Part shown: positions 1-64,000 of the stretch, in pieces
How positions within the stretch are numbered: the stretch's first letter is position 1
Layout of the letters: each line of letters opens with the position of its first letter
DNA from: Candidatus Woesearchaeota archaeon
GTDB taxonomy: Archaea; Nanobdellota; Nanobdellia; Pacearchaeales; GW2011-AR1
DNA: 64,000 nucleotides
NCBI GenBank assembly: GCA_964514585.1
Contig: CAZETU010000006.1
Coordinates: forward strand, 1 to 64,000
Direction of reading: 5' to 3'
The notes under the pieces: generated by a model
The model's input: only the letters and a program-made list of their open reading frames with translations
What the model was told of the DNA's origin: nothing
The model's database searches: none
Position numbers and translations under genes: made by a program

Positions 1-38
1 TATACTATTGAGGCACAAGAATCTTTAACAAATTCTCT

Positions 39-416
39 TTAAAAAGATTTTGATTGGTCGCGGAGGAGATTTTGGACTTTTTCTAAGAGGTCACATTTGA
101 GAAATGGTTTTTGCATGAAGTCGTCGACTCCGTTAGCCTTGAGTTCTTCTTTTTGACTAATTGCCATTGGCCTTGTGTCTATCAAGATGTATTTTGAGTT
201 TGAGTTTTGTTTCTTTAATTTCGTTACAAGATCTATTCCTTGCATGTCAACTAAAATGCTATCGACTATAAATAAGTCGAATTCTTCTTCTTTTGTTGCT
301 TCTAGAGTTTCTTTCCCTGAACAAGTCAATTTTACTTTGAAGTCATTACAATTTAAAAGGTGCTTTACTGCATTTCCAATGTCGACGTTGTCTTCTGCAT
401 ATAATATTTTTTTCAT
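39..416 (-). CDS. Single-domain CheY-like response regulator (receiver)
   Basis: KILYAEDN (acidic pocket), DLFIVD (phospho-acceptor Asp), DDFMQKP (conserved Lys-Pro); 125 aa with no output domain. Confidence 0.85.
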   Translation of the reverse strand: MKKILYAEDNVDIGNAVKHLLNCNDFKVKLTCSGKETLEATKEEEFDLFIVDSILVDMQGIDLVTKLKKQNSNSKYILIDTRPMAISQKEELKANGVDDFMQKPFLKCDLLEKVQNLLRDQSKSF

Positions 417-473
417 CTCTTCAATTGAAGACTTTTAGCAGAATTTAAATATCTCTTTCCCCCTAAGGGAATA

Positions 474-1208
474 GTGGATGTCTATGAGGCGCTGGATTTA
501 AGCGATGGCGAAAAGAAAGTTTATTTGGCTTTACTTAAATTGAAGGGTGCAAGTACTGGGCCCATTTACAAATCTGCTGGAGTTTCTCAATCTAAAGTTT
601 ATGAAATTCTTGATAGACTAAAAAAGAAGGGGTTGGTATCATTTATTCAAAAAAATGAGACACGATATTGGAGTCCTGCTAATCCCCTTATTTATTTAGA
701 AAAACTTTCTTGTGATATTTCTGAATTGAAACGACGTAGAGAGATTTTGAAGTGTGAATTGCCCAAACTTTTAGAAGAAGAAAAAGAACTTACTGAGGAT
801 GTTAGAGTTTTAGAGGGGTATAATGGATATCGGACTGTCATACATAGCGTTATAGAATCTCTTAAGCCTGGAGAAGAGTTGATTTTTTTTGGGTCTCCTG
901 GGAAAATTCCTGAGCCTTATTATTCTTTTCTTAAATCTATTAATTCTGATCGTTTAAGCAAGAATATCTATTTTAGAATGATTTATGGGGAGTCTAATCG
1001 CGATCTTTCAAGGAAAATTTTTGGCTTTAAAAAAACGAAAGTTAAATTTATTGATGGTCCAACACCGTCAGCAATTATTATTGGAAAAGATATTGTTGCT
1101 CTTTATTTGTTGAGCGATAAAAATAGATTTATTCTTATCAGAAGTATCGAGATGGCTAATAGTTATAGAATGTTTTTTGAGGGTATGTGGAATATTGCTC
1201 ATGATTAA
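474..1208 (+). CDS. TrmB-family transcriptional regulator
   Basis: N-terminal wHTH LSDGEKKVYLALL...SKVYEILDRLKKKGLV plus C-terminal effector-like domain; GTG start. Confidence 0.85.
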   Translation: MDVYEALDLSDGEKKVYLALLKLKGASTGPIYKSAGVSQSKVYEILDRLKKKGLVSFIQKNETRYWSPANPLIYLEKLSCDISELKRRREILKCELPKLLEEEKELTEDVRVLEGYNGYRTVIHSVIESLKPGEELIFFGSPGKIPEPYYSFLKSINSDRLSKNIYFRMIYGESNRDLSRKIFGFKKTKVKFIDGPTPSAIIIGKDIVALYLLSDKNRFILIRSIEMANSYRMFFEGMWNIAHD

Positions 1209-1240
1209 TTATTTGGAGAATTGGTTTTTAAGGCTTTGAA

Positions 1241-1483
1241 TTATTTCTTTTTTTTTACAACTTTCTTTTTTACAGAAGGTGTTTTTGTCTTTTTTCCTGA
1301 AAGAGATGTAATTTCGTTTCTTAGTTTTCTCATTTCTTCAAGAAGAGTTGCGTGGTTTAGGCTTAGGTGTTGGACCTTGTCATGAAGGTCTGAGAATGCG
1401 TCGTTTAGCATTAGCATGTCTTTTTTTACGTAGCCGAAACTTGCTGAGACATTTTTTTCTACTTGATTTGCTGATTTTTCCAT
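1241..1483 (-). CDS. Hypothetical small coiled-coil protein with Lys-rich tail
   Basis: 80-aa ORF filling the gap between genes; helical heptads then a KKK-rich C-terminus. Confidence 0.6.
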   Translation of the reverse strand: MEKSANQVEKNVSASFGYVKKDMLMLNDAFSDLHDKVQHLSLNHATLLEEMRKLRNEITSLSGKKTKTPSVKKKVVKKKK

Positions 1484-1547
1484 GATATTTCATAGATTTA
1501 TTATTTATAAAACTTCTGCTTTTCGTAACTTTAGAATTACGACGGAT

Positions 1548-2132
1548 TTATTTTCTACCAACGTATACGAAATAATTTTTTGAGACCCTTGATGCTACTG
1601 TCATGAATCCTAATCCTTCGGCTGCTCTTATGCAATCTTCTATATTTATGGAGGTATGTTTGTCGTAACATGCTTCAAAACCTTCTTTTTTGATCACCCT
1701 TCTTTCATTATCAAAGCAAAATATTTTTCTAAAATCTCTTTTAGAAGTTCCTTTTATGTTGTAATCTAAAATGAGTATTTTTCCGCCTTGTGTTAAATAG
1801 GGGTATATTTGTGAAAGTATACTTGGGTCTTCATGAAATACAAAATTGGCTCCAGCGGTTTTAAAACCTCCTTGTGTTAATTCGGCTATAGAATTTGAAA
1901 ATGTTATGTTTGGCTGGCTTGTTTTATGATGTAATTCTCTTGCTTTTTTGATTTGATTTGGATCTGGATCATAACCAACTATTAAAGATTCTCTTTTGCT
2001 CATTGACTCTATTATTGAACTAAGGCCATTGCCACATCCAAAATCAAGATGGGGATTCCCTATATTTGAGATTATGTTTTCTCTAAATAGAGTTGACACT
2101 TCTTGAAAATTTGCATATTTACGTATACTCAT
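1548..2132 (-). CDS. Class I SAM-dependent methyltransferase
   Basis: Motif I LDFGCGNG, GYDPD, and LTQGGKILILD post-motif. Confidence 0.8.
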   Translation of the reverse strand: MSIRKYANFQEVSTLFRENIISNIGNPHLDFGCGNGLSSIIESMSKRESLIVGYDPDPNQIKKARELHHKTSQPNITFSNSIAELTQGGFKTAGANFVFHEDPSILSQIYPYLTQGGKILILDYNIKGTSKRDFRKIFCFDNERRVIKKEGFEACYDKHTSINIEDCIRAAEGLGFMTVASRVSKNYFVYVGRK

Positions 2133-2182
2133 AAAAAATTAAATTTGGAATGGTTTATAAGAGTATTTGATTTGGGTTGAAT

Positions 2183-3364
2183 ATGGGAAAGTATGAACTT
2201 TTGGCTCCGGTTGGGGATTTTAAAAATTTATATACAGCGATTGAAGCTGGGGCTGATGCGGTATACTTTGGGATTCGGGGACTGAATATGAGGGCTGCGG
2301 CTAAGAATTTTGGGATTAGAGATATTCCTCGGATTCGAAAAATTTGTGATTTGAAAAATGTGAAGATGTATTTGACTTTAAATACGGTGATGTATGATGG
2401 GGATTTGAAGACGATTGAGAAGATCGTTAAGGTTGCTCAGGGTAAGGTTGATGCGATTATATGTTGGGATATGGCGGTTATTGAACTTTGTCGGAAGTAT
2501 AAGATTTCTTTTCATGTTTCGACTCAGGCGTCTGTTTCTAACGTGATGGCAGCTAAATTTTATAAGAAACTTGGGGCTAAGAGAGTTGTTTTGGCTAGAG
2601 AACTTTCTTTGAATCAAATTAAAAAGATTGCTAAGGTTATTGATGTTGAGTGTTTTTGTCATGGGGCGATGTGTGTTGCGGTTTCGGGTAGGTGTTTTAT
2701 GTCGCAGTATATTCATGGGTTGTCGGCAAACAGGGGACAGTGTGCTCAACTTTGTCGAAGGACTTGGAATGTTAAGGATGATTCTGGTAATGAGTTGAAG
2801 TTGGAAAACTCCAGGGTTATGTCTGCTAAGGATTTGTGTACTCTGCCATTTGTTGATAAAATGAAAAAAGCGGGAATCGTTTCGTTTAAAATTGAGGGGA
2901 GGAATCGGGGACCTGAGTATGTTAAGGTTGTTGTTGAGGAATATCGGAAAGCCTTGGATGGGGATTTGAGTAGGGCTGAAATTATTGAGGGTATTGAAAA
3001 TTTAAAGAAGGTATACCATCGGGGTTTTAGTTCTGGATTTTTCTTGAAGATGCCGACTTCGGATGATTTTTCGTTTAGTGAAAATGGAGAGCAAAATGAG
3101 AAGAAGAAATTTGTTGGAAAAGTTTTCAAGTATTGGCCGAAGGTGGGAGCTGCTTCTGTTAAGATGAATGCTGGGAAATTGAGTGTTGGCGATGAGGTTT
3201 ATGTTATTGGAAATAATAAGGCGATAAAGAGAGCGGTTGTTAAGAGTATTGAGCTAGAAAGGAAGGAAGTTGTGGTTTGCAAGAAGGGCGACGAGGTTGG
3301 AGTTGATTTTGGAGTTAAGGTTGGAAATGGTGACGATGTTTATGTTATCAAAAAAGCTAAATAG
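2183..3364 (+). CDS. U32 peptidase-family protein (TrhP/RlhA-like RNA hydroxylase)
   Basis: ELLAPVG, GADAVYFG, HGAMCVAVSGRC, NRGQCAQLCR Fe-S cysteines, FKIEGR; C-terminal beta-barrel. ATG at 2183 (ORF track starts at TTG 2177). Confidence 0.9.
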   Translation: MGKYELLAPVGDFKNLYTAIEAGADAVYFGIRGLNMRAAAKNFGIRDIPRIRKICDLKNVKMYLTLNTVMYDGDLKTIEKIVKVAQGKVDAIICWDMAVIELCRKYKISFHVSTQASVSNVMAAKFYKKLGAKRVVLARELSLNQIKKIAKVIDVECFCHGAMCVAVSGRCFMSQYIHGLSANRGQCAQLCRRTWNVKDDSGNELKLENSRVMSAKDLCTLPFVDKMKKAGIVSFKIEGRNRGPEYVKVVVEEYRKALDGDLSRAEIIEGIENLKKVYHRGFSSGFFLKMPTSDDFSFSENGEQNEKKKFVGKVFKYWPKVGAASVKMNAGKLSVGDEVYVIGNNKAIKRAVVKSIELERKEVVVCKKGDEVGVDFGVKVGNGDDVYVIKKAK

Positions 3365-3383
3365 GTTTTAGGTATGTAGTTTC

Positions 3384-4466
3384 ATGGAGAAGAGGGGAAT
3401 ATCTGCGATTGTTGCGAGTGTGTTAATAATTTTAATTACTATTGCTGGAGTTACGATTCTTTGGGCGGCAGTTATTCCTATGATTAAAAATAGTATTGAG
3501 TTGAGTAATCTTTGTTTTGATGCTAAGCTGATGATTGATGGTTCGAGTGGATATACTTGTTATGATTTTGAATCTAATGTTGTTTCAGTTTCTGTTAGCA
3601 AGGGAGTTTCTGTTGGTATTTCAAAAGTTGATTTTGCCTTTATTGTTGATGGGAATTCTCATGAGACGAGCAGGACTTTTTCTGGAGGTGTCAATGAGGG
3701 TGAGGTTTTTTATTTTGTTCTCGATGGTGATTTGGAGGAGATACGTGTTTCGCCGATAGTTACTAATGGTCGGTCTGAGAAAGTTTGTGATGCTGTTTCT
3801 ATTACTCCTGAGGTAAAAAATTGTGATATTAACGCCGCTGAGTCTAATATTGAGAATGAATATGTCGCGTATTGGAAACTCGAGAATGATACGAGTGAAG
3901 TTACTGAGAGATTTGATGGGACAACCGCTGGAATTGTTGGTGATACCGAGGGAAGAAATGGAATTGGTCGGGGTTTGATTTTTGATGGGAGTGGGGGGTA
4001 TATGGGGATTAATGATCCAATTAATCTTCAAGGTAAGAATTTTACTATTAGTCATTGGATAAAAACGACAACTATATTATCTCAGCAGTACACTGTGGCT
4101 AATACGGGGAATGGTAATGGATATAGGTTTGGAGTTCATGCAGGAGATCTTCAGTTTTTGGCGGGGATAAATATGACTAATTATACTGAACAAACTTGTC
4201 CAAGTGATATACAAATTAATGACGGGGAGTGGCACATGATAAGTGGGGTTTTTATTTATGGAGATGCGTTTTATGGTTATGTCGATGGCGAGTTTCAATG
4301 TTCTGTTGATATTGACGCTTATCCAACAATGTGGGACCGGGGGCCGAGAATTGGGACATCTTATTGTTGTCATAATTACGATGGAGAAATTGATGAGGTG
4401 GGGATATACAATAGAGGGTTGAGTGCTGATGAAATTGAGCAACTTTATCGGCTTCAAAAAGATTAA
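3384..4466 (+). CDS. Archaeal pilin-like protein (class III signal peptide) fused to a LamG/concanavalin-like domain
   Basis: MEKRG|ISAIVASVLIILITI class III signal; C-terminal VAYWKLE...WHMISGVF...YVDG...GEIDEVGIYNRGLSADEI. Confidence 0.85.
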   Translation: MEKRGISAIVASVLIILITIAGVTILWAAVIPMIKNSIELSNLCFDAKLMIDGSSGYTCYDFESNVVSVSVSKGVSVGISKVDFAFIVDGNSHETSRTFSGGVNEGEVFYFVLDGDLEEIRVSPIVTNGRSEKVCDAVSITPEVKNCDINAAESNIENEYVAYWKLENDTSEVTERFDGTTAGIVGDTEGRNGIGRGLIFDGSGGYMGINDPINLQGKNFTISHWIKTTTILSQQYTVANTGNGNGYRFGVHAGDLQFLAGINMTNYTEQTCPSDIQINDGEWHMISGVFIYGDAFYGYVDGEFQCSVDIDAYPTMWDRGPRIGTSYCCHNYDGEIDEVGIYNRGLSADEIEQLYRLQKD

Positions 4467-4489
4467 ATAGTATGACTCAATATATTTAT

Positions 4490-4972
4490 ATGGATAAGAG
4501 GGGGGTATCTACGGTTGTTGCTGTAGTTTTGTTGCTTTTGGCTGTTGTAATTGCGGTTTCACTTGTTTGGACGATGGTTGTTCCGCCGATTAGAGATAAG
4601 ATGATTTTGGAGCAACTTTGTTCTGAGGTAGATATTGAGATTGTTGGGGGGCGAGATAGTACTTGTTTTGATACGACGACTAGTGGTGTTGGTGTTAAGC
4701 TAGATAGGGGAAGCAGCGAGAATGCTATCTCCGAATTTCAGATTATCTTTTCTTTTGATGGGAATTCTAATAAAACAGAAAGAAGTTTTAGTGCTGGGGA
4801 TCATCCTCGTGAGGTTTTTGACTTTTGTTTTTGGGATGGTGTTAGCTCTTGTATTGAGCCTAATGGTGTATCTGTTGCACCAATAATAACTTATGGTAAG
4901 ACGAAGAGGGTTTGTGATATTGTGTCAACAATAGATGAATTTCCACCTTGTTCATCAGGGGTTGCTCCGTAA
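4490..4972 (+). CDS. Archaeal pilin-like protein (class III signal peptide)
   Basis: MDKRG|VSTVVAVVLLLLAVV; paralogous to the N-terminal half of the 3384 gene (LC..., VS(V)API.T.G...(R/K)VCD). ATG 4490 preferred over 4472. Confidence 0.8.
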   Translation: MDKRGVSTVVAVVLLLLAVVIAVSLVWTMVVPPIRDKMILEQLCSEVDIEIVGGRDSTCFDTTTSGVGVKLDRGSSENAISEFQIIFSFDGNSNKTERSFSAGDHPREVFDFCFWDGVSSCIEPNGVSVAPIITYGKTKRVCDIVSTIDEFPPCSSGVAP

Positions 4973-5010
4973 TGAAAAAATTTAAGTAAGGAAATTCTGT
5001 TATTTATTTA

Positions 5011-5087
5011 TCATAGTCATTGCAACTAAGGCTGCAGTGATTGGGCCGTTCACACGCGGCGTGTGCGGCCCGCTCATAGTTTTTTTG
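5011..5087 (+). ncRNA. Candidate small structured RNA (two hairpins), or a strong terminator of the pilin genes
   Basis: GC-rich island: stem TCATTGCA/TGCAGTGA (5017-5040); stem GGGCCG-TT-CACACG/CGTGTG-CGGCCC (5043-5071); T-tract 5080-5086; TATA-like TTTAAGTA at 4981. Confidence 0.45.
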
Positions 5088-5177
5088 ATGTTTGTCGAGG
5101 ATAAAAATACTTTTTTGGTCTTAAAGCACCTAACTTAGTTTAAATAATACATATACTCAATCACAATAATCCTTAAA

Positions 5178-5196
5178 TAGTGTATAATATACACTA
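5178..5196. promoter_or_regulatory. Putative NrtR operator overlapping the TATA box and start site of the NAD operon
   Basis: Perfect 19-bp palindrome TAGTGTATA-A-TATACACTA containing GT-N7-AC; TTAAATA at 5173-5179; ATG at 5201; nrtR closes the same operon. Confidence 0.75.
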
Positions 5197-5200
5197 AGGT

Positions 5201-6346
5201 ATGGAAAAAACAACTCAAAATAAAATGCGAGAATATACGGATAAGTATTTCCTTAGAAGCAAAGAGATATTGAAAGCTAAGGAATTGAACCCTTGGGTAA
5301 ATATGCAAGTGTTTGTTCGAACTGGTCCTGGGAAGACGGCGGGAATAAATGAGGCAGTGAATTTAATTATGGAAAATAGTGATATTGCTGCACAGGGTGG
5401 TAGAATTTATGCTAAGGGTGATGGAGTTGATTATGCTCCAAGCGAGACTCAGATGAATATTGTTGCACCTATTCAAAGTATTATTGAGCTTGAGACTGTT
5501 TATCTTGGACCAATTGCGGCTGGCGTGACTCGAGAGAATGATGGGAAGGATTTGGATTTTAATGCGATTGGTCAACAGATGAGGCAGGTTGTTGATTTGG
5601 CTGGGGACAGGCCGGTTTTGTATTTCGGTGCTAGACACTGGCATTGGACTTATGATAGTGCTCTTGCGAATTTGGCTTTTGAGAATGGATGTGCTGCGGT
5701 TGCAACTGATAATGGAGCTAGACCTCGAGGGAAAGAGGGAGTTGGAACTATACCTCATGCTCTTGAGAATGTTTTTGCTTATTACTATGGTAGAGAGAAT
5801 GCTGTTGTTGAGTCTACTCGGGCTTTTGATGAAGTGATTGATCTAAGTGTTCCACGAATTGCTTTGGTTGATTATAACAATAGGGAGAGTACTGATACGT
5901 TGAATACTGCTGTGGCACTTGAAGGTAGATTGACTGGCGTTCGAGTTGATACTTGTGGAGAGAATTTAGCTGAAGGTGGTCAGATGGGGAATAGAAAATA
6001 TTGGCAAGGGAAGGGCGTTACTGTCGAGGGTGTTTATGCTTTGCGAAAGAGATTGAATGAGGAAGGGCACGAGGGCGTTGGGATAATTTTGAGTAGCGGG
6101 TTTAGTAATCCTGAAAAAGTTAAGGCGTTTAACGACGGTGAGGCTAAATATGGGATGCCGCTTTATACTGGGATTGGAGCTGGTTTTCTTGATGGGATTC
6201 GGACTGCAACTGCTGATGTTGTTGCTGTTGGTGAGACTCGTGATATGGTGGACTTTTATACTGGTAATGGTGTTGAGGCTAAAAATGTTGTTCACAAGGT
6301 TGGAAGGCCGCCTAGGTTAAATAAAAGTTTGAGGAGGGTGGCATGA
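5201..6346 (+). CDS. pncB: Nicotinate phosphoribosyltransferase
   Basis: YTDKYFLRS, YFGARHWH, GTIPHAL, ALVDYNN, GVRVDT, ILSSGF motifs of type II PRTases; NAD operon context. NAMPT activity is not excluded. Confidence 0.85.
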   Translation: MEKTTQNKMREYTDKYFLRSKEILKAKELNPWVNMQVFVRTGPGKTAGINEAVNLIMENSDIAAQGGRIYAKGDGVDYAPSETQMNIVAPIQSIIELETVYLGPIAAGVTRENDGKDLDFNAIGQQMRQVVDLAGDRPVLYFGARHWHWTYDSALANLAFENGCAAVATDNGARPRGKEGVGTIPHALENVFAYYYGRENAVVESTRAFDEVIDLSVPRIALVDYNNRESTDTLNTAVALEGRLTGVRVDTCGENLAEGGQMGNRKYWQGKGVTVEGVYALRKRLNEEGHEGVGIILSSGFSNPEKVKAFNDGEAKYGMPLYTGIGAGFLDGIRTATADVVAVGETRDMVDFYTGNGVEAKNVVHKVGRPPRLNKSLRRVA

Positions 6347-7080
6347 GAACTGATACGGCGGTTTATGAGACTGATGTTCAGGGAGATTTCGTTTATAGGA
6401 CGGGTGCGCTTTTTGTTAATGGGCAGAAGGGCTGGACGAATAAGCCATATGGGGCTGAGGCGAGATTGCCAAATGTGATTGAGCTCCATAATTATGCTGA
6501 GGCGACTGGGATGAGAATTTTGGGTTCAGTTGATCGTCATTTTTACGAAGATGTGGAATTGATAAGGAATGAGGGTGGAGTCTTTGATGATCACTGTATG
6601 AATGGGACTGAAGGACAGTTGAGGATTAAAGAGCTGGAGCCGCAAAAGGATATTTATGTTCGTGCTAAGGACGGTCCTCTTTTAGGAATTAGGAATTATA
6701 CTGTCGGAGAATTGGATGCTTTTGTTAAATCGGGAATGCATCTTATTTTTGAGAAGCAAAGTTATGATGTTGTTACTAATCCTAATTTTGATGTTGCATT
6801 GAGACAACTTGCTGGCGATGGTTTGCGTAAGATTATTGTGAATGGATTTGCGACAGATTATTGTGTTAGGGCTGCGGTTGAAGGGATGGCTAAAATTAGA
6901 GATGCTCGTGGTTTGGATTTGCAGCTTTATGTTGTAAGAGATGCTGTTGAGGAAGTTAATATAGATTTTACCGGGAATGTCGACATGGATTTTGGAAAGA
7001 AGGCCCTAGAAGAAATGGTGGGTGCCGAGATTAGAGCAAAATTGGTAACTACTGCTGATGTTTTGGAGGGGAAAATATGA
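6343..7080 (+). CDS. pncA: Nicotinamidase / isochorismatase-family cysteine hydrolase
   Basis: DVQGDF, DRH, HCM.GT.G, FEK, GFATDYCV catalytic motifs; start overlaps the pncB stop (ATGA). Confidence 0.85.
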   Translation: MRTDTAVYETDVQGDFVYRTGALFVNGQKGWTNKPYGAEARLPNVIELHNYAEATGMRILGSVDRHFYEDVELIRNEGGVFDDHCMNGTEGQLRIKELEPQKDIYVRAKDGPLLGIRNYTVGELDAFVKSGMHLIFEKQSYDVVTNPNFDVALRQLAGDGLRKIIVNGFATDYCVRAAVEGMAKIRDARGLDLQLYVVRDAVEEVNIDFTGNVDMDFGKKALEEMVGAEIRAKLVTTADVLEGKI

Positions 7081-8006
7081 AAAGAATAATTTTACCGACA
7101 ATGAATCCGGAGAAAGTTGCTGATCAGATTGGAGAATTTATTTTGAATGAGATTGTTCCGATTAAATATACTGGTGCGGTTATTGGACTTAGTGGCGGAG
7201 TTGATTCGACGGTTGTTGCGGGATTGGCGAAAAGGGCTTTTGAAAAGTACAATAGAGATAATGATGCTGATTTGGTTTTGAGGGGGTATATCTTGCCGTC
7301 TAAAGTTAATCATAGTGACGATGCGCGTGATGGGATATTGGTTGCTGAGAAGCTTGGCATACCTTATGAAGTTTTGGAAATTGAGCCTTTGGCGGAGGCT
7401 TTTAGGACGACTAATCCTGAGACTTTTGAGAAATCGTATCATGTTGGGAATTTGTACTCGGAACTTCGGGCTACTGTTTTGCATCGGAAAGCTGGAGCTG
7501 AAACGAAGTTGGTTTTAGGGACGGGAAATCGTGGGGAGGATTTTGGTGTTGGGTATTATACTTTGTTTGGGGATGGTGCGGTTCACTTGAGTCCGATAGG
7601 TGGATTGTCTAAAAGATTGGTTCGCGAGATGGCGGTATACCTGGGATTTGAGGAATTGGCGGATAGGGTTCCGAGTGCTGGGTTGGAAGATGGGCAAACT
7701 GATTTTAAGGATCTTGGATATAGTTATGATTTTGTTGAATTATTAGACGAAGGCAGAAAGCAGGGTTTTGATTCGGAGGAGTTAGTGGAGCATTTACAAA
7801 TAATTGAAATGTTTGATGTCGAGAAGGGTAAATATGAAGGTAGTTACGAGAAAGCTAAGTTTGAAAATGTCGAGGATGCTATTGGAGATATTCATTTCCG
7901 TGGGAAGATATCTAGGATAAAAGCGAGGATAGTTTGTCCTCCTGTTTGTGAAGTAAATTTGGATTATGATTGGGATCCTCAAGTTAAGCTTGAGAATTTA
8001 AATTAA
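7077..8006 (+). CDS. nadE: NH3-dependent NAD+ synthetase
   Basis: GLSGGVDS PP-loop, GTGN..E...GYYTLFGDGA, PIGGLSK, PSAGLEDGQTD. Confidence 0.92.
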   Translation: MKRIILPTMNPEKVADQIGEFILNEIVPIKYTGAVIGLSGGVDSTVVAGLAKRAFEKYNRDNDADLVLRGYILPSKVNHSDDARDGILVAEKLGIPYEVLEIEPLAEAFRTTNPETFEKSYHVGNLYSELRATVLHRKAGAETKLVLGTGNRGEDFGVGYYTLFGDGAVHLSPIGGLSKRLVREMAVYLGFEELADRVPSAGLEDGQTDFKDLGYSYDFVELLDEGRKQGFDSEELVEHLQIIEMFDVEKGKYEGSYEKAKFENVEDAIGDIHFRGKISRIKARIVCPPVCEVNLDYDWDPQVKLENLN

Positions 8007-8018
8007 GAAGCTTGCAAG

Positions 8019-9242
8019 ATGTTTAATGAAGATTTTTTTCAGAAGTTTAGAAAGGTATTGGTTTTAGGTACTGGAGGAGGAAATGATATCGTTAGTGCCA
8101 CGGTTGTGGCTTCGTATTTTACAAATAGAGGAATTGAATGTGATGTTGCGGGGATATTGAGTCCTGGAGCTGTTCATTATTTTGATGGTAAATTAGAGAG
8201 GGTGGTTAATAGGATTGGGGACAATGTGTCTAGATTTATAGACGGTAAAAAACCTAAGCAAATTTCTTTTGTTGATGCTAATCTGCCTGTTTGGGCTAGG
8301 GAAGAAGGTTATACTGTTGGGAATTTTTATGATTTTTCTTTGAGAAAGGGGACTGAAGAATTGGTTAATGGGGTTAATCGTTTGATTGAAGAGAATGGAT
8401 ATGATTTGCTTCTTGGTGTAGATGTGGGCGGAGATATTTTGGGAAGAATTGGTAAGGATCGTAATTTGCTTTCGCCTCAGATGGATTTTTCGACATTGTA
8501 TCTTTTGGGGAAGGCAGGGGTTAAGTCTTACTTGTGTGAATTTGGGCTGGGTACAGATGGTGAGTTGAGGCCTGAGGGCATGAGAGAGATATTGAAAGAG
8601 TTGAGAGAAGAAGGCGTTGTGTTATCTGAGGGGGAAATTAAATTGGAGGATCCAGAGACTGAACAGTTTAAGAGACTTTATGAAAAAGTTTCAAAAGTAA
8701 GGGCGGGGCATACACAATTTATAACATTGAAAACTTTGGTTGCTAATCCTAAAGAGGATTTGGCGTTAAGTTATCACTCGAGATATAATCTTGGGAGTAA
8801 AATAATTGATAATGAGTTTGAAGTAGTAATCCCGAAAGAAACATTTGGTAAGACTTTTTTATTGGATGCTAAGAAATTGGCTGGACTGAGGACTGAGACT
8901 GCATTTGGCTATAGGAATTCTCTTGAGCAATTTTTAAGATTGAAGGAGAATGCCCCAGAGTGGAAAACGGAAATGGATTTGTGCTATACGGAAATAAGTG
9001 GTAAGAAGGTTTATGTTTTGACCCCGTCGACAAATGTCCCATCAAGTCTGAGAAGGGAAATTCTTAAGGAGGGGCTGGGTAATTTAGAGCGAGGCGAAGC
9101 AGATTATGTATTAGTATTAAATCGTGATAAAGATTACATTGGTCAGAATTTATTTACAAGTGAAGTCGGGAAGTTTGTGTTGGTTTCAACCTCGTCTGTT
9201 ATGGATGAAGTAAAGGGGGTTTTGGAAGATGCCGTTTGTTAA
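8019..9242 (+). CDS. DUF1152-family protein of unknown function, with C-terminal extension
   Basis: VLVLGTGGGND, LLGVDVGGDIL, SPQMD, EFGLGTDGEL match the DUF1152 pattern as recalled. Confidence 0.7.
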   Translation: MFNEDFFQKFRKVLVLGTGGGNDIVSATVVASYFTNRGIECDVAGILSPGAVHYFDGKLERVVNRIGDNVSRFIDGKKPKQISFVDANLPVWAREEGYTVGNFYDFSLRKGTEELVNGVNRLIEENGYDLLLGVDVGGDILGRIGKDRNLLSPQMDFSTLYLLGKAGVKSYLCEFGLGTDGELRPEGMREILKELREEGVVLSEGEIKLEDPETEQFKRLYEKVSKVRAGHTQFITLKTLVANPKEDLALSYHSRYNLGSKIIDNEFEVVIPKETFGKTFLLDAKKLAGLRTETAFGYRNSLEQFLRLKENAPEWKTEMDLCYTEISGKKVYVLTPSTNVPSSLRREILKEGLGNLERGEADYVLVLNRDKDYIGQNLFTSEVGKFVLVSTSSVMDEVKGVLEDAVC

Positions 9243-9645
9243 GTATGTGAATCCTGCTGCTACGGCGGATATTATTTTAGAGAATGATTCTGGTGAGGTT
9301 CTTTTGATTAGGAGAGGAGAGGAGCCTTATGTTGGTAAGTGGGCGTTGCCTGGTGGTCATATTGAGTATGGGGTTGAAACTCTTGAGGAGTGTGTTGCTC
9401 GAGAGTTGAAAGAAGAGACTGATGTTGAGGTTGAGGTTGATGATTTAACTTTGTTGGATAATTATTCTAAACCTGGCAGGGATCCTCGAGGACATTATAT
9501 TACGCATGTTTATTTTGCTAAAAAATTCAAAGGTATACCTAAGGCTAATGATGATGCAATGGACGCTCGGTGGTGGAGCTTGAGTGATTTGCCTGAGTTG
9601 GCGTTTGATCATGCGGATATTTTGAGGGACTATAGGGCAAGATGA
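9229..9645 (+). CDS. NUDIX hydrolase (ADP-ribose pyrophosphatase-like)
   Basis: WALPGGHIEYGVETLEECVARELKEET Nudix box; RDPRGHYIT, DDA, LAFDH. Confidence 0.88.
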   Translation: MPFVKYVNPAATADIILENDSGEVLLIRRGEEPYVGKWALPGGHIEYGVETLEECVARELKEETDVEVEVDDLTLLDNYSKPGRDPRGHYITHVYFAKKFKGIPKANDDAMDARWWSLSDLPELAFDHADILRDYRAR

Positions 9646-10085
9646 AGTATGTGGAATGTCCCGAGGTATACGACGGAAATGAGAGTAATTTGTTTTTGGC
9701 TGGTGGAATAAGTGGTTGTTCTGATTGGCAAAAGGAAATGGTTGAGTTGTTGGAAGGTGAAGATTTGGTGGTTGTTAACCCGAGGAGGAAAGGTTTTGAT
9801 ATGGATGATAAAACGATGGAGAAGAAACAGATATTGTGGGAATATGAGCATTTAGAGAAGGCTGATATTGTTTCTTTTTGGTTTGCGTCTGAGACTATTT
9901 GTCCTATTACTTTGTATGAGCTTGGGGAAATTTCTAAAATGGATAAAGTTGTTTTTGTTGGTATTGATCCTGGGTATGTTAGAAAAAAAGACGTTGAAAT
10001 ACAGATGAGCTTGATTAGACCAAATGTTGAAATAGTTTATTCTATTGAGGATTTAGCTAGACAAGTGAAAAATGAAATTCGGTAA
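9642..10085 (+). CDS. Nucleoside 2-deoxyribosyltransferase-like protein (Rossmannoid N-glycosidase)
   Basis: LFLAGGI, WQ, VVNPRR, QI.WE..HLEKAD, PITLYELG (catalytic-type Glu). Confidence 0.8.
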   Translation: MKYVECPEVYDGNESNLFLAGGISGCSDWQKEMVELLEGEDLVVVNPRRKGFDMDDKTMEKKQILWEYEHLEKADIVSFWFASETICPITLYELGEISKMDKVVFVGIDPGYVRKKDVEIQMSLIRPNVEIVYSIEDLARQVKNEIR

Positions 10086-10860
10086 GATACTAGTTGTTGA
10101 AAGTAGGAAGGTAACAGAGAATCATCTGGATAGTGTTAGGAATGTTCGGGAGATTTTGGATAGACGTGATGTTAATTATACGTGGATTAGTTATGATGAT
10201 TTGTCGAAAGGGTTTTTTGATGATGTTGATTTGGTGGTGACGATTGGAGGGGATGGAGTTTTTATTCGCGTTTCGCATTTTGTTCGTGATACGCCTCTTT
10301 TGGGAATTAATAGCGACGAGGATACTAGTGAAGGGGCATTGAAGGAGATTTCTGGGAAGGATTTGAAATGTTTCGAGGAGATTTTGGATGGGAACTTTGA
10401 TGTTGTACAAAGGACGCGGGCGCGGGTTGTTAGGAATGGGGAGCTTGTGAAGGAGCTTGCGATTAATGAGGTTTATGTTGGGGTTGAGAATCAGTTTCAT
10501 ACTTCGAGGTATACCATTGAGCATGAAGGGCAGGAAGAAGAGCAGAGGAGTTCTGGGGTTTTGATTGCGACGGGAACTGGAAGTAGCGCTTGGTATAATT
10601 CGGCTGGTGGTGAGAAGTTTGATGCAAGTGGGAATAGCTTGAAATTTATTGTTCGGGAGCTTTTTAGTGCTAGATTATTTCGTCCTAGAATTTTGCATGG
10701 GGAAATTTCGGGTGAGAAAGAAATTGTTTTGAAGTCTAAGAGGAAAGATGGTGGGGTGATTGCTATCGACGGTGCTATTGTTTATCCGTTTAATTCTGAT
10801 GATGAAATTAGGATTCGGGTTTGTAGTCAAAGATTAAATGTTATTGTGCCGAGAAAATGA
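10072..10860 (+). CDS. nadK: NAD+ kinase
   Basis: GGDG motif, LGINSD, AINE, SSG..IATGTGSSAW, IDG. Confidence 0.9.
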   Translation: MKFGKILVVESRKVTENHLDSVRNVREILDRRDVNYTWISYDDLSKGFFDDVDLVVTIGGDGVFIRVSHFVRDTPLLGINSDEDTSEGALKEISGKDLKCFEEILDGNFDVVQRTRARVVRNGELVKELAINEVYVGVENQFHTSRYTIEHEGQEEEQRSSGVLIATGTGSSAWYNSAGGEKFDASGNSLKFIVRELFSARLFRPRILHGEISGEKEIVLKSKRKDGGVIAIDGAIVYPFNSDDEIRIRVCSQRLNVIVPRK

Positions 10861-11426
10861 GGGTAGGGATATTTGGTGGGAGTTTTGATCCGATCCATAA
10901 TACGCATTTGAGAATTGTTAAGGAAGTTATTGGCAAGAAATTGGTTGATGAGGTTTGGGTGATGCCCTGTAAAGAACATGCATTTGGAAAGAGGTCTGTT
11001 ATTTTTGATGATCGTGTTGAAATGGTTCGATTGGCAGTGGATGGTTTGGAGAGAGTTCGGGTTAGTTTATTTGAATCTGGGATTGATGGGGTGACGTATA
11101 CCTACAAAACTATGGGGCTTTTGAAAGAGAAATATCCTGAGTATGAGTTCTTGTGGATTGTTGGGTCGGATATTCCTAGAGTGATAAATAAGTGGAAAAA
11201 TTACGATGAGCTTTTGAGGGAAATTGAATTTGTTGTTTTTGAAAGGGAAGATTACCCTATTGAGAATAAGTTTGGGATGAGAATTAAAGGTGCGATTCGT
11301 GATAATGTTGATGGGGCTTCGTCGACTGAGATTCGACAATGTGTTCAGAATGGCGATTCTTTAATTGGACTGGTTCCTGGGGCAGTTGAAAAATATATAA
11401 AGCGAAAAGGGCTGTATAAGTTATGA
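10857..11426 (+). CDS. nadD: Nicotinate-nucleotide adenylyltransferase (bacterial NadD type)
   Basis: GIFGGSFDPIHNTH, YTY.T, WIVGSD, W, SSTEIR. Confidence 0.9.
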   Translation: MRVGIFGGSFDPIHNTHLRIVKEVIGKKLVDEVWVMPCKEHAFGKRSVIFDDRVEMVRLAVDGLERVRVSLFESGIDGVTYTYKTMGLLKEKYPEYEFLWIVGSDIPRVINKWKNYDELLREIEFVVFEREDYPIENKFGMRIKGAIRDNVDGASSTEIRQCVQNGDSLIGLVPGAVEKYIKRKGLYKL

Positions 11427-12100
11427 AAGAAAAGGGATTGAGGGATTATGAGCATCCATCGGTTACTGCGGATATAGTTGTTTTTTCCGTGAAGGATAAT
11501 GACTTGAAGGTTTTGTTAATTAAGCGAGCGCTCAAACCGTTTGAAAATAAGTGGGCTATTCCTGGCGGATTTCTTCGGATGCATGAGTCTCCTGAGGATG
11601 CAGCTCATCGAGAATTAAGGGAAGAGACGGGGGTTGATTCTTGTTATCTTGAGCAGCTTTATACATTTGGGGCGGTTGGTAGGGATCCAAGGGGTCGAGT
11701 TATTTCGATTGCTTATTTTGCTTTGATTAATTCTGATGATGTTTCCTTGAGGGCTACTACGGATGCTAAGGATGTGAAGTGGTTTTCTGTTGGTAAATTG
11801 CCTAAGCTTTCATTTGACCATAAGGAGATTTTGGATTATGCTTTGAAGCGGCTTCGGTGGAAGTTTGAATATACGACGATTGCGTTTTCTTTGTTGTCTG
11901 GAAAATTTCCGTTGTCTAACTTGAGGAGAATATATGAGACTGTTTTTGATAAGAAGTTTGATAAGAGGAATTTTAGTAAGAAGATTTTGTCTTTGGGGAT
12001 TGTGAAAGAGACGAGTGAGATTCAGCAGGGAGTTGCTTTTAGGCCGGCTCAGCTTTATGGGTTTACCGGGAAGGTTGGCGATATTATTAAGATGATTTAG
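11423..12100 (+). CDS. nrtR: NrtR-family transcriptional regulator (NUDIX + wHTH)
   Basis: PSVTADIVVF, WAIPGGF, LEQLYTFG...RDPRGRVISIAY, LSFDH..I; C-terminal D.RNF.KKIL...RPA.LY wHTH. Confidence 0.9.
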   Translation: MKEKGLRDYEHPSVTADIVVFSVKDNDLKVLLIKRALKPFENKWAIPGGFLRMHESPEDAAHRELREETGVDSCYLEQLYTFGAVGRDPRGRVISIAYFALINSDDVSLRATTDAKDVKWFSVGKLPKLSFDHKEILDYALKRLRWKFEYTTIAFSLLSGKFPLSNLRRIYETVFDKKFDKRNFSKKILSLGIVKETSEIQQGVAFRPAQLYGFTGKVGDIIKMI

Positions 12101-12109
12101 ATTTGTCTA

Positions 12110-12143
12110 GTATAATAATTCTTAAATAAGACTGATTTGTGGA
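12110..12143 (+). repeat. 34-bp duplicated promoter segment, copy 1 (copy 2 at 12611-12644)
   Basis: GTATAATAATTCTTAAATAAG-(AC/GT)-TGATTTGTGGA occurs before both receiver-like paralogs, with 2 mismatches. Confidence 0.85.
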
Positions 12144-12150
12144 GTTTTGT

Positions 12151-12561
12151 ATGAAGGTAATTCCATGGATTGGGTATTATGGTAGAATGAAGTCAGCGAA
12201 GCAGGCTCTTGAAGGAGCGGGCTATACTGTTGACATGAGGGGGAATATGCATTGTGGGATGGGCGCTCTTACTCAAAATAATTATGATATTATGATAGTT
12301 CAGGATTCAGTTGAAGCTGGGACATTTGAATTGCCCGAGGGAGTTCGTCCTGATGATCCGATAGGAAGAGTTCAGGCTTTTTTGGGTGTAGTGAGGAGAT
12401 TAGAAAGATATTCTGAAAGTCCGATTATTATTCCGCATACTATTTCTGCAATAGATAGAGCCAGGGAATTGGAGATTGATGCAAATATTCATCTTGTTAG
12501 TATGCTTTATGCTGATTCGACAACTTGTTTGGTTGAGACTGTTGGGAAGTATTTAAGCTAG
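12151..12561 (+). CDS. Degenerate receiver-like (pseudo-receiver) protein, paralog 1
   Basis: beta/alpha pattern VIPWIG...YDIMIVQD...SPIIIP; lacks the beta1 acidic pair and the KP motif. ATG 12151 chosen from TATA spacing. Confidence 0.55.
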   Translation: MKVIPWIGYYGRMKSAKQALEGAGYTVDMRGNMHCGMGALTQNNYDIMIVQDSVEAGTFELPEGVRPDDPIGRVQAFLGVVRRLERYSESPIIIPHTISAIDRARELEIDANIHLVSMLYADSTTCLVETVGKYLS

Positions 12562-12650
12562 GTTAATTTTATATGGAATGGGTTGTTGTTGATGTGACCT
12601 GAGTTGTTTGGTATAATAATTCTTAAATAAGGTTGATTTGTGGAATGGCT

Positions 12651-13085
12651 ATGACAGATGAGATAGAAATTCCATGGCTTGGACAGAATAGTAGAGTAGA
12701 TAGATATGTTCCTTCCTGTGGAAAAAAGGGATTTAAAATTATACCTTCTGAATCTGTAGCGAGTGGACTTGAGTTACTTAGGGAAGTTGATTATTATCCG
12801 GCCATTATTGTTCAAGACTGGATTGAGCCCAGAATGACTCTTCCAGCTAGAGTTGAATCTAATGCGGACATAGTCTCATATTTATTGCAAGAAGTGAGAA
12901 ATATTCCAGATTATTGTTTTGAAGAAGGTGGAGGAGTTCCGATTCTTATTCCCTATTATCCTGGGGCACGTCAAGAATTAGAAAAACTTAGAATTGATAA
13001 GGGTATTTATTTTCTTGATATGAAAGCAGAGGGTGGTTCTTTGGACTGTGTTGCCAATAAACTTGTAGAGATTTTGAGTCTTTAG
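12651..13085 (+). CDS. Degenerate receiver-like (pseudo-receiver) protein, paralog 2
   Basis: IPWLG...SGLELLRE...AIIVQD...VPILIP, aligning by eye with paralog 1. ATG 12651 chosen from TATA spacing. Confidence 0.55.
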   Translation: MTDEIEIPWLGQNSRVDRYVPSCGKKGFKIIPSESVASGLELLREVDYYPAIIVQDWIEPRMTLPARVESNADIVSYLLQEVRNIPDYCFEEGGGVPILIPYYPGARQELEKLRIDKGIYFLDMKAEGGSLDCVANKLVEILSL

Positions 13086-13119
13086 AAATTTTTATAAGGG
13101 GAGGAATCTTAATTTTACC

Positions 13120-14157
13120 ATGTTAGAGCAGTACTTTGAGAATCAATATTTGAGGGCGTTGGTGGTTTTCGTAGTTGTGTTTGTAGTTTTGAGATTGGTG
13201 GTTTATATTATTGCCCATGTTTTGCCGAAGCTGGTTTCTAAGACTAAGACAACTTTGGATGACGTTATTCTTGAGAAGACTTCGTCGCCGTTGACGATTA
13301 TTGCGCTTTTGGCTGGTGTTCGTTTTGCTATTGGCGAGGTTAATTTGCAAGAGACTTTGAGCATGACGATTGAAGGAATTATTTTGACTTTGATTATTTT
13401 TGCTGCTGCTATCTTGGTTTATTATGTTTTGGACTCGTTGATTATGATTGGGTTTAAGGAATTTGGTGGTAAGTCTAAGGTAAAAATTAATGAGAGCTTG
13501 TTGCAGTTTTTTCATAGTATTTTGAAGATTGTGATTATTGTGGTTGCGTTCTTGGTGATTTTGGCTAGTTGGGGAATTGAGATTGGGCCGCTTTTGGCTG
13601 GGCTTGGCGTTGCTGGTATTGCGATTGCTTTTGCTTTGCAGTCTACTTTGAGTAATATTTTTGGTGGGATTTCGATGTTGCTTGATAAGTCGATTAGCGT
13701 AGGGGACGCTGTTAAGTTGGACGATGGAACGATGGGAAAAATAAAGAAAATTAATCTTAGGAGTACTAAGGTTTTGACGTTTGATAATGAATATATGATT
13801 GTTCCGAATGGGAAGTTGAGTGAGAGTAATATTCAGAATATTGCGTTGCCTGAACCTAAGGCTCGAGTCGTTGTTCCTTTTGGTGTTGCTTATGGTAGTG
13901 ATGTTGATAAGGTTAAGAAAGTTGTTTTGGCGGAAGTTAAGAAAGTTGAGCATTATGTTGATGACCCTGAACCTTCTGTTAAGTTTTTGGAAATGGCAGA
14001 TTCAGCTTTGAATTTTAAGGCGTTTTTTCATGTTGATACTTATGAGAATAGGTATGCCGCACTTGACGAGGCTAATACTCGAATTTACAAGGCTTTAGGT
14101 AAAAATAAGATTGAGATTCCATTCCCTCAGATGGATGTTCATTTGAAGAAGAAGTAG
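13120..14157 (+). CDS. mscS: Small-conductance mechanosensitive channel
   Basis: LLAGLGVAGIAIAFALQSTLSNIFGG, IPNGKL, FGVAYGSD, IEIPFPQ. Confidence 0.92.
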   Translation: MLEQYFENQYLRALVVFVVVFVVLRLVVYIIAHVLPKLVSKTKTTLDDVILEKTSSPLTIIALLAGVRFAIGEVNLQETLSMTIEGIILTLIIFAAAILVYYVLDSLIMIGFKEFGGKSKVKINESLLQFFHSILKIVIIVVAFLVILASWGIEIGPLLAGLGVAGIAIAFALQSTLSNIFGGISMLLDKSISVGDAVKLDDGTMGKIKKINLRSTKVLTFDNEYMIVPNGKLSESNIQNIALPEPKARVVVPFGVAYGSDVDKVKKVVLAEVKKVEHYVDDPEPSVKFLEMADSALNFKAFFHVDTYENRYAALDEANTRIYKALGKNKIEIPFPQMDVHLKKK

Positions 14158-14652
14158 CTAGTTAGTTTTTATGGCTGTGATTAGAATTATTGCTCCGAGG
14201 ACGAAGCCGGCTATGATGTCTGTTAACCAGTGGACTCGAAGGTAGATTCTTGTGAAGCCGATTAGAAGGATGATTAGGGTTGTGATTATTGTTATTAATT
14301 TTGTTTTTTTCTTTGGGATTAGGTAGACTAACATTCCTAGGAATACTACTACGACAGTTGCGTGGCCGCTTGGGAAAGAGTGACTGGTGCTTTCGATTAG
14401 AGCGTTTAGAGGTCTGGATCTTTGGGATACTTCTTTTGTTATCCAAATTAGTGCTCCTGTAATAATCATTGTTATAGCGAATATGGTTCCTTTTTTTCTT
14501 GAGACCTTTAAAAAGAGGTATGCTGAGATTATTAGGGAGATTACGATTAGGACTTCGGGTTCGAAGATTGTTGAGACGATTTTTGAGAATATTGTTAGGG
14601 GTTGGTTTTCGATTTGGGTCATTAGAGCGTTTGTGGCTGTGTCAATTGTCAT
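14158..14652 (-). CDS. PAP2-family membrane phosphatase
   Basis: K...QRSRP, SFPSGHA, RIYLRVHWLTDIIAG. Confidence 0.9.
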   Translation of the reverse strand: MTIDTATNALMTQIENQPLTIFSKIVSTIFEPEVLIVISLIISAYLFLKVSRKKGTIFAITMIITGALIWITKEVSQRSRPLNALIESTSHSFPSGHATVVVVFLGMLVYLIPKKKTKLITIITTLIILLIGFTRIYLRVHWLTDIIAGFVLGAIILITAIKTN

Positions 14653-14704
14653 GTTGGAATTAGTTTATGTAAATATTTAAAATGTTTGGATTGCTTTGGT
14701 TGTT

Positions 14705-15751
14705 ATGGCTAAGATTGTTTTGATTTCTTGTGTTAGTATGAAACTTAATCATGAGTCTGCTGCTCGAGATTTGTATGTGAGTCCACTTTTTTGTAAGAAT
14801 CTTCGATATGCCGAGATGCTGAATCCTGATAAAATTTTTATCTTATCGGCTAAATATGAATTACTTGGGCTTAATGATATTGTTGAGCCTTACAATAAAA
14901 CTTTGAATACCATGTCTTTGGAGGAAAATAAAAAATGGGCAGATTTGGTTTTGAATCAGTTGAAAGAGTTTTCAGATTTTGAGAATGATGATTTTGTTTT
15001 TTTGGCTGGCAATAATTATAGAAGATTTTTGATTCCGCATCTCAAGAATTATTCTGTGCCAATGGAAGGTTTGGGTATTGGAAAGCAGCTTCAATGGTTA
15101 ACTAAAAAAATTAAGGGTGGGAATTGTAGGGTGCTTCATAGATTGTTTGATAAAATGGAAAAACACTCATTTCCTTTTGATGAAGGTGGTATCCCAAAAA
15201 ATGGGATTTATGTTTTATTTGAAAAGGGTGAAATGGGACATTCTGGGAATAGGGTTGTTCGCGTTGGTACACATACTGGAGTTGATCAACTTAGGTCTAG
15301 GTTGTTTCAGTATTTTTTGAATGAGAATAAAGATAGAAGTATTTTTAGAAAAAATATCGGAAGAGCTTTGTTAAATAAGAGGGGAGATTCTTTTCTCGAT
15401 AGCTGGGAGTTGGATTTGACTACCCTTGAGGCTAAGGAAAAATATAGCAAAGAAATTGATTTTAAAAAACAGAAAGAAACTGAGGGGCAAGTGACTAGGT
15501 ATATTCAAGATAATTTTTCTTTTGTGGTCTTTCCCGTTGGGGATAAGGTTCGGAGACTTGAGATTGAATCTAAGATTATATCTACGGTTTCTAATTGCAA
15601 AGAATGTTTTCCTTCTGCTGAATGGTTGGGGAATTTTTCTCCTAAAGATAAAATTAAGAAAAGTGGGCTTTGGTTGGTTAATGAACTTTGGAAAGAGGGT
15701 TTGAGTGATGATAATTTGAAAGAATTAGAAAACTTAATATCTGTGGAATAA
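14705..15751 (+). CDS. DUF6884-like domain fused to a GIY-YIG-like nuclease
   Basis: N-terminal LISC..K...ARDLY.S..F, ILSAKY.LL, PY..TL, LAG..Y, GLGIGKQL; C-terminal GIYVLF...VRVG...L.SRL, R.SIFRKNIG, E. Confidence 0.65.
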   Translation: MAKIVLISCVSMKLNHESAARDLYVSPLFCKNLRYAEMLNPDKIFILSAKYELLGLNDIVEPYNKTLNTMSLEENKKWADLVLNQLKEFSDFENDDFVFLAGNNYRRFLIPHLKNYSVPMEGLGIGKQLQWLTKKIKGGNCRVLHRLFDKMEKHSFPFDEGGIPKNGIYVLFEKGEMGHSGNRVVRVGTHTGVDQLRSRLFQYFLNENKDRSIFRKNIGRALLNKRGDSFLDSWELDLTTLEAKEKYSKEIDFKKQKETEGQVTRYIQDNFSFVVFPVGDKVRRLEIESKIISTVSNCKECFPSAEWLGNFSPKDKIKKSGLWLVNELWKEGLSDDNLKELENLISVE

Positions 15752-16417
15752 AATAAGCCCGTTACTATCTCGAATGTATATTGTGTCGCCGTCGGTGTTC
15801 CAAATGTGAGAGAATGTTTCTATATATTGTGAGTTGGGTTGTATTGTTGCTTGGTAGATGTGATTTGCATCGTCTTTGTATGTGATTTCTAAAATAATAT
15901 TGCAGTTATTTTTGAGGGTTAAGGATTCTGGTTCGTCTGTTTTGAATTCTATGATTTCTATGCAGTTTTCGTTAGGTGATTTTTGCCAGAGGTTTAGTTG
16001 ATTTGTTCTTGCGAATTCTTCGGCTTTTTTGAGGGCTTCGTAGTGATGGTCTTTTTCATAGTAGTATAAATTTCCTAATCCTTCTTTCAAAATTGCCTCG
16101 TTGATGTTTTGATTGTTTAGGAAAATGTAGGCTAAGGTTCTGCCATATTTGTCATGACCTGTTTTTTCGATTGAGATTTTGTTATTTTGAATTGTTTTAT
16201 TAAGGAACTGTTTTGCCTCTTTGTAGAATTGCTTTGATCTTTCTGGGGTATTGATTCCTTCGAGTCTTAGGATTTCTCCGGATTCTAATTTTATCGTATC
16301 TCCATCTGTTATGTGTTGGACGTATGATGTTTGGAGTGATTTTGATGAGGCTATTTGGTAGTAGAAGATGCCTGATGTTATGAAAAGGATGATTAGGATC
16401 GTGGGTTTGAAGTTCAT
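15734..16417 (-). CDS. Thermonuclease (SNase)-family protein with N-terminal membrane anchor and lamin-tail-like C-terminus
   Basis: ITDGDTI, LRLEGINTPE, DKYGRTLAY, GLG, A.....NLW; C-terminal IWNTDGDTIYIRD. Confidence 0.85.
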   Translation of the reverse strand: MNFKPTILIILFITSGIFYYQIASSKSLQTSYVQHITDGDTIKLESGEILRLEGINTPERSKQFYKEAKQFLNKTIQNNKISIEKTGHDKYGRTLAYIFLNNQNINEAILKEGLGNLYYYEKDHHYEALKKAEEFARTNQLNLWQKSPNENCIEIIEFKTDEPESLTLKNNCNIILEITYKDDANHIYQATIQPNSQYIETFSHIWNTDGDTIYIRDSNGLILFHRY

Positions 16418-16467
16418 GGTTGTTTTAGGACAGTAAGGTTTAAAAGTGTAATTTTTGTTGATGTCAT

Positions 16468-16776
16468 ATGAGTAAAGTAAGGATTAAATTACAGAGTGTC
16501 GATATCGATAAATTGAATGAAGTTATCGATAGGATAAAGACGATAGCTAGTGGAGCTGGAATGCCAATAAGTGGTCCGATTCCTTTGCCGACTAAGCGAT
16601 TGAAAGTTACAACTCGAAAGTCTCCTTGTGGGGATGGTACTGCTACTTTTGATAGATATGAAATGAGAATTCACAAGAGAGTAATTGACTTGCCAGCTAA
16701 TGATAAAATTCTTCATAATATTATGAGAATATCTATTCCTAGAACTGTAAAGATTAAGATCGAAATGGTGGACTGA
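16468..16776 (+). CDS. rpsJ: 30S ribosomal protein S10 (uS10)
   Basis: RIKLQS, SGPIPLPTK, TTRKSPCGDG..T.DRYEMRIHKRVID (archaeal-type). Confidence 0.97.
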   Translation: MSKVRIKLQSVDIDKLNEVIDRIKTIASGAGMPISGPIPLPTKRLKVTTRKSPCGDGTATFDRYEMRIHKRVIDLPANDKILHNIMRISIPRTVKIKIEMVD

Positions 16777-16929
16777 GGTCAAAAATTTCGTTGGTACAAA
16801 ATTCTTTGGGAAATTTCTGCAGAAATTTAAATTGTTTAATTCTACGAGATGTGACTATTGGAATTAATATTTATTTGGCTTGTGCGGCTCTATAATTAAT
16901 TTTATAAAGTGAGTTTTGTGTGATTTTTT

Positions 16930-17244
16930 ATGGAACAAACATGGAGAGTTTATGCTCCGAAAGATAGGGATACTAGTTATGACTGTAAGGCGAATCTTAG
17001 GACTATAGTTAGCGTGGCTTTTGTTTTTGGTAGTCCTTTGAGATCTCATCTAAAGGCTGATTGGGGTGATGATATTTATTTGGTGAATGTTGATGATGAG
17101 GAAGTTGCTGTTGTTGCTAGGGAGAGGGGGCAGAGGACTCAATCTAAAGGGGTATTTGATGATAGGGAAGAGGGTATATTTTATTGTGTTTCTGATGGGA
17201 ATGAACGGGCTGTTGAAAGTGCTATTGTGAAAACTTTTATGTAG
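16930..17244 (+). CDS. Hypothetical protein
   Basis: 104-aa ORF preceded by TTTATAAA; no recognised motif. Confidence 0.55.
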   Translation: MEQTWRVYAPKDRDTSYDCKANLRTIVSVAFVFGSPLRSHLKADWGDDIYLVNVDDEEVAVVARERGQRTQSKGVFDDREEGIFYCVSDGNERAVESAIVKTFM

Positions 17245-17249
17245 ATTGA

Positions 17250-17798
17250 TTATTGATTGAAATATTTTTCTTGGTTAAGATATCGCAAGAGTTCATTGAA
17301 TTCTTTTTTGATTTCTGGGAAGTCTTCAAAGTATTTTTCTTTGTGTTTCCTTATGAATTCTTCTGTCCAGTTTGTCCATTTTTCTTTGTGGTCTAAACCT
17401 TGAATTAAGGGATCTAATTTGTCTATTGCTGTTGCGAATTTTGCTTCTGGTGTTTTTCTTTCTCGGTATTCCTTGTGTAATTCTGAAATTTTAGTGGATT
17501 GAGTTTTTGGTAATTCTTTTAGAAAGTTTAGGTTGGGGGTGGTTTCGGAGTTTTCGTTTTTGATGTTTGGGTGTAGTGGCGTATCTCCGATTTCAATTTC
17601 TTCTATGTCGTGGTAGATTAGGAGGTCGTAGACTTTTTGTTTATTTAATTTTGTTAATATTTTTGAGAGGAAGTAATCTGCTAGAATTAGGCAGCTCCAA
17701 GAATGTTCTGCGACGCTTTCTTTTCTGTTGCCGTTTGTGCTTAGTCTGTCGATTCTTTTGAGTTCGTATAATTTTGAAAGTTCGATGAGTTTTGTCAT
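17250..17798 (-). CDS. HD-domain phosphohydrolase (YfbR-like)
   Basis: LK...R, ESVAEHSW, YHD..E..IGD, EAKF..AIDKLD. Confidence 0.88.
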   Translation of the reverse strand: MTKLIELSKLYELKRIDRLSTNGNRKESVAEHSWSCLILADYFLSKILTKLNKQKVYDLLIYHDIEEIEIGDTPLHPNIKNENSETTPNLNFLKELPKTQSTKISELHKEYRERKTPEAKFATAIDKLDPLIQGLDHKEKWTNWTEEFIRKHKEKYFEDFPEIKKEFNELLRYLNQEKYFNQ

Positions 17799-17875
17799 GT
17801 TATATTAAATATTTTGATGTTTAAGAATTCTTTGAATGCTTAATTTTTTAAAGTGATTTTTGTGTGTCCCATTAA

Positions 17876-17956
17876 GCCCACGTCGCATAACGGTATTGCA
17901 CAAGACTGGAACTCTTGACCCTTCGGGGTGCCCAGGTTCGACTCCTGGTGTGGGCG
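17876..17956 (+). tRNA. tRNA-Ser(GGA)
   Basis: Acceptor GCCCACG/TGTGGGC, anticodon stem CAAGA/TCTTG with loop CT-GGA-AC (17908-17910), variable arm ACCC-TTCG-GGGT, T-arm CCAGG-TTCGACT-CCTGG, discriminator G; no encoded CCA. Confidence 0.95.
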
Positions 17957-18000
17957 TTTATTCTAATTTACTTAGATTGAATTGGTGTGGTGATAGCTAG

Positions 18001-19212
18001 ATGCGTAAACTAGATAAATCTGGATTATTTTTATTTGACATGGGTATTTTTAAATTTTTTAGAAATAGGAAAGCTATTTCGTCAGAAGTGAAAGTTGAGG
18101 ATATTAGTTTTAGCGATATTGAAGACTGGATTAAGAAAAAGGTAGAAATACTTTTGCGAAATGAGACAGAGACGCTTAGGAAAGCTGAGGATAAATTGAA
18201 GGAATTTTATATTTCTGTTGAATCTAAGCTGGAAGGGTTGGAGAAAATTGATCTTAAATCTAAGAAAGAACACGAGCGGACGAAAATTTTGGTTAGACAG
18301 GGTTTGAATAATTATGTTAATTCGGTTCGTGTTTTATTGAGAGACTTGAATGGACTCGATAAGAACAATTTGGAAAATTTTGCTCGGGAACTTAATAAGA
18401 TGTTCATGCATTTTGAAAAGACTAGTGCTGTATTTTATGGACGGGCTACTTATTTGATTGGGGATGAGATGGCAGCTGTTCGGAATGAAATTCGAATTTT
18501 TTATAATGGAATGCTTAAGGAGATTGGTGAATCGTTGATTAATGATTTGAAAAGGACTGATAAGATTAAATTAAAACTTGAGAAGATTAATAATAATAAT
18601 TTTATGGAAATTGAGAAAGGGATTATGGTGAGGAATGAGAAAATTGATGAGGCTATGAATAAAGAAAAGGGATTGAGGGGTGAGATTGAGGAAATTTTGA
18701 ATAGTTCGGAACATGCTTTGAGATTAAAGGTTAGAGAGAATATTGAAAAGTTTGAGGTTGGGTTAGATGGGGAAGTCGGTCGGTTGAAGGAACTCATTGA
18801 TTTTAAAAAATTAACAACCCTTACTCATTCAAACGAAAGGGAACTTAAGACTGTTAAAGATTATAGGGCGCATTTTGTTTCAGAATTTTTTGAAGATAAT
18901 GGAGAAAGATTGCTTGCTTTATTAGTGAGTTGCAATATGAAAAGTTCTGAAATTAATAATCAGGTTGATTTGATTAAGAAAAAAAGACTTGAGTTAGATG
19001 AGAAACGTAAGAAAGTTGGAGTTGATTATACCGTCGTTAAATTGAAGGAGATTGACGGAACTGTGAAAGAACGAGAAATTATTGAGTTGGAGAATATCAA
19101 AGAGGATCGTCGTTTGGAGGATTTAAAATTGAAGATGAAGGGGCTAAAGAATGAGGTTATTGAATTAGTTGAAGAGTTTGGTGGAATTAAGATCGTTTCA
19201 ATACCAAGCTGA
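18001..19212 (+). CDS. Hypothetical long coiled-coil protein
   Basis: 403-aa K/E/L-rich helical ORF; the start may be the internal MGIFKFF. Confidence 0.7.
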   Translation: MRKLDKSGLFLFDMGIFKFFRNRKAISSEVKVEDISFSDIEDWIKKKVEILLRNETETLRKAEDKLKEFYISVESKLEGLEKIDLKSKKEHERTKILVRQGLNNYVNSVRVLLRDLNGLDKNNLENFARELNKMFMHFEKTSAVFYGRATYLIGDEMAAVRNEIRIFYNGMLKEIGESLINDLKRTDKIKLKLEKINNNNFMEIEKGIMVRNEKIDEAMNKEKGLRGEIEEILNSSEHALRLKVRENIEKFEVGLDGEVGRLKELIDFKKLTTLTHSNERELKTVKDYRAHFVSEFFEDNGERLLALLVSCNMKSSEINNQVDLIKKKRLELDEKRKKVGVDYTVVKLKEIDGTVKEREIIELENIKEDRRLEDLKLKMKGLKNEVIELVEEFGGIKIVSIPS

Positions 19213-19215
19213 TTT

Positions 19216-20028
19216 TTATTTGAAACTTTTACTTATTCCTTCTTTCCAGAATGATGGGAGCGGGTTTGCTATGAATCCTCTGAACTTGCTTGAATAAATG
19301 TGAGTTATTCCTTTATGTTCTTTGAATTTTTCAAAATGTTCGTTTGTTGATTCGTAAATTTTTTGGATTATTTTTCTTTCGAATTCTTTTTGTAGAAGTG
19401 AGGAGGGTTTTAGCGCTAGGAAGTCGGCTTGTCTTAGAATGTTTACTTCGAGGTTTGAGGAGTTTTGTGAAATAAATATTATGCTGATGTTTTTGTGTCG
19501 CGCTACCATTATTAATTGGCTTAGTAGTTTGTTTGCGTTGCTCATTGAACTTCTTGAATTGAACAGGACTCCTCCTTCGTCAATTAAGACCATTGAGTTG
19601 TTTTTGATTTTTTCTATGTCTGAGACGACGTTTATCCATGAGGGCATTTCTTCTTCTTTGAATCCTATTGCGAAACATTCTTTTTTGTGTCTTGAGTGGA
19701 AATTTTCTAGAAATTTTATTCCGAATGCGGTTTTACCTGATCCTCTTGCTCCTAAGATTATTCCTATTTGACTGTCGGATTTTGAAACGTGGTCTATCCA
19801 CTTGAAGTAGTCGCCTTCTATTATATGGATGATTTTGAATTCTTCGTGTTTTGGTTTAATGGCATTTCTTTTTACTTTTACCTTTTCTACCTTGCTTTTT
19901 TCTGATATTTTTTTACCGAGTTTGTATGAACCTTTGACGTAATAGTATGGTAGTTTTACTATGAAAAGTAGGCTTTTGCCTAGATATTTTAGAAATTTTG
20001 AGTCTTCTTTTTTCTTCTTTTTTGCCAT
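19216..20028 (-). CDS. P-loop ATPase (FtsK/HerA/A32-like or Zot-like)
   Basis: Walker A GARGSGKT, Walker B VLIDEGG, ARHKNISIIFISQ arginine-finger/Gln motif. Confidence 0.75.
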   Translation of the reverse strand: MAKKKKKEDSKFLKYLGKSLLFIVKLPYYYVKGSYKLGKKISEKSKVEKVKVKRNAIKPKHEEFKIIHIIEGDYFKWIDHVSKSDSQIGIILGARGSGKTAFGIKFLENFHSRHKKECFAIGFKEEEMPSWINVVSDIEKIKNNSMVLIDEGGVLFNSRSSMSNANKLLSQLIMVARHKNISIIFISQNSSNLEVNILRQADFLALKPSSLLQKEFERKIIQKIYESTNEHFEKFKEHKGITHIYSSKFRGFIANPLPSFWKEGISKSFK

Positions 20029-20134
20029 ACTTAAGTTAATGTTGGTTTGGATTATAAATTTATGTTTACATTTTGATGTAGTTAGATTTAAAATAGTTAG
20101 ATTTGTTAAGTTTTAGTAAGCCGCATCGTATTGG

Positions 20135-20215
20135 GCCCACATCGTATAATGGTATTGCACCGGTCTAGAAAACCGGGCCTGAAAGGGCATCCCCGTTCGA
20201 TTCGGGGTGTGGGCG
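20135..20215 (+). tRNA. tRNA-Ser(AGA), A34 anticodon
   Basis: Acceptor GCCCACA/TGTGGGC, anticodon stem CCGGT/ACCGG with loop CT-AGA-AA (20167-20169), variable arm GCCT-GAAA-GGGC, T-arm CCCCG-TTCGATT-CGGGG, discriminator G. Confidence 0.9.
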
Positions 20216-20289
20216 TTCCCTTATTCTAATGGTCGCGAGATGAAATTGTATATCATTAATTTTATATATTCTAATTATTTGTTTAGAGT

Positions 20290-20454
20290 ATGAATAAAGA
20301 AAATTTAGAACTGGCTGAAGAGCATGTCAAGTTAGCTGGAGAGCTTGTGACGAAAGAAGCGCAAGAATCCGACGGCGATGAGAAGAAGATTTTGACTGAT
20401 GCTGCTTTCTCGCTTGAAAAGGCTGAGGCTGATTTAGAAGAGAGTACCGATTAG
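20290..20454 (+). CDS. Small acidic helical protein (54 aa; not in ORF track)
   Basis: MNKENLELAEEHVKLAGELVTKEAQESDGDEKKILTDAAFSLEKAEADLEESTD; TTTATATA about 22 nt upstream. Confidence 0.6.
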   Translation: MNKENLELAEEHVKLAGELVTKEAQESDGDEKKILTDAAFSLEKAEADLEESTD

Positions 20455-21440
20455 AATTCCATTTCAATTCGTAGTTCTGTTAGCGCGTTGAGATATTTCC
20501 CTATCATTCTTAGATGGTGGAATATTTCTTTTTCGTCTTCGTTTGCTTTTTGGTATAGCTCGGCTGCTTCTAAGAAAATTTCTTTATCAATATTCGAGAT
20601 TTTATTGACTTTTTCTGGGTCGAATTTGTAAAATAAATCGTAATAAATGTTGAAGGTGTCGCTTGTTGCCTTGGCTAGCTTTTTTATGTTGGTGAATTTT
20701 TCATTTGGGAAATCTCGTAATAGGTGGAATGATATGTTTTTGAATTCGTCTCCGATAAGTTCTAGTAGCCATAGGGTTGAAAATAATAATTCGGATTTTC
20801 TTAATTCTTGGTTGCTTGTTTTGTTTAGGATTCGAATGCAATAATCGTGGAATTTGTCTAGGTTGACGTCGACGTTGTGTATATTTATTAGGTTGCTGGA
20901 GTTATTTTTGTTTATGGCCCCCAGGGTCTCTTCTGTCATTTGTTGAATCAATAAGAAGACTCGTCTTAAGGAATTGTCAAATTCTTTGCTTGTTGTTTCG
21001 CCCATTTCTTTTATTAAAATGAAATCTTTTCCGTGCTCAACGATTTCAAAGCCGATAAATCGGTCTACGAATCCTTGCAAAGCGCCTAGGACATTTTTCT
21101 TTTCTCTTTGTTTTTTATATCTTAGGTCGAGTTTGTGGGTTGTGAAAAATTTATAGGGGTCGTCAAATGTTTGTTTTGGATCAAATTTAACTAGGACTTC
21201 GTCGTAACCTTCTCGGTAAACGGCCATGAAATATTTCCAAATGGTTGGGATATCCATACCTTCTATGTTGAATTCGGCTTTTTTCCTTTCGCTGGTTTTT
21301 TCTGTTGTAATAAAAAGTCCGTTATCTTTTTCGATTAAATCTATTTCTTTTCCTGGCATTAAATTAAATTTTTTACTCCAGTTGCTGGGAAGAGTTATTG
21401 TTAATGTGTTGTGTCCTTGTTTGATTATTTTTCTTTTCAT
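20451..21440 (-). CDS. phoU: AbrB/SpoVT-PhoU phosphate uptake regulator
   Basis: N-terminal MKRKII..G..TLTITLP..W (AbrB-like); PhoU helices Y..GYD, GFEIV, D..VDKF, LELIGD. Confidence 0.85.
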   Translation of the reverse strand: MKRKIIKQGHNTLTITLPSNWSKKFNLMPGKEIDLIEKDNGLFITTEKTSERKKAEFNIEGMDIPTIWKYFMAVYREGYDEVLVKFDPKQTFDDPYKFFTTHKLDLRYKKQREKKNVLGALQGFVDRFIGFEIVEHGKDFILIKEMGETTSKEFDNSLRRVFLLIQQMTEETLGAINKNNSSNLINIHNVDVNLDKFHDYCIRILNKTSNQELRKSELLFSTLWLLELIGDEFKNISFHLLRDFPNEKFTNIKKLAKATSDTFNIYYDLFYKFDPEKVNKISNIDKEIFLEAAELYQKANEDEKEIFHHLRMIGKYLNALTELRIEMEF

Positions 21441-21556
21441 CTTATTATTTATAGAGAAAAATATATTTAAATGTTTTTCAATATATACACTAGTGAAGAT
21501 AGGGTTATATATATTGGGTAGAGAATATATTGGAAATTATTAAGTGAGAATTTTGG

Positions 21557-21820
21557 TTGATTTTTTTATGGAAACTAGAGAAGTCCGAGGCTGAAATGAC
21601 GTGTGAGAGGTTGAAAGAATTAATGGAATATGAGTTGCCTCATTACCAAGAGCAACTTAGGGAAAGGGGGGTTTATTTTGATTGGCTAACTAAGTATGAT
21701 GTTTGGGATTATTTAGTTGAGAGAGATTTCCAGAAGAGATATTTTAGAGAGTGGGCTGCGAACGAAAAGCGAGAATTTTGTGGTGGGTGTGATGCTAATG
21801 GTAGTTGTGATATTCGATGA
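21557..21820 (+). CDS. Hypothetical protein
   Basis: 87-aa ORF with a C-terminal CGGC...C; true start uncertain. Confidence 0.45.
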   Translation: MIFLWKLEKSEAEMTCERLKELMEYELPHYQEQLRERGVYFDWLTKYDVWDYLVERDFQKRYFREWAANEKREFCGGCDANGSCDIR

Positions 21821-23701
21821 TTAGTCTAGGTTTGCGTTTATGACTCTAACATCTGGTGACCATAGTGAAACTTTGTCGCCTTTGAACCTTACTCCTCTTG
21901 CTACTTTTTGGACTAGTTCTCTTCTGGCTTTGTCCATATAGAATTCCATGAATTTTTCTGGTTGTTCTTGTTTTAGGATTTTCCAGAATAGTCCTTGGAT
22001 GTTTGGGTAGGGAAATTTTGTGACGACGATTGAATTGCATTTTTCTCCGGCGAAGTCCACTCCCCTTGAACATTTCGTTGTGAAGAGAATGTCTTCTTCG
22101 CCTGATGTGAATTCGTCGATGTTTGTGTTACCTCGGGATTGGATATCTCTTAATCTTTCTTGAGTTATTAGGTTGTCGAATTTTAGTCTTGCATTTTCTT
22201 CTTCGGTTGGGAGATCTTTGAATGCTGAGACATGGACTAGCGTTGGGGGCTTTGCATTTGCCATACACAAATCTAATATTTTTAGATACATGTTTCTTGT
22301 GATTGTCCCATTTTTGTAGTTTGAGAAGCTACAGTTTCTTTCGAGGCCTGTTCGTTGTTTGTAGATTTTCCCTGGGTTTTTTGTTTCGGCTTCAACTACT
22401 TTGAAGCTATCTAGGCCGAAGATGTCTTTTAGGACTTGCTCTGAATGTAATGTTCCTGACATCATAACTAGGACGTTGTTTTGGTCTACTAGTTCTTGGA
22501 GTTTTTGGGCGAGGTTGATTGAGACTAGGCTGACCATAATGGTGTCTTCGGATTTTTTTGAGAAGAATCCTTTTTGGTTTTTGTCTTTTTCTATTTTGTC
22601 GATTGCGATGTATGTTTCGTCTAGGAGGTTTTCGAATATTCTGGCAATCTCTACGATGCTATTGTAATAGTTGAGTTCTTCGTCTTCGGCGAGGTTTGGA
22701 TTTTCAAGGACTGTTTCTATTAGTTTTATAATTGGGGAAGATTTTATTTTTTGAATGTCAACTATTGGTGGGGAGAAAAGCATGTCGTTTATTTCATGAA
22801 TTAGTTCTTTGACTTTGGTTCGTTTTTCTTGGTCTTTTGGGACTAGGCTTGAGAGGGCAGAGTGGAGTCGGTTTAGGTTGATTTTTCTTTCGTTAGCGAA
22901 GCTGTCTAAGAATTCGTCGCATTCGTCGATTATTTCTAGGTCTGTTTTTGGCTTTCGTCCCATTTGGGTTTCGATTTGATATTTCATTGAGTTGAAGATT
23001 AGGACATCAGCGTCTTTGTAGGATTTGTATTGGTCATAATATCCGCAGCCAGTTTTTCTGCAGAATAAGGCGTATTCTTTTCCGCAGATTGCTTCGTATT
23101 TTTTCTTGTTGGTTTCTGGGAGACCTTTTGGATTTACTTCTGCGGGCATTAATGGAGCCCAGTATGGACAGGCTGGTGCGATATTCATTCTTTTGACGTC
23201 GGAGGCTGTGGAAAAATCTCCTTTTTCTACTTCTGGGTTCATGTCGACGTATTTTAGAAGTTGTTCTGTATTTTTGTCTCGGATTTCAATTGTACAAGGG
23301 AGTTCTGGGTCGTCGGCTCTTTCTCCGCTGAACGGACATCTGAAATTATTTCTGCCTTTGATGACTGCGATATTTAGAGGCTTTTTGTCTTTGAGGATGA
23401 ATTGTTTTTTTGTGTAGTCTGTTTCGTATTGTTCTTGGAGGGATTTTATTGGGACGACTATGGAAGTTTTTTTGAAATGTCTTGCGAGGTTTAGGGCGAT
23501 TGCGCTTTTCCCAGAGCCGCAAACTCCTTTGATGAAGATGATTTTGTTGCCGTCATTAATTGCGTCTAGGATTTCTTTGACTATGTCTGCTTGGGTTTTT
23601 CCGTTTGAGAAAGTTAGGGGCGGAAGTTCTTCGCTTGAGCTACTGAATAAATTTGCCCCATCGCCTGAATCGTCCTCGGTTTTTTTATATAATGACCACA
23701 T
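21821..23701 (-). CDS. XPD/DinG (Rad3)-like SF2 helicase with Fe-S cysteines
   Basis: Walker A GVCGSGKS, KGRNNF.C, several Cys, IIDECD, MSGTL, RGVDF, Q..ARGVR. Confidence 0.8.
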   Translation of the reverse strand: MWSLYKKTEDDSGDGANLFSSSSEELPPLTFSNGKTQADIVKEILDAINDGNKIIFIKGVCGSGKSAIALNLARHFKKTSIVVPIKSLQEQYETDYTKKQFILKDKKPLNIAVIKGRNNFRCPFSGERADDPELPCTIEIRDKNTEQLLKYVDMNPEVEKGDFSTASDVKRMNIAPACPYWAPLMPAEVNPKGLPETNKKKYEAICGKEYALFCRKTGCGYYDQYKSYKDADVLIFNSMKYQIETQMGRKPKTDLEIIDECDEFLDSFANERKINLNRLHSALSSLVPKDQEKRTKVKELIHEINDMLFSPPIVDIQKIKSSPIIKLIETVLENPNLAEDEELNYYNSIVEIARIFENLLDETYIAIDKIEKDKNQKGFFSKKSEDTIMVSLVSINLAQKLQELVDQNNVLVMMSGTLHSEQVLKDIFGLDSFKVVEAETKNPGKIYKQRTGLERNCSFSNYKNGTITRNMYLKILDLCMANAKPPTLVHVSAFKDLPTEEENARLKFDNLITQERLRDIQSRGNTNIDEFTSGEEDILFTTKCSRGVDFAGEKCNSIVVTKFPYPNIQGLFWKILKQEQPEKFMEFYMDKARRELVQKVARGVRFKGDKVSLWSPDVRVINANLD

Positions 23702-23813
23702 ATTATGCCTCTTTAGGATTAGAAATCGGGGTGATGGTTTAAAGGCTTTGTTGTAACTGAAGATACTTATTAATCATATAAAAATTTATATATATTTATG
23801 CTTGTGAATTGTT

Positions 23814-24053
23814 ATGGATGGAGTTTTAGAGAAGCAGGTTTTGTTTGATGGTGGAGAATGCCCAAAAAAATGGGTGGAGTATGGGGGTGCACCTGGGCAA
23901 ATCCCGGATGAATTTGTTGAAAGTTGTAGGATGGGTGCGGCGAATTTACATGTATTTAGAATGGGCTGGTATCGTGAGTGTTTTTCATGTGGCTATAAAA
24001 TAGGCTGTCAAGAACGTGCTTGCAATACTGGAGAACAGGGCGAAGGCTGTTGA
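23814..24053 (+). CDS. Hypothetical small Cys-containing protein
   Basis: 79-aa ORF with CFSCG; TTTATA upstream. Confidence 0.45.
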   Translation: MDGVLEKQVLFDGGECPKKWVEYGGAPGQIPDEFVESCRMGAANLHVFRMGWYRECFSCGYKIGCQERACNTGEQGEGC

Positions 24054-24133
24054 GAGTTGGTGTGTTATTTTATTGTGGTATATATATAGGTGGTTGATTT
24101 TTAGTGAATCGTCTAAATCTTTTTTGGCTTTTA

Positions 24134-24180
24134 TCGACGGTGATGTTGTTTTCTTTATCCTTGAGTAAAATATTTTATCC
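24134..24180 (+). promoter_or_regulatory. Tripartite upstream motif, copy 1 (TCGACGGTG..TTATCCTT..TTTTATCC)
   Basis: The same three blocks recur at 29956-30003 with spacings within 1 bp and the same distance to the TATA box and ATG. Confidence 0.6.
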
Positions 24181-24265
24181 GAATTTTCTTGAAAGTTACA
24201 GGTACTAATGTTTAGTGATGAAAAACTGGCGAAAGTGTTAAATAGATATATGTTTTTAGTTGGAT

Positions 24266-27200
24266 ATGAAATCGGAAAAAACATGTATTAGTTTGGTGGT
24301 TTTCTCGTTGCTATTATTGACTTTTGGTTTTAGTTTTGTTAGTGCTGTTCCGATTAGTACAACTTCTCATGATTCAAATCCTGAAATAAACCCCGAGTGG
24401 TCTACAGCTGGTATTCCTGTTGATTATACAGTTACTATTTGTAATTTGCTTGGTGGTGGTGGTGATTCTATAGATGAAGTTAGAATATATCAGAGTTCTG
24501 GATACACTATTATTAGTGCTGATGAGAAGGATAATTGGTTTAAATCTGCATGGAATCCAATATAGGAGTTTTACCAATATACAGCTAATGGTCCAATCTA
24601 TTATATTGATGAAGATGAATGCACTGATTTTACCTTTACCGCTCAGACACCTGATGAGGCTGCTTGTTCTGTTGAATGGAAATTTGAGACTAGAGATTTA
24701 AATAATGTTTGGAAAGAGATAACTGACACCACAAGTGTTGACAAGCTTAAGCCGTCTCTTGTTAAAACGGTAACTGGTTCACAAATGCTTAATGGACTGA
24801 ATATTCCTTGTCCTAATGGTCCTGCAGATGGAGAGGAGTGCTGGATACGTCAAAGTACTGATATTGAAGTAGCTGTTAGTGATCAAGGTGTATGTAATCC
24901 TCCAAGCGGACTTGATTGGTGTGAGATAACATATATGTTAGATGGAAGTGGACCTAATTTAGTTGTATATGAGGATTTGGATGGAGAATTGACGTGGGGA
25001 CATACACTCTCTTTTGAAGAGGATTCTTTACATGTGTTAAGTGTTACTTGTATGGACCGAGCTGGTAACTTATTAGAAGATATTGAGGCATTTAGGGTTG
25101 ATGATACTCCTCCTGAAACCACAAAAACATATGATATTCCTAATTTTGCTCCCTTTGGAGATATAAATAATGGTGCGCCATATCCTCATTATATTGACAC
25201 AACCACCTCTATTGTTTTAGATGCTATTGATCCTGATCCTACTGGCGAATCATGTAATATTGGTGATGTGACAACTTATTATTTTGACACCATTGTGCCT
25301 GATTATCAATGTGAGAATGAGGGCGAGTGTCAGCCTATTTGCAAGCCTCTTCCTTTTTTACCTGTTGGTACATTTGGTGAACCATCTGTAACGCCTTGTA
25401 GTTGGGAAACTTATCTTGCTCCTTTTACAAAGGGCGAAGAGTCATGTCATATTTTACAGTTTTATAGTGTTGATGGTATTGGTAATATTGAGAATATGAA
25501 TCATCAATGTGTATTTGTAGAAGATAAGCCACCTATTGTTAATAAGAACAATGGTGATGCAATTTTTGATTTTGGTGAACCAAATTTTATAACAAGTGTT
25601 AATTCAAGGGGGGGGTTTCATTGGATAACATCAGATATGCCCATAACTTTTACTTGTACTGATCAAGAGCCACATCCGTCTGGAAATGAGGAGCTTTGTT
25701 TTAAGGTTTCTTATGATTATCCTAATTGGGATTATGTCACTAATGATTATTGTGATGGTGAATTAGAAAATGGATATTGTTGTGTTGATGCGACTCCAAA
25801 TGACCCTTTTGATTTTTACTTTAATGAAAATGAAGAGTCGATGCATAATTTAGAATATTTCTGTAGGGATGCTCTTGGTCATAAAAGCGATGAACATATT
25901 CAATATTATAAGGTTGATGATACTGCTCCTAGTTTGATTGAGAAGACTATCGATGGACCAAGGATTGCATTGCAAGGTGAATGTCCTCCAAGGCCTGGTA
26001 CAGATGACATTTGTCATATTGATGGTGTGACTACTATTGGTGTTGAAGTAGAAGACGGTGGAGAGATTTGTGCTATTGGTGTTGACGAGTGTAGGTGGAA
26101 GTATAGTGTATATAATGAATTTAAAGGATGGTCTCCATACACTGAATGGTATTATACTTTCCCAATAAACTTCCCTGAAGAATCTAAGCATGAGTTAGTG
26201 ATTGAGTGTTATGATGAATTAGGTAACACAATGGATGATACTGAGATATTTTATGTTGATAAGACTGCGCCTGAGACGACTTTTAGCGTTACTGGTCCAC
26301 AAATTCCTGATCCAATATTGGAGAGTTCTGATTATCCAAGGTATGTTGATACTGTTTCAAGGATAGTATTAAGTGCGACTGATGATATTGGACCTCATGA
26401 TTCTGGTGTAGATGAAACTTATTATAGAGTTACTCAAGTTGATGAACAATATTGTGAATCTGCTGCATCGGGATGTAGTGCTGCTCAAGGTGATGGTGTT
26501 TTGGGCGGATGGGCAACTTATTCTGTGCCGTTTGGAATTGATGAGTCTTGTCATTTGATTGAGTATTATAGTGTTGATAATGTTGATAAGATTGAAGATA
26601 CTGAGAAGCAATGTGTGTTTTCTGACCATACAGCGCCTTTAATTGAGAAAGAATTTGTGGGTTCACAGATTCCAAATCCTGCAATTGATTACCCATATCC
26701 TCATTACATTAATTCAGACACTATGGTTTATATAGTTGCAACGGATCCAGAGCCACATCCGTCTGGAATGAATAACGTTAAGTATAAAGTTACTTTGGTT
26801 GGAAATGATGCTTGTATGTCTGAGAATGTTTGTGAACTGACTGAAGGAAGTGGAGAGTTTATACCTATTAATGGAGGAGAAGTGAGATTTCCAATATTGG
26901 AGGATTCTTGTCACTTGATTGAGATAGAGGCTGAAGATAATGTTGGTAAAAAATCTGCGCATAAACAATGTGTCTTTGTTGATAATCAAAAACCCTTAAT
27001 TGAAAGAGAAATAATTGGTCCTAAGATTGGAGATTGTGCGCAGGGGCATATTGATGATTGTTATATTGACGGCGTTACAACTATTGAAGTAACCGTAACA
27101 GATCCAGAGCCACATCCAGTTAATGGAGTAACTTGTGAGTGGGATTATGATGTTTTGGGTGGAGAAAAAACAGGAACGGGAGATAGTGGATTAACGTCTC

Positions 27201-29236
27201 CTTTTATTATAAGTTTCCCCGAAGAATCAGAGCATTTGCTGACAATTATATGTAGGGATGATTTAGGAAATGAAGTTGTTTATGATGAAACATTATTGGT
27301 TGATAAGACTGCTCCTGGAATTAATAAGTATTATGGACAACCAAGGTATTATTCTGATATAGCTAATGATAATTTGTGTTATAAGGATGGTGATAATCGG
27401 TGGAATTGTTACGAGAGTTTGGCTCCTGCATTATCTGATATAGGTTATACAGAACTTCCAAGAGGGAATATAATGTATTCGACTGAGGGACCTTTGTTGG
27501 AGATAAGTGTTCAAATGTCTGGGCTTAAAGCTAATACAGATTATCAATTGACACTTAATGGAAGAGATGGTAATGATGGTAACTCTGAATTAGGAAATAA
27601 TTGTGATAATCCAAACGGACCAAAAGCAGGATATGTTCATGCTTGGGAGTGTGGAACTTGGGCTGGAGGTACAGGACAAGAAGGATTTTGGAACTTTGAT
27701 ATGACGGCGACTTCTGATAATGAAGGTAATTATGAATCAACTTATTATTTAGAAATGCCTGATGGTCATTATGGAATAGGACCAACTCATAATTTTGGAG
27801 TAGGATTTATTGTGAAAGAAGCGGCAGATGTTCCTGGTGGTAGTAATTATCCACCAATTCTTATGGAATATTCTGGTCTTGACTGGATGGTTGGGCCGTA
27901 TAGTTATCCAATGTGGATTAATTCAAATACTCCAATATTTGGTGAAGTAACTGATGATGGTCCTCATAAGTCTGGAGTAAGTGTGGTTAAGTATAGAACT
28001 ACGAGAGTGGATGACGAATATTGTTGGAATGATGATGATAATTACGATTGTGAAGATGCGGTTGTAGATGGAGATTGGACAACTGTTGATTCTAATGATT
28101 ATGATTTGTTTGAGTTTAATATAGATGAGGATTCATGTCATTTGATTGAGATATATGCTGAGGATAATGTGGAAAAGAATGACTTACATAAGCAATGTGT
28201 TTTTGTTGATAATTTGCCACCTACTCCTGTTAAGACCGTTGGAGAACCAAGAGATATTTGGAATGGATTGGATGCTAAGTTTTATGAATTAGATGATTTC
28301 TGTCTAATTGAGAATAATTGTTGGAAAGTTACAATGGATACTCCTATATCGATGAGTTGTGAAGATTCTGAACCTCACCCAGTAGGGAATGAGAGGGTTT
28401 GTTTCAATGTTGAGCTTGATGGAGATGATTGGACTGGTGGAGTGAACGGATATTGTAATGAATATAATGGTGTAATGAATGATGAGGGATATTGTTGTTT
28501 TGATAGAAGTGTTGGAGAGGATTTTAGGTTCTTAGAATCTTCTGAGCATAACTTGAAATTTTATTGTGAGGATGCCTTGGGTAATAGAGGTCCAATTGAT
28601 GATGAAAAATTCAAAGTAGATGGAGAAGGATTTGAAATTCAAATTAATAAGAAATGGAATTTGATTTCTGTTCCTGTAGTTTTATTAAATGATGATCCTG
28701 AAGAAGTATTCAAGAATGTTGATGTTGATGAATGTATTCAATCTGTGTGGGCTTATGATGGAGTTGGAGATGAGTGGACTGTTTGGACTCCTGGAGATGC
28801 TCCTGATAATTTGAGAGTTGAACCTGGCTATGGATATTGGATTGTGGCAAATCACGATTGTATGTTAATGATTGGTGGAAGCTTATTGTCTCCTGGTAGA
28901 ACTCCCCCAAGTAGAGAATTAGTTTCTGGATGGAATTTAGTTGGATATTATGGAATGGATGACCAGGAAGGATATTATGGTCCTAATGGGAATGGAAGGG
29001 ACGCATATTGTGCATTTTATAGTTTAACTGGAGGATTTTTTGATAACCCGCAATGGAGTGAGGTGTCTGGATATTGGGAACTATATAATCCTGACACTTT
29101 TGAATCCTACTCTCCTGGTGATTCTCTTGATTCTGGAGCTGGATACTGGATATTTATGAAAGATGGTTCGGATGTTTATTCTCCGTCCTCTGTTTGCTGG
29201 GATAAGAATGAGATGTTAGGGGGAATCCTAGCCTAA
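24266..29236 (+). pseudogene. Very large Cys/acidic secreted protein with Ig-like repeats, interrupted by one in-frame TAG (24563-24565): pseudogene, read-through or sequence error
   Basis: ORFs 24260-24565 and 24785-29236 share a frame, and the interval translates openly (WNPI*EFYQYTANG...VTGSQMLNG). Signal peptide at start; nine H-x-L..D..GN..VD..P repeats; C-terminal WNLISVP/GYGYWI domain; no C-terminal TM. Confidence 0.8.
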
Positions 29237-29267
29237 CATTTAAATAGGCTATGAATCTAATTTTAAA

Positions 29268-29936
29268 ATGAGAATTTTTTCCCTTGCTTCACTGGCTGTA
29301 TTTTTGTTTTGTTTTACTTTTGTAGCTGCTCAAGGACTTTTACTTCCGAATCAGTTCTATGGTGATGCTATTTATAATAATGTACCTGCAAATGGTATTG
29401 TTGTTGATGTTTATATTGATGGTATAAATGTTGGAAGCACAAATACCGTTAATGGGACATATGGTGGTGAATCTAATTTGCTTTTAATTAAGGATTCTGA
29501 TGGGTCTAATTTTGGGAAAACTGTTAATTTTTTCTTGAACGGTGTAGATACTGGGCAGACTGCTATTTATGATAACGGAGCAATTGTAAAAATAGATTTA
29601 ATCGCTAGTGGAAGTGTACCTGTCGTAGATAGCCCTCCCGCAAAGACTGGTGGAGGCGGAGGGGGTTCTGGTGGTTCTTTACCTCCAGTTGTTAATGATT
29701 CTGAAAACACTGAAAGTGCGATGAATGCTATTAGTTCTTCGGATGATGAGGGAGTTGTTGCTGTAGTTGTTGATTCTAATGATGGTCAGGATCAAGAAGA
29801 AGAGATGGTCGGATTTTTTAGTGCTATAACTGGTGCGGCTACTGGAGTTGTTGGAAGTACGGCTGGTATTATCGTTATTGTTTTTATTCTCTTAATAGCT
29901 CTTGGACTTATTCTTGTTAAAGTAAAGAAAAGGTAG
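29268..29936 (+). CDS. Small membrane-anchored surface protein (PxxFYG domain, Gly/Ser linker, ITGA + C-terminal TM)
   Basis: Signal peptide, PNQFYGDA, GGGGGSGG linker, FFSAITGAATG, TM helix, KVKKR. Confidence 0.8.
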   Translation: MRIFSLASLAVFLFCFTFVAAQGLLLPNQFYGDAIYNNVPANGIVVDVYIDGINVGSTNTVNGTYGGESNLLLIKDSDGSNFGKTVNFFLNGVDTGQTAIYDNGAIVKIDLIASGSVPVVDSPPAKTGGGGGGSGGSLPPVVNDSENTESAMNAISSSDDEGVVAVVVDSNDGQDQEEEMVGFFSAITGAATGVVGSTAGIIVIVFILLIALGLILVKVKKR

Positions 29937-29955
29937 TAATTTTGTTTAGAATTTG

Positions 29956-30003
29956 TCGACGGTGTTAATGATTTTAATTATCCTTTATTTGTGATTTTTA
30001 TCC
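29956..30003 (+). promoter_or_regulatory. Tripartite upstream motif, copy 2
   Basis: TCGACGGTG 29956, TTATCCTT 29978, TTTTATCC 29996; TATA-like TTATAA at 30062. Confidence 0.6.
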
Positions 30004-30089
30004 TTATTGTCGACGGGAAATCCTTCATTGGACAAAAGTAGTAAAAAAGTATGGGCAAGACTTATAATAATATGTTGTGATATTATTTT

Positions 30090-30302
30090 ATGAAAAGTGG
30101 ATGTTTGCCTAAATTATGTTTTGATTTCTTGAGAGGCGGGTTAACAAACCCTTATGCAAATTTTGTCATACTGAAAAATGTGAGAGGCGGATTGGTGAAT
30201 CCTTACGCACATTTTGTCATACTGAAAAATGTGAGAGACGGGTCAAAGAACCCTTACACACATTTTGTCATACTGAAAAATGTGAAAGGGGGTTTAAATT
30301 AA
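30090..30302 (+). CDS. 70-aa peptide made of three 17-aa repeats (RGG-LxNPYAHFVILKNV); may be a leader peptide or non-coding
   Basis: ATG 22 nt after the TATA-like element; stop is 3 nt before the next ATG; encoded by the 51-bp repeats. Confidence 0.4.
   Translation: MKSGCLPKLCFDFLRGGLTNPYANFVILKNVRGGLVNPYAHFVILKNVRDGSKNPYTHFVILKNVKGGLN
30131..30283 (+). repeat. Three tandem 51-bp repeats with two hairpins per unit (plus a partial fourth to about 30300)
   Basis: Units at 30131, 30182, 30233; invariant ATTTTGTCATACTGAAAAATGTGA; variable hairpin GGGTT-AACA-AACCC / GGATT-GGTG-AATCC / GGGTC-AAAG-AACCC. Confidence 0.95.
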
Positions 30303-30305
30303 TAA

Positions 30306-32834
30306 ATGAAAACAAACTTAATAATTTTAAGTTTATTAGTGAGTGTTTTAATGACTAGTGTTGTTAGCGCTGATGTTTTATTTGAAGACAACTTTAACGA
30401 CGGTGTTGTTTTAGACGACGGATGGGATGCAGATTATTTTGAAACTAATGATGACGGAACTCCTTCTGTAGATGTTCATGCTATCGATGATTCGTGGCAT
30501 GGTTCGGAATATGTTTACGATGGTTATTCTGTTAGAATTGAGGACGATGTTGCTGTTTACCACACAGTTGAAACTTTCGGGTACGAAGATATTGAGTTAT
30601 CTTATTGTGCTAGAATTACTTCGGACAATGGTGATGTCTTAAGGATTGGTTGGAAAGAGGCCCCTATTGGGACCATAACTCCAAGTAGTTCGTACTGGAC
30701 TAACAATTGGAATGAAGTAGAATCAACCGTTGAAGATGACGCTTATCGATGTGTTGAGTTTAACCTTGGGTCAAACGCAGAAGACACAGAGATTATTATT
30801 GCTTTTTTCATCGATGATGGGGAAGGAGATAATGGTTTATTTGATAATGTTAAGGTAGCTGGTGATGAAATTGTTGACTCTTGTAGTGATTGCGATGTTG
30901 AAATCGTTAATCCTGAAGAAGGCATTTTTTATGGTGCCGTTAATGGCGATCTTTGGATCGGTTGGACACCAAGTGGAGATGATTGCGGTAGCGAATGGGA
31001 TGTTTATTATGGTGATTGGGACGGACAAGAATGTGTTTGGACTGATTATCTAGGAGAAACTCATCTTGAGACTGAATTGCCTTGGGATATTAGCTTTACT
31101 AATGAAGGAGAATATTGTGTTAAGGTTGAAGGAGAATGTTGCGATGATGCGACTGAAGGTCCTTTTACTATTGACAATATTGATCCTATTCCTGATGCTA
31201 ATGGGGAAACCTGTTGGTGTGATGATGAATTCTATTGTCCTGGACCACAAGATTGTGTTTCAGAGTGCTGTGACTTACAGTGTGACTATGATCTTTATAC
31301 TTGTTATGAAGGTGATATGATAACACTTGATGGTAGCGGCTCTTATGACCCTGGGATGTTCCCTAGCGGAATTGTTTCGTGGGACTGGTATGTAGATGGT
31401 TCATACGCTGGAGAAGGTGAAACTTTGCCTTATCTTTGTGAAGATGGAACTCAAAATGTACCTGTCGAGTTAGTTGTTACTGATTCTGTTGGAAATACTG
31501 GAACTGATGGTGATTCTAGCATTGATGTTATCAATGTTGCTCCTGTTTGTGAAGGTATTGATGCTGTTGGCGATGTTCCATTAGTTAATGGAGTTGCTGA
31601 AGTTACTTTTACTGGAAGTGCTAGTGATGTGCCTGCAGATATGCCTAAATTAGAATTCAATTGGGATTTTGATGATGGTAATACTGCAACGGATGAGAAT
31701 CCGGTAACGCACGTTTATGATGCTGAAGGTACATATACTGTAACTTTGACTGTTGACGATACTGACGGAGGCATGGATACTTGTGAGCACGTGATTGAGG
31801 TTATCGACCCTGAACAATTAATTGATCAGGAGGTAGCTGCATATTACCCATTGCAAGTTGATTTCGGCGATGACGCTGGAGACCATTGGAGATCTTTCGA
31901 GACTGGTTTGACTGGAATGGGCTTTCATAGCTGTGAGGTTATGATGGGTCCAGAGAGTGACAATCTATTATCAAAATCTTTTGATGATGGAGAGTGTCGA
32001 GTTAGATGGGATAATGATAGTCCGCCACCATGGGGATTAAGAGAAAATCCAACTAACGATGAGCAAGGAGATCACTTCGTTCTTATTAGAGTTTTCAACG
32101 GAACTGATGTTGATTACTTTTCTTTTAACGTAATGGTTTATACTTGGATAATCGATTTGGAAGCAGGATGGAATTTAGTTTCTATTCCGTATGTTCCAAT
32201 GGATTCTAACATTAACGATGCTGATATCGGTGTTTCTCAAATAAAGGACGAGTTGGCTTCTATTTGGTCTTATGAGTACGACGCTAACGGGGACGTAAGT
32301 TCTTGGAAGTGTAGGAAAACTACGGCTGGAGGCGCATGGTCTTCAACATTCTGTGCTGACACAGATACAAAGTTGGATACTATTGTTCCTGGTAGAGGAT
32401 ACTGGTTGAATATGGATGAACCTGCTCAGCTTAAGGGGTTCGGTACTCAAATTGCACAAGGAGAAGGTCCTGGTATACCACCAGAGATTACTGTTCCAAC
32501 TAACAGTTGGGCTTTGATCGGAAGGTACGGTATTCTTGGACACGATGGTCCTTTTGCAGGAGAAACTCCATGGGATGCAGGTGCTATTCCTAAGCATGTC
32601 GCACTAGAGAGTTTGACAAAGTTGGATAATGAATTGCACGTTTTCGATGTTACTGAAGACGCGCATTTGGATGAGGTTTATCGACTATTCAATAATCAGG
32701 GTTACTGGTTATGGGTAGAAGACGAAGCATTGAACAATGCTGGAAGTGAATCTTATGCACCTTTGGACGAATACTACACTGAAGACTTAAGTTGTCATGA
32801 CCAATTATGTGTTAAGCCAATGCCTTTTGCATAA
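30306..32834 (+). CDS. Large secreted acidic surface protein with PKD domain(s) and C-terminal WNLVSIP domain
   Basis: Signal peptide; FNWDFDDG...VTHVY..EGTYTVTLTVDD (PKD); GWNLVSIP...PGRGYWL...QGYWL; no TM anchor. Confidence 0.85.
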   Translation: MKTNLIILSLLVSVLMTSVVSADVLFEDNFNDGVVLDDGWDADYFETNDDGTPSVDVHAIDDSWHGSEYVYDGYSVRIEDDVAVYHTVETFGYEDIELSYCARITSDNGDVLRIGWKEAPIGTITPSSSYWTNNWNEVESTVEDDAYRCVEFNLGSNAEDTEIIIAFFIDDGEGDNGLFDNVKVAGDEIVDSCSDCDVEIVNPEEGIFYGAVNGDLWIGWTPSGDDCGSEWDVYYGDWDGQECVWTDYLGETHLETELPWDISFTNEGEYCVKVEGECCDDATEGPFTIDNIDPIPDANGETCWCDDEFYCPGPQDCVSECCDLQCDYDLYTCYEGDMITLDGSGSYDPGMFPSGIVSWDWYVDGSYAGEGETLPYLCEDGTQNVPVELVVTDSVGNTGTDGDSSIDVINVAPVCEGIDAVGDVPLVNGVAEVTFTGSASDVPADMPKLEFNWDFDDGNTATDENPVTHVYDAEGTYTVTLTVDDTDGGMDTCEHVIEVIDPEQLIDQEVAAYYPLQVDFGDDAGDHWRSFETGLTGMGFHSCEVMMGPESDNLLSKSFDDGECRVRWDNDSPPPWGLRENPTNDEQGDHFVLIRVFNGTDVDYFSFNVMVYTWIIDLEAGWNLVSIPYVPMDSNINDADIGVSQIKDELASIWSYEYDANGDVSSWKCRKTTAGGAWSSTFCADTDTKLDTIVPGRGYWLNMDEPAQLKGFGTQIAQGEGPGIPPEITVPTNSWALIGRYGILGHDGPFAGETPWDAGAIPKHVALESLTKLDNELHVFDVTEDAHLDEVYRLFNNQGYWLWVEDEALNNAGSESYAPLDEYYTEDLSCHDQLCVKPMPFA

Positions 32835-32976
32835 ATTTAATTTTTCTTTTTTTCTTTTTTTCTTTTTTTCTCACTTTGGACGTGAGTATGTAATTTTATC
32901 GTTGGTGTTAGGGCGTTTGGTAAATAGTATATTTGACTATAAAAAAGAATATAAACGGAAGCTGTCGAATATAATT

Positions 32977-33936
32977 ATGGATAAAAAATATCTCTTTGCC
33001 TTGATGGGTTTGCTTATGTTGAGCCTTGTTTTTGCATTTCAAAGTGTGCCGCATACTTTTACTGGTAATGTAACTTTAGATACTGATCCAACTAGGAATT
33101 TGATGGGGTATGAGGTTAGTGCTTCGATCGAGGACTATGGGCTTGGTGTTGTTGGTGAAATTGATTCGGATAGTACGTATAAAGTAAGGATTGATCCTCA
33201 GGGTCGGTCTGGAGAAATAACTTTTTATATTGGTGGTATTGAGGCGTCTCCGACTGCTGTTTATCACATGGGGGAATTTACTTACTTGGATTTAATAATT
33301 GATGAGGTGCCTTCTATTAGCGTCTGTGGTAATGATGTACAAGAGGCTGGGGAACAATGTGATGGTTCTTCGCTTGGGGTTGGAACCTGTGAGAATGTTT
33401 TAGGAATTTTGGATGCGACTGGTACTTTAACTTGTACGAGTGCTTGTACTTTTGATTATTCTAATTGTACTGCGCCATCTTGTGGGGATGGTCTTTGTAA
33501 CGCTGAAGAGAATTGTACGAGTTGTGAGGTTGATTGTGGAGTTTGTGCTGGTGGCGGTGATGATGGTGGTTCTTCTGGTGGAAGTGGAGGAAGTAGTGGT
33601 GGCTCTTCTGGAGGAAGCAGTGGTGGCTCGGCTGGAGGAAGTGGTGAGAGTTTCGTTTTGCTTGATGATGATTTGAGTGATAGTATGAGCACCCCCGAGG
33701 ACTCTGGGGATTTGTCTTTGTTTGGTTCAGACACAAAGAATAGTAATTTTTTCTCTATGATTACTGGTGCTGTAGTTGGGACGTCTGGGGGCAAGGCTAT
33801 TGTTGGGATTATTATTTTGATTATTATTATTGTAATTTTGTATCTTTATACTAGGAAGAAAGAAGTTGAGGTTAAAGTGACTCCTGTTCCTGAGAGGAAA
33901 CCTGTTAAGAAGAAGGTTATTCGGAAGAAGAAGTAA
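32977..33936 (+). CDS. Small membrane-anchored surface protein, paralog of the 29268 gene, with Cys-rich repeats
   Basis: Signal peptide, PHTFTGNV, CGND..EAGEQCDG and CGDGLC..EENC.SC..DCG, GGSSGG linker, FFSMITGAVVG, TM, basic tail. ATG 32977 preferred over 32797. Confidence 0.8.
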   Translation: MDKKYLFALMGLLMLSLVFAFQSVPHTFTGNVTLDTDPTRNLMGYEVSASIEDYGLGVVGEIDSDSTYKVRIDPQGRSGEITFYIGGIEASPTAVYHMGEFTYLDLIIDEVPSISVCGNDVQEAGEQCDGSSLGVGTCENVLGILDATGTLTCTSACTFDYSNCTAPSCGDGLCNAEENCTSCEVDCGVCAGGGDDGGSSGGSGGSSGGSSGGSSGGSAGGSGESFVLLDDDLSDSMSTPEDSGDLSLFGSDTKNSNFFSMITGAVVGTSGGKAIVGIIILIIIIVILYLYTRKKEVEVKVTPVPERKPVKKKVIRKKK

Positions 33937-33967
33937 GTTTTTTAAATGAGAAAGTGTATTTTTGTTT

Positions 33968-34957
33968 ATGGTTAATGAGGAGATAAAGAAGTTGAATTCT
34001 AAGGCTGGGGAATATTCTGGAGTTTTGAAGGGGTTGCAGGCTGAGTTGGGGAAGGTGATTGTTGGGCAGAGTGATATTTCGCAGAAGGTTATTCTTGGGT
34101 TGGTTGCTAACGGGCATATTTTGGTTGAGGGTGTGCCGGGGTTGGCTAAGACTTTGATGATTAGGTCGCTTGCGTCTAGTATTGATTCTGGTTTTGTGCG
34201 GTTGCAGTTCACGCCTGATTTGTTGCCTGCGGATATTACTGGGACGAAAATTTATGATCATGAGAATTCGGTTTTTAAGATTGAGAAGGGGCCTATTTTT
34301 AGTAATTTTGTTTTGGCTGATGAGATTAATCGGGCTCCGCCAAAGGTTCAGTCGGCTTTACTTGAAGCTATGCAGGAGAGGCAGGCGACGATTCATGGTC
34401 AGACTTTTGACATGGAGAAACCGTTTTTAGTTTTGGCGACGCAGAATCCGATTGAGAGTGAAGGGACTTACAAGTTGCCTGAGGCTCAGGTTGATCGATT
34501 TATGTTTAAGATTTTGATTGGGTATCCGAATAAGAGTGAGGAGGTTGAGATTATTAATCGGTTTACTGGTGAGGTTTTTGTGAAGATTGGGAAGATGATT
34601 TCTTCTAAGAAGATTTTGGAGATTCAGGATTTTTGTAAGAAGATTTATGTTGATGATAAAATAAAGGAGTATGTTGCTGAGATAGTTGACGCTACTCGGA
34701 ATCCTGGGGAATATAAGTTGGATTTGGATTCAAAGATTGATTATGGGGCTTCTCCTAGGGCTAGCTTGTGGTTGATTTTGGCGGCTAAGGCTAATGCTTT
34801 GTTTAATGGACGGGGCTATGTTATTCCTGAGGATGTTAAGGAGATTGCTCATGAGGTTTTGAGGCATAGGGTTATTTTGTCGTATGAGGCTGAGGCTGAG
34901 TTGATTACTAGTGACGATGTGATTGAGACTATACTTTCTAAAATTAAGGTGCCTTAA
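33968..34957 (+). CDS. MoxR-family AAA+ ATPase
   Basis: GHILVEGVPGLAKT, LQFTPDLLPADITG, LADEINRAPPKVQSALLEAMQE, ATQNPIE.EGTY.LPEAQVDRF, GASPRA. Confidence 0.95.
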   Translation: MVNEEIKKLNSKAGEYSGVLKGLQAELGKVIVGQSDISQKVILGLVANGHILVEGVPGLAKTLMIRSLASSIDSGFVRLQFTPDLLPADITGTKIYDHENSVFKIEKGPIFSNFVLADEINRAPPKVQSALLEAMQERQATIHGQTFDMEKPFLVLATQNPIESEGTYKLPEAQVDRFMFKILIGYPNKSEEVEIINRFTGEVFVKIGKMISSKKILEIQDFCKKIYVDDKIKEYVAEIVDATRNPGEYKLDLDSKIDYGASPRASLWLILAAKANALFNGRGYVIPEDVKEIAHEVLRHRVILSYEAEAELITSDDVIETILSKIKVP

Positions 34958-35830
34958 ATGAAGGATATTTTGAAGCAGATTAAGATGTTGGATATTACGA
35001 CTCGGGATTTGGTTTCTGGAATTGTGTCTGGGAATTATCATTCGGTTTTCAAGGGGCAGGGTATTGAGTTTAGTGAGATTAGGGAATATAAAACTGGGGA
35101 TGATGTTCGGAATATTGATTGGAATGTGACGGCGCGGATGAATAAACCGTTTGTTAAGGAATTTATTGAGGAGCGGGATTTGAGGGTTTATTTTTTGATG
35201 GATTTTTCTGGGTCGTTTAATTTTGGGGATTTGATTTCAAAGAATAGTAAGGCCGTTCAGTTGGTTGCGAGTTTGATGTTTTCGGCTGTGAAGAATAATG
35301 ATTCGGTGGGGTTGCTTTTTGCGAGTGATAAGGTTGAGAAATTTATTTCGGCTAAGAAGGGGAAGAAACACGCTTTGAGGGTTTTGAAGGATATGTTGGA
35401 ATTTAGCCCTGAGTCTAAGAGGACTGATTTGAATGAAGCGATTCGGTATACTTCGAATGTTTTGAAAAGGAAATCGCTTATTTTTATTGTGTCGGATTTT
35501 GTTAGTGAGGATTTTAGTAATGCTCTTCGGGTTTTGAAGAATCGGCATGACGTTGTTGCAATTAAGTTGAGTGATTTGAAGGAGAAAGAGATCCCTGAGG
35601 TTGGGTTGATTGAGTTGGAGGATGAGGAGAGTGGAGAACAGATTCTGGTTGATACTAGTAGTAAGGAATTTCAGGAGAATTATAAGAAGGTTATTTCGGA
35701 ACATGAGGAGAAATTGAAGGGAACTTTTCGTCGGGCTGGTGTTGATATGATTGAGGTTTTTACTGACGGTGATTTTTCGAAAGGGTTAAATAATTTCTTT
35801 AAGTTGAGAAAAATGAGGATGGTTAGGTGA
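34958..35830 (+). CDS. DUF58 vWA-like protein (MoxR partner)
   Basis: G.YHSVFKGQGIEFSEIREY..GDDVRNIDWNVTAR, KEF.EER, DFSGS, SDF. Confidence 0.92.
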   Translation: MKDILKQIKMLDITTRDLVSGIVSGNYHSVFKGQGIEFSEIREYKTGDDVRNIDWNVTARMNKPFVKEFIEERDLRVYFLMDFSGSFNFGDLISKNSKAVQLVASLMFSAVKNNDSVGLLFASDKVEKFISAKKGKKHALRVLKDMLEFSPESKRTDLNEAIRYTSNVLKRKSLIFIVSDFVSEDFSNALRVLKNRHDVVAIKLSDLKEKEIPEVGLIELEDEESGEQILVDTSSKEFQENYKKVISEHEEKLKGTFRRAGVDMIEVFTDGDFSKGLNNFFKLRKMRMVR

Positions 35831-36780
35831 TGGCGGGCTTTAGTAATTCGTGGATTTTGGTGTTCTTAGTTTTGGTGCCTGTTGGTTTTTATTTTTATCG
35901 TGAAATTACGAAGAAGAAAAAGAAGCAGGCTATGAGTTTTAGTCATTTAGGTTTTATTAAATCGGCTTTGGGAGATAAGAAGAAATCGAAGCGGAGTGAT
36001 TTGCTTTTTTATTTAAGTTTGAGTGTTGTGGCTTTGATGATTATTGGATTTAGTGATCCACATATTCCTTTGAAGCAGACGCATGAGGGGGTTAATGTTG
36101 TTTTGGTTATGGATGTTTCTGGGAGTATGAAGGCGACTGATTATTCGCCGAATCGTTTGGAGGCGGCTAAGGAGTCTGCGATTACTTTAGTTGAGTCTTT
36201 GAAAGAGAATGATCATGTGGGGGTTGTTTTGTTTGAGAGTGGGGCAACGACTGGGGCATATCTTTCGCCGTTTAAGGAACAGGTTGTTGACAAGATTAGG
36301 GGGATAACTCAGCGAGAGGGTGCGACTGCGATTGGGGACGGCCTAGCAACTGGGATTGATATGGCGACTTCGATTCCGAATAAGAAGAAAGTTGTGATTC
36401 TTTTGAGCGATGGGGTTTCTAATTCTGGCATGATTTCACCTGAGGAGGCTATTGTTTTTGCTAAGGATAATTCTATTCAGGTTTATACTGTTGGGATGGG
36501 TTCTACTGAGCCTGTTGTTTTGGGGCATGATTGGTTTGGGAATCCGCAGTATGCTGAGCTTGATGAGGCGACGTTGAAAGCGATTGCTGAGAATACTGGG
36601 GGTCGGTATTTTAAGTCGGTTGATAGTGAAACTTTAAATGATGTTTACAAGAATATTGGGGATGAAATTAAGAGAGAGCGGGAAGAAACTCCGATTGGGA
36701 AATGGTTTTTCTTTTTGGCTTTGGTAGTTGTTATATTGGAGGCTTATTTGAGATATGGTAAGAGTCGGATTATTCAGTAG
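35827..36780 (+). CDS. BatA-like vWA domain membrane protein
   Basis: N-terminal TM, DVSGSM MIDAS, T.IGDGL, LLSDG..N.G, ELDE.TLK.IA..TGG.YF, C-terminal TM. Confidence 0.9.
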   Translation: MMAGFSNSWILVFLVLVPVGFYFYREITKKKKKQAMSFSHLGFIKSALGDKKKSKRSDLLFYLSLSVVALMIIGFSDPHIPLKQTHEGVNVVLVMDVSGSMKATDYSPNRLEAAKESAITLVESLKENDHVGVVLFESGATTGAYLSPFKEQVVDKIRGITQREGATAIGDGLATGIDMATSIPNKKKVVILLSDGVSNSGMISPEEAIVFAKDNSIQVYTVGMGSTEPVVLGHDWFGNPQYAELDEATLKAIAENTGGRYFKSVDSETLNDVYKNIGDEIKREREETPIGKWFFFLALVVVILEAYLRYGKSRIIQ

Positions 36781-38206
36781 CTTGGTTTTGGTTCTTTTGA
36801 TGGGAAGTGTTAGTGCTGGATTTTTTAGTGATGATATTCAGTTTTCGGTTTCTCAGAAGGATTATTTTTTTTTGGTTGGTCAGGAGTCGGGACTGGAGTT
36901 TAATATTAGTAATGATTTGGGTCGGGATGTTTCTGGGATGATTACTTATGCTTTGAGTGGGCCTGGGGTTTCTAATGTGCAGAGTGCTTCTTATACCGTG
37001 AAAGATGGGGAGAGTAGTGAGGCGGTTGGATTTGGTATTGTCTCTTCTCCGACTGATATGGTTTTGAATTTGAAGTTTACTTATGATGATATGGAGGTTG
37101 TTTTGGATGATATTGGATTACATTTTGTTGAAAAGCCCGAGGAGCAGCAGAATGAGGAGGATAAGCAGAAGAGTAGCGAGGAGAAATCAGAGAGTCAGCA
37201 ACAACAGAGTCCAAGTCAACAACAGCAGAGTCAGCAGTCGATGCAACAGAAGGTGTCGAATAGTCAGGCGGCGCAGAGTGGGCAGGAATTGAAGGAGCAT
37301 ATGAATCGGGATGCGGAGAAAGCTGAGGCGGCTAAGCAGGAATTTATGGAGAATTTGCAGAAGAATGAAGAGTTGATGAAAGAGCATCAGGAATTGGCTG
37401 ATCAAGGATTTGAACAGAGTGGCGGTGAGTTGAATCCTAAGGATGGGGATTCAAGTTCTGGGGATTTTAAGTTTGATTACGAAGACAGTGAGGGGAATGA
37501 GGCAAGTTTAGAGGGGCGAATGGAGAATGGGACTTTGACTGATTTAAAGAAGACTAATAGTGCTGAGCAGAAAAAGTTGGAGAGTTTGGTTAGGGCGGAT
37601 GAGAGGTTTATTGATTTGGATGAGAAGCTGAGCTCTACAGGATTTTCGGAGAAGGGCGTTAGTTATTCTAATTTTGAGAATACAAGTGTTGTTAGTTTTA
37701 ATTATACTGATGAGTTTGGGAATGAGGAATCTGTTGTTGCTGAGGTTGAGAATGATGTTGTAAAGAAGGTATACCTGGATAAGGAGCGGAATTATTTTTG
37801 GATGTGGGGGCTTTTGGCTGTTCCGATTTTTTTGGTGTCGGCTTATTTTTTGAAAAGGAAAAGGAAAATGGTTGGACTTGATGATCCGATGCCTAAAAAG
37901 GTTAAGCCGTTTAATTATAGGGGTGAGGCTCGTAAGTTGTTGAAGAAAGCTGGGGTGGAATTTGAGAAGAATAATTTTAAGGATGCTTATGGGTTGGCGA
38001 ATCAGGGAATTAGATTATTTTTGTCGTATAAGAATGGGTTGAATAAGGAGTTGACGAATTATGAGATATTGAAGGGGATTGATGGATTACCTAAGGAGAC
38101 GTCGGAGATTTTTGATTTGTGTTGCTTGGTTGAGTTTGCGAAGTATAAGCCAAATCGGAAGGATTTTGGGGAGATTGTTTCTTTTGGGGAAAGAATTGTT
38201 GGGTAG
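36755..38206 (+). CDS. Membrane protein with Gln/Glu-rich segment (last gene of the MoxR operon, BatD/DUF4129-like)
   Basis: Signal peptide, QQQ low-complexity block, one TM, C-terminal LT..E...FAKY domain. Confidence 0.6.
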   Translation: MVRVGLFSSLVLVLLMGSVSAGFFSDDIQFSVSQKDYFFLVGQESGLEFNISNDLGRDVSGMITYALSGPGVSNVQSASYTVKDGESSEAVGFGIVSSPTDMVLNLKFTYDDMEVVLDDIGLHFVEKPEEQQNEEDKQKSSEEKSESQQQQSPSQQQQSQQSMQQKVSNSQAAQSGQELKEHMNRDAEKAEAAKQEFMENLQKNEELMKEHQELADQGFEQSGGELNPKDGDSSSGDFKFDYEDSEGNEASLEGRMENGTLTDLKKTNSAEQKKLESLVRADERFIDLDEKLSSTGFSEKGVSYSNFENTSVVSFNYTDEFGNEESVVAEVENDVVKKVYLDKERNYFWMWGLLAVPIFLVSAYFLKRKRKMVGLDDPMPKKVKPFNYRGEARKLLKKAGVEFEKNNFKDAYGLANQGIRLFLSYKNGLNKELTNYEILKGIDGLPKETSEIFDLCCLVEFAKYKPNRKDFGEIVSFGERIVG

Positions 38207-38253
38207 CCAAAACTTTAAATATCGTAACTATCTTATAATGATAGTACTTTAAA

Positions 38254-39258
38254 ATGACACTTAAATACGATAATGCGCAGATAAATAGAATAGTTGCAGC
38301 CTTTGCTGAGACTTCTGATTTGCAAGATCGTAAGGGTTTGGATTATTCTATGACTGCGAGAAAACGGATTATTGCTAGAGAAGAGGGGCTTCGTGGTTCT
38401 GATATTGATAGAATTCTTTATGGAACTGAGTTGTTTGTTGAGGGAATTTCTGAGGTTGAAAAATTGGGTATTCTTAGTGTATATAATTCTGGCGAATCAA
38501 GTGTTAGAAAAATAGCAAAGAGTAATGGGATTAGTACTGCTAAGTTATATAGGGTGCTTAATGAAATGGATAAGCAGGAGGGGCAAGATGTTAGTTGGAG
38601 AGGTCAGCCTAAGGTACTTGCGAATTATCATGCTGGTCGATTAGAAGATGTTGTTGAGCCTGCTACTATTAAGACGCATAGAAGGGGAAGGGGAATTTGG
38701 CCACGTGTTGCAGCTGCGGTTGTTTTTGGGGCGTTGACTTTGTATGCGGCAAAATCGGCTGCTGAATATGCTGGATCTAAAGCAGTTGATATTGTTAGAG
38801 GCAGGGAAACGAAGCAGGTTCATGTCGTAGAAAGACTACCTGGTCATGTTTTTGTTATTAAGGGGAGTGAAATGACTCAGAAATCTTATGGATTAGAAGA
38901 AAGCTTGCATCTTGGAACTGCTAGGATTTTAGATACATCAGAAGAAATTGCAGATGAAGATAGGAGACTACTTGTTTCAAGAGGAGGAAAATTTATTGTT
39001 GATGAGTATGGGTTGAAAGATAATTCCTCTGAACCTTTAGGGAAGGCTGAAATTAAAAGTAGAACTCTTGGTAAGGTTGCGGTTCATAGGGGACAGGAAT
39101 TTGAGAATGAAGAACTTGGGCTCAAGGAATCGCCTTCGAGATTGATTGTAAAAAAACCTCTAAAAAGAAATGCTGCTAATGTACAAATTATAAGAGGGGA
39201 CAAGGTAACTAATGAAACTCTTTGGCTTGGTGGTGGTATTTTAGCCTCTTCAAATTGA
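38254..39258 (+). CDS. Hypothetical membrane-anchored protein with an N-terminal HTH-like segment
   Basis: SVRKIAKSNGISTAKLYRVL HTH-like; hydrophobic VAAAVVFGALTLYAA. Confidence 0.5.
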   Translation: MTLKYDNAQINRIVAAFAETSDLQDRKGLDYSMTARKRIIAREEGLRGSDIDRILYGTELFVEGISEVEKLGILSVYNSGESSVRKIAKSNGISTAKLYRVLNEMDKQEGQDVSWRGQPKVLANYHAGRLEDVVEPATIKTHRRGRGIWPRVAAAVVFGALTLYAAKSAAEYAGSKAVDIVRGRETKQVHVVERLPGHVFVIKGSEMTQKSYGLEESLHLGTARILDTSEEIADEDRRLLVSRGGKFIVDEYGLKDNSSEPLGKAEIKSRTLGKVAVHRGQEFENEELGLKESPSRLIVKKPLKRNAANVQIIRGDKVTNETLWLGGGILASSN

Positions 39259-40611
39259 TTTTTCTACATAGATTTTGTCTTTATCTAACTCGTAACCTAA
39301 TTTTTTGTAGTATTCTCTGACGCCGACTCCCGAGATTACGATGACTTTTTTGTAACCTTTTCGTTTGGCTATTTTTTCAGCTTCTTGCATTAGTTCTTTT
39401 CCGAGACCTTTGTGTTGCCATTCTTGGTTTGCTGATTGTCCTAGTTTTAGGGTTGGGCCGTAGACATGGAGTTCTCTTATTATTGCTGGGGAGTTTTTTT
39501 CTAAACGAAGACGCAAGAGTCCGAATAATATGTTGTCTTTATTTACTGCTTCTATGAAATATTCTGTTGCGCCTGAGGCTTTGTATTTTGTTTTCTTGAT
39601 TTTAATTTTCGTATCAATTTTTCTGTTGTCTCTAAGAGCGAAACCTATTTCTCTGAATCTTATTTCTTTTATTTTGACTTTTGATTTACGGATTTCTTCT
39701 TCTATGTCTTTTCTCATGTCGATGTTTTTGATTCCGGCAATTAGATATGCTGGAGGGATTTCTCGCATGATTCGCATGATTCGGCAATACTCTGGAGTTA
39801 GTTTTAGCATTTCGATTACAATTTTAGATGCTTGTTCTTTTGAATATGGAACGTATTCGCTGTTGTAATATAGATTTTCTAGACCTGATCCTTTTAGGAC
39901 TTGGCAAGGGTAAATTTTGATTTGGTCTGGTTTGAAATCTTGGGATTTGAATAGTTGTTTGAACATTTGGATGTCTTTTTTGGGGTTGCTTCCTGGTATA
40001 CCTGGCATTATGTGGTAGCCGATTTTAAAGCCTGCTTGTTTTAGTCGTTTTGTTGCGTCGATTACGTCCCCCACTTTGTGACCTCGGTTTACTTTTTTAT
40101 AGATTTTGTCGTCTATGGCTTGGACTCCGAGTTCGACTCTTGTAGCTCCCCATTTTAACATGTCTTGGATATGTTTTTGAGAACAGACGTCTGGTCTTGT
40201 TTCGATACAGAGAGCGGTGCATCTGTTTTTTGCTGTTTCATTTATTTTTTTTGCTTGTTCTAAGGTTTTTGATTTTCTATTATTGAGGGCGTCGTAGCAA
40301 TCTTTTACGAATTTGAACTGGAATTTTTCGGGATAAGAAAGGAAGGTTCCGCCCATTATGATTAGTTCGATTTTGTCTGTTGGGTGCCCCATTTCTTGGA
40401 GAGCTTTTAGTCGGGTTTGAACTTGTTTGAATGGGTCGTACTGGCATTGTTTTGCTCTTAGGACGGCTGGGGATTCTGGAGTGTAGGATTGTGGGGCGTT
40501 TAGTGAGGGACAGTAGAGACAGGCGCCGTGGTCGCATTTTCTTGGTGGGAGCATTACTGCTAGAGGGGCTACGCCGGAAATTGTTCTTGTTGGTTTTCGT
40601 TTGGGGTTCAT
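39250..40611 (-). CDS. elp3: Elp3 tRNA uridine(34) acetyltransferase (radical SAM + GNAT)
   Basis: RTISGVAPLAVM, C.HG.C.YCP, IETRPD, RVELGVQ, HIMPG.PGS, KIYP, RELHVYG, QH.GLG, VISGVGVREYY. Confidence 0.95.
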   Translation of the reverse strand: MNPKRKPTRTISGVAPLAVMLPPRKCDHGACLYCPSLNAPQSYTPESPAVLRAKQCQYDPFKQVQTRLKALQEMGHPTDKIELIIMGGTFLSYPEKFQFKFVKDCYDALNNRKSKTLEQAKKINETAKNRCTALCIETRPDVCSQKHIQDMLKWGATRVELGVQAIDDKIYKKVNRGHKVGDVIDATKRLKQAGFKIGYHIMPGIPGSNPKKDIQMFKQLFKSQDFKPDQIKIYPCQVLKGSGLENLYYNSEYVPYSKEQASKIVIEMLKLTPEYCRIMRIMREIPPAYLIAGIKNIDMRKDIEEEIRKSKVKIKEIRFREIGFALRDNRKIDTKIKIKKTKYKASGATEYFIEAVNKDNILFGLLRLRLEKNSPAIIRELHVYGPTLKLGQSANQEWQHKGLGKELMQEAEKIAKRKGYKKVIVISGVGVREYYKKLGYELDKDKIYVEKSI

Positions 40612-40721
40612 GGAATAAAAAGAGGTTTAAGGTTTAAATGTTTGGTGGAGGTTGGATATGTTGTAATTCTAAAGTAGCTACAAACAGAAAGTTTTATAAA
40701 GTGCTTGTTTTTATATTGGTT

Positions 40722-43652
40722 ATGAAAAAAATAACGACTAGCATACTCGCTTGTTTGTTTGTTTTAGTTTTATCTGTTTCTCTCGTCGCTGCTGTTGATG
40801 TTGAGGTTGCGAGTGATTGTAGACTTGAGGGTCGAAGTTGGTCTTTTTGGTCTGGTTGGAAATCATGGACTCCTACAACTAACTGTAATATGTTTAGCCA
40901 ATGTAGGATAAATTGTGATTCTGTTGTTGTAACTGATGCGAGTGATTGTTATAATAAGAGTGAGGTTGAGGGCTTGATTGGTGTGAGTGGTGAGGCTTTG
41001 ATGAGTGATGTTGATTTGATATATTATAATATGAGCGAGATTGATTCTTTTTTGGTTGAGATAGGGGATGCTTTGGATGAGATGAACCATGGGACTTTGA
41101 ATTTGTTTCATCAGTTTGATTATGATAGGTTGCATGTTTGGGGTGAGGCTCCTGTGGATGCGGTGAAGGTTAGGGTTTGTATGAAGGGCGGTGTTTCGAT
41201 TGGAGCTGCTGAACTTGATAGAGATAATAATTGTATTGGTGAAAAAAAGTTGGGTGTTAATGAAGATAATTTTTACAGGACGACTTTTTATCCTTTGAGT
41301 GATTTTGATGATGATATGTATAATGTTGTTGTTTTCTTCTATGAAAGTAATACTGATTATTTGAATTATAATCCGATTTCGCAGGCGACTGTTAGTGCTC
41401 CGTTTTTGGGTTTGTATTTAGAAAAATTGAAGGGTGATATTGAGGATTTGGAGTTGAACTTGAGTGTTCTTTCTGATGACCTTGTTGAGGCTGAAAATGA
41501 TATTGAGGAATTGCAAGTTAGGTTTGATGAATTGAATGTGAGTTTGAATGATTTGTATGATATTGTTGAGAACTTGGGGATTGAGGATATTGATGGTTTG
41601 CAGGATGCTCTTGATGGTTTGCAGGGTCAGATTGATGATATTAACAGTGAGATTGATGATATTTGGTTTATGCTTGCTGATATGAATCATGGGACTGTGA
41701 ATTTGTTTCATGTTTTGAATGTTGATGATAATAAGCTTCGAGTTTGGGGCGAGGCGCCTGAGGGTGCTAAGAGAGTTAAGGTTAGGTTTTGTCCTTTTGG
41801 TGTTGAGCCGACAACTTGCAGGAAGAATGGAATTTATGTTGGTGCTGATGTTGTTGTTAAGGTTGGCGGGGATAATGCACACTGGTATAATTCTTGGACT
41901 GATTTGAGTGGTTATGATAATGGAATGTATAATATTTATTCGACTTTCTATGATAATAATGGGAAGTGGATGAACGGGTTCAATACTGGTGCGATTTTTA
42001 CTGGATTGTCTGGATTTGGATTCACTGATGTTGATATGGATTCGCAGATTGCGACTTATTTGTCTAATAATGTTTGGGGTGAGATTCGTTATGATGTTGT
42101 TTTGGATGAAACTTTGGCTAGCGGGACTGTTAGAGTTTTGAGTACGGATGGTTCTATTAATCAGACTTTGAGAACTCAGTCGTTTTTTGCTGGAGATGTT
42201 TATCATTTGGGTGATGATATTGAATTTGATGCTTTGGGCGAATATGAGTTGTATTTGGTTATTGATGGAACTGATTGGATGAGTTATGCTGTTAATACTT
42301 CTGTTGTTGATATTGCTCCGACATCTGACATTACGATTGTTTCGCCGACTGTTAATAATGGTGGTGTTTATTGGTTTAATCCTGACTTTGTTTCTGAGGT
42401 TGTTTTGGAAGCTATTGTTTTGGCTTCGACTGAGGAAGAAATGTATAGTTATGTTGTTGATGGGATTGGGAGCACGCGAACTTTTATGGATGAGTGGAAT
42501 GTTAACGGTACTGATATGACTGGTGTTGTTTTTGATAGTTTTGATTTTGAGGAAGAAAGGGTTTATGATTTGACTGTTGATGCGACTTTGGGACATGGTA
42601 GTGATAATATTTTGGTTGGTGTTGATTGGACTGCGCCTGTGATTTATGATATTGTTCCTTATAGTGGGGCTTATGCTGGTACTATGTTTGTTTTTGTTAA
42701 TGCTAGTGATGAGGCTAGTGGGATTGAATCGGTTTGGATTGATTTGATTGCTAAGGATAATGCTTCGATTGTTTATACTTTGGAAGGTGAATTGAATTCG
42801 TCTACTGGTTTTTACGAGGCTGAGTTTGATAGTTTGGCTATGAATATTAGTGATGGGAATTATAATATTAGTGTTGTTGCGACTGATTATGCTGGAAACA
42901 GTGTTAGTGGCTTGGTTGATCCGATTATTGATAATAGTGCTCCTTTGATTATGGCTCCGTTTATTAACGATGTTTATACTGATGACTACTTGATGAGAAT
43001 TGGCGCTGAGATTATTGATGTGCCTGCTGGTTTGGATTATGCTTATGCTTTGTTATCTGGTGCGAATGGTTTGGTTGACGAGAGAATTGATTTGATTTGT
43101 GATGCTAATGATAATTGTATGGGGAGTTTTGCTGATTCTACTTTTGTTAGTGGGGAATATAGTTTGATGATTTTTGCTTATGATAATGCTGGGAATTCTA
43201 GAACTTTGAGTCATACTGAGAATGTAAGTGTTGGCGCTAGACCTATTGTTGTTATCCCTTCTAAAAAGAAGAGTAGTGGGAGTGGTGGCTCTGCTGCTGA
43301 TGAGGACCCCTTAAAAGTCTGTGGTGTTGAGAATTGGGATTGTTCGCTTTGGAGTACGTGTGGAGAGAGTGGTGTGCAGTTTAGAACTTGTGATATGATT
43401 GGAGAATGTGAGGCTAATGAGAGCGCGTTTATTCCTACCTTGAGTCAGTCTTGTATTTTCATTGCTGAAGAAGAGCCTGCTGTTGAGGAATCTGTTGCTG
43501 AGACTGTTGAAGATGATGCTCCTAAGCCTGGATTTTTGGCTGCTATTACTGGTGCTGTTATTGGTGGTGGTGCGGCTAGTTGGATTGTTGGCGTCTTTAT
43601 TGTTTTGATTCTTGGATTGACAATTGTTGTTATTTACAAGCGAAGGATTTAG
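40722..43652 (+). CDS. Large membrane-anchored surface glycoprotein (duplicated head domain, coiled-coil stalk, Ig-like repeats, ITGA + TM)
   Basis: Signal peptide MKKITTS; MNHGT(L/V)NLFH repeated 600 bp apart; D.AGN Ig motifs; Cys-rich W.CS.WS.C; FLAAITGAVIG, TM, KRR. ATG 40722 chosen from TATA spacing. Confidence 0.85.
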   Translation: MKKITTSILACLFVLVLSVSLVAAVDVEVASDCRLEGRSWSFWSGWKSWTPTTNCNMFSQCRINCDSVVVTDASDCYNKSEVEGLIGVSGEALMSDVDLIYYNMSEIDSFLVEIGDALDEMNHGTLNLFHQFDYDRLHVWGEAPVDAVKVRVCMKGGVSIGAAELDRDNNCIGEKKLGVNEDNFYRTTFYPLSDFDDDMYNVVVFFYESNTDYLNYNPISQATVSAPFLGLYLEKLKGDIEDLELNLSVLSDDLVEAENDIEELQVRFDELNVSLNDLYDIVENLGIEDIDGLQDALDGLQGQIDDINSEIDDIWFMLADMNHGTVNLFHVLNVDDNKLRVWGEAPEGAKRVKVRFCPFGVEPTTCRKNGIYVGADVVVKVGGDNAHWYNSWTDLSGYDNGMYNIYSTFYDNNGKWMNGFNTGAIFTGLSGFGFTDVDMDSQIATYLSNNVWGEIRYDVVLDETLASGTVRVLSTDGSINQTLRTQSFFAGDVYHLGDDIEFDALGEYELYLVIDGTDWMSYAVNTSVVDIAPTSDITIVSPTVNNGGVYWFNPDFVSEVVLEAIVLASTEEEMYSYVVDGIGSTRTFMDEWNVNGTDMTGVVFDSFDFEEERVYDLTVDATLGHGSDNILVGVDWTAPVIYDIVPYSGAYAGTMFVFVNASDEASGIESVWIDLIAKDNASIVYTLEGELNSSTGFYEAEFDSLAMNISDGNYNISVVATDYAGNSVSGLVDPIIDNSAPLIMAPFINDVYTDDYLMRIGAEIIDVPAGLDYAYALLSGANGLVDERIDLICDANDNCMGSFADSTFVSGEYSLMIFAYDNAGNSRTLSHTENVSVGARPIVVIPSKKKSSGSGGSAADEDPLKVCGVENWDCSLWSTCGESGVQFRTCDMIGECEANESAFIPTLSQSCIFIAEEEPAVEESVAETVEDDAPKPGFLAAITGAVIGGGAASWIVGVFIVLILGLTIVVIYKRRI

Positions 43653-43704
43653 GTTTTATTTCTATAATAAAAAGAATTTTAAGGCTTGTGTGTTTGGTGA
43701 ACTT

Positions 43705-44289
43705 ATGAAGCAGAAAGAAGTTTGGGATGCTATTGCTGGGAAGTGGAGTGAGTTTAGAACTCGGCCTGCTGATGAGGTTGTTGAGTTTTTGAAAGGGAAG
43801 CATGGGAAGGTTTTGGATTTAGGATGTGGGAGTGGACGGCATTTTGTTGAGGGGGATTTGGAATTTTATGGGGTTGATTTTTCTAAAAAGTTGTTGGAAA
43901 TTGCCAAAGAGAAGGGTTATGTTGAATTGAAAAAGGGGGTGACTGATTCTATCCCTTATGATGATGAATTTTTTGATTTGGTGATTTTTGCTCGGGTATT
44001 ACATTGTGTTGAAGGTGAAAAAACAAGGATTGAAACGTTGAGAGAGATTTATCGTGTTTTGAAAAAAGATGGGGAAGCTGTGGTTTCGACTATTGGGCGG
44101 AAGAATCAGAGGGTGAAGAATAAGCCTAAAGAGGGAATTTTGCCGTGGACTGTTGGTGGGGGAAAATATGAGAGGTATAATTATATTTATGATAAGAGTG
44201 AGCTTGAAGGGCAGTTGAGGGATGTGGGTTTTGAGATTGTTTCTTTGGAAGAGAGAGATAATATTATTGCGGTTGTTCGGAAGAAATAG
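43705..44289 (+). CDS. Class I SAM methyltransferase, Trm9/ALKBH8-like
   Basis: VLDLGCGSGRH, GVDFS, VLH, LREIYRVLK.DG, PW...Y.RYNY...EL resembling Trm9 family motifs. Confidence 0.7.
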   Translation: MKQKEVWDAIAGKWSEFRTRPADEVVEFLKGKHGKVLDLGCGSGRHFVEGDLEFYGVDFSKKLLEIAKEKGYVELKKGVTDSIPYDDEFFDLVIFARVLHCVEGEKTRIETLREIYRVLKKDGEAVVSTIGRKNQRVKNKPKEGILPWTVGGGKYERYNYIYDKSELEGQLRDVGFEIVSLEERDNIIAVVRKK

Positions 44290-44293
44290 GAAA

Positions 44294-44548
44294 CTAGGCT
44301 GCACGTAATGCTGACCTGTAGGCTTCGATGCCATTTTGAAAATTTGTACAAACTTTTTGGATGGCCTCATATGTCCTTTCGGTGATCCTGTATATATGAT
44401 CTTCCCCCCATTTACTTTCTCTTAATTCTGTAAGTGTTCTTGTCATTCTGATTCGGCGAGCATTATTTCTATCGAATACTTCTTTTAGAACTTTTAATCC
44501 TGCTTCAAGTTGGCCTTTGGGCATTTGTCTTAATTGTCTTTCGTCCAT
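44294..44548 (-). CDS. Hypothetical small helical protein
   Basis: MDERQLRQM... starts 22-25 nt after a TATA-like element; the longer ORF call (44731) overlaps the neighbouring gene. Confidence 0.5.
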   Translation of the reverse strand: MDERQLRQMPKGQLEAGLKVLKEVFDRNNARRIRMTRTLTELRESKWGEDHIYRITERTYEAIQKVCTNFQNGIEAYRSALRAA

Positions 44549-44613
44549 ATGTTTTGATAGTATCTTAAATTTATAAATATTTATGAGGTGAGAAGAGAAC
44601 AATGTTAATGTTA

Positions 44614-45075
44614 TTATTCGGAAGTCTTCCTGATTTGGATCATGTCGTTTAATGAACCTTCCTCTTTCTTTTGGATTTCTCCTGTGTGGGCGTCTAGATT
44701 CATTCGGTTCATGTCCATTCCGTTTAGGCAAGTTAAGTTCCAGATTCCGTTGTGGAGGACTGCGATTATTTTTGGGTAATCTTTTCCTGTTTTTTCTTTG
44801 ATGTGATTTTTAAGTTCACAGATGTCTACTTTAAGATTTAGATTTTTGATTTCTTTTTGGTCGTAAATTTCTTCTTGGTGATTTGTTATAGAAGCGAAAG
44901 GCATTGCGAATGATGAGAGTTTGTCTTGGTTAGGGAGAAAGAAGTTTAGGTCAATTTTGTCGGCGTCGCCTAAGATGAACATTGCGGAGCAGAAGAATGC
45001 TTCTGGGTTTTCTTCTTTGAATTTTTTGTAGTTTTCTTTCTCTTGTAAATCTTGGAGTAATTCTTTTACTTTCAT
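44614..45075 (-). CDS. Hypothetical protein
   Basis: 153-aa ORF with typical codon style. Confidence 0.65.
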   Translation of the reverse strand: MKVKELLQDLQEKENYKKFKEENPEAFFCSAMFILGDADKIDLNFFLPNQDKLSSFAMPFASITNHQEEIYDQKEIKNLNLKVDICELKNHIKEKTGKDYPKIIAVLHNGIWNLTCLNGMDMNRMNLDAHTGEIQKKEEGSLNDMIQIRKTSE

Positions 45076-45106
45076 AGCAAAATGGGGAAAGATTGGTTTA
45101 AAGACT

Positions 45107-45367
45107 TTATGAAAAGAGTTTTGAGATGATTATTAGTTCCATTAGGGAGACGATTAGAAGGATATATGATGCGGCTGAATATCGTTGTCGGAGATCGATC
45201 ATTTCTTTTTTGGCGTCTTCGGGTGAGAACGGGCTTTTTGTCATAACTTCGACTTTGAGATCTGAGATTCTGGCCATGTCTGCGACTAGAATTTGGGATA
45301 AGAAAACAAGGCCTAAGATAAGTGTTACAATGGCCTGAAATACTAAGACAAATTTTCCCCACCTCAT
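45107..45367 (-). CDS. Small two-TM membrane protein
   Basis: Two hydrophobic helices in 86 aa. Confidence 0.6.
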   Translation of the reverse strand: MRWGKFVLVFQAIVTLILGLVFLSQILVADMARISDLKVEVMTKSPFSPEDAKKEMIDLRQRYSAASYILLIVSLMELIIISKLFS

Positions 45368-45388
45368 AATATTATATAGAAGAGAAGT

Positions 45389-47089
45389 TTATAAGTTTTT
45401 AGAATTGATTTCTTCTCTTAACTTTGAGATGAATTCATCTAGGTCCATTGTTATGATTTCTTTTGAGTTTCTTGCTCGGATCGCAACTTTGTTTTCTGCT
45501 TTTTCTTTTTCGCCTACTGTTGCGAGGTAATTGAATCTTTGGATTTGGGCGTCTCTTGCTTTTTTGCCCATTGATTCTGATTTGTCGTTTATTTCAACTT
45601 GGAAACCTTCATTGAATAATTTTTGGTAAACTTCATTTGCGTAATCTTTTACATCGTCATTTAGGGTCATTACTTTGATTTGATTTGGAGAGAGCCATAA
45701 GGGAAAGTTTCCGTTGAGGTGTTCGGTTATTATTCCGATGAATCTCTCGATTGAGCCGTAAACTACCCTGTGAAGCATTACTGGTCGTTTCTCGTTTCCG
45801 TTTTCGTCGTTGTAGTTAAGATTAAATCTTTCTGGGAGAGCCATGTCTAGTTGAATTGTTGAGCATTGCCATGTTCTGCTTAGGGAGTCTTTTAAGTGAA
45901 AATCTATTTTTGGTCCGTAGAAAGCTCCGTCTCCTTTGTTGACTGTGTATTTCAATTTTGTTTTCTTGAGGATTTTTTCTAAGGCTTTTTCGGACATATC
46001 CCAAACCTTGTCTGAACCGATTCTTTTTTCTGGTCGTGTTGATAATTCTACGTGGTCAAATTCTAAACCGAAGTGCTGGAAAGTTTCGTTGATTAAATCT
46101 ATGATTCTTGAGACTTCTTGTTCGAGTTGGTCTTCTGTGCAGAAAATGTGGGCGTCGTCTTGAGTGAATTGGATTGTTCTGAATAATCCCGATAAAACTC
46201 CTGATAGTTCGACTCTATGAACTGTTCCAATTTCTCCGACTCTTAATGGCAAGTCTCTGTACGATTTTGGTGAGGTTTTGTAAACTAGCATTCCGCCTGG
46301 GCAGTTCATTGGTTTTACTAGAAAGTCTCTTTTTTCGTATTGTGTTCGGAAGTTGTTTTCTCCATATTTTGACCAATGGCCTGAGATTTCCCATAGTTTT
46401 CTGTCCATGATTTGTGGGGTTGAGATTTCTTCGTATCCTGCTGTTCTGTGCATTTGTCTCCATAATTCGATTAGTTTGTTTTTTATATGGAGTCCTTTTG
46501 GGTGCCAGAAGACCATTCCTGGAGCGACGTTGTTGAAACTCCATAAATTCATTTTGCTTCCGATTATTCTGTGGTCGTTTTCTTTAAGTTTTGACGTGTC
46601 TAGGGTTGCACGAGAAACCGTTCGTAGAAGTCGTTTTCTTTCGTCTTCGCTTAGTTCTGCTTCTTCTTCGTTTCCTTTTATTGTGAATTCGCGGGAGAGT
46701 TCTGATAATGGGTGGCCCTTTACTTTTAGTTCGAAAGATTTGTAGTAGCCGAAAGGAGCCTGTATTACTTTGAATTTTTTTAATTGCTTTACTGTTTCAT
46801 TTAGAATTTCTATGGCTGTGCTCGGTTTCCCAAGATTGGAAGATAAATGTGCGTAAGGGTATAGGACTATATTTTCTGCCTTGACGTCTGCTGCGATTTT
46901 TTCTATCGATTCTGTTAACTGTGGGACTGATTCTTTTGAGTCGCCTTTTTCTACTGCTACCATTACAACTAGGCAGTCTTTTGAGTCGCCTTCTAGTTTT
47001 TGGTTTGGTGCGATTTCGTCGATTGATTTTAGGGCTTTTTTTAGGCCTTGGAATTTGATGTAGTCGCAGTGGAGGTTTAGTGTCTTCAT
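45389..47089 (-). CDS. thrS: Threonyl-tRNA synthetase
   Basis: Archaeal editing domain (LH.DYI, YPYAHLSS.L, PFG.YK.F); catalytic DHR..G, KPMNCPG, FTQDDAH, GAFYGPKID, HR...GS.ERF. Confidence 0.95.
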   Translation of the reverse strand: MKTLNLHCDYIKFQGLKKALKSIDEIAPNQKLEGDSKDCLVVMVAVEKGDSKESVPQLTESIEKIAADVKAENIVLYPYAHLSSNLGKPSTAIEILNETVKQLKKFKVIQAPFGYYKSFELKVKGHPLSELSREFTIKGNEEEAELSEDERKRLLRTVSRATLDTSKLKENDHRIIGSKMNLWSFNNVAPGMVFWHPKGLHIKNKLIELWRQMHRTAGYEEISTPQIMDRKLWEISGHWSKYGENNFRTQYEKRDFLVKPMNCPGGMLVYKTSPKSYRDLPLRVGEIGTVHRVELSGVLSGLFRTIQFTQDDAHIFCTEDQLEQEVSRIIDLINETFQHFGLEFDHVELSTRPEKRIGSDKVWDMSEKALEKILKKTKLKYTVNKGDGAFYGPKIDFHLKDSLSRTWQCSTIQLDMALPERFNLNYNDENGNEKRPVMLHRVVYGSIERFIGIITEHLNGNFPLWLSPNQIKVMTLNDDVKDYANEVYQKLFNEGFQVEINDKSESMGKKARDAQIQRFNYLATVGEKEKAENKVAIRARNSKEIITMDLDEFISKLREEINSKNL

Positions 47090-47139
47090 ACTAGAAAGAG
47101 AATAAGAGAATTTATAAAGATTTATGCCGTGTTTTGTTT

Positions 47140-47883
47140 ATGGTAGATGAGGTGGCTGATAGGTGTCCGACGGGTATTGTCGGTTTTGATCGGGCTTGTC
47201 AAGGAGGTTTTGTGAGGAATTCTGATAATTTAATTGTTGGTGGGCCTGGTTCGGGGAAGAGTACGTTTTTGATGCAGTTTCTTTGGAATGGGGCTGTGCA
47301 GTTTGGAGAGAATGGGTTGTATTGTTCTTTTGAGCCGGATATTGTTGAGACGCTGAATGATTCGATGTCTTTTGGTTGGGATTTTTCTAAACTGAGTGGC
47401 GAGGGAAAGATTAAGTTTATGAGATTTGCGCCGCAGACTTCTATTGAAGAATTGAAAGCTGAGTTAATGAAAATAATTGCACAGAATAATATTAAGAGAG
47501 TTTGTTTTGATCCGATTTCTGTTTTGGCTTTGAATTTGAGTGATCAGGGGCAGATTCGGCAGACAATTTTTGATTTGTCTTCTTTAATGAAGAGGTTGAA
47601 GGTGACGACGGTTTTTGTTGATGAGAGTTTGGAGGGCGAGGGGATTCATACGCAGAATATTGGGGATTGGACGAAGACTGATATTTTGAGGTTTCTAAGT
47701 GACTCGGTTACTCTTCTTTATGAGAGTGGGGTTGCTGGTGTGGGCGACAGAGCTTTTAGAATTGCGAAGATGAGGCGGACTGCTCACGAGAGAAAGGCTA
47801 TTGGGATGTCTATTACTTCTAAAGGAATTGAAATGGTTGATGATACTGTTAGTCCGCCTGAGAATGTTGTTAGTGGGGTTTAG
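47140..47883 (+). CDS. KaiC/RAD55-like RecA-fold ATPase
   Basis: R.PTGI.GFD, GGPGSGKSTF..QFL, Y.SFE, D.IS, I.KMR.T.H. Confidence 0.88.
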   Translation: MVDEVADRCPTGIVGFDRACQGGFVRNSDNLIVGGPGSGKSTFLMQFLWNGAVQFGENGLYCSFEPDIVETLNDSMSFGWDFSKLSGEGKIKFMRFAPQTSIEELKAELMKIIAQNNIKRVCFDPISVLALNLSDQGQIRQTIFDLSSLMKRLKVTTVFVDESLEGEGIHTQNIGDWTKTDILRFLSDSVTLLYESGVAGVGDRAFRIAKMRRTAHERKAIGMSITSKGIEMVDDTVSPPENVVSGV

Positions 47884-48995
47884 GATTTGTAAATAAATTT
47901 ATCGAATTGGTTTTCTGAAACTTCTCTTCGTTTTTGGTGTTCGGATAAAACTTCGTTGATTTTTTCTATTAGAATGGCTTTTACTTCTCCTGATAATAAT
48001 TCTCCTTTTGAATACTTATTGTAGATTTCTGCTAGTTTATCGTCGTCGTGTTCGAAATATTTTAACCATTGGCAGGCTACATCTACTTCTACGTTTCCCC
48101 CTTGTTCTCTGTGTTCTTCGACTGTGTCTTTGCCTCCTGAGAATGCGTATTTATTGATTTTTCTTTTTACTGTTTTTGGGTCATCTGTCATTAGGATTGC
48201 TTTTCCTTCTCCTGTGCTACTTGATTTTCCTGCTGCTCCGGTTAACGGCGACATGAATTTTGCATGTATGATTGCTGGTTTTTTGTGTCCGAGTTTTTCT
48301 ATTACGTCTCGTGAGATTCTGAAATGTGGGTCTTGGTCTACTCCGAGTGGGATTAGGCAGTATTCGTTTTTGTTATTTAGGATATTTGGTAGGAATGCTG
48401 GGACGGTTTGCATTGCTGTGTAAAAAATGCTTCCGATATTGTTTGAGTCAGTGAAGCCGAAAGATGCTTTGATTGTTGAGAAAGTTATTTTTTTTGCGAC
48501 CTTGATAGCTTGCGGGTACATTATGCCGGCGTGCTTGGTATCAATTAGAAAATGGGTTTTTTTGGGGTTGAGTCCTAATGCTATTACGTCTTTCATATTT
48601 TCTTTTGTCCAATCTTGGATTTCTTCCATGGTCATATTTTTGTATAGGAATTTTTCGTCGTCGGTGAATTGAAACCATAGTTCTACGTTGAATTTGTCTT
48701 GTAACCATTTTACGAAACTCCAGATTGAGTAGTGCCCGAGATGAATTGGGCCTGATGGCCCGCATCCTGTGTAAAGGAAGAATTTTTCTCCTTTCTCATA
48801 GGCGTCTAGTAGTTTTTCTAGATCTCTGTGCGCAAAAAAGATTCCTCGTCTTAGATATGGGTGAACTTCGCCCGCTATTTTTTCGATTCTTTTTATGAGT
48901 TTTGGGTCTATTTTTTTTATTCCGAATTCTGTTATGAGGCGGTCGTAATTAACCTCTCCTTCTACGTCGTATGGATTGACGTTCATTTCTGCCAT
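47880..48995 (-). CDS. trpS: Tryptophanyl-tRNA synthetase (archaeal type)
   Basis: YTG.GPSG.IHLGH, TDDEKFL, GVDQDPHFR..RD, KSSS (KMSKS-like), KYAFSGG. Confidence 0.95.
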   Translation of the reverse strand: MAEMNVNPYDVEGEVNYDRLITEFGIKKIDPKLIKRIEKIAGEVHPYLRRGIFFAHRDLEKLLDAYEKGEKFFLYTGCGPSGPIHLGHYSIWSFVKWLQDKFNVELWFQFTDDEKFLYKNMTMEEIQDWTKENMKDVIALGLNPKKTHFLIDTKHAGIMYPQAIKVAKKITFSTIKASFGFTDSNNIGSIFYTAMQTVPAFLPNILNNKNEYCLIPLGVDQDPHFRISRDVIEKLGHKKPAIIHAKFMSPLTGAAGKSSSTGEGKAILMTDDPKTVKRKINKYAFSGGKDTVEEHREQGGNVEVDVACQWLKYFEHDDDKLAEIYNKYSKGELLSGEVKAILIEKINEVLSEHQKRREVSENQFDKFIYKS

Positions 48996-49066
48996 AGTGG
49001 TTTTAACCTTATGAGATTTATAAAAGTGTTGATAATGTTTAAATAGTAATATTGCCTTGGGAATTT

Positions 49067-51175
49067 ATGAAAAGATTGGGATGCACCTTTGGTTTAGTTT
49101 TACTTTTTATGACCTCGCTTGTAGTTGCTCAAATTTCTTTGTCTGAGCCTGACAGCGTGTATAATTTGGGGGATAGGTTGTATGTTAGTGCGTATGGTCT
49201 TCGAGGTAGTGACTCGGGTAATTTGAATATTGATTTGAAGTGTGGGAATTTTACTGTGAATTTGGTTAAGCTTTCTGCGAGATCTTTTTCTCCCGATGAG
49301 GACCAGACTTATGCTATTCCTTATAAAATTTTGGATAGAGATGATTTAGAGATTGATAATCTTAATCAGATACTTGGTACGTGTCAAGTTGTGGCTTCGT
49401 TGAGTTTTGGTGTTGCTTCGTCGGAAACTTTTACTGTTAGTAATAATGTTGTTGTTTCTGCATCTGTGGATAAGCCTTCGTATAATCCTGGTGAAGCGAT
49501 TACTCTTAAAGTAGATGCGCTGAAATCTAATGGGGAGTTGTTGAATGGGTTTGTTGACGTTAGTAATGCGACGACGTTAAATAAGGTTATTGAGGGAGGT
49601 AGCGTTAGTGATACTTTTTCTTTGCCTGAAACTTATGAGAGTGGGACTTATTTTTTAGGGGTTCATGTTTATGATACTGGAAGTTCTGGAATTTTGAATG
49701 AAGGATATACTACTGTGTTTTTTGATATTAATCAAATTCCGACTTCGCTTGTTATTGGGTTGTCTGATGTTGAGGTAGTTCCTGGAGATAATTTTACTTT
49801 GGGTGGTGAGATTTTTGATCAGTCGGGGATTAAGATGGAGGGATTGATTGATGTTGTAATAACTTCTCCTGATTTGGAAGAGATGGTATTGAGTATTCCT
49901 TCTGGTGATTTTAATGCTATTGACTTTCCGCTTAATTCTACTATTGGGATTTGGACTATTTTGTCTACCTTTGATGATATTATTAACGAAAGGACGCTTG
50001 AGATTTTGCCTGTTCAGAAGGTTGAGTTTGAGTTTGAGGATTCTGTTTTGGTTGTGAAAAATGTTGGCAATGCTTTGTATAATAAAACAATTAGCGTTGA
50101 AGTTGGTGAGGAGGTAATGAGCTTAGAGTTGAATGTTGAAGTTGGCGAGGAGAGAAAGTTTGCTCTTGAAGCTCCGAATGGGGAGTATGAGGTTGTTGTT
50201 AATGATGGGGAAAGCGCTTTTAGTCGGCAGGTTTTACTGACGGGAAATGCAATTTCTGTTAGTGACTTTAAGGATGTTGGAATTTTTAAGAGTTATTCTA
50301 TTCTTTGGATTTTTTTGATTATTATTCTTGGTTCTGCTGGATTTGTTTTCTTTACTCGATATAGAAAAACTAAGACTATTACTGAGAAGGGCAAGCTTTC
50401 CTCTGGTATTGGCGTTGTGAAATCGAAATTTGGGTTTGTTAAATCTAAGGTGAAATCGAAAGTTCCTGAGAAGGTGAAAGCTCATGTTTCGGATACTATG
50501 AACTTTACTAATAAGTCTCCGGTTGTTCAGGGTCTTGATTCAAAAAATTATAGTCATAAGGACAAGAGTATGGTTGATTTGACAAATAAGCAGATTGGGA
50601 GTGCTGAGTCGACTCTTGTTTTGAAGGGTGAAAAGTATGGGTCTAGTGTTGTTTCTCTTAGGATTAAGAATTATAATGATTTAAATGATTTAGCTAAGAG
50701 TTCTTTGTTGAAGATAGTTAATGGGGTCCGTGATACGAAGGGGCTTGTTGACTGGAGAGATGATTATATTTTTATTGTGTTTTCGCCGTTAATGACTCGG
50801 ACTTATCATAATGAAATTTTGGCGGTTAAAGCTGGATTTAGTATTTTGAAGGGGTTGAATGATTATAATAAGAAGTATAATAACAAAATTGAGTTTAACA
50901 TTGGAGCGCATGCTGGAGAGTTGATTGCGTCGAAAGCTGGTGGTAAATTTAAGTATACTAGTGTTGGGAATACGATTTCGTTTTCTAAGAGAATTAGTGA
51001 TTCTAGTAGTGGAAAACTGCTTGTAAGTGATGAGATAAGGAGAAAGATAATTAGGGATTTGAAAGTTGATAAGGAAAAGGATATTGGGGACAAACCTGTT
51101 TATTCTGTTTCTGAGATAAAGGATAAAGCTGCGAATGCGGCGAAATTGAAAGATTTGTTGAAGAGACAAGGGTAG
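49067..51175 (+). CDS. Single-pass receptor-like protein: Ig-like ectodomain, TM, degenerate class III nucleotidyl-cyclase-like domain
   Basis: Signal peptide; beta-rich ectodomain; LTGNAI then TM; cytoplasmic FNIGAHAGELI...Y..VGNTI...KRI....KLLVS cyclase fold signature. Confidence 0.7.
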   Translation: MKRLGCTFGLVLLFMTSLVVAQISLSEPDSVYNLGDRLYVSAYGLRGSDSGNLNIDLKCGNFTVNLVKLSARSFSPDEDQTYAIPYKILDRDDLEIDNLNQILGTCQVVASLSFGVASSETFTVSNNVVVSASVDKPSYNPGEAITLKVDALKSNGELLNGFVDVSNATTLNKVIEGGSVSDTFSLPETYESGTYFLGVHVYDTGSSGILNEGYTTVFFDINQIPTSLVIGLSDVEVVPGDNFTLGGEIFDQSGIKMEGLIDVVITSPDLEEMVLSIPSGDFNAIDFPLNSTIGIWTILSTFDDIINERTLEILPVQKVEFEFEDSVLVVKNVGNALYNKTISVEVGEEVMSLELNVEVGEERKFALEAPNGEYEVVVNDGESAFSRQVLLTGNAISVSDFKDVGIFKSYSILWIFLIIILGSAGFVFFTRYRKTKTITEKGKLSSGIGVVKSKFGFVKSKVKSKVPEKVKAHVSDTMNFTNKSPVVQGLDSKNYSHKDKSMVDLTNKQIGSAESTLVLKGEKYGSSVVSLRIKNYNDLNDLAKSSLLKIVNGVRDTKGLVDWRDDYIFIVFSPLMTRTYHNEILAVKAGFSILKGLNDYNKKYNNKIEFNIGAHAGELIASKAGGKFKYTSVGNTISFSKRISDSSSGKLLVSDEIRRKIIRDLKVDKEKDIGDKPVYSVSEIKDKAANAAKLKDLLKRQG

Positions 51176-51228
51176 ATTGGGATTGTTTTAATGCATTGAT
51201 TTATAAATTTGTTTTATTATTGTTAGTT

Positions 51229-53010
51229 ATGAAAAATAAAAGAGAGGGTGGTAACCCTATTTTGAATTTATTGAAAGAAGAGTGGAGATATCTTGGGGAT
51301 AGGAAAGGTTATTTTATTTTGGCTTCGATATTTTTTGTGATTGCTAATTCAATAAATTTATTGAATCCGTTGGTGATTGGAATGGTTTTTAATTCTGTTC
51401 AAGAATCTATAACTGGGATTTCTGAATTATGGAATTTGATTTTTTTAATTTCTTTTCTTTTATATATTGAAATAGGGTTTTGGATTTTTCATGGAGTTGG
51501 TAGATATATTGAAACTCGTAATGGATTTTTTGTTAATCGTAATTATATTAATTCTAAAATAGGGAAAGTTTTAGATCTTCCCGTAAAGTGGCATAAAGAT
51601 CATCATTCTGGCGATACAATAGATAAAATAAACAAGGGGTCTTCTGGGATTCATGCTTTTTCATCTGAAACAACTTTTCAGCTAATATCTTCTGTTGTAA
51701 AAGTTTTTGGTTCTTTGTTGATTTTATTTTTTATTGATCTTAGGATTGCTTTGTTTGCTTTGTTTTATTCTAGCTTTGTTTTATTTATTATTTTTAAAAT
51801 GGATAAGAAACTTGTTGGATATTATGGACAATTAAATAAAAAATCCAATAGAATTGCGGCTGGGATTTATGATTATATTAGTAATATTATTACTGTTGTG
51901 ACTTTGAGAATGAAGAAGACTGTTCGAACTGAAATTGATTCTAGATTAATGGATGCTGAACTCCTTTCTAAGAAGACCTCTATTTTGAATGAATATAAAT
52001 GGGGCTTTGCTAGTATTGCAATATCGTTTATGATTGTTTTATCTTTGAGTTTTAAGGCTTATGTCGATTTCGTTTCAACTGGAATTATTATGATTGGAAC
52101 TTTGTATATATTGTATGGATATTTGAATAATGTTGGGGATACTTTCTATTATTTTGCGAGTCTTTATGGGCGAGTTAGTAAGTATAATGCTAATTTAATG
52201 AATGCTAAGCCGATTGATGATGAGTTTGATAAAGTTAAGAAGGATGTTTCTAGGAATTTGCCGGGAGATTGGGATAGTATTGAATTTAAGAATATGGATT
52301 TTTCTTATAATCAAGATGGGAACACTAGACATTTGGATGGTGTAGATTTTAAGTTTAAGAAGGGCGAGAAGATTGCTTTGGTTGGTGAGTCTGGTTCTGG
52401 GAAGAGTACGATGTTAACTTTGCTTAGGGGGCTTTATTCTCCTGATGAGGGGGCTGTTTATTGTGATGGCAAGAAACTTGATCACGGATTTGCGAGGCTG
52501 AAGGATCATATCACTTTAATTTCGCAGGAGCCTGAGATTTTTAATGATACTGTGAAGAATAATATTACGATGGGGATTAGAACAAAGAATGAGGATTTGA
52601 TTGATGCTATTGACATGTCGCAGCTGAAAAAAGTTGTTGGGAAACTGGATAAAGGTTTGGATACGAATGTTTTGGAAAAGGGCGTTTCGTTGTCTGGTGG
52701 TGAGAAGCAAAGGCTGTCTTTAGCTCGGGGTTTGTTGGCTGCGAAGAAGAGTGAGATTGTTTTGCTTGATGAGCCTACTTCTAGTGTGGATAGTGAGAAT
52801 GAGATGAAGATTCACGATAAGGTTTTTTCTAAGTTTGGGGAGAAGACGATTATTTCTTCTATTCATCGGTTGCATTTATTGAATAAGTTTGATACGATTT
52901 ATCTTTTTGAAAAGGGGAAGATTGTTGCTCATGGGAGTTTGGATGAGATAAAGAAAAATCCTAAGTTTGATCGGGTTTGGCGAAAGTATGGATTGAAGAG
53001 GGAGATGTGA
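51229..53010 (+). CDS. ABC exporter, fused permease + ATPase (MsbA/MdlB-like)
   Basis: Six-TM domain; GESGSGKST, LSGGEKQRL.LARG, LLDEPTSS, H-loop. Confidence 0.92.
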   Translation: MKNKREGGNPILNLLKEEWRYLGDRKGYFILASIFFVIANSINLLNPLVIGMVFNSVQESITGISELWNLIFLISFLLYIEIGFWIFHGVGRYIETRNGFFVNRNYINSKIGKVLDLPVKWHKDHHSGDTIDKINKGSSGIHAFSSETTFQLISSVVKVFGSLLILFFIDLRIALFALFYSSFVLFIIFKMDKKLVGYYGQLNKKSNRIAAGIYDYISNIITVVTLRMKKTVRTEIDSRLMDAELLSKKTSILNEYKWGFASIAISFMIVLSLSFKAYVDFVSTGIIMIGTLYILYGYLNNVGDTFYYFASLYGRVSKYNANLMNAKPIDDEFDKVKKDVSRNLPGDWDSIEFKNMDFSYNQDGNTRHLDGVDFKFKKGEKIALVGESGSGKSTMLTLLRGLYSPDEGAVYCDGKKLDHGFARLKDHITLISQEPEIFNDTVKNNITMGIRTKNEDLIDAIDMSQLKKVVGKLDKGLDTNVLEKGVSLSGGEKQRLSLARGLLAAKKSEIVLLDEPTSSVDSENEMKIHDKVFSKFGEKTIISSIHRLHLLNKFDTIYLFEKGKIVAHGSLDEIKKNPKFDRVWRKYGLKREM

Positions 53011-53071
53011 TGGGGAAGAGGAATTTTAAGTAAATCGGTAAGTTTAAAAGTTCTTAAATTTTGAAGTAATT

Positions 53072-53149
53072 ATGGCAAGTAAAAAAAGTACACGAATGAA
53101 AAATTCCGCTGCTAGCTTGGTCTGTGCTAACTTATACTGCGCTGGATAA
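53072..53149 (+). CDS. Candidate 25-aa leader peptide upstream of the ABC-F gene (not in ORF track)
   Basis: MASKKSTRMKNSAASLVCANLYCAG; TATA-like element upstream; ends 57 nt before the ABC-F ATG. Confidence 0.35.
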   Translation: MASKKSTRMKNSAASLVCANLYCAG

Positions 53150-53206
53150 ATTCTGATCCCACTCGGGACATTTATGCAAAATTAGTTAAATTTTATATCT
53201 ATTAAC

Positions 53207-54817
53207 ATGATTTCTATTAATGATTTTACAAAAAGCTTTGAGAGAGAAAATTTGTTTGAAAACGTAAATCTGATTATAGGTTTAGATAAATGTGTTGCTC
53301 TAGTTGGGAAAAATGGTTCTGGAAAATCTACCTTTTTGAAATGTCTAGTTGGACGAGAAGACTTTTCTGGAAGGATAGTTTCTGAGAACGTGAAGATTAG
53401 TATGATGGAGCAAGAAGGTAGTTTTGATGATTTGGATAGAACATTTAGAGATTACATTGGAGACAAGACAAGGAATTTAGAAGATGAAAAATTTGCGATG
53501 GAACAGGAGATGGGTAATCCTGATATCTATGATAATGATGATAAATTTAATTCTTTGATGGATAGATATAATCTTCTTTTGTCGGATGAGTCTTTAGATC
53601 CTGAAGATGTTAGATTGGTTGAAATTCTAAAGAAACTGAATATAGATGAAAACGTTTTATGTCAAAAGATATCTGAGTTGAGTGGGGGACAGAAGATAAA
53701 GTTGCGTCTTGCGGAATGTCTTGCTAAAAAGGCAGATATTTATTTTTTGGATGAACCAACAAACCATTTGGATTTGGGATCTTCAGAATGGTTGGGCCAG
53801 TATATTAAAGAGAATATTAAATCTTTGCTAGTAATTTCTCATGATAGGTATTTTTTAAATGAGATAGTTGATGAAGTCTGGAAAATTGAAGATAAAAATT
53901 TTGAGAAGTATTTTTGTAGTTATGATGAATACGAGAAGAAGGAGATTGTTTATTTCAATTTACTGAGGAGGAAATTTAAGGATGCCACTAGGAGAAAGCG
54001 AGAACTTATGGAGTCTGCTGAACAAAAGCGTCATTGGGCTATGCTTGTTGGAAGTAAAACCGCTAAATGCATTGCTGATAGATTAGAGCGGGAAGCTGAA
54101 GCTATTGAGATTGGAATTAACCCTGATGATTTAGTGATTAATGTTAAGATAGATTTTTCTAATAAAAAATTGCATAATTGTGAGATTTTTAGGCTTGCTG
54201 GAATGGCTAAAGAATTTGACGGAAATATTCTTTTTGATAATGTTGATCAAGAAATTAATCAAGGAGAAAAAATTGCGATTGTTGGAGATAATGGTACTGG
54301 GAAAACTACATTATTGAAGGTTTTGATGGGGATTGAGAAAGAAACTAAAGGTTCTGTTTTCCGTAGAGAAAATTTGAAGATTGGTTATTTTGACCAAGAA
54401 TTAAGTGACGTGGACGGAGAGAAGACTGTAGAAAAATTTATTGAAGAAGAATGTGGGAGGGATCCTGCAATTTTGAGATCTACGCTTTCTAAGTTTAGTT
54501 TTGAGGATAAGTTTTTGGTCCAGAAGATTGGAAAGTTGTCTGGAGGAGAAAAGGGAAGATTAAACTTGCTTCGAATTACTTTGGAGAATAATGAAGTTTT
54601 GTTATTGGATGAGCCAACAAATAACTTAGACATTCATCTAAAAGACTCATTAGAGAAAGCGATAAAAGAGTTTCCTGGAACGGTAATTATTGTTTCTCAC
54701 GATAGACACTTTATGGATAGGGTTTCTACTCGAGTCTTGGATATCGAGGGTGAAGAGATTAAAAGTTACAAGGGTAATTATTCTGATTATTTGGAATTGA
54801 AGGTTAAGAAGATATAG
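53207..54817 (+). CDS. ABC-F family ribosome-associated ATPase
   Basis: Two ABC domains (GKNGSGKST; GDNGTGKTT), LSGG x2, LDEPTN(H/N)LD x2, SHDR x2, helical inter-ABC linker, no TM. Confidence 0.92.
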   Translation: MISINDFTKSFERENLFENVNLIIGLDKCVALVGKNGSGKSTFLKCLVGREDFSGRIVSENVKISMMEQEGSFDDLDRTFRDYIGDKTRNLEDEKFAMEQEMGNPDIYDNDDKFNSLMDRYNLLLSDESLDPEDVRLVEILKKLNIDENVLCQKISELSGGQKIKLRLAECLAKKADIYFLDEPTNHLDLGSSEWLGQYIKENIKSLLVISHDRYFLNEIVDEVWKIEDKNFEKYFCSYDEYEKKEIVYFNLLRRKFKDATRRKRELMESAEQKRHWAMLVGSKTAKCIADRLEREAEAIEIGINPDDLVINVKIDFSNKKLHNCEIFRLAGMAKEFDGNILFDNVDQEINQGEKIAIVGDNGTGKTTLLKVLMGIEKETKGSVFRRENLKIGYFDQELSDVDGEKTVEKFIEEECGRDPAILRSTLSKFSFEDKFLVQKIGKLSGGEKGRLNLLRITLENNEVLLLDEPTNNLDIHLKDSLEKAIKEFPGTVIIVSHDRHFMDRVSTRVLDIEGEEIKSYKGNYSDYLELKVKKI

Positions 54818-54862
54818 CTTGGCTTCTCCAAAGTTTTAAATAGAATTTTTTGTTTAATATTT

Positions 54863-55915
54863 TTAGGTATTCCAATTATAATCTTTTAATTTTCCGTCTC
54901 GAATTGGGTCCCAGAAAGCTGTTTTGTCGTGTCCTAGAGTTTTAATCGCTCTTGCTAAAAGGATGTTTTTCTCTGCTAAGTGTGGTCTTCTTAGATGATC
55001 CTTTCTACTTATCGTTGGATCAAAAACTAACATGTTGTTTTCTAACTTTGTGTAGAAGTTTTCTATTAGGGCTCTGCTGAATAGTGGGAATGGGTTCATT
55101 TCTAGGGGAGTTAAATTATGGTCTTTGTTGCATTCTTTTATGACGGCGATGTAGGCTGCGATGTCGTGGGGATAGAAGGTTATTACTTTACTTGCCTCTT
55201 GGTCTTCAGCACGAGTGTACCTAATATTTGTTACATCGTGTGCTACTCTTTGTGAAATGTTTCTTCCGTCTCCGTCTTGTATTTGGCTTGGCCTTAGAGT
55301 TAGAACTGTTGCTAGGTTGTCTTGGCTTCTTACAGCTGGTATATGTTCTAGCCTAAATAAGTAGTTTTGGATATCTCTTCTTCTTGATGGGACTTGAACC
55401 AAGGCGGAAGCTCCTTCTTGTTTTACTCTTCTGGAATCTTTGTATACTTTTGCCTTTATTGGCTCTGATGAATTTTCTGAATATGCGAAAAGACGAAGGG
55501 CTTCAGCTGCGAAAACATAGGGGATTAATCTTTTTGTTCTGTCTGACCAGTTTGGTCTGAAACTTATTCCTTGTGAAAATATTTCGTCTTCGCTGATTTC
55601 TTCTAGTTTGCCTAGGGCTTCTTTTCTTAAAACTAAAGGGGTGGTCGGGGAGTTATAACATTCTTGTTTTGTTTGAGGGTGACCTATGTGGACGTATTCT
55701 CCGTGTTTGAAACATTTTCTTGATGCTTGGCTTTGGTGCACTGTATTTTTATGGTATTGTCCTGGGATAAGTTGGGTGTATAAGAGTATGGCTTGAGAGT
55801 TGCCGTCCATGTCGTAGATTCGCTCTACTAAATTATGTTGGCTACGGATCTGTTTAGTTTCTAGTTCTTTTATTTTTGTGTTCGTTCTTCGTTTGAAAAA
55901 TGGTTTATTTGTCAT
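54863..55915 (-). CDS. Hypothetical protein
   Basis: 350-aa ORF; no recognised motif. Confidence 0.7.
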   Translation of the reverse strand: MTNKPFFKRRTNTKIKELETKQIRSQHNLVERIYDMDGNSQAILLYTQLIPGQYHKNTVHQSQASRKCFKHGEYVHIGHPQTKQECYNSPTTPLVLRKEALGKLEEISEDEIFSQGISFRPNWSDRTKRLIPYVFAAEALRLFAYSENSSEPIKAKVYKDSRRVKQEGASALVQVPSRRRDIQNYLFRLEHIPAVRSQDNLATVLTLRPSQIQDGDGRNISQRVAHDVTNIRYTRAEDQEASKVITFYPHDIAAYIAVIKECNKDHNLTPLEMNPFPLFSRALIENFYTKLENNMLVFDPTISRKDHLRRPHLAEKNILLARAIKTLGHDKTAFWDPIRDGKLKDYNWNT

Positions 55916-55948
55916 ATAAAATATACGGCAAAATCCTTATTGTATTAG

Positions 55949-55970
55949 TGTGGTGATGTTTGTTACCACA
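55949..55970. promoter_or_regulatory. Inverted repeat in divergent promoter (candidate regulator site)
   Basis: TGTGGTGA-N6-TTACCACA (7 of 8 arm positions complementary), immediately before TTTATAAA at 55974. Confidence 0.45.
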
Positions 55971-56001
55971 ATATTTATAAATTTTGATATCATGTATTAT
56001 T

Positions 56002-56709
56002 ATGGAATTAAGGGAAACTTTAGAAAAGATAGGGTTGACTAAAAATGAGTCAATTGTTTATTTAATGTTGTTGAAAGAAGGGTCTAGTCTGACTGGGGAG
56101 ATTACAAAAAAGACAGGGATTCATAGGAGAAATGTTTATGATATAACTTTGAGGTTGATAGAAAAAGGCTTGGTTGGATATATTGTTAAGAATAATCGGA
56201 AAATTTTTGAAGCGGTTAATCCGAAAAAGTTAAGAGAAATTTTGGATGAGAAAAGTAGAATATTAGAAGAAAATTTTGATATTATGCAACAGATGTTTGT
56301 GGGACCGAAGGAAAAGCAGGAGACTTTGTTTTTTACTGGCAAGGAAGGATTGAAAAATATATTTGAGGATCAGTTGAAGGAAGGTAATTCTGAGGTTTTG
56401 ATATTGGGTGCGAGTAAGGCTGCGTCTGAGATTTTTCCTTTTTATTTTAAGTGGTATGATAAGGATAGGGTTCGGAAAAAGATTAAAGTTAAGATTATTA
56501 GTGGTGAGAAAATTGGGAAAGTTTCCATGTCAGAAGTTCGATATATAAGTGGTAAGTTTGATAATCCTTTGGCGATAAATATTTGGAGAGATAATGTTGC
56601 GTTGATTCTTTGGAAGTCTGAGCCGTTGGCTATTTTGATAAAGAATAAGGAGATTAGTGATTCATATAGGAAATATTTTGAGGCTATGTGGAATTCGGCT
56701 AGGAAGTGA
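56002..56709 (+). CDS. TrmB-family transcriptional regulator
   Basis: LEKIGLTKNES.VY..LL, TGIHR.NVYD...RL.EKGLV, GKEG.K; paralog of the 474 gene. Confidence 0.88.
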   Translation: MELRETLEKIGLTKNESIVYLMLLKEGSSLTGEITKKTGIHRRNVYDITLRLIEKGLVGYIVKNNRKIFEAVNPKKLREILDEKSRILEENFDIMQQMFVGPKEKQETLFFTGKEGLKNIFEDQLKEGNSEVLILGASKAASEIFPFYFKWYDKDRVRKKIKVKIISGEKIGKVSMSEVRYISGKFDNPLAINIWRDNVALILWKSEPLAILIKNKEISDSYRKYFEAMWNSARK

Positions 56710-56794
56710 GTTTGTTAGATAAGTTGAAAGAAAGTATAAGGGGGTTGCTTAGGTTTTTATAGTTTGGAATTTATTTTGTTTAAGGAGACGTAAA

Positions 56795-57442
56795 ATGATA
56801 AAGGCTATATTTTTTGATTTTGATGGGACGATTAGTGATGCGATGGGGATTGGGTATGAGTCGATGATTAGGGCGTTTAATGATTTTGGGTATGAATTTG
56901 ATAAAAAGAAGTTGCGTGGGTTGTTGGGGAAGAAAATGCCCCTTATTTTTGATGGGCTTGGGTTAGATAAGAAAAATTTTGATGCTTGTCATAAGCGATT
57001 TTATGAGTATTTTATGAGGGCGGCGTTGGATGGTGGAATTAAACCTTGTGTTTCTTTGAAGCCTTTGTGGAAAATGAAAGAGAGTTATCCCTTGGTTGTT
57101 GTTTCAAATAGTGAGACTAGTTTTCTTGATGCGTCGATAAAGAAGCTTGGGATTAAAGGTTTGTTTGATGGAGTTTATGGTTCTGATAAGTTTTCGAGTA
57201 AGGATAAGTTGTTAAAGAAATTGTTTAGGGAAATGAAAATTAAGCCATCTGAAGCGATTTACATTGGGGATACTTTTAGTGATGTTGATTTTGCGAGGGA
57301 TGCTGGTTGTATTGCGGTTGCGATTCATAATAAATGTGCGTGGTCGAGTTTGAAAGAGATTCTGAAAGAGAAGCCTGATTATGTTGTTCGGGATTTTTAT
57401 GGGTTCAAGAAAGTTATTGATTCTTTAGAGAAGGGAAACTAA
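56795..57442 (+). CDS. HAD-superfamily phosphatase (Gph-like)
   Basis: FDFDGTISD, VVSNS, K, YIGD...D...A..AG. Confidence 0.9.
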   Translation: MIKAIFFDFDGTISDAMGIGYESMIRAFNDFGYEFDKKKLRGLLGKKMPLIFDGLGLDKKNFDACHKRFYEYFMRAALDGGIKPCVSLKPLWKMKESYPLVVVSNSETSFLDASIKKLGIKGLFDGVYGSDKFSSKDKLLKKLFREMKIKPSEAIYIGDTFSDVDFARDAGCIAVAIHNKCAWSSLKEILKEKPDYVVRDFYGFKKVIDSLEKGN

Positions 57443-57973
57443 ATATCCGAACGCGATTACTCCCATTATTCTTGGGAATATACCGTAGATTAGGAAGTTT
57501 TTTCTTGAGATTTTTAGGGCGCCAAGGAGGACTGGAAGGTATGGGAGAGGTGAGACTGCGGCGATTGGGATAATTACTTTTCCGTATTTGTTTATTAGAT
57601 AACTTGCCCTTTCTACTTTTTTTTCTGATACGAATAAGAGAACGCCGTCTATCATATATTTTTCTCCTATCATGAATCCTAGTGTTGAACCAATGACTGA
57701 GCCTAGGGCGACCATGACGATAGCAGTGAGCACGTTCATTCCTGCTAGTATACCTGTTGCTAGAATTATCATTGGTGAAATGAATTGGGGTAGCATGTCT
57801 AGAATGATTGAGATAAAAAATAGAGCTGGTGCACCGTGGGTGTATATGATGCTGTTTGCTGAGTCTTCAACTTTTGATATATTGACTAATCCGTAGATGA
57901 ATAGTGCCAAAACTATAATGCTAATTATTATGTTTATCGTCTTGACGGTTTTTGCTATCTTTTTTCGTTTCAT
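57425..57973 (-). CDS. DedA/VTT-domain membrane protein
   Basis: Multiple TMs; GS.IGS..GF..G, KYG...I.I....PLPY. Confidence 0.75.
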   Translation of the reverse strand: MKRKKIAKTVKTINIIISIIVLALFIYGLVNISKVEDSANSIIYTHGAPALFFISIILDMLPQFISPMIILATGILAGMNVLTAIVMVALGSVIGSTLGFMIGEKYMIDGVLLFVSEKKVERASYLINKYGKVIIPIAAVSPLPYLPVLLGALKISRKNFLIYGIFPRIMGVIAFGYLVSLL

Positions 57974-58449
57974 TGAATTTGATTTAGGGCTTTAATTATG
58001 TTTAATTCTAAGTTTTGATTCTTCTTTAAGAATTTTTCAAAAAGGGATTGAATTTTTTTATCCTGTTTTCTTTTTGTGCCTTTGGTGTTTGTTAGTTTGG
58101 CATAGAGTTCGACTTCTTTATCTGATAGGTTTTGGAGTGGGGCATTTTTTGGAATTTTATATTTAAAGTTTCCCTTGAGAATATTTTTGAAAGTGTCTTC
58201 GGCAAATTGGGAAAGATTGTCGCTTGATAAATTTGGTTTTGTTGAATAGCTTACTTGGAATTTTTTTTCTATTACTTTTTTTACGACTGAGGTGTTGAGG
58301 TCGCTTGTTTTTTTGAGAGCTATAACTTTGTTGTTGGGAAGCATGGAGTTTTTCCTGATGGTTCTAAATACTTTTCTTTCGAAATAGTCTATGAATTCTT
58401 TTTTTGATAATTTTTTTTGGTTTGTAAATTCCCAAACGTGGTTTGTCAT
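57970..58449 (-). CDS. Miniaturised, apparently inactive TtuA/Ncs6 (TtcA-family) homologue
   Basis: FIDYFERKVFRTIRK..ML, SDNLSQFAEDTFKNILKG (GHNLDD..T..MN..RG equivalent), PL..LSDKEV.LYA; the SGGKDS PP-loop and Cys motifs are absent. Confidence 0.5.
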   Translation of the reverse strand: MTNHVWEFTNQKKLSKKEFIDYFERKVFRTIRKNSMLPNNKVIALKKTSDLNTSVVKKVIEKKFQVSYSTKPNLSSDNLSQFAEDTFKNILKGNFKYKIPKNAPLQNLSDKEVELYAKLTNTKGTKRKQDKKIQSLFEKFLKKNQNLELNIIKALNQIQ

Positions 58450-58497
58450 GTAATATGAAACAATTAGGTATAAATAAGGATTTTGGTTTTGTTAATT

Positions 58498-58899
58498 ATG
58501 ATACATGCGGTTTTGTTGATTATTGAGAGAGACGGGAAGGTTTTGTTTGGGAAGCGAACAAAGCAAAGGGAATCGATTCCGAATAGATGGAGTTTGCCTT
58601 CTGAGAAGGTCGAGGGTGATGATAGTATGGAGAGTGCGGTTAGGAGATGTGCGGATAATGAACTTGGGGTTGTTGTGAATGATATTGTGGAGTTTGAGGT
58701 GTTTCATTATAACGATGGAATTGAGGATAAGGTTTTGCGTTTTTTGAAAATTGATGTTGAAGGAGAACCTTTTTTGAATAATTTAAAGGAGTTGTCTGAA
58801 TTGAAGTGGATGAGTTTTGAGGAATTCTTTGGGATGTATGAAGATTCTGAGATTGGGCATGGATTGCAATATTTGAGAAAGAAACTCGAGTTGGATTAA
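58498..58899 (+). CDS. NUDIX hydrolase
   Basis: WSLPSEKVEGDDSMESAVRRCADNELG degenerate Nudix box; E..ELKW. Confidence 0.7.
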   Translation: MIHAVLLIIERDGKVLFGKRTKQRESIPNRWSLPSEKVEGDDSMESAVRRCADNELGVVVNDIVEFEVFHYNDGIEDKVLRFLKIDVEGEPFLNNLKELSELKWMSFEEFFGMYEDSEIGHGLQYLRKKLELD

Positions 58900-59741
58900 A
58901 TTTTAAATTTACTGAATGTTTTTCTTTTATCTTCGTTATCGCCAGTTGAATAAGCTTCTTGAATATCTAGGGCTTTTTGTTTTTGTTTGTTATTGGAATA
59001 ATAGATTGATGGCTTTCCTTTTTCGTCTGGGATTGATGTTTTGAATTTTGTTATTATGTTTGATTCTAGTTCGTTTCTTGCCACAATGAGCCATGTATCT
59101 TCAATAAAGAAATGTCTGCCAATCATTGTTAGAGGAAGAGTTTTTTCATTGATTAGGTTTTTGTCTAGGAGTTTTTTCAATCTTGCCGAGGGATCTTTTT
59201 CGCAAAGGAAGCAGCCGCCGCCCGGAGTTGGGTATTTAATTTTGAATTTTTCTGCGAGTTCCATTTGCCTTTTTCTTCCTCGTCCTTTTATACCGATTTC
59301 CATTAGTGGTCGCTTGATTTGAAATCCTATCTCTTCGTCTATGGTTCTCATTGCTTTTGAGGTTTGAGACATTGGCCTTTGTCCTAGAACTTCTCCCGTT
59401 GCTATTACTTTAATTTTATTTTTGTCGGCGTATTCCTTTGCTTTTTTGAACATAAAAATTTTACAGTCTTTGCATGGGTTTATTCCAGATCCTGTTTCGT
59501 GCTTTGGCTTTTTTAATATATCTAGATATTCTGAAAGAAGTGGTTCTTTGGTTACGTTGAATATTGTTAGCTTGGTTTTTTCTTTTTGGGTGAAGTTGAA
59601 GTTGCAATTAATGTTGCAGCAACCACAGCCGAATGGGAGGGCGAAATAGAGCGCTTCGACGTCGTAGCCTTGTTCTTGGAGTAGACATACGACTAGACGA
59701 GAGTCGAGGCCGCCTGAATATAATACCAATGCTTTTTCCAT
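58896..59741 (-). CDS. PP-loop tRNA sulfurtransferase-like protein (ThiI/MnmA-like, no THUMP)
   Basis: LYSGGLDS, NPC.DCK..M, IATGEVLGQRPMSQ, G.GRK.Q, PTPGGGC.L. ATG 59741 preferred over 59819. Confidence 0.8.
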   Translation of the reverse strand: MEKALVLYSGGLDSRLVVCLLQEQGYDVEALYFALPFGCGCCNINCNFNFTQKEKTKLTIFNVTKEPLLSEYLDILKKPKHETGSGINPCKDCKIFMFKKAKEYADKNKIKVIATGEVLGQRPMSQTSKAMRTIDEEIGFQIKRPLMEIGIKGRGRKRQMELAEKFKIKYPTPGGGCFLCEKDPSARLKKLLDKNLINEKTLPLTMIGRHFFIEDTWLIVARNELESNIITKFKTSIPDEKGKPSIYYSNNKQKQKALDIQEAYSTGDNEDKRKTFSKFKI

Positions 59742-59767
59742 AGAATTGTTGAGAAATGTGGGTTTAA

Positions 59768-60256
59768 TTAGATTTCTGCTAGAAGGACTACGTAGTTTTT
59801 GCCGTATTTCTTTGCACACTTAGGGCATGTTGTGTAGTAGAAATACATGTGTTTGATTTCTTTTTTCTTTGATGTAGTATATTCTTCCATTTCTTTGATC
59901 CATTTTTTCATATCTTTGTAGGGGCCTTCGAAAACTTTTGAAAGAAAAGTTCCTGAGACTTTGACGTCATGGACTGATGAAATTGGTTTTTCTACGCTAA
60001 CATAGATGTTTGAATAGAATGGGGATTTCTCATCTGAAACTACTATTGGGACTTTTGTTCCGGCTTTTGCTGCGTCGATTTTTTTGCAAAGCTTTTTAAT
60101 AACCATTCCGAAATTTAATGGAATGTGAAAGAATGATATCACTTTGCTTTTGACGAATAGCTTGTCTTTCCAAGTTATTGTTTTATTGTCCCAAGGTTTT
60201 GGATCAAATTTTGGACAACACTCGTCGGTGTTTTTCGCTTCTTCACCCTTTTTCAT
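59768..60256 (-). CDS. GyrI-like small-molecule-binding protein (often annotated hydrolase)
   Basis: CCPKFDP..WD, FH.P.NFG, SG.FLSKVFEGPY, Y..YTTCPKCAKKYGKNYVV. Confidence 0.65.
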   Translation of the reverse strand: MKKGEEAKNTDECCPKFDPKPWDNKTITWKDKLFVKSKVISFFHIPLNFGMVIKKLCKKIDAAKAGTKVPIVVSDEKSPFYSNIYVSVEKPISSVHDVKVSGTFLSKVFEGPYKDMKKWIKEMEEYTTSKKKEIKHMYFYYTTCPKCAKKYGKNYVVLLAEI

Positions 60257-60380
60257 ATTGAATAAAAGTATGTTTAGTATATAAATGTTTAGTAGCCTCT
60301 GCATTGTTAAGTTAACGGGAGCTTTCATTTACTAAATTTTTTCAAAACCTTTAAATACTACTTAATCTACAAAGTATTAT

Positions 60381-60536
60381 ATGGCTACTAAAGATACTAA
60401 ATCTATTAAGTCTACAACAATTAGGATAGAGCAAGAAACAAAAGAAAAAATAGAAAATCTTGATTTTGTTCGAAAAGATACATATAATCAAATCTTGCTG
60501 AAATTAATCGAGTTTCATGAGGGACATAGAAAATGA
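60381..60536 (+). CDS. Ribbon-helix-helix (CopG-like) DNA-binding protein, 51 aa (not in ORF track)
   Basis: TTIRIEQETKEKIENL...DTYNQILLKLIE; TTTAAATA 23 nt upstream; stop overlaps the next ATG (ATGA). Confidence 0.75.
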   Translation: MATKDTKSIKSTTIRIEQETKEKIENLDFVRKDTYNQILLKLIEFHEGHRK

Positions 60537-61299
60537 TAAACAAATCTAACAAAAACAATCCTTCATCCCAAATCGGGTGGGGGGCGAAGCAGAAAAGAGT
60601 TAGTAAATTCTTCTTCATAACTTTAATTTTCATTTTCTCTTTAATATTATTACCAAATTTTGTTTCAGCTTTTCTAATTTCAGATCAAGGAACAAATGTA
60701 ATGGATGTTGCAACAGGAAATTTAACTGCCCTCGCTAATTTAACAATTAGTATATATGACAATACTACTGGAGGAAATTTAATCTTTGAACAAAATTTTA
60801 GTGATGTAATAGCAAATGGTTCATGGAACGTTATGATAAACCCAAATTTAGAATATGGAATAAGTTATTATAAAGATTATCAAATTAATGGGGAAGATTT
60901 ATATTTTGATGGAAATGAGAGATTAGAATTTCAATCTTCTGTTGGAGAAATAAATAATGTTTCATTTATTAATTTTTCTTTGATAAACTCGTGTTCTGCT
61001 GGGAGTTCAATAAGATTAATTTATGCAAATGGAAGTGTTGAATGTGAGGTGGATGATGATTCAGGAGGTTCAGGAAGTTCAAACTTAACAAATTATGCCT
61101 TTAAAGAACCAATCAGAAATATTTACGGGCAATATAACAACTTCTCAAATAGGGTTTTTTGGTTGGCTTGGAAGTTTAGCTTCAAGAATAACTAAGTTAT
61201 TTGTTCAAGATATTGATGCTTCTGGAAATATTAATGCTGGAGAAAATATAACTGCTTCTTATTTCATTGGTGACGGTTCAAAATTAATTGGCATTAATG

Positions 61300-61810
61300 G
61301 GACTAGCGGACCTCAAGGTGAACAGGGAATTCCAGGCGTTAATGGAACTAATGGTACAAATGGTATCAACGGAACTAATGGAACGAACGGAGCTCAAGGA
61401 ATTTCAGGTATTAACGGAACAAACGGCTCTGATGGTTATACTCCCATCTACGGAACAGATTATATTAATGGTACAAATGGATCTCAAGGTATCCAAGGTG
61501 AGACGGGTGTCGATGGAATCAATGGAACAAATGGATCTCAAGGTATTCAAGGAATCGCTGGAGTTAATGGTACCGACGGGATTCAAGGTGAAGTTGGCGT
61601 TAATGGAACTAATGGTATCAACGGAACTAATGGCTCTGATGGTTACACACCTATTTACGGTACCGATTATATTAATGGAACTGACGGAACCGACGGGGTA
61701 GATGGACTAAATGGTACTAACGGAACAGACGGAACAACTCCTGTTTATGGCGTTGATTACATTAACGGAACAGATGGTGTTAACGGTGTAGACGGACTTA
61801 ATGGTACCGA
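61300..61810 (+). repeat. Collagen-like Gly-X-Y repeats rich in NGT sequons
   Basis: GPQGEQGIPGVNGTNGTNGINGTNG..., interrupted by three TP(I/V)YG.DYINGT modules. Confidence 0.9.
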
Positions 61811-61904
61811 TTTATTTACTGAAATAAATCTTACTCAATTTGATAATTCTACTGGAACTTTAAATCTTTTAGAGAGTTGGCTAACCAGTTTCCTTGATTT
61901 ACTT

Positions 61905-62550
61905 TATGCTCCTCTAGGTTACGGAGATGATTGGAATAAAACTTACGCTGATACACTTTACGCAGACATTTCTGTAACTGGCGATGATACTTCCTGGAAT
62001 AAAACATACGCTGATACTTTATATTATGATTCTGAGTTAGATTTAACAACACTTCTTGATGATAATTATGCCCCTGTAAACTACGGAGACGATTGGAATA
62101 AAACTTACGCAGATACTCTCTACGCTTCCTTAGCAGAAATTATTAGTTTTGGATATTATAATTCTACAGACTTTTCTATTACAGATTATTATTTGAAATC
62201 CAATCCTTTTGGATTCTATAATTCTACTGATTTTGTTATTTCAGATTATTCTACAACTACTCAAGCAAATAACTTATATGCTCCTCTAGGTTACGGAGAT
62301 GATTGGAATAAAACTTACGCTGATACACTTTACGCAGACATTTCTGTAACTGGCGATGATACTTCCTGGAATAAAACATACGCTGATACTTTATATGCAG
62401 ACATTTCTGTAACTGGCGATGATACTTCCTGGAATAAAACATACGCTGATACTTTATATTATGATTCTGAGTTAGATTTAACAACACTTCTTGATGATAA
62501 TTATGCCCCTGTAAACTACGGAGACGATTGGAATAAAACTTACGCAGACA
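61905..62550 (+). repeat. Near-identical intragenic duplication (about 210 bp) plus an extra 60-bp unit; seven WNKTYADTLY motifs
   Basis: Block starting TATGCTCCTCTAGGTTACGGAGATGATTGG at 61905 recurs at 62277; the second copy has an added ADISVTGDDTSWNKTYADTLY unit. Confidence 0.92.
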
Positions 62551-62741
62551 CATTATACGAACCAACAAGCACTCAATTAGATGGAACTACGGTAAATATT
62601 ACCTACATCAATGCACCATTAAACACTTGGTACTTCAATGCTACAGATAATTGTGAATATTTACCAAATTCCGGAAAGGAGTGTGCTATTTAATGGTAAT
62701 AATAATTGAATTTATTGGGGGAATAGAGTGTGCAGTATGAA

Positions 62742-64000
62742 ATGGGATTTAAAAAAAAAGATAAAGGTTGGTCAAAGAAAAAGAAAGTAATATTTTTTAG
62801 TAGTTTTGCGTTTATCTTTTTCATGTTAGGTGCAATGTATATGATTTCTGAAAATACTTTTGGGTATAAAACTAGTATTGAAAAGATGTTGGGTGATTAT
62901 GGTTTTGTAAGTGCCAGTACTGATTCGACAAATTGGACCAGGAAAGCATTGCTAACAATAAACAGTTCTTTCGTTGATTCAAATTTAACAGACTTCCCAG
63001 TCTTATTAACTAATGCAAATTTACCACAAGAAATGTGGAATACAACACATGAAGATGCAAAATATAATGCGTTATTTACAGGATGTGACATTAGATTTAC
63101 TACTAATAGCAGTGGAGAAATAGAAATTCCTTTTGAATTAGTGGACTGGACTCAAGATGATTCAACTGGTTCGGAAATTTGGATTAAGTTAAATATATCA
63201 AATGAAACAGACATAGAATTTTATGTTTGGTATGATAATTCTGTTGCATCTTGTTATGTTATAAACGATACTTATGGGGCTGAAAAGGTGTGGGATAGTA
63301 ATTTCAAGGTGGTTCAGCATATGGGAAACGCGACGACCTCAACTATTACAGACTCAACTACGAATGATAATGATGGAACTAAAGCTGCTGCTGGAGACCC
63401 TGCCGAAACTTCAACTGCTCAGATAGGATTAGAAGCTCAAGATTTTGATGGGGATGATGATTATATTGATATTGGTGATGTTGCAGCATTAGAAATAGAT
63501 ACTTTTACTATTTCTACATGGGCAAAGAGGGCTGGAATAGATGACCAAGATACCTTCTTATCAATGCAATACCAGTCAGCTGCCGTTCCTGGGTTATGCG
63601 GGACAACATTTAGATTTAATTCGGACAATACTTTAGGACTTGCATCCACTATAAGTAATACTTTTGAAGAAGTCATATCAACGCCTACATATACAAGCAC
63701 TTCTGATTTTTATTATGTGGTAGCTAGAAAAACTGGGACAACTGTAACTTTATATATTGATGGCTCTTTAGTTAAAACTGGGACATTATCATCAGCCAGT
63801 ATAGATTGGACTACTTCGGTTACTAAACATACTGTAATCGGTGCTAGATGGAATGGAAGAGCTTCTGCTTGGGTCGGAGAATTTGAAGGGATATTAGATG
63901 AAGTAAGAATATCAAATTCAGCTCGTTCAGCCGATTGGATTTCAGCTGAATATAATAATCAGAACTCACCTTCTACATTTATAGTCGAGGGAACTCCAGC
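62742..64000 (+). CDS. DUF2341 + LamG domain surface protein, truncated by the window end (not in ORF track)
   Basis: Open frame from ATG 62742 to the end: basic N-terminus, TM, LTDFPVLL, DIRFT, IPFE, IWIKL, YVWYDN, VW...HM, FDGDDDYI, GILDEVRISN.ARSADWI.AEYNNQ. Confidence 0.85.
   Translation, partial: MGFKKKDKGWSKKKKVIFFSSFAFIFFMLGAMYMISENTFGYKTSIEKMLGDYGFVSASTDSTNWTRKALLTINSSFVDSNLTDFPVLLTNANLPQEMWNTTHEDAKYNALFTGCDIRFTTNSSGEIEIPFELVDWTQDDSTGSEIWIKLNISNETDIEFYVWYDNSVASCYVINDTYGAEKVWDSNFKVVQHMGNATTSTITDSTTNDNDGTKAAAGDPAETSTAQIGLEAQDFDGDDDYIDIGDVAALEIDTFTISTWAKRAGIDDQDTFLSMQYQSAAVPGLCGTTFRFNSDNTLGLASTISNTFEEVISTPTYTSTSDFYYVVARKTGTTVTLYIDGSLVKTGTLSSASIDWTTSVTKHTVIGARWNGRASAWVGEFEGILDEVRISNSARSADWISAEYNNQNSPSTFIVEGTP

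Follow-up and report, generated by a model that had tools for sequence, protein, structure and literature searches.

A well-formed class II tRNA-Ser with adenosine at the wobble position (A34, anticodon AGA) is encoded at 20135-20215 on the forward strand of the window, by which we mean the whole stretch of 64,000 nucleotides that was analysed (contig C6 of the genome). We conclude that this gene is probably chromosomal, vertically inherited and functional, that its product probably reads mainly UCU, and that A34 is most likely unmodified; bare adenosine seems considerably more plausible than inosine at this position. The first-pass annotation had pointed out that archaea generally lack ANN tRNAs together with the TadA/ADAT enzymes, and reviews state the same (PMC11066159; bioRxiv 10.64898/2026.05.15.725136). 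Archaea are described as having no A34 tRNA genes (PMC11066159), GtRNAdb holds 3 ANN anticodons among 10,517 archaeal tRNAs, and genomes of 60-70% AT are where natural ANN tRNAs are concentrated (bioRxiv 10.64898/2026.05.15.725136).

The tRNA-Ser(AGA) gene and its surroundings

ARAGORN detected two tRNA genes in the window, both on the forward strand: Ser(gga) at 17876-17956 and Ser(aga) at 20135-20215. With the Rfam tRNA model (RF00005) the AGA gene scores 47 bits (gathering score 29, E 5.6e-9, model positions 1-71) and the GGA gene 53.9 bits. A run over the 64 kb at the gathering score listed the GGA gene only and missed the AGA gene, which looks like a loss in the speed filter, since local and whole-genome runs both give 47 bits. 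The minimum free energy fold of the AGA gene is a cloverleaf with an acceptor stem of 7 bp, a D stem of 3 bp, an anticodon stem of 5 bp with the 7-nt loop CUAGAAA, a variable arm made of a 4-bp stem and a 4-nt loop, a T stem of 5 bp and G73; no CCA is encoded. The GGA gene also folds into a cloverleaf with a 7-nt anticodon loop. Read from the sequence and the fold, the anticodon loop C32-U33-A34-G35-A36-A37-A38 occupies 20165-20171, with the anticodon AGA at 20167-20169 and A34 at base 20167. The gene has the features of a class II tRNA-Ser: in the 7-nt loop position 33 is U and position 37 a purine, and its acceptor stem and D arm are common to Ser CGA, UGA, GCU and GGA of the same genome, which also encodes SerRS (G000:C1:339769-341022; 411 bits). 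The clean cloverleaf with the loop CTAGAAA noted at first reading is thus borne out by ARAGORN, by Rfam and by the fold, and 23 orthologues with covariation, described below, support the same call.

There is a candidate TATA-like promoter box, TTTAAAAT, at 20087-20094 (forward strand), 41-48 nt upstream of the AGA gene, and in most orthologues a TTTAAAAA-type box is found about 25-35 nt upstream. Immediately before the gene, at 20120-20134 on the same strand, 15 nt (gccgcatcgtattgg) duplicate part of the tRNA's 5' end. Similar copies, comprising the acceptor strand and the D arm, precede the orthologues in the genomes G063, G004, G019 and G069, and in some species a hairpin-like stretch follows the copy. 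Just downstream of the tRNA (20292-20453, forward strand) lies a 53-codon ORF with many Glu, Lys and Ala codons. The Rfam model of the C/D-box RNA sR2 gave a weak match at 20343-20401 (E 6), which was rejected as a guide RNA because it falls inside this ORF.

The genome has 1.04 Mb in 18 contigs, with 37% GC and an estimated completeness of 89.65%, and contains a full-length archaeal SSU rRNA (1316 bits) and several intron-bearing tRNAs. Five Ser tRNAs (CGA, UGA, GCU, GGA and AGA) are distributed over three contigs (C1, C2 and C6) and are built on one compact scaffold, with the acceptor stem GCCCACA, G73 and a 12-nt variable arm. With U8-C9, a 3-bp D stem, a 9-nt D loop and this short variable arm, the scaffold is unusually compact for class II. 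Ser(GGA) is the tandem partner of the AGA gene, as it is in many species of the genus, and its coexistence with AGA, already remarked on in the first-pass annotation, is confirmed. Contrary to the suggestion made there, AGA does not stand in for missing UGA and CGA isoacceptors: both Ser(UGA) and Ser(CGA) are encoded, here and in a near-complete relative.

The AGA and GGA genes are identical in 56 of 81 columns. Their acceptor stems are the same but for one pair, and most of the D arm and G73 are also the same; the differences lie in the anticodon, variable and T stems, which, as the alignment of both genes and their folds agree with the earlier reading, stay paired in both. Mean identity of the AGA gene is higher to UGA (81%) and CGA (75%) than to GGA (72%), and in a FastTree phylogeny AGA groups with CGA (support 0.83), with GGA as a clade of its own. 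This grouping is tentative because the sequences are short; all the same, we take AGA to be an old paralogue, not a recent G34A mutant of its neighbor. A second ANN tRNA, tRNA-Leu(AAG), is encoded in this genome (G000:C1:115820-115905) and is widespread among the 49 species, most of which have it, G070 included; no Leu(GAG) on the Leu(AAG) scaffold was seen across the genus. A tRNA-Thr(agt) predicted by ARAGORN at C2:157748 was rejected as a third ANN tRNA, having an 8-nt loop and lying within an odd tRNA-like cluster. This cluster (G000:C2:154922-159008), in which ARAGORN also predicts a Cys(gca), is characterized by anticodon loops of 8-9 nt or longer.

The two tRNA genes of the window are separated by a segment of 2.2 kb (17957-20134), which harbors a 403-aa ORF on the forward strand (18001-19212) with no Pfam or PHROGs family and, on the reverse strand (19216-20028), a gene for a 270-aa P-loop ATPase with Zot / KaiC / A32-like matches in Pfam and PHROGs. 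In G013 and G015 an orthologue of the ATPase (81% and 68% identity, respectively), there without the other ORF, occupies the corresponding position ahead of Ser(AGA). In contigs of related strains from other runs 17957 is joined to 20135, with 38 nt between the tRNA genes. No att-like direct repeats bounding the segment were found, and the spot looks like an insertion hot spot.

Conservation of the gene across the genus

A pattern search anchored on the D arm and the anticodon loop was carried out in 49 species of the genus, and the version of the loop with CTAGAA was found in 25-27 of them, very often 0.1-5 kb from Ser(GGA). Nine of the genomes have a completeness of 90% or more; AGA is present in five of these (G013, G017, G036, G069 and G070) and was not found in the other four (G010, G012, G067 and G071). 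In an alignment of 23 orthologues, loop positions 32-37 (CUAGAA) are invariant, 99.4% of stem cells are paired, and both sides have changed in 10 of the 24 pairs. None of 500 shuffles reached the observed pairing and covariation, and partner columns that had been slid were only 28-49% paired. The invariant loop and covarying stems of this alignment indicate that selection has acted on the tRNA and on its anticodon too, which upholds the earlier proposal of a functional gene.

Among public genome records, no more than 22 contain the exact anticodon arm. They are MAGs from different studies, each labelled Woesearchaeota, Pacearchaeota or Nanoarchaeota, and no other taxon among these records carries it; the organism is therefore a DPANN archaeon. 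A scan of the order (401 genomes, 153 genera) found AGA on the same scaffold nowhere but in this genus and in a single genome from a sister genus; the scan is tied to the scaffold, and genera with a different Ser D arm fall outside its reach.

Two other readings were weighed. One puts A34 down to faulty assembly or sequencing, or to a mutation private to one genome, and nothing was found in its favor. Contigs from four other public runs, all salt-lake metagenomes containing this DNA, span 20167 and agree on A, with no variant there; the only differences within the tRNA are A>C at 20171 (position 38) and three variable-loop bases, which are strain or species variants. Since the same anticodon also recurs in so many species and in MAGs of independent origin, this reading is already refuted. 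The other sees in the gene a tRNA copy that is decaying or does not decode, such as the relic of a mobile element that inserted beside Ser(GGA), kept only as an integration target or processing signal. The segment with the Zot/A32-like ATPase, absent from related strains, the partial copy of the 5' end just upstream and the non-decoding tRNA look-alikes elsewhere in the genome could all be taken in its favor. However, the gene is built on the Ser scaffold of the host itself, and its anticodon and loop are constant across 23 species whose stems covary. Many species have it in tandem with GGA and with no insert between, and in five species, G070 among them, no other A/G34 tRNA was found for the Ser UCN codons. 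We therefore consider a relic very improbable.

Unmodified adenosine or inosine at position 34

In this genome, 89.65% complete, no match at E<=1 was found to the CDA-fold families that include TadA and ADAT2 (PF00383 and PF14437), so that the profile search proposed in the first-pass annotation came out negative, and PF02137 (ADAT1/ADAR) likewise gave no match at E<=1. A match to PF00962 (adenosine deaminase) with 10 bits and E 0.1 was taken as chance. A six-frame scan of the genome for the zinc motif H/CxE...PCxxC gave no genuine site; a single H/CxE...SCxxC match at 30750 of the window, inside an 842-aa stop-to-stop open frame, was also attributed to chance. Searching this genome by tblastn with the deaminases of relatives returned no match. 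The genome being incomplete, a deaminase could sit in its missing tenth.

Two kinds of PF00383 proteins are present elsewhere in the genus: a fusion of a kinase and a dCMP deaminase of about 350 aa, and a protein of about 150 aa found in 14 of the 49 species. Against the TadA model the small proteins score 50-85 bits, where the cut-off is 150, and no genome of the genus reaches it. Most of them align over their full length with guanosine/guanine deaminases (7dbf, 1wkq; 112-148 bits), and with TadA at most at 88 bits and over the N-terminal 100 residues only. By sequence similarity, then, the small deaminases of the relatives resemble the guanine/guanosine deaminase type (GuaD/GSDA) and not TadA. 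The type found in G002 scores 93 bits to guanine deaminase versus 88 bits to TadA, and its assignment is ambiguous. Its gene (locus L047:590-2705) lies between those of a DeoC-family aldolase and a PfkB-family kinase, in what looks like a nucleoside-salvage cluster. About 15 AGA-bearing species lack the small deaminase and some species without AGA have it, so it is no general requirement for AGA.

Inosine systems normally make the G34 isoacceptor of the same box redundant, and A34 and G34 are normally mutually exclusive. Here Ser(GGA) is encoded 2.2 kb upstream of the AGA gene, and the two coexist in most AGA-bearing species. The exceptions are G006, G017, G035, G070 and G072, genomes 83-92% complete in which Ser(GGA) was not found by a pattern allowing three mismatches or by BLAST. 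These species are very AT-rich, and AGA is left as their only A/G34 reader of UCN; their local GC is among the lowest of the genus, a figure that comes from just 0.6-6 kb per genome and is a hint only. One of them, G070, was rebuilt near-complete (676 kb, with one contig of 635 kb, 26.5% GC and 38 tRNAs). Its Ser set comprises AGA, UGA, CGA and GCU without GGA, and its Leu set AAG, UAG, UAA and CAA. The Pro, Ala and Arg-CGN boxes of G070 have U34 tRNAs only, so in each of them one U34 tRNA must read all four codons. The UGA isoacceptor is always kept.

Codon usage fits AT pressure. In 632 long ORFs of this genome UCU, the commonest Ser codon, was counted 5098 times versus 1180 for UCC (4.3x), CUU exceeds CUC by 2.3:1, and 38% of codons end in U; in G070 the ratio of UCU to UCC is 12:1. 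Usage does not separate A34 from I34, because in G070 codons ending in C are just as rare where G34 serves the box (ACC, GUC) as where A34 does (UCC, CUC). Nor does codon bias alone explain the switch in the Ser and Leu boxes, because more U-biased boxes keep G34: the Val box (GUU 59%) has a stronger U bias, yet its G34 is retained.

We suggest that the AGA gene is transcribed from its own AT-rich promoter and that tRNA-Ser(AGA) would be charged with serine and read UCU mainly through a Watson-Crick A34:U pair, while Ser(GGA), Ser(UGA) and Ser(CGA) would take care of UCC, UCA and UCG. Where AT content is highest in the genus and GGA seems to have been lost, AGA, UGA and CGA may cover the UCN box, with U34 taking the remaining codons. 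A drift to A34 in the whole lineage under AT pressure would fit these data, because Leu(AAG) likewise took the place of Leu(GAG). That A34 most likely stays unmodified is argued by the lack of any TadA/ADAT-type match in the genome, by the G34 partner that shares the box and would normally be redundant under inosine, and by an engineered Ser-tRNA(AGA) that works unmodified in E. coli (bioRxiv 10.64898/2026.05.15.725136).

The main alternative is a functional tRNA whose A34 is converted to inosine by an enzyme not recognized as a tRNA deaminase, in which case Ser(IGA) would read UCU, UCC and UCA. Candidates would be a CDA-fold protein of the GuaD-like kind that has come to act on tRNA, or the enzyme behind m1I57 in archaea, a deaminase that to our knowledge has yet to be identified. 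Inosine gains weight from precedent, since nearly all known A34 tRNAs become I34 (PMC11066159), and from the common superfamily of TadA and the small deaminases, which score 50-85 bits against the TadA model. The five AGA-bearing species without detected GGA point the same way: four of them (G006, G017, G035 and G070) carry a small GuaD-like CDA-fold deaminase, a pattern that would also fit inosine formation in those species but is just a hint, because they are kin. Against this, neither a CDA-fold protein, nor ADAR/ADAT1, nor an adenosine deaminase was found in the genome under study. The small deaminase is missing from many AGA-bearing species and present in AGA-less ones, and it is closer to guanine/guanosine deaminases than to TadA, with one type in a nucleoside-salvage context. 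GGA stands beside AGA in this genome, and UGA is never given up. We therefore regard inosine as unlikely. Somewhat less likely still is a more specific proposal, in which the wobble inosine of this genus would come from an enzyme that has no kinship with TadA/ADAT or was recruited independently from elsewhere, such as the GuaD-like deaminase or the one responsible for m1I57; if true, this would mean an independent origin of I34 decoding in Archaea.

Comparison with known decoding systems

In reviews, the lack of ANN anticodons and of the enzymes converting A34 to inosine is treated as a defining feature of archaeal decoding, and the near-universal avoidance of unmodified A34 is read as ancient purifying selection. 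Here clear purifying selection maintains both Ser(AGA) and Leu(AAG) in a genus of archaea in which no tRNA deaminase is recognizable. If A34 is bare, this would be a natural case of unmodified wobble adenosine in more than one box, and would show that AT pressure can overturn the rule; if it is inosine, archaea would have an undiscovered I34 enzyme. No published report of such A34 tRNAs in DPANN was found in the searchable literature on wobble and inosine decoding in that group.

The tRNA of the same anticodon, amino acid and class (II) is the cytoplasmic tRNA-Ser(AGA) of eukaryotes. There AGA is converted to IGA by ADAT2/ADAT3, and eukaryotes have no Ser(GGA) gene. Unlike in eukaryotes, a homologue of ADAT or TadA was not found here, and the genome carries GGA along with AGA.

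The closest parallel for a bare adenosine comes from Mollicutes, in which tRNA-Thr(AGU) and tRNA-Arg(ACG) have unmodified A34 after the loss of TadA (PMC3711424), and likewise from some mitochondrial tRNAs. As in those systems, A34 serves a four-codon box in a small AT-rich genome with a strong bias to U-ending codons, TadA was not found, and U34 tRNAs alone serve several other boxes (in G070). The differences are that the organism is an archaeon and the box is Ser UCN, that A34 arose in a lineage with no TadA in its past instead of being left bare by the loss of that enzyme, and that it coexists with G34, U34 and C34 isoacceptors in most species of the genus. AT-rich Lactobacillales also have ANN tRNAs (Leu-AAG and Thr-AGU), which are modified by TadA where tested (bioRxiv 10.64898/2026.05.15.725136; PMC13249217). 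Both groups show ANN anticodons conserved at the level of the genus, in four-codon boxes and at 60-70% AT, with Leu(AAG) the commonest; however, 88% of those bacteria encode TadA, whereas the archaeal genus has no clear TadA orthologue.

The serX-AGA tRNA engineered in E. coli by changing GGA to AGA is, like the gene described here, a Ser tRNA with AGA in its native scaffold. It is expressed and tolerated, stays unmodified, and compensates the loss of GGA, functionally replacing the GGA tRNA (bioRxiv 10.64898/2026.05.15.725136). While serX-AGA is a laboratory construct, the Ser(AGA) gene of this archaeon is natural and has been kept across its genus.

Follow-up and report, generated by a model that had tools for sequence, protein, structure and literature searches.

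Tandem two-hairpin modules ahead of a strong Shine-Dalgarno sequence in a DPANN archaeon, with a probably translated leader frame

In a 64,000-nucleotide stretch of DNA from a Candidatus Woesearchaeota archaeon (contig CAZETU010000006.1, positions 1 to 64,000; hereafter the window), the leader of a gene for a large secreted protein carries an array of three 51-bp repeats. Judged from its sequence and that of its relatives, this array consists of a two-hairpin RNA module, repeated in tandem, that has not been described before, belongs to DPANN archaea of the Pacearchaeota type and is not in Rfam. The explanation that accounts best for the data, and in which belief somewhat outweighs doubt, is that the repeats are structured leader RNA modules arranged in tandem 5′ of a strong Shine-Dalgarno (SD) sequence, UGAAAGGRGGU, and act together with a putative translated leader and a handover of ribosomes to the main gene. 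At the window locus the module probably lies inside a short translated leader frame. Structured-RNA and leader-ORF readings are both supported and are not mutually exclusive.

Three repeats of 51 bp, each with two hairpins, had been described in a first-pass annotation prepared from the letters of the window, and their anatomy stands as described. Tandem Repeats Finder reports a period of 51, 3.3 copies and 82% matches at 30130–30298, and a 23-nt core, ATTTTGTCATACTGAAAAATGTG, occurs in three exact copies at 30160, 30211 and 30262, with none expected from 100 shuffles. Direct reading gives a 24-nt stretch that is identical in all three units, the core without substitutions to which the annotation had drawn attention. 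The units of the window follow a common order: TGAGAG, a short hairpin A, a TTAYR linker and a hairpin B formed by 8 bp, a bulged G, 3 bp and a TAC loop. The arms of hairpin A are GGGTT/AACCC in unit 1 and GGATT/AATCC in unit 2, a paired G-C to A-T swap that had been proposed as compensatory and that is read directly in the sequence; in unit 3, GGGTC/AACCC contains one C·A mismatch and hence forms 4 bp. Hairpin B reads CACATTTT-G-TCA-TAC-TGA-AAAATGTG in units 2 and 3, and that of unit 1 carries CAAATTTT, resulting in one A·G mismatch. Two further claims of the annotation are borne out by the coordinates in Table 1: a partial fourth unit supplies the purine-rich word before the main ATG, and the repeats lie in frame within an ORF for 70 amino acids. 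The main gene is the first of a run, being followed by AAA_3 (MoxR), DUF58 and VWA/BatA genes as assigned by Pfam. A search of the genome for additional copies of the core, also suggested in the annotation, returned none in 1.04 Mb (~90% complete) with up to 3 mismatches allowed.

Table 1. Features of the leader region and main gene (window coordinates; R1 is a covariance model defined in the text)
Feature	Position	Strand	Description
TATA-like hexamer TTATAA, predicted promoter	30062..30067	+	28 nt upstream of ATG 30090
Leader ORF, 70 codons plus TAA	30090..30302	+	reads through three units; stop 3 nt before main ATG
Unit 1	30130..30180	+	TGAGAG, hairpin A 30138-30151, linker TTATG, hairpin B 30157-30182; R1 score 74.8 bits
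Unit 2	30181..30231	+	hairpin A 30189-30202, hairpin B 30208-30233; R1 76.9 bits in genome search
Unit 3	30232..30282	+	hairpin A 30240-30253 (4 bp), hairpin B 30259-30284; R1 81.1 bits
Partial fourth unit TGAAAGGGGGT	30283..30293	+	extended SD of main gene, 12 nt before ATG 30306
Main gene, 842-aa secreted PKD-domain protein	30306..32834	+	Pfam PKD_4 5e-19

The module is shared by relatives of the window organism. BLAST searches against these relatives uncovered pieces of the unit at several loci of the same genus, each with an identical architecture in which the last unit leads into TTGAAAGGAGGT and then into a start codon. A covariance model built from 17 units (R1, alignment A1) matches 26 of the 49 genomes of the genus, with one to four matches in each, and scores more weakly in further genera of the same family. 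For a second model, R2, 50 units were used; it matches 15 of 150 other genera of the family, each sampled at one genome. In the window genome (G000), R2 adds one divergent unit, C2:84936, before a secreted-protein gene, and the module is thus represented there by one locus plus one divergent locus. The last units of relatives all end in TTGAAAGGAGG. A scan of metagenomes extended the set by just five loci, each of the same kind, and viral contigs contain no exact match to the core. Searches of Rfam 15 at gathering score recovered a single tRNA in the whole window, the E-value mode yielded only chance-level matches at 29950–30400 (E 0.37 to 6.6), and no Rfam family was found on type-II or family-level leaders.

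Compensatory changes have preserved the pairing of both hairpins. In alignment A2, which is model-based and fitted to the model, pairing holds in 96% of cells for the 8-bp helix of hairpin B, seven of whose eight pairs have changed on both sides, and in 94% for the upper 3-bp helix, whose middle pair is C-G in 14 sequences and U-A in 15; overall, 9 of the 11 pairs of hairpin B have changed on both sides. All five covariation measures exceed those of 500 out of 500 shuffles and drop when the partners are slid, a significance that is overstated by the shuffle statistics as the sequences are related and not independent. Hairpin A was tested without an alignment on 50 units, because its register shifts slightly between subtypes. 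Its best stem averages 4.98 bp, compared with 3.68 (sd 0.13) for shuffled sequences, and not one of 1000 shuffle sets reaches 4.98, an excess whose significance is overstated for the same reason. The best-scoring stems comprise 38 different 5′ arm sequences, a few of them belonging to short 3-bp stems; 35 of the 50 begin at one or other of two neighbouring positions, and most loops read AAA, AGA or GGA.

From these comparisons the family unit consists of UGARAG, a hairpin A of 5–6 bp of any sequence closed by a purine tri- or tetraloop, a UCAY linker and a hairpin B of 8 bp, a bulged purine, 3 bp and a triloop. The loop and the bulged purine of hairpin B are conserved in the main subfamily, and in some members the whole top of this hairpin is swapped for an unrelated sequence with the stem retained. 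It is the position and orientation of the units that assign them to the sense RNA, because the counts of G·U and A·C and the folding of sense and antisense strands show no strand asymmetry. The fold of the whole window leader is not unusually stable (z = −1.2), since the units compete with one another. Several known classes of element were considered and set aside. Box C/D sRNA, K-turn and hammerhead assignments fail on inspection, since the 5′ strand of hairpin B contains no GA and a CUGANGA is missing. Mimicry of a tRNA-Met anticodon arm is contradicted by the upper 3-bp stem, whose covariation between C-G and U-A supports a triloop and not a 7-nt loop. A CRISPR-like array, a DGR template, an internal promoter and a terminator were dropped as their defining features are absent from the sequence, and a conserved 6-codon mini-ORF (MQILSY) inside hairpin B was rejected, its ATG being present in only some units.

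Among the inspected matches, every unit is in sense orientation, with an SD or the next unit immediately 3′ of it; the last unit adjoins GGAGG, and the start codon follows 7–20 nt further on. The SD beside the module is TGAAAGGRGG. No unit is antisense and none lies inside a gene. In about 17 genomes the downstream gene encodes an FtsZ1-type protein with Tubulin and FtsZ_C domains. Other downstream genes code for archaeal pilin-like proteins, several families of signal-peptide proteins and small membrane proteins, and in other genera a cold-shock protein gene follows the module. At three loci (L063, L076 and L055) units are situated between genes of one operon, far from any promoter. Of the possibilities raised in the first-pass annotation, an unrecognized tandem structured cis-acting RNA is thus borne out: the spread through genus and family, the compensatory variation in both hairpins across the family, which had been named there as a check, and the sense position 5′ of an SD all support it. 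The annotation had also reasoned that orthologous loci without repeats would tell against its proposals; the orthologous locus in a related genome (G025), whose PKD protein is 66% identical, keeps two units and an in-frame leader ORF.

SDs of the GGAGG type are rare in the window genome, where they precede 97 genes. The extended form TGA[AG]AGG[AG]GG with a start codon after it is found ahead of only about nine, a set that includes genes for an S-layer-like 719-aa protein, a pilin, FtsZ, the PKD protein of the window and other secreted proteins. The 3′ end of the 16S rRNA of this organism is GGATCACCTCCT (also given as GGAUCACCUCCU). Because of this sequence the UGAAAG part of the word is unexplained by anti-SD pairing, and an extension of the SD–anti-SD duplex through UGAAAG was ruled out by the 16S tail CCUCCUAUUUU. 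The SDs of the genome likewise led to rejection of the UGAAAG context as a general SD feature. Apart from the window copy at 30283, the word TGAAAGG(A/G)GGT with a start codon was located at C1:209880(−), C2:7669(+), C2:56842(−), C2:83351(+), C2:84989(+), C3:71074(+), C1:86814(−) and C2:22259(+). The S-layer-like gene of the window genome has a different, GC-rich hairpin directly before this word. At a pair of orthologous loci, L050 (G019:C34) and L056 (G030:C6), the module is placed between two genes: in G019 the frame of the upstream gene continues through the module to a stop 2 nt before the next start, and in G030 the frame ends before the module.

The leader ORF has to be viewed against the promoter architecture of the organism. 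Among 866 long ORFs of the window genome, TATA-like hexamers start at −29, −28 and −27 in 172, 215 and 163 cases respectively, over a background of about 15 per position. As these hexamers peak 27–29 nt before start codons, the organism is, on promoter evidence, overwhelmingly leaderless. The ATG at 30090 conforms to the geometry predicted for a leaderless start, with TTATAA at the appropriate distance. Analogous ATGs are frequent in the family: 23 of 47 module leaders have a TATA-positioned 5′ ATG, and 21 of the resulting 23 ORFs run through all modules to stop within a few nucleotides of the main start. The stop and start overlap as ATGA at five loci (L044, L058, L060, L080 and L065), and in the window they form TAA TAA ATG (TAATAAATG) with a 3-nt gap. 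The layout is that of termination-reinitiation, with co-directional, near-abutting or overlapping ORFs and an SD before the second start in all.

In the region ahead of the first unit, counted in 12 leaders with at least 18 nt between the 5′ ATG and that unit, the ATG frame contains stops at 1 of 305 codons, compared with 28 of 304 and 36 of 295 in the other frames. Of 22 canonical units, 20 have two of their three frames open. When any upstream in-frame ATG through the last unit is accepted, 33 leaders divide into nine that use the frame of the window (frame a), 11 that use frame c and 13 in which such a frame is absent. Orthologous leader ORFs show no sequence relationship in their N-terminal parts, yet their frames are open. 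Where the transcript begins with AUG, selection thus probably keeps the frame open to the main start, and translation would matter in cis; the peptide itself is probably a by-product, because the frame differs between loci and the 70-aa product is without homologues. About half of the module leaders lack a 5′ ATG, with predicted starts at A-TC, A-TA or A-AC, and several of these have stops in all three frames, so that the module must also work untranslated.

A repeat leader peptide, the second option of the annotation, survives in part: a translated leader ORF is favoured by the leaderless geometry and the open frames, and a conserved peptide is opposed by the differing frames and by the absence of any homologue among 5.8 billion protein clusters. 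A comparison of the 70-aa product with Pfam gave one match only, at chance level. It seems scarcely credible that this product is a functional molecule, either as a 17-aa repeat peptide or as a multi-core precursor cut after GG, even though the ORF is probably translated and the type-I units at the window and at two loci of G025 (G025a and G025b) are read in one frame as NPYAxFVILKN(V/L)(R/K)GG. The frame differs for the type-I unit at the G003 ftsZ gene. In homologous units the sequence is ...LKDLKES, ...LKDLTET and ...LKNLRV, so the GG of LKNVRGG is not conserved; it occurs only in type-I units and at the SD, where GGAGG itself encodes it. The neighbours of the array are genes for the PKD protein, MoxR AAA, DUF58, VWA/BatA and a helicase, and the nine neighbouring ORFs (21821–38206) include no C39 peptidase, ABC exporter, maturation or modification genes. 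The lack of synonymous variation in the core is a signature of constraint at the level of RNA rather than protein. The double-glycine precursor envisaged in the annotation loses its footing on the unconserved GG and the missing peptidase and exporter.

The two surface-gene promoters at 24134–24270 and 29956–30092 share the upstream blocks TCGACGGTG, TTATCCTT and TTTTATCC together with the geometry from TATA to ATG, in agreement with the earlier remark that the ATG at 30090 sits where the paralogous 24266 promoter places its start codon. The ATG at 24266 begins a signal-peptide protein (MKSEKTC...) and that at 30090 the leader ORF (MKSGC...), which may therefore be what is left of a formerly leaderless gene start.

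At the window locus, the preferred model of a structured and translated leader would operate as follows. Transcription would start at or near 30090 and place an AUG at the 5′ end of the transcript, onto which ribosomes would load in leaderless mode. Translation of the 70-codon leader would then carry them across all three modules to termination at TAA TAA ATG. Handover to the SD-led PKD gene could proceed through termination-reinitiation, through melting of a predicted AACCCUU:AAGGGGGUU pairing that would mask the SD, or through both. The hairpins and their number would probably set the level of downstream translation or the stability of the mRNA; the hairpins may also be binding sites for an RNA-binding protein, and protection of the 5′ end against decay is an alternative role. 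The SD of the window is predicted to be mostly paired, with a probability of being unpaired of 0.28 in the full leader and 0.08 in the last unit alone, and its predicted partner is AACCCTT (30247–30253), the 3′ arm of the third hairpin A. In these folding models the masking is a local feature of the window and not family-wide, because the module causes no general masking or unmasking of SDs: the mean predicted accessibility is 0.43 for native leaders and again 0.43 once the upstream part is shuffled.

Orthologous ftsZ leaders contain from 0 to 3 units. The ftsZ leader of the window genome has none (CATGAAACTTGAAAGGAGG), and that of G003 corresponds to a G000-like leader with exactly 51 additional nt between ACTTGA and AAGGAGG, as measured at this one junction. 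Species whose FtsZ proteins are 95–97% identical have 1, 2.5 or 3 units, with 2.5 to 3 in G001, G027 and G066; in G001 and G066 neighbouring units are identical to each other. Besides the window, the type-I unit is present at two loci of G025 and at the ftsZ gene of G003. On this comparative evidence, units undergo duplication and loss, and they seem to move from one leader to another where both have the TTGAAAGGAGG context. Structured ftsZ leaders may be general in the order, with fast turnover of their sequence.

A neutral or selfish expandable repeat, similar to a MITE or REP and spread by slippage or recombination between leaders sharing TTGAAAGGAGG, with hairpins of importance to this spread alone, would account for this variability among close relatives, for the identical adjacent units and for the appearance of the type-I unit both at the G003 ftsZ gene and at surface genes of G000 and G025; the inserted block is, moreover, flanked by repeats of the local TTGAAAG context. 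Genes for Y1 transposases are present in 12 of the 49 genomes and are distributed unevenly, in 11 of the 26 that bear the module and in one of the 23 without it, a co-occurrence that may be phylogenetic. The idea is nevertheless improbable, given that a genome has only one to four units, never antisense or intragenic and always at an SD, and that the stems covary between old, diverged copies across genera. Two IS200-like copies of 666 bp in the window genome (C5:30963–31628 and C5:59408–60073) are 99.85% identical and have one TGA inside the Y1 transposase frame; their ends form GC-rich hairpins unrelated to the module and their insertion context is different. A link to IS200/IS605, a MITE/PATE and a REP were accordingly ruled out by the unrelated ends of the element, the few copies and the sense-only placement at the SD. 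An operator array in the DNA, palindromic and recognized by a dimeric transcription factor just downstream of the transcription start, has still poorer prospects and is judged highly unlikely. Hairpin B is a near-palindrome, no strand asymmetry of wobble pairs is apparent and the 51-bp spacing corresponds arithmetically to about five helical turns. Against such an array, the dyad of hairpin A is kept with 38 arm sequences, even within single genomes, and a sequence-specific DNA binder cannot explain a dyad preserved with dozens of sequences; hairpin B has a conserved one-sided bulge, and the units between operon genes mentioned above are far from a promoter.

It is rather unlikely, and not so remote as the foregoing, that the array is a purely untranslated cis-regulatory RNA, in which the hairpins, above all the bulged hairpin B beside the SD, would serve as operators for an RNA-binding protein or as 5′ stabilizers against 5′-to-3′ decay and the ORF would be incidental. 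The half of leaders that keep the module without a 5′ ATG, the conserved loop and bulged purine of hairpin B in the main subfamily and the resemblance of the downstream genes to a small division and surface regulon are all in line with it; a beta-CASP RNase gene is encoded in the genome, and 5′ stabilizers such as STAB-SD are known in bacteria (PMC4113751). However, TATA-positioned ATG frames are open far beyond chance and end at the main start, at odds with translation being irrelevant, and the loop of hairpin B is unrelated in many members, which argues against a single sequence-specific protein partner. Beyond the preferred reading of a structured leader with handover, a broader proposition can be offered tentatively, as a conjecture that is more apt to fail than to hold: the module would be the cis element of a post-transcriptional regulon specific to tiny-genome archaea, acting on ftsZ, pilus and surface genes through a structured, often translated cassette, with hairpin B read by an RNA-binding factor or by the ribosome and the copy number of 0 to 3 serving as an evolvable dial of expression.

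The kinds of mechanism invoked here, namely structured leaders, leader ORFs and translational coupling, are known; what is new is a modular, copy-number-variable and partly translated cassette in a leaderless DPANN archaeon. Translational operator hairpins are exemplified by the coat-protein operator of MS2/R17 and by the leaders of ribosomal-protein genes. The module shares with them a small hairpin, a bulged purine and a short loop beside a ribosome-binding site, but here the loop is not conserved across the family and the elements are in tandem. REP and BIME sequences occur in hundreds of copies, in both orientations and mostly 3′ of genes. They resemble the module in their hairpin units of about 35–50 nt, tandem arrays and variable copy number, whereas the module has one to four copies per genome, always sense and always at an SD. 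The 5′ hairpins in the leaders of ompA and of the Lactobacillus S-layer gene slpA are mRNA stabilizers. STAB-SD of Bacillus thuringiensis cry3A is a stabilizer of the mRNA 5′ end (PMC4113751). Stabilizers of this type bear a likeness to the array in that purine-rich, SD-like words (GAGAGGCGG, GAAAGAAAG) and hairpins occur in the leaders of surface-protein genes with very high expression, at sites other than the main start. The internal words of the array are, by contrast, poorly complementary to the 16S 3′ end GGAUCACCUCCU of the organism: GAGAGGCGG shares only GAGG with the SD consensus and the type-II word GAAAGAAAG shares none of it. The elements described here are also tandem and modular, and their hosts are archaea with a different decay machinery.

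Closest in layout are coupled leader ORFs. Coupling by termination-reinitiation is documented for pairs of genes in archaea as well as bacteria (PMC6728339), an increase of downstream translation through reinitiation at leader peptides has been proposed (PMC4833913), and in mycobacteria leaderless short ORFs act as attenuators, with a poly-Cys sensing run (bioRxiv 10.1101/834739). The likeness lies in a short ORF that starts from the 5′ end of the transcript and stops near, or overlapping as ATGA, an SD-preceded main start, and in the conservation of an open frame but not of the peptide sequence. In the present family the leader ORF is instead assembled from a covarying two-hairpin module in 0 to 3 copies; an ORF is missing from half of the homologous leaders, and no sensing codon run is visible.

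Almost nothing is known about how DPANN archaea control their genes, since these organisms either have not been cultured or grow only together with hosts. The module would be, as far as could be found, the first defined cis-acting RNA motif for Pacearchaeota/Woesearchaeota. It marks a coherent set of genes for division, pili and surface proteins, and shows the handling of the few strong-SD genes within a translation system that is nearly all leaderless. The series of 0 to 3 copies among close relatives amounts to a natural experiment on leader structure versus expression. In practical terms, the motif can be used in RNA family libraries, in the annotation of leaders and in avoiding false calls of small genes in such genomes.

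Several minor observations concern related leaders and the repeat itself. On the minus strand at about 936–1000 of G003:C5 (L048), a second ftsZ-type promoter is accompanied by a single decayed module; with a degenerate SD and start codon and no ftsZ downstream, the whole looks like a dead duplicate of the leader. The ftsZ leader of another sequence, L112 (JAGLQO010000004.1), contains units of the form GCGGCGG-hairpin-TTGGGCAAA before the word GAAAGGAGG, and in the ftsZ leaders of more distant Pacearchaeales (L129–L163) different tandem or long hairpins precede the GAAAGGAGG word. DNA of the window occurs in salt-lake metagenomes but turned up in no RNA sequencing run, and contigs from four salt-lake DNA runs break at the repeat. 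In run X5, contigs that end at window positions 30262 and 30298 derive from another organism or locus of the same lake; the end of hairpin B and the SD are all that they have in common with the window, after which they enter a different gene, with loose ends TGAAAGAAAGACGGTGTGTCCATCATTCAA... and ...AAATGAAAAGATTATT.
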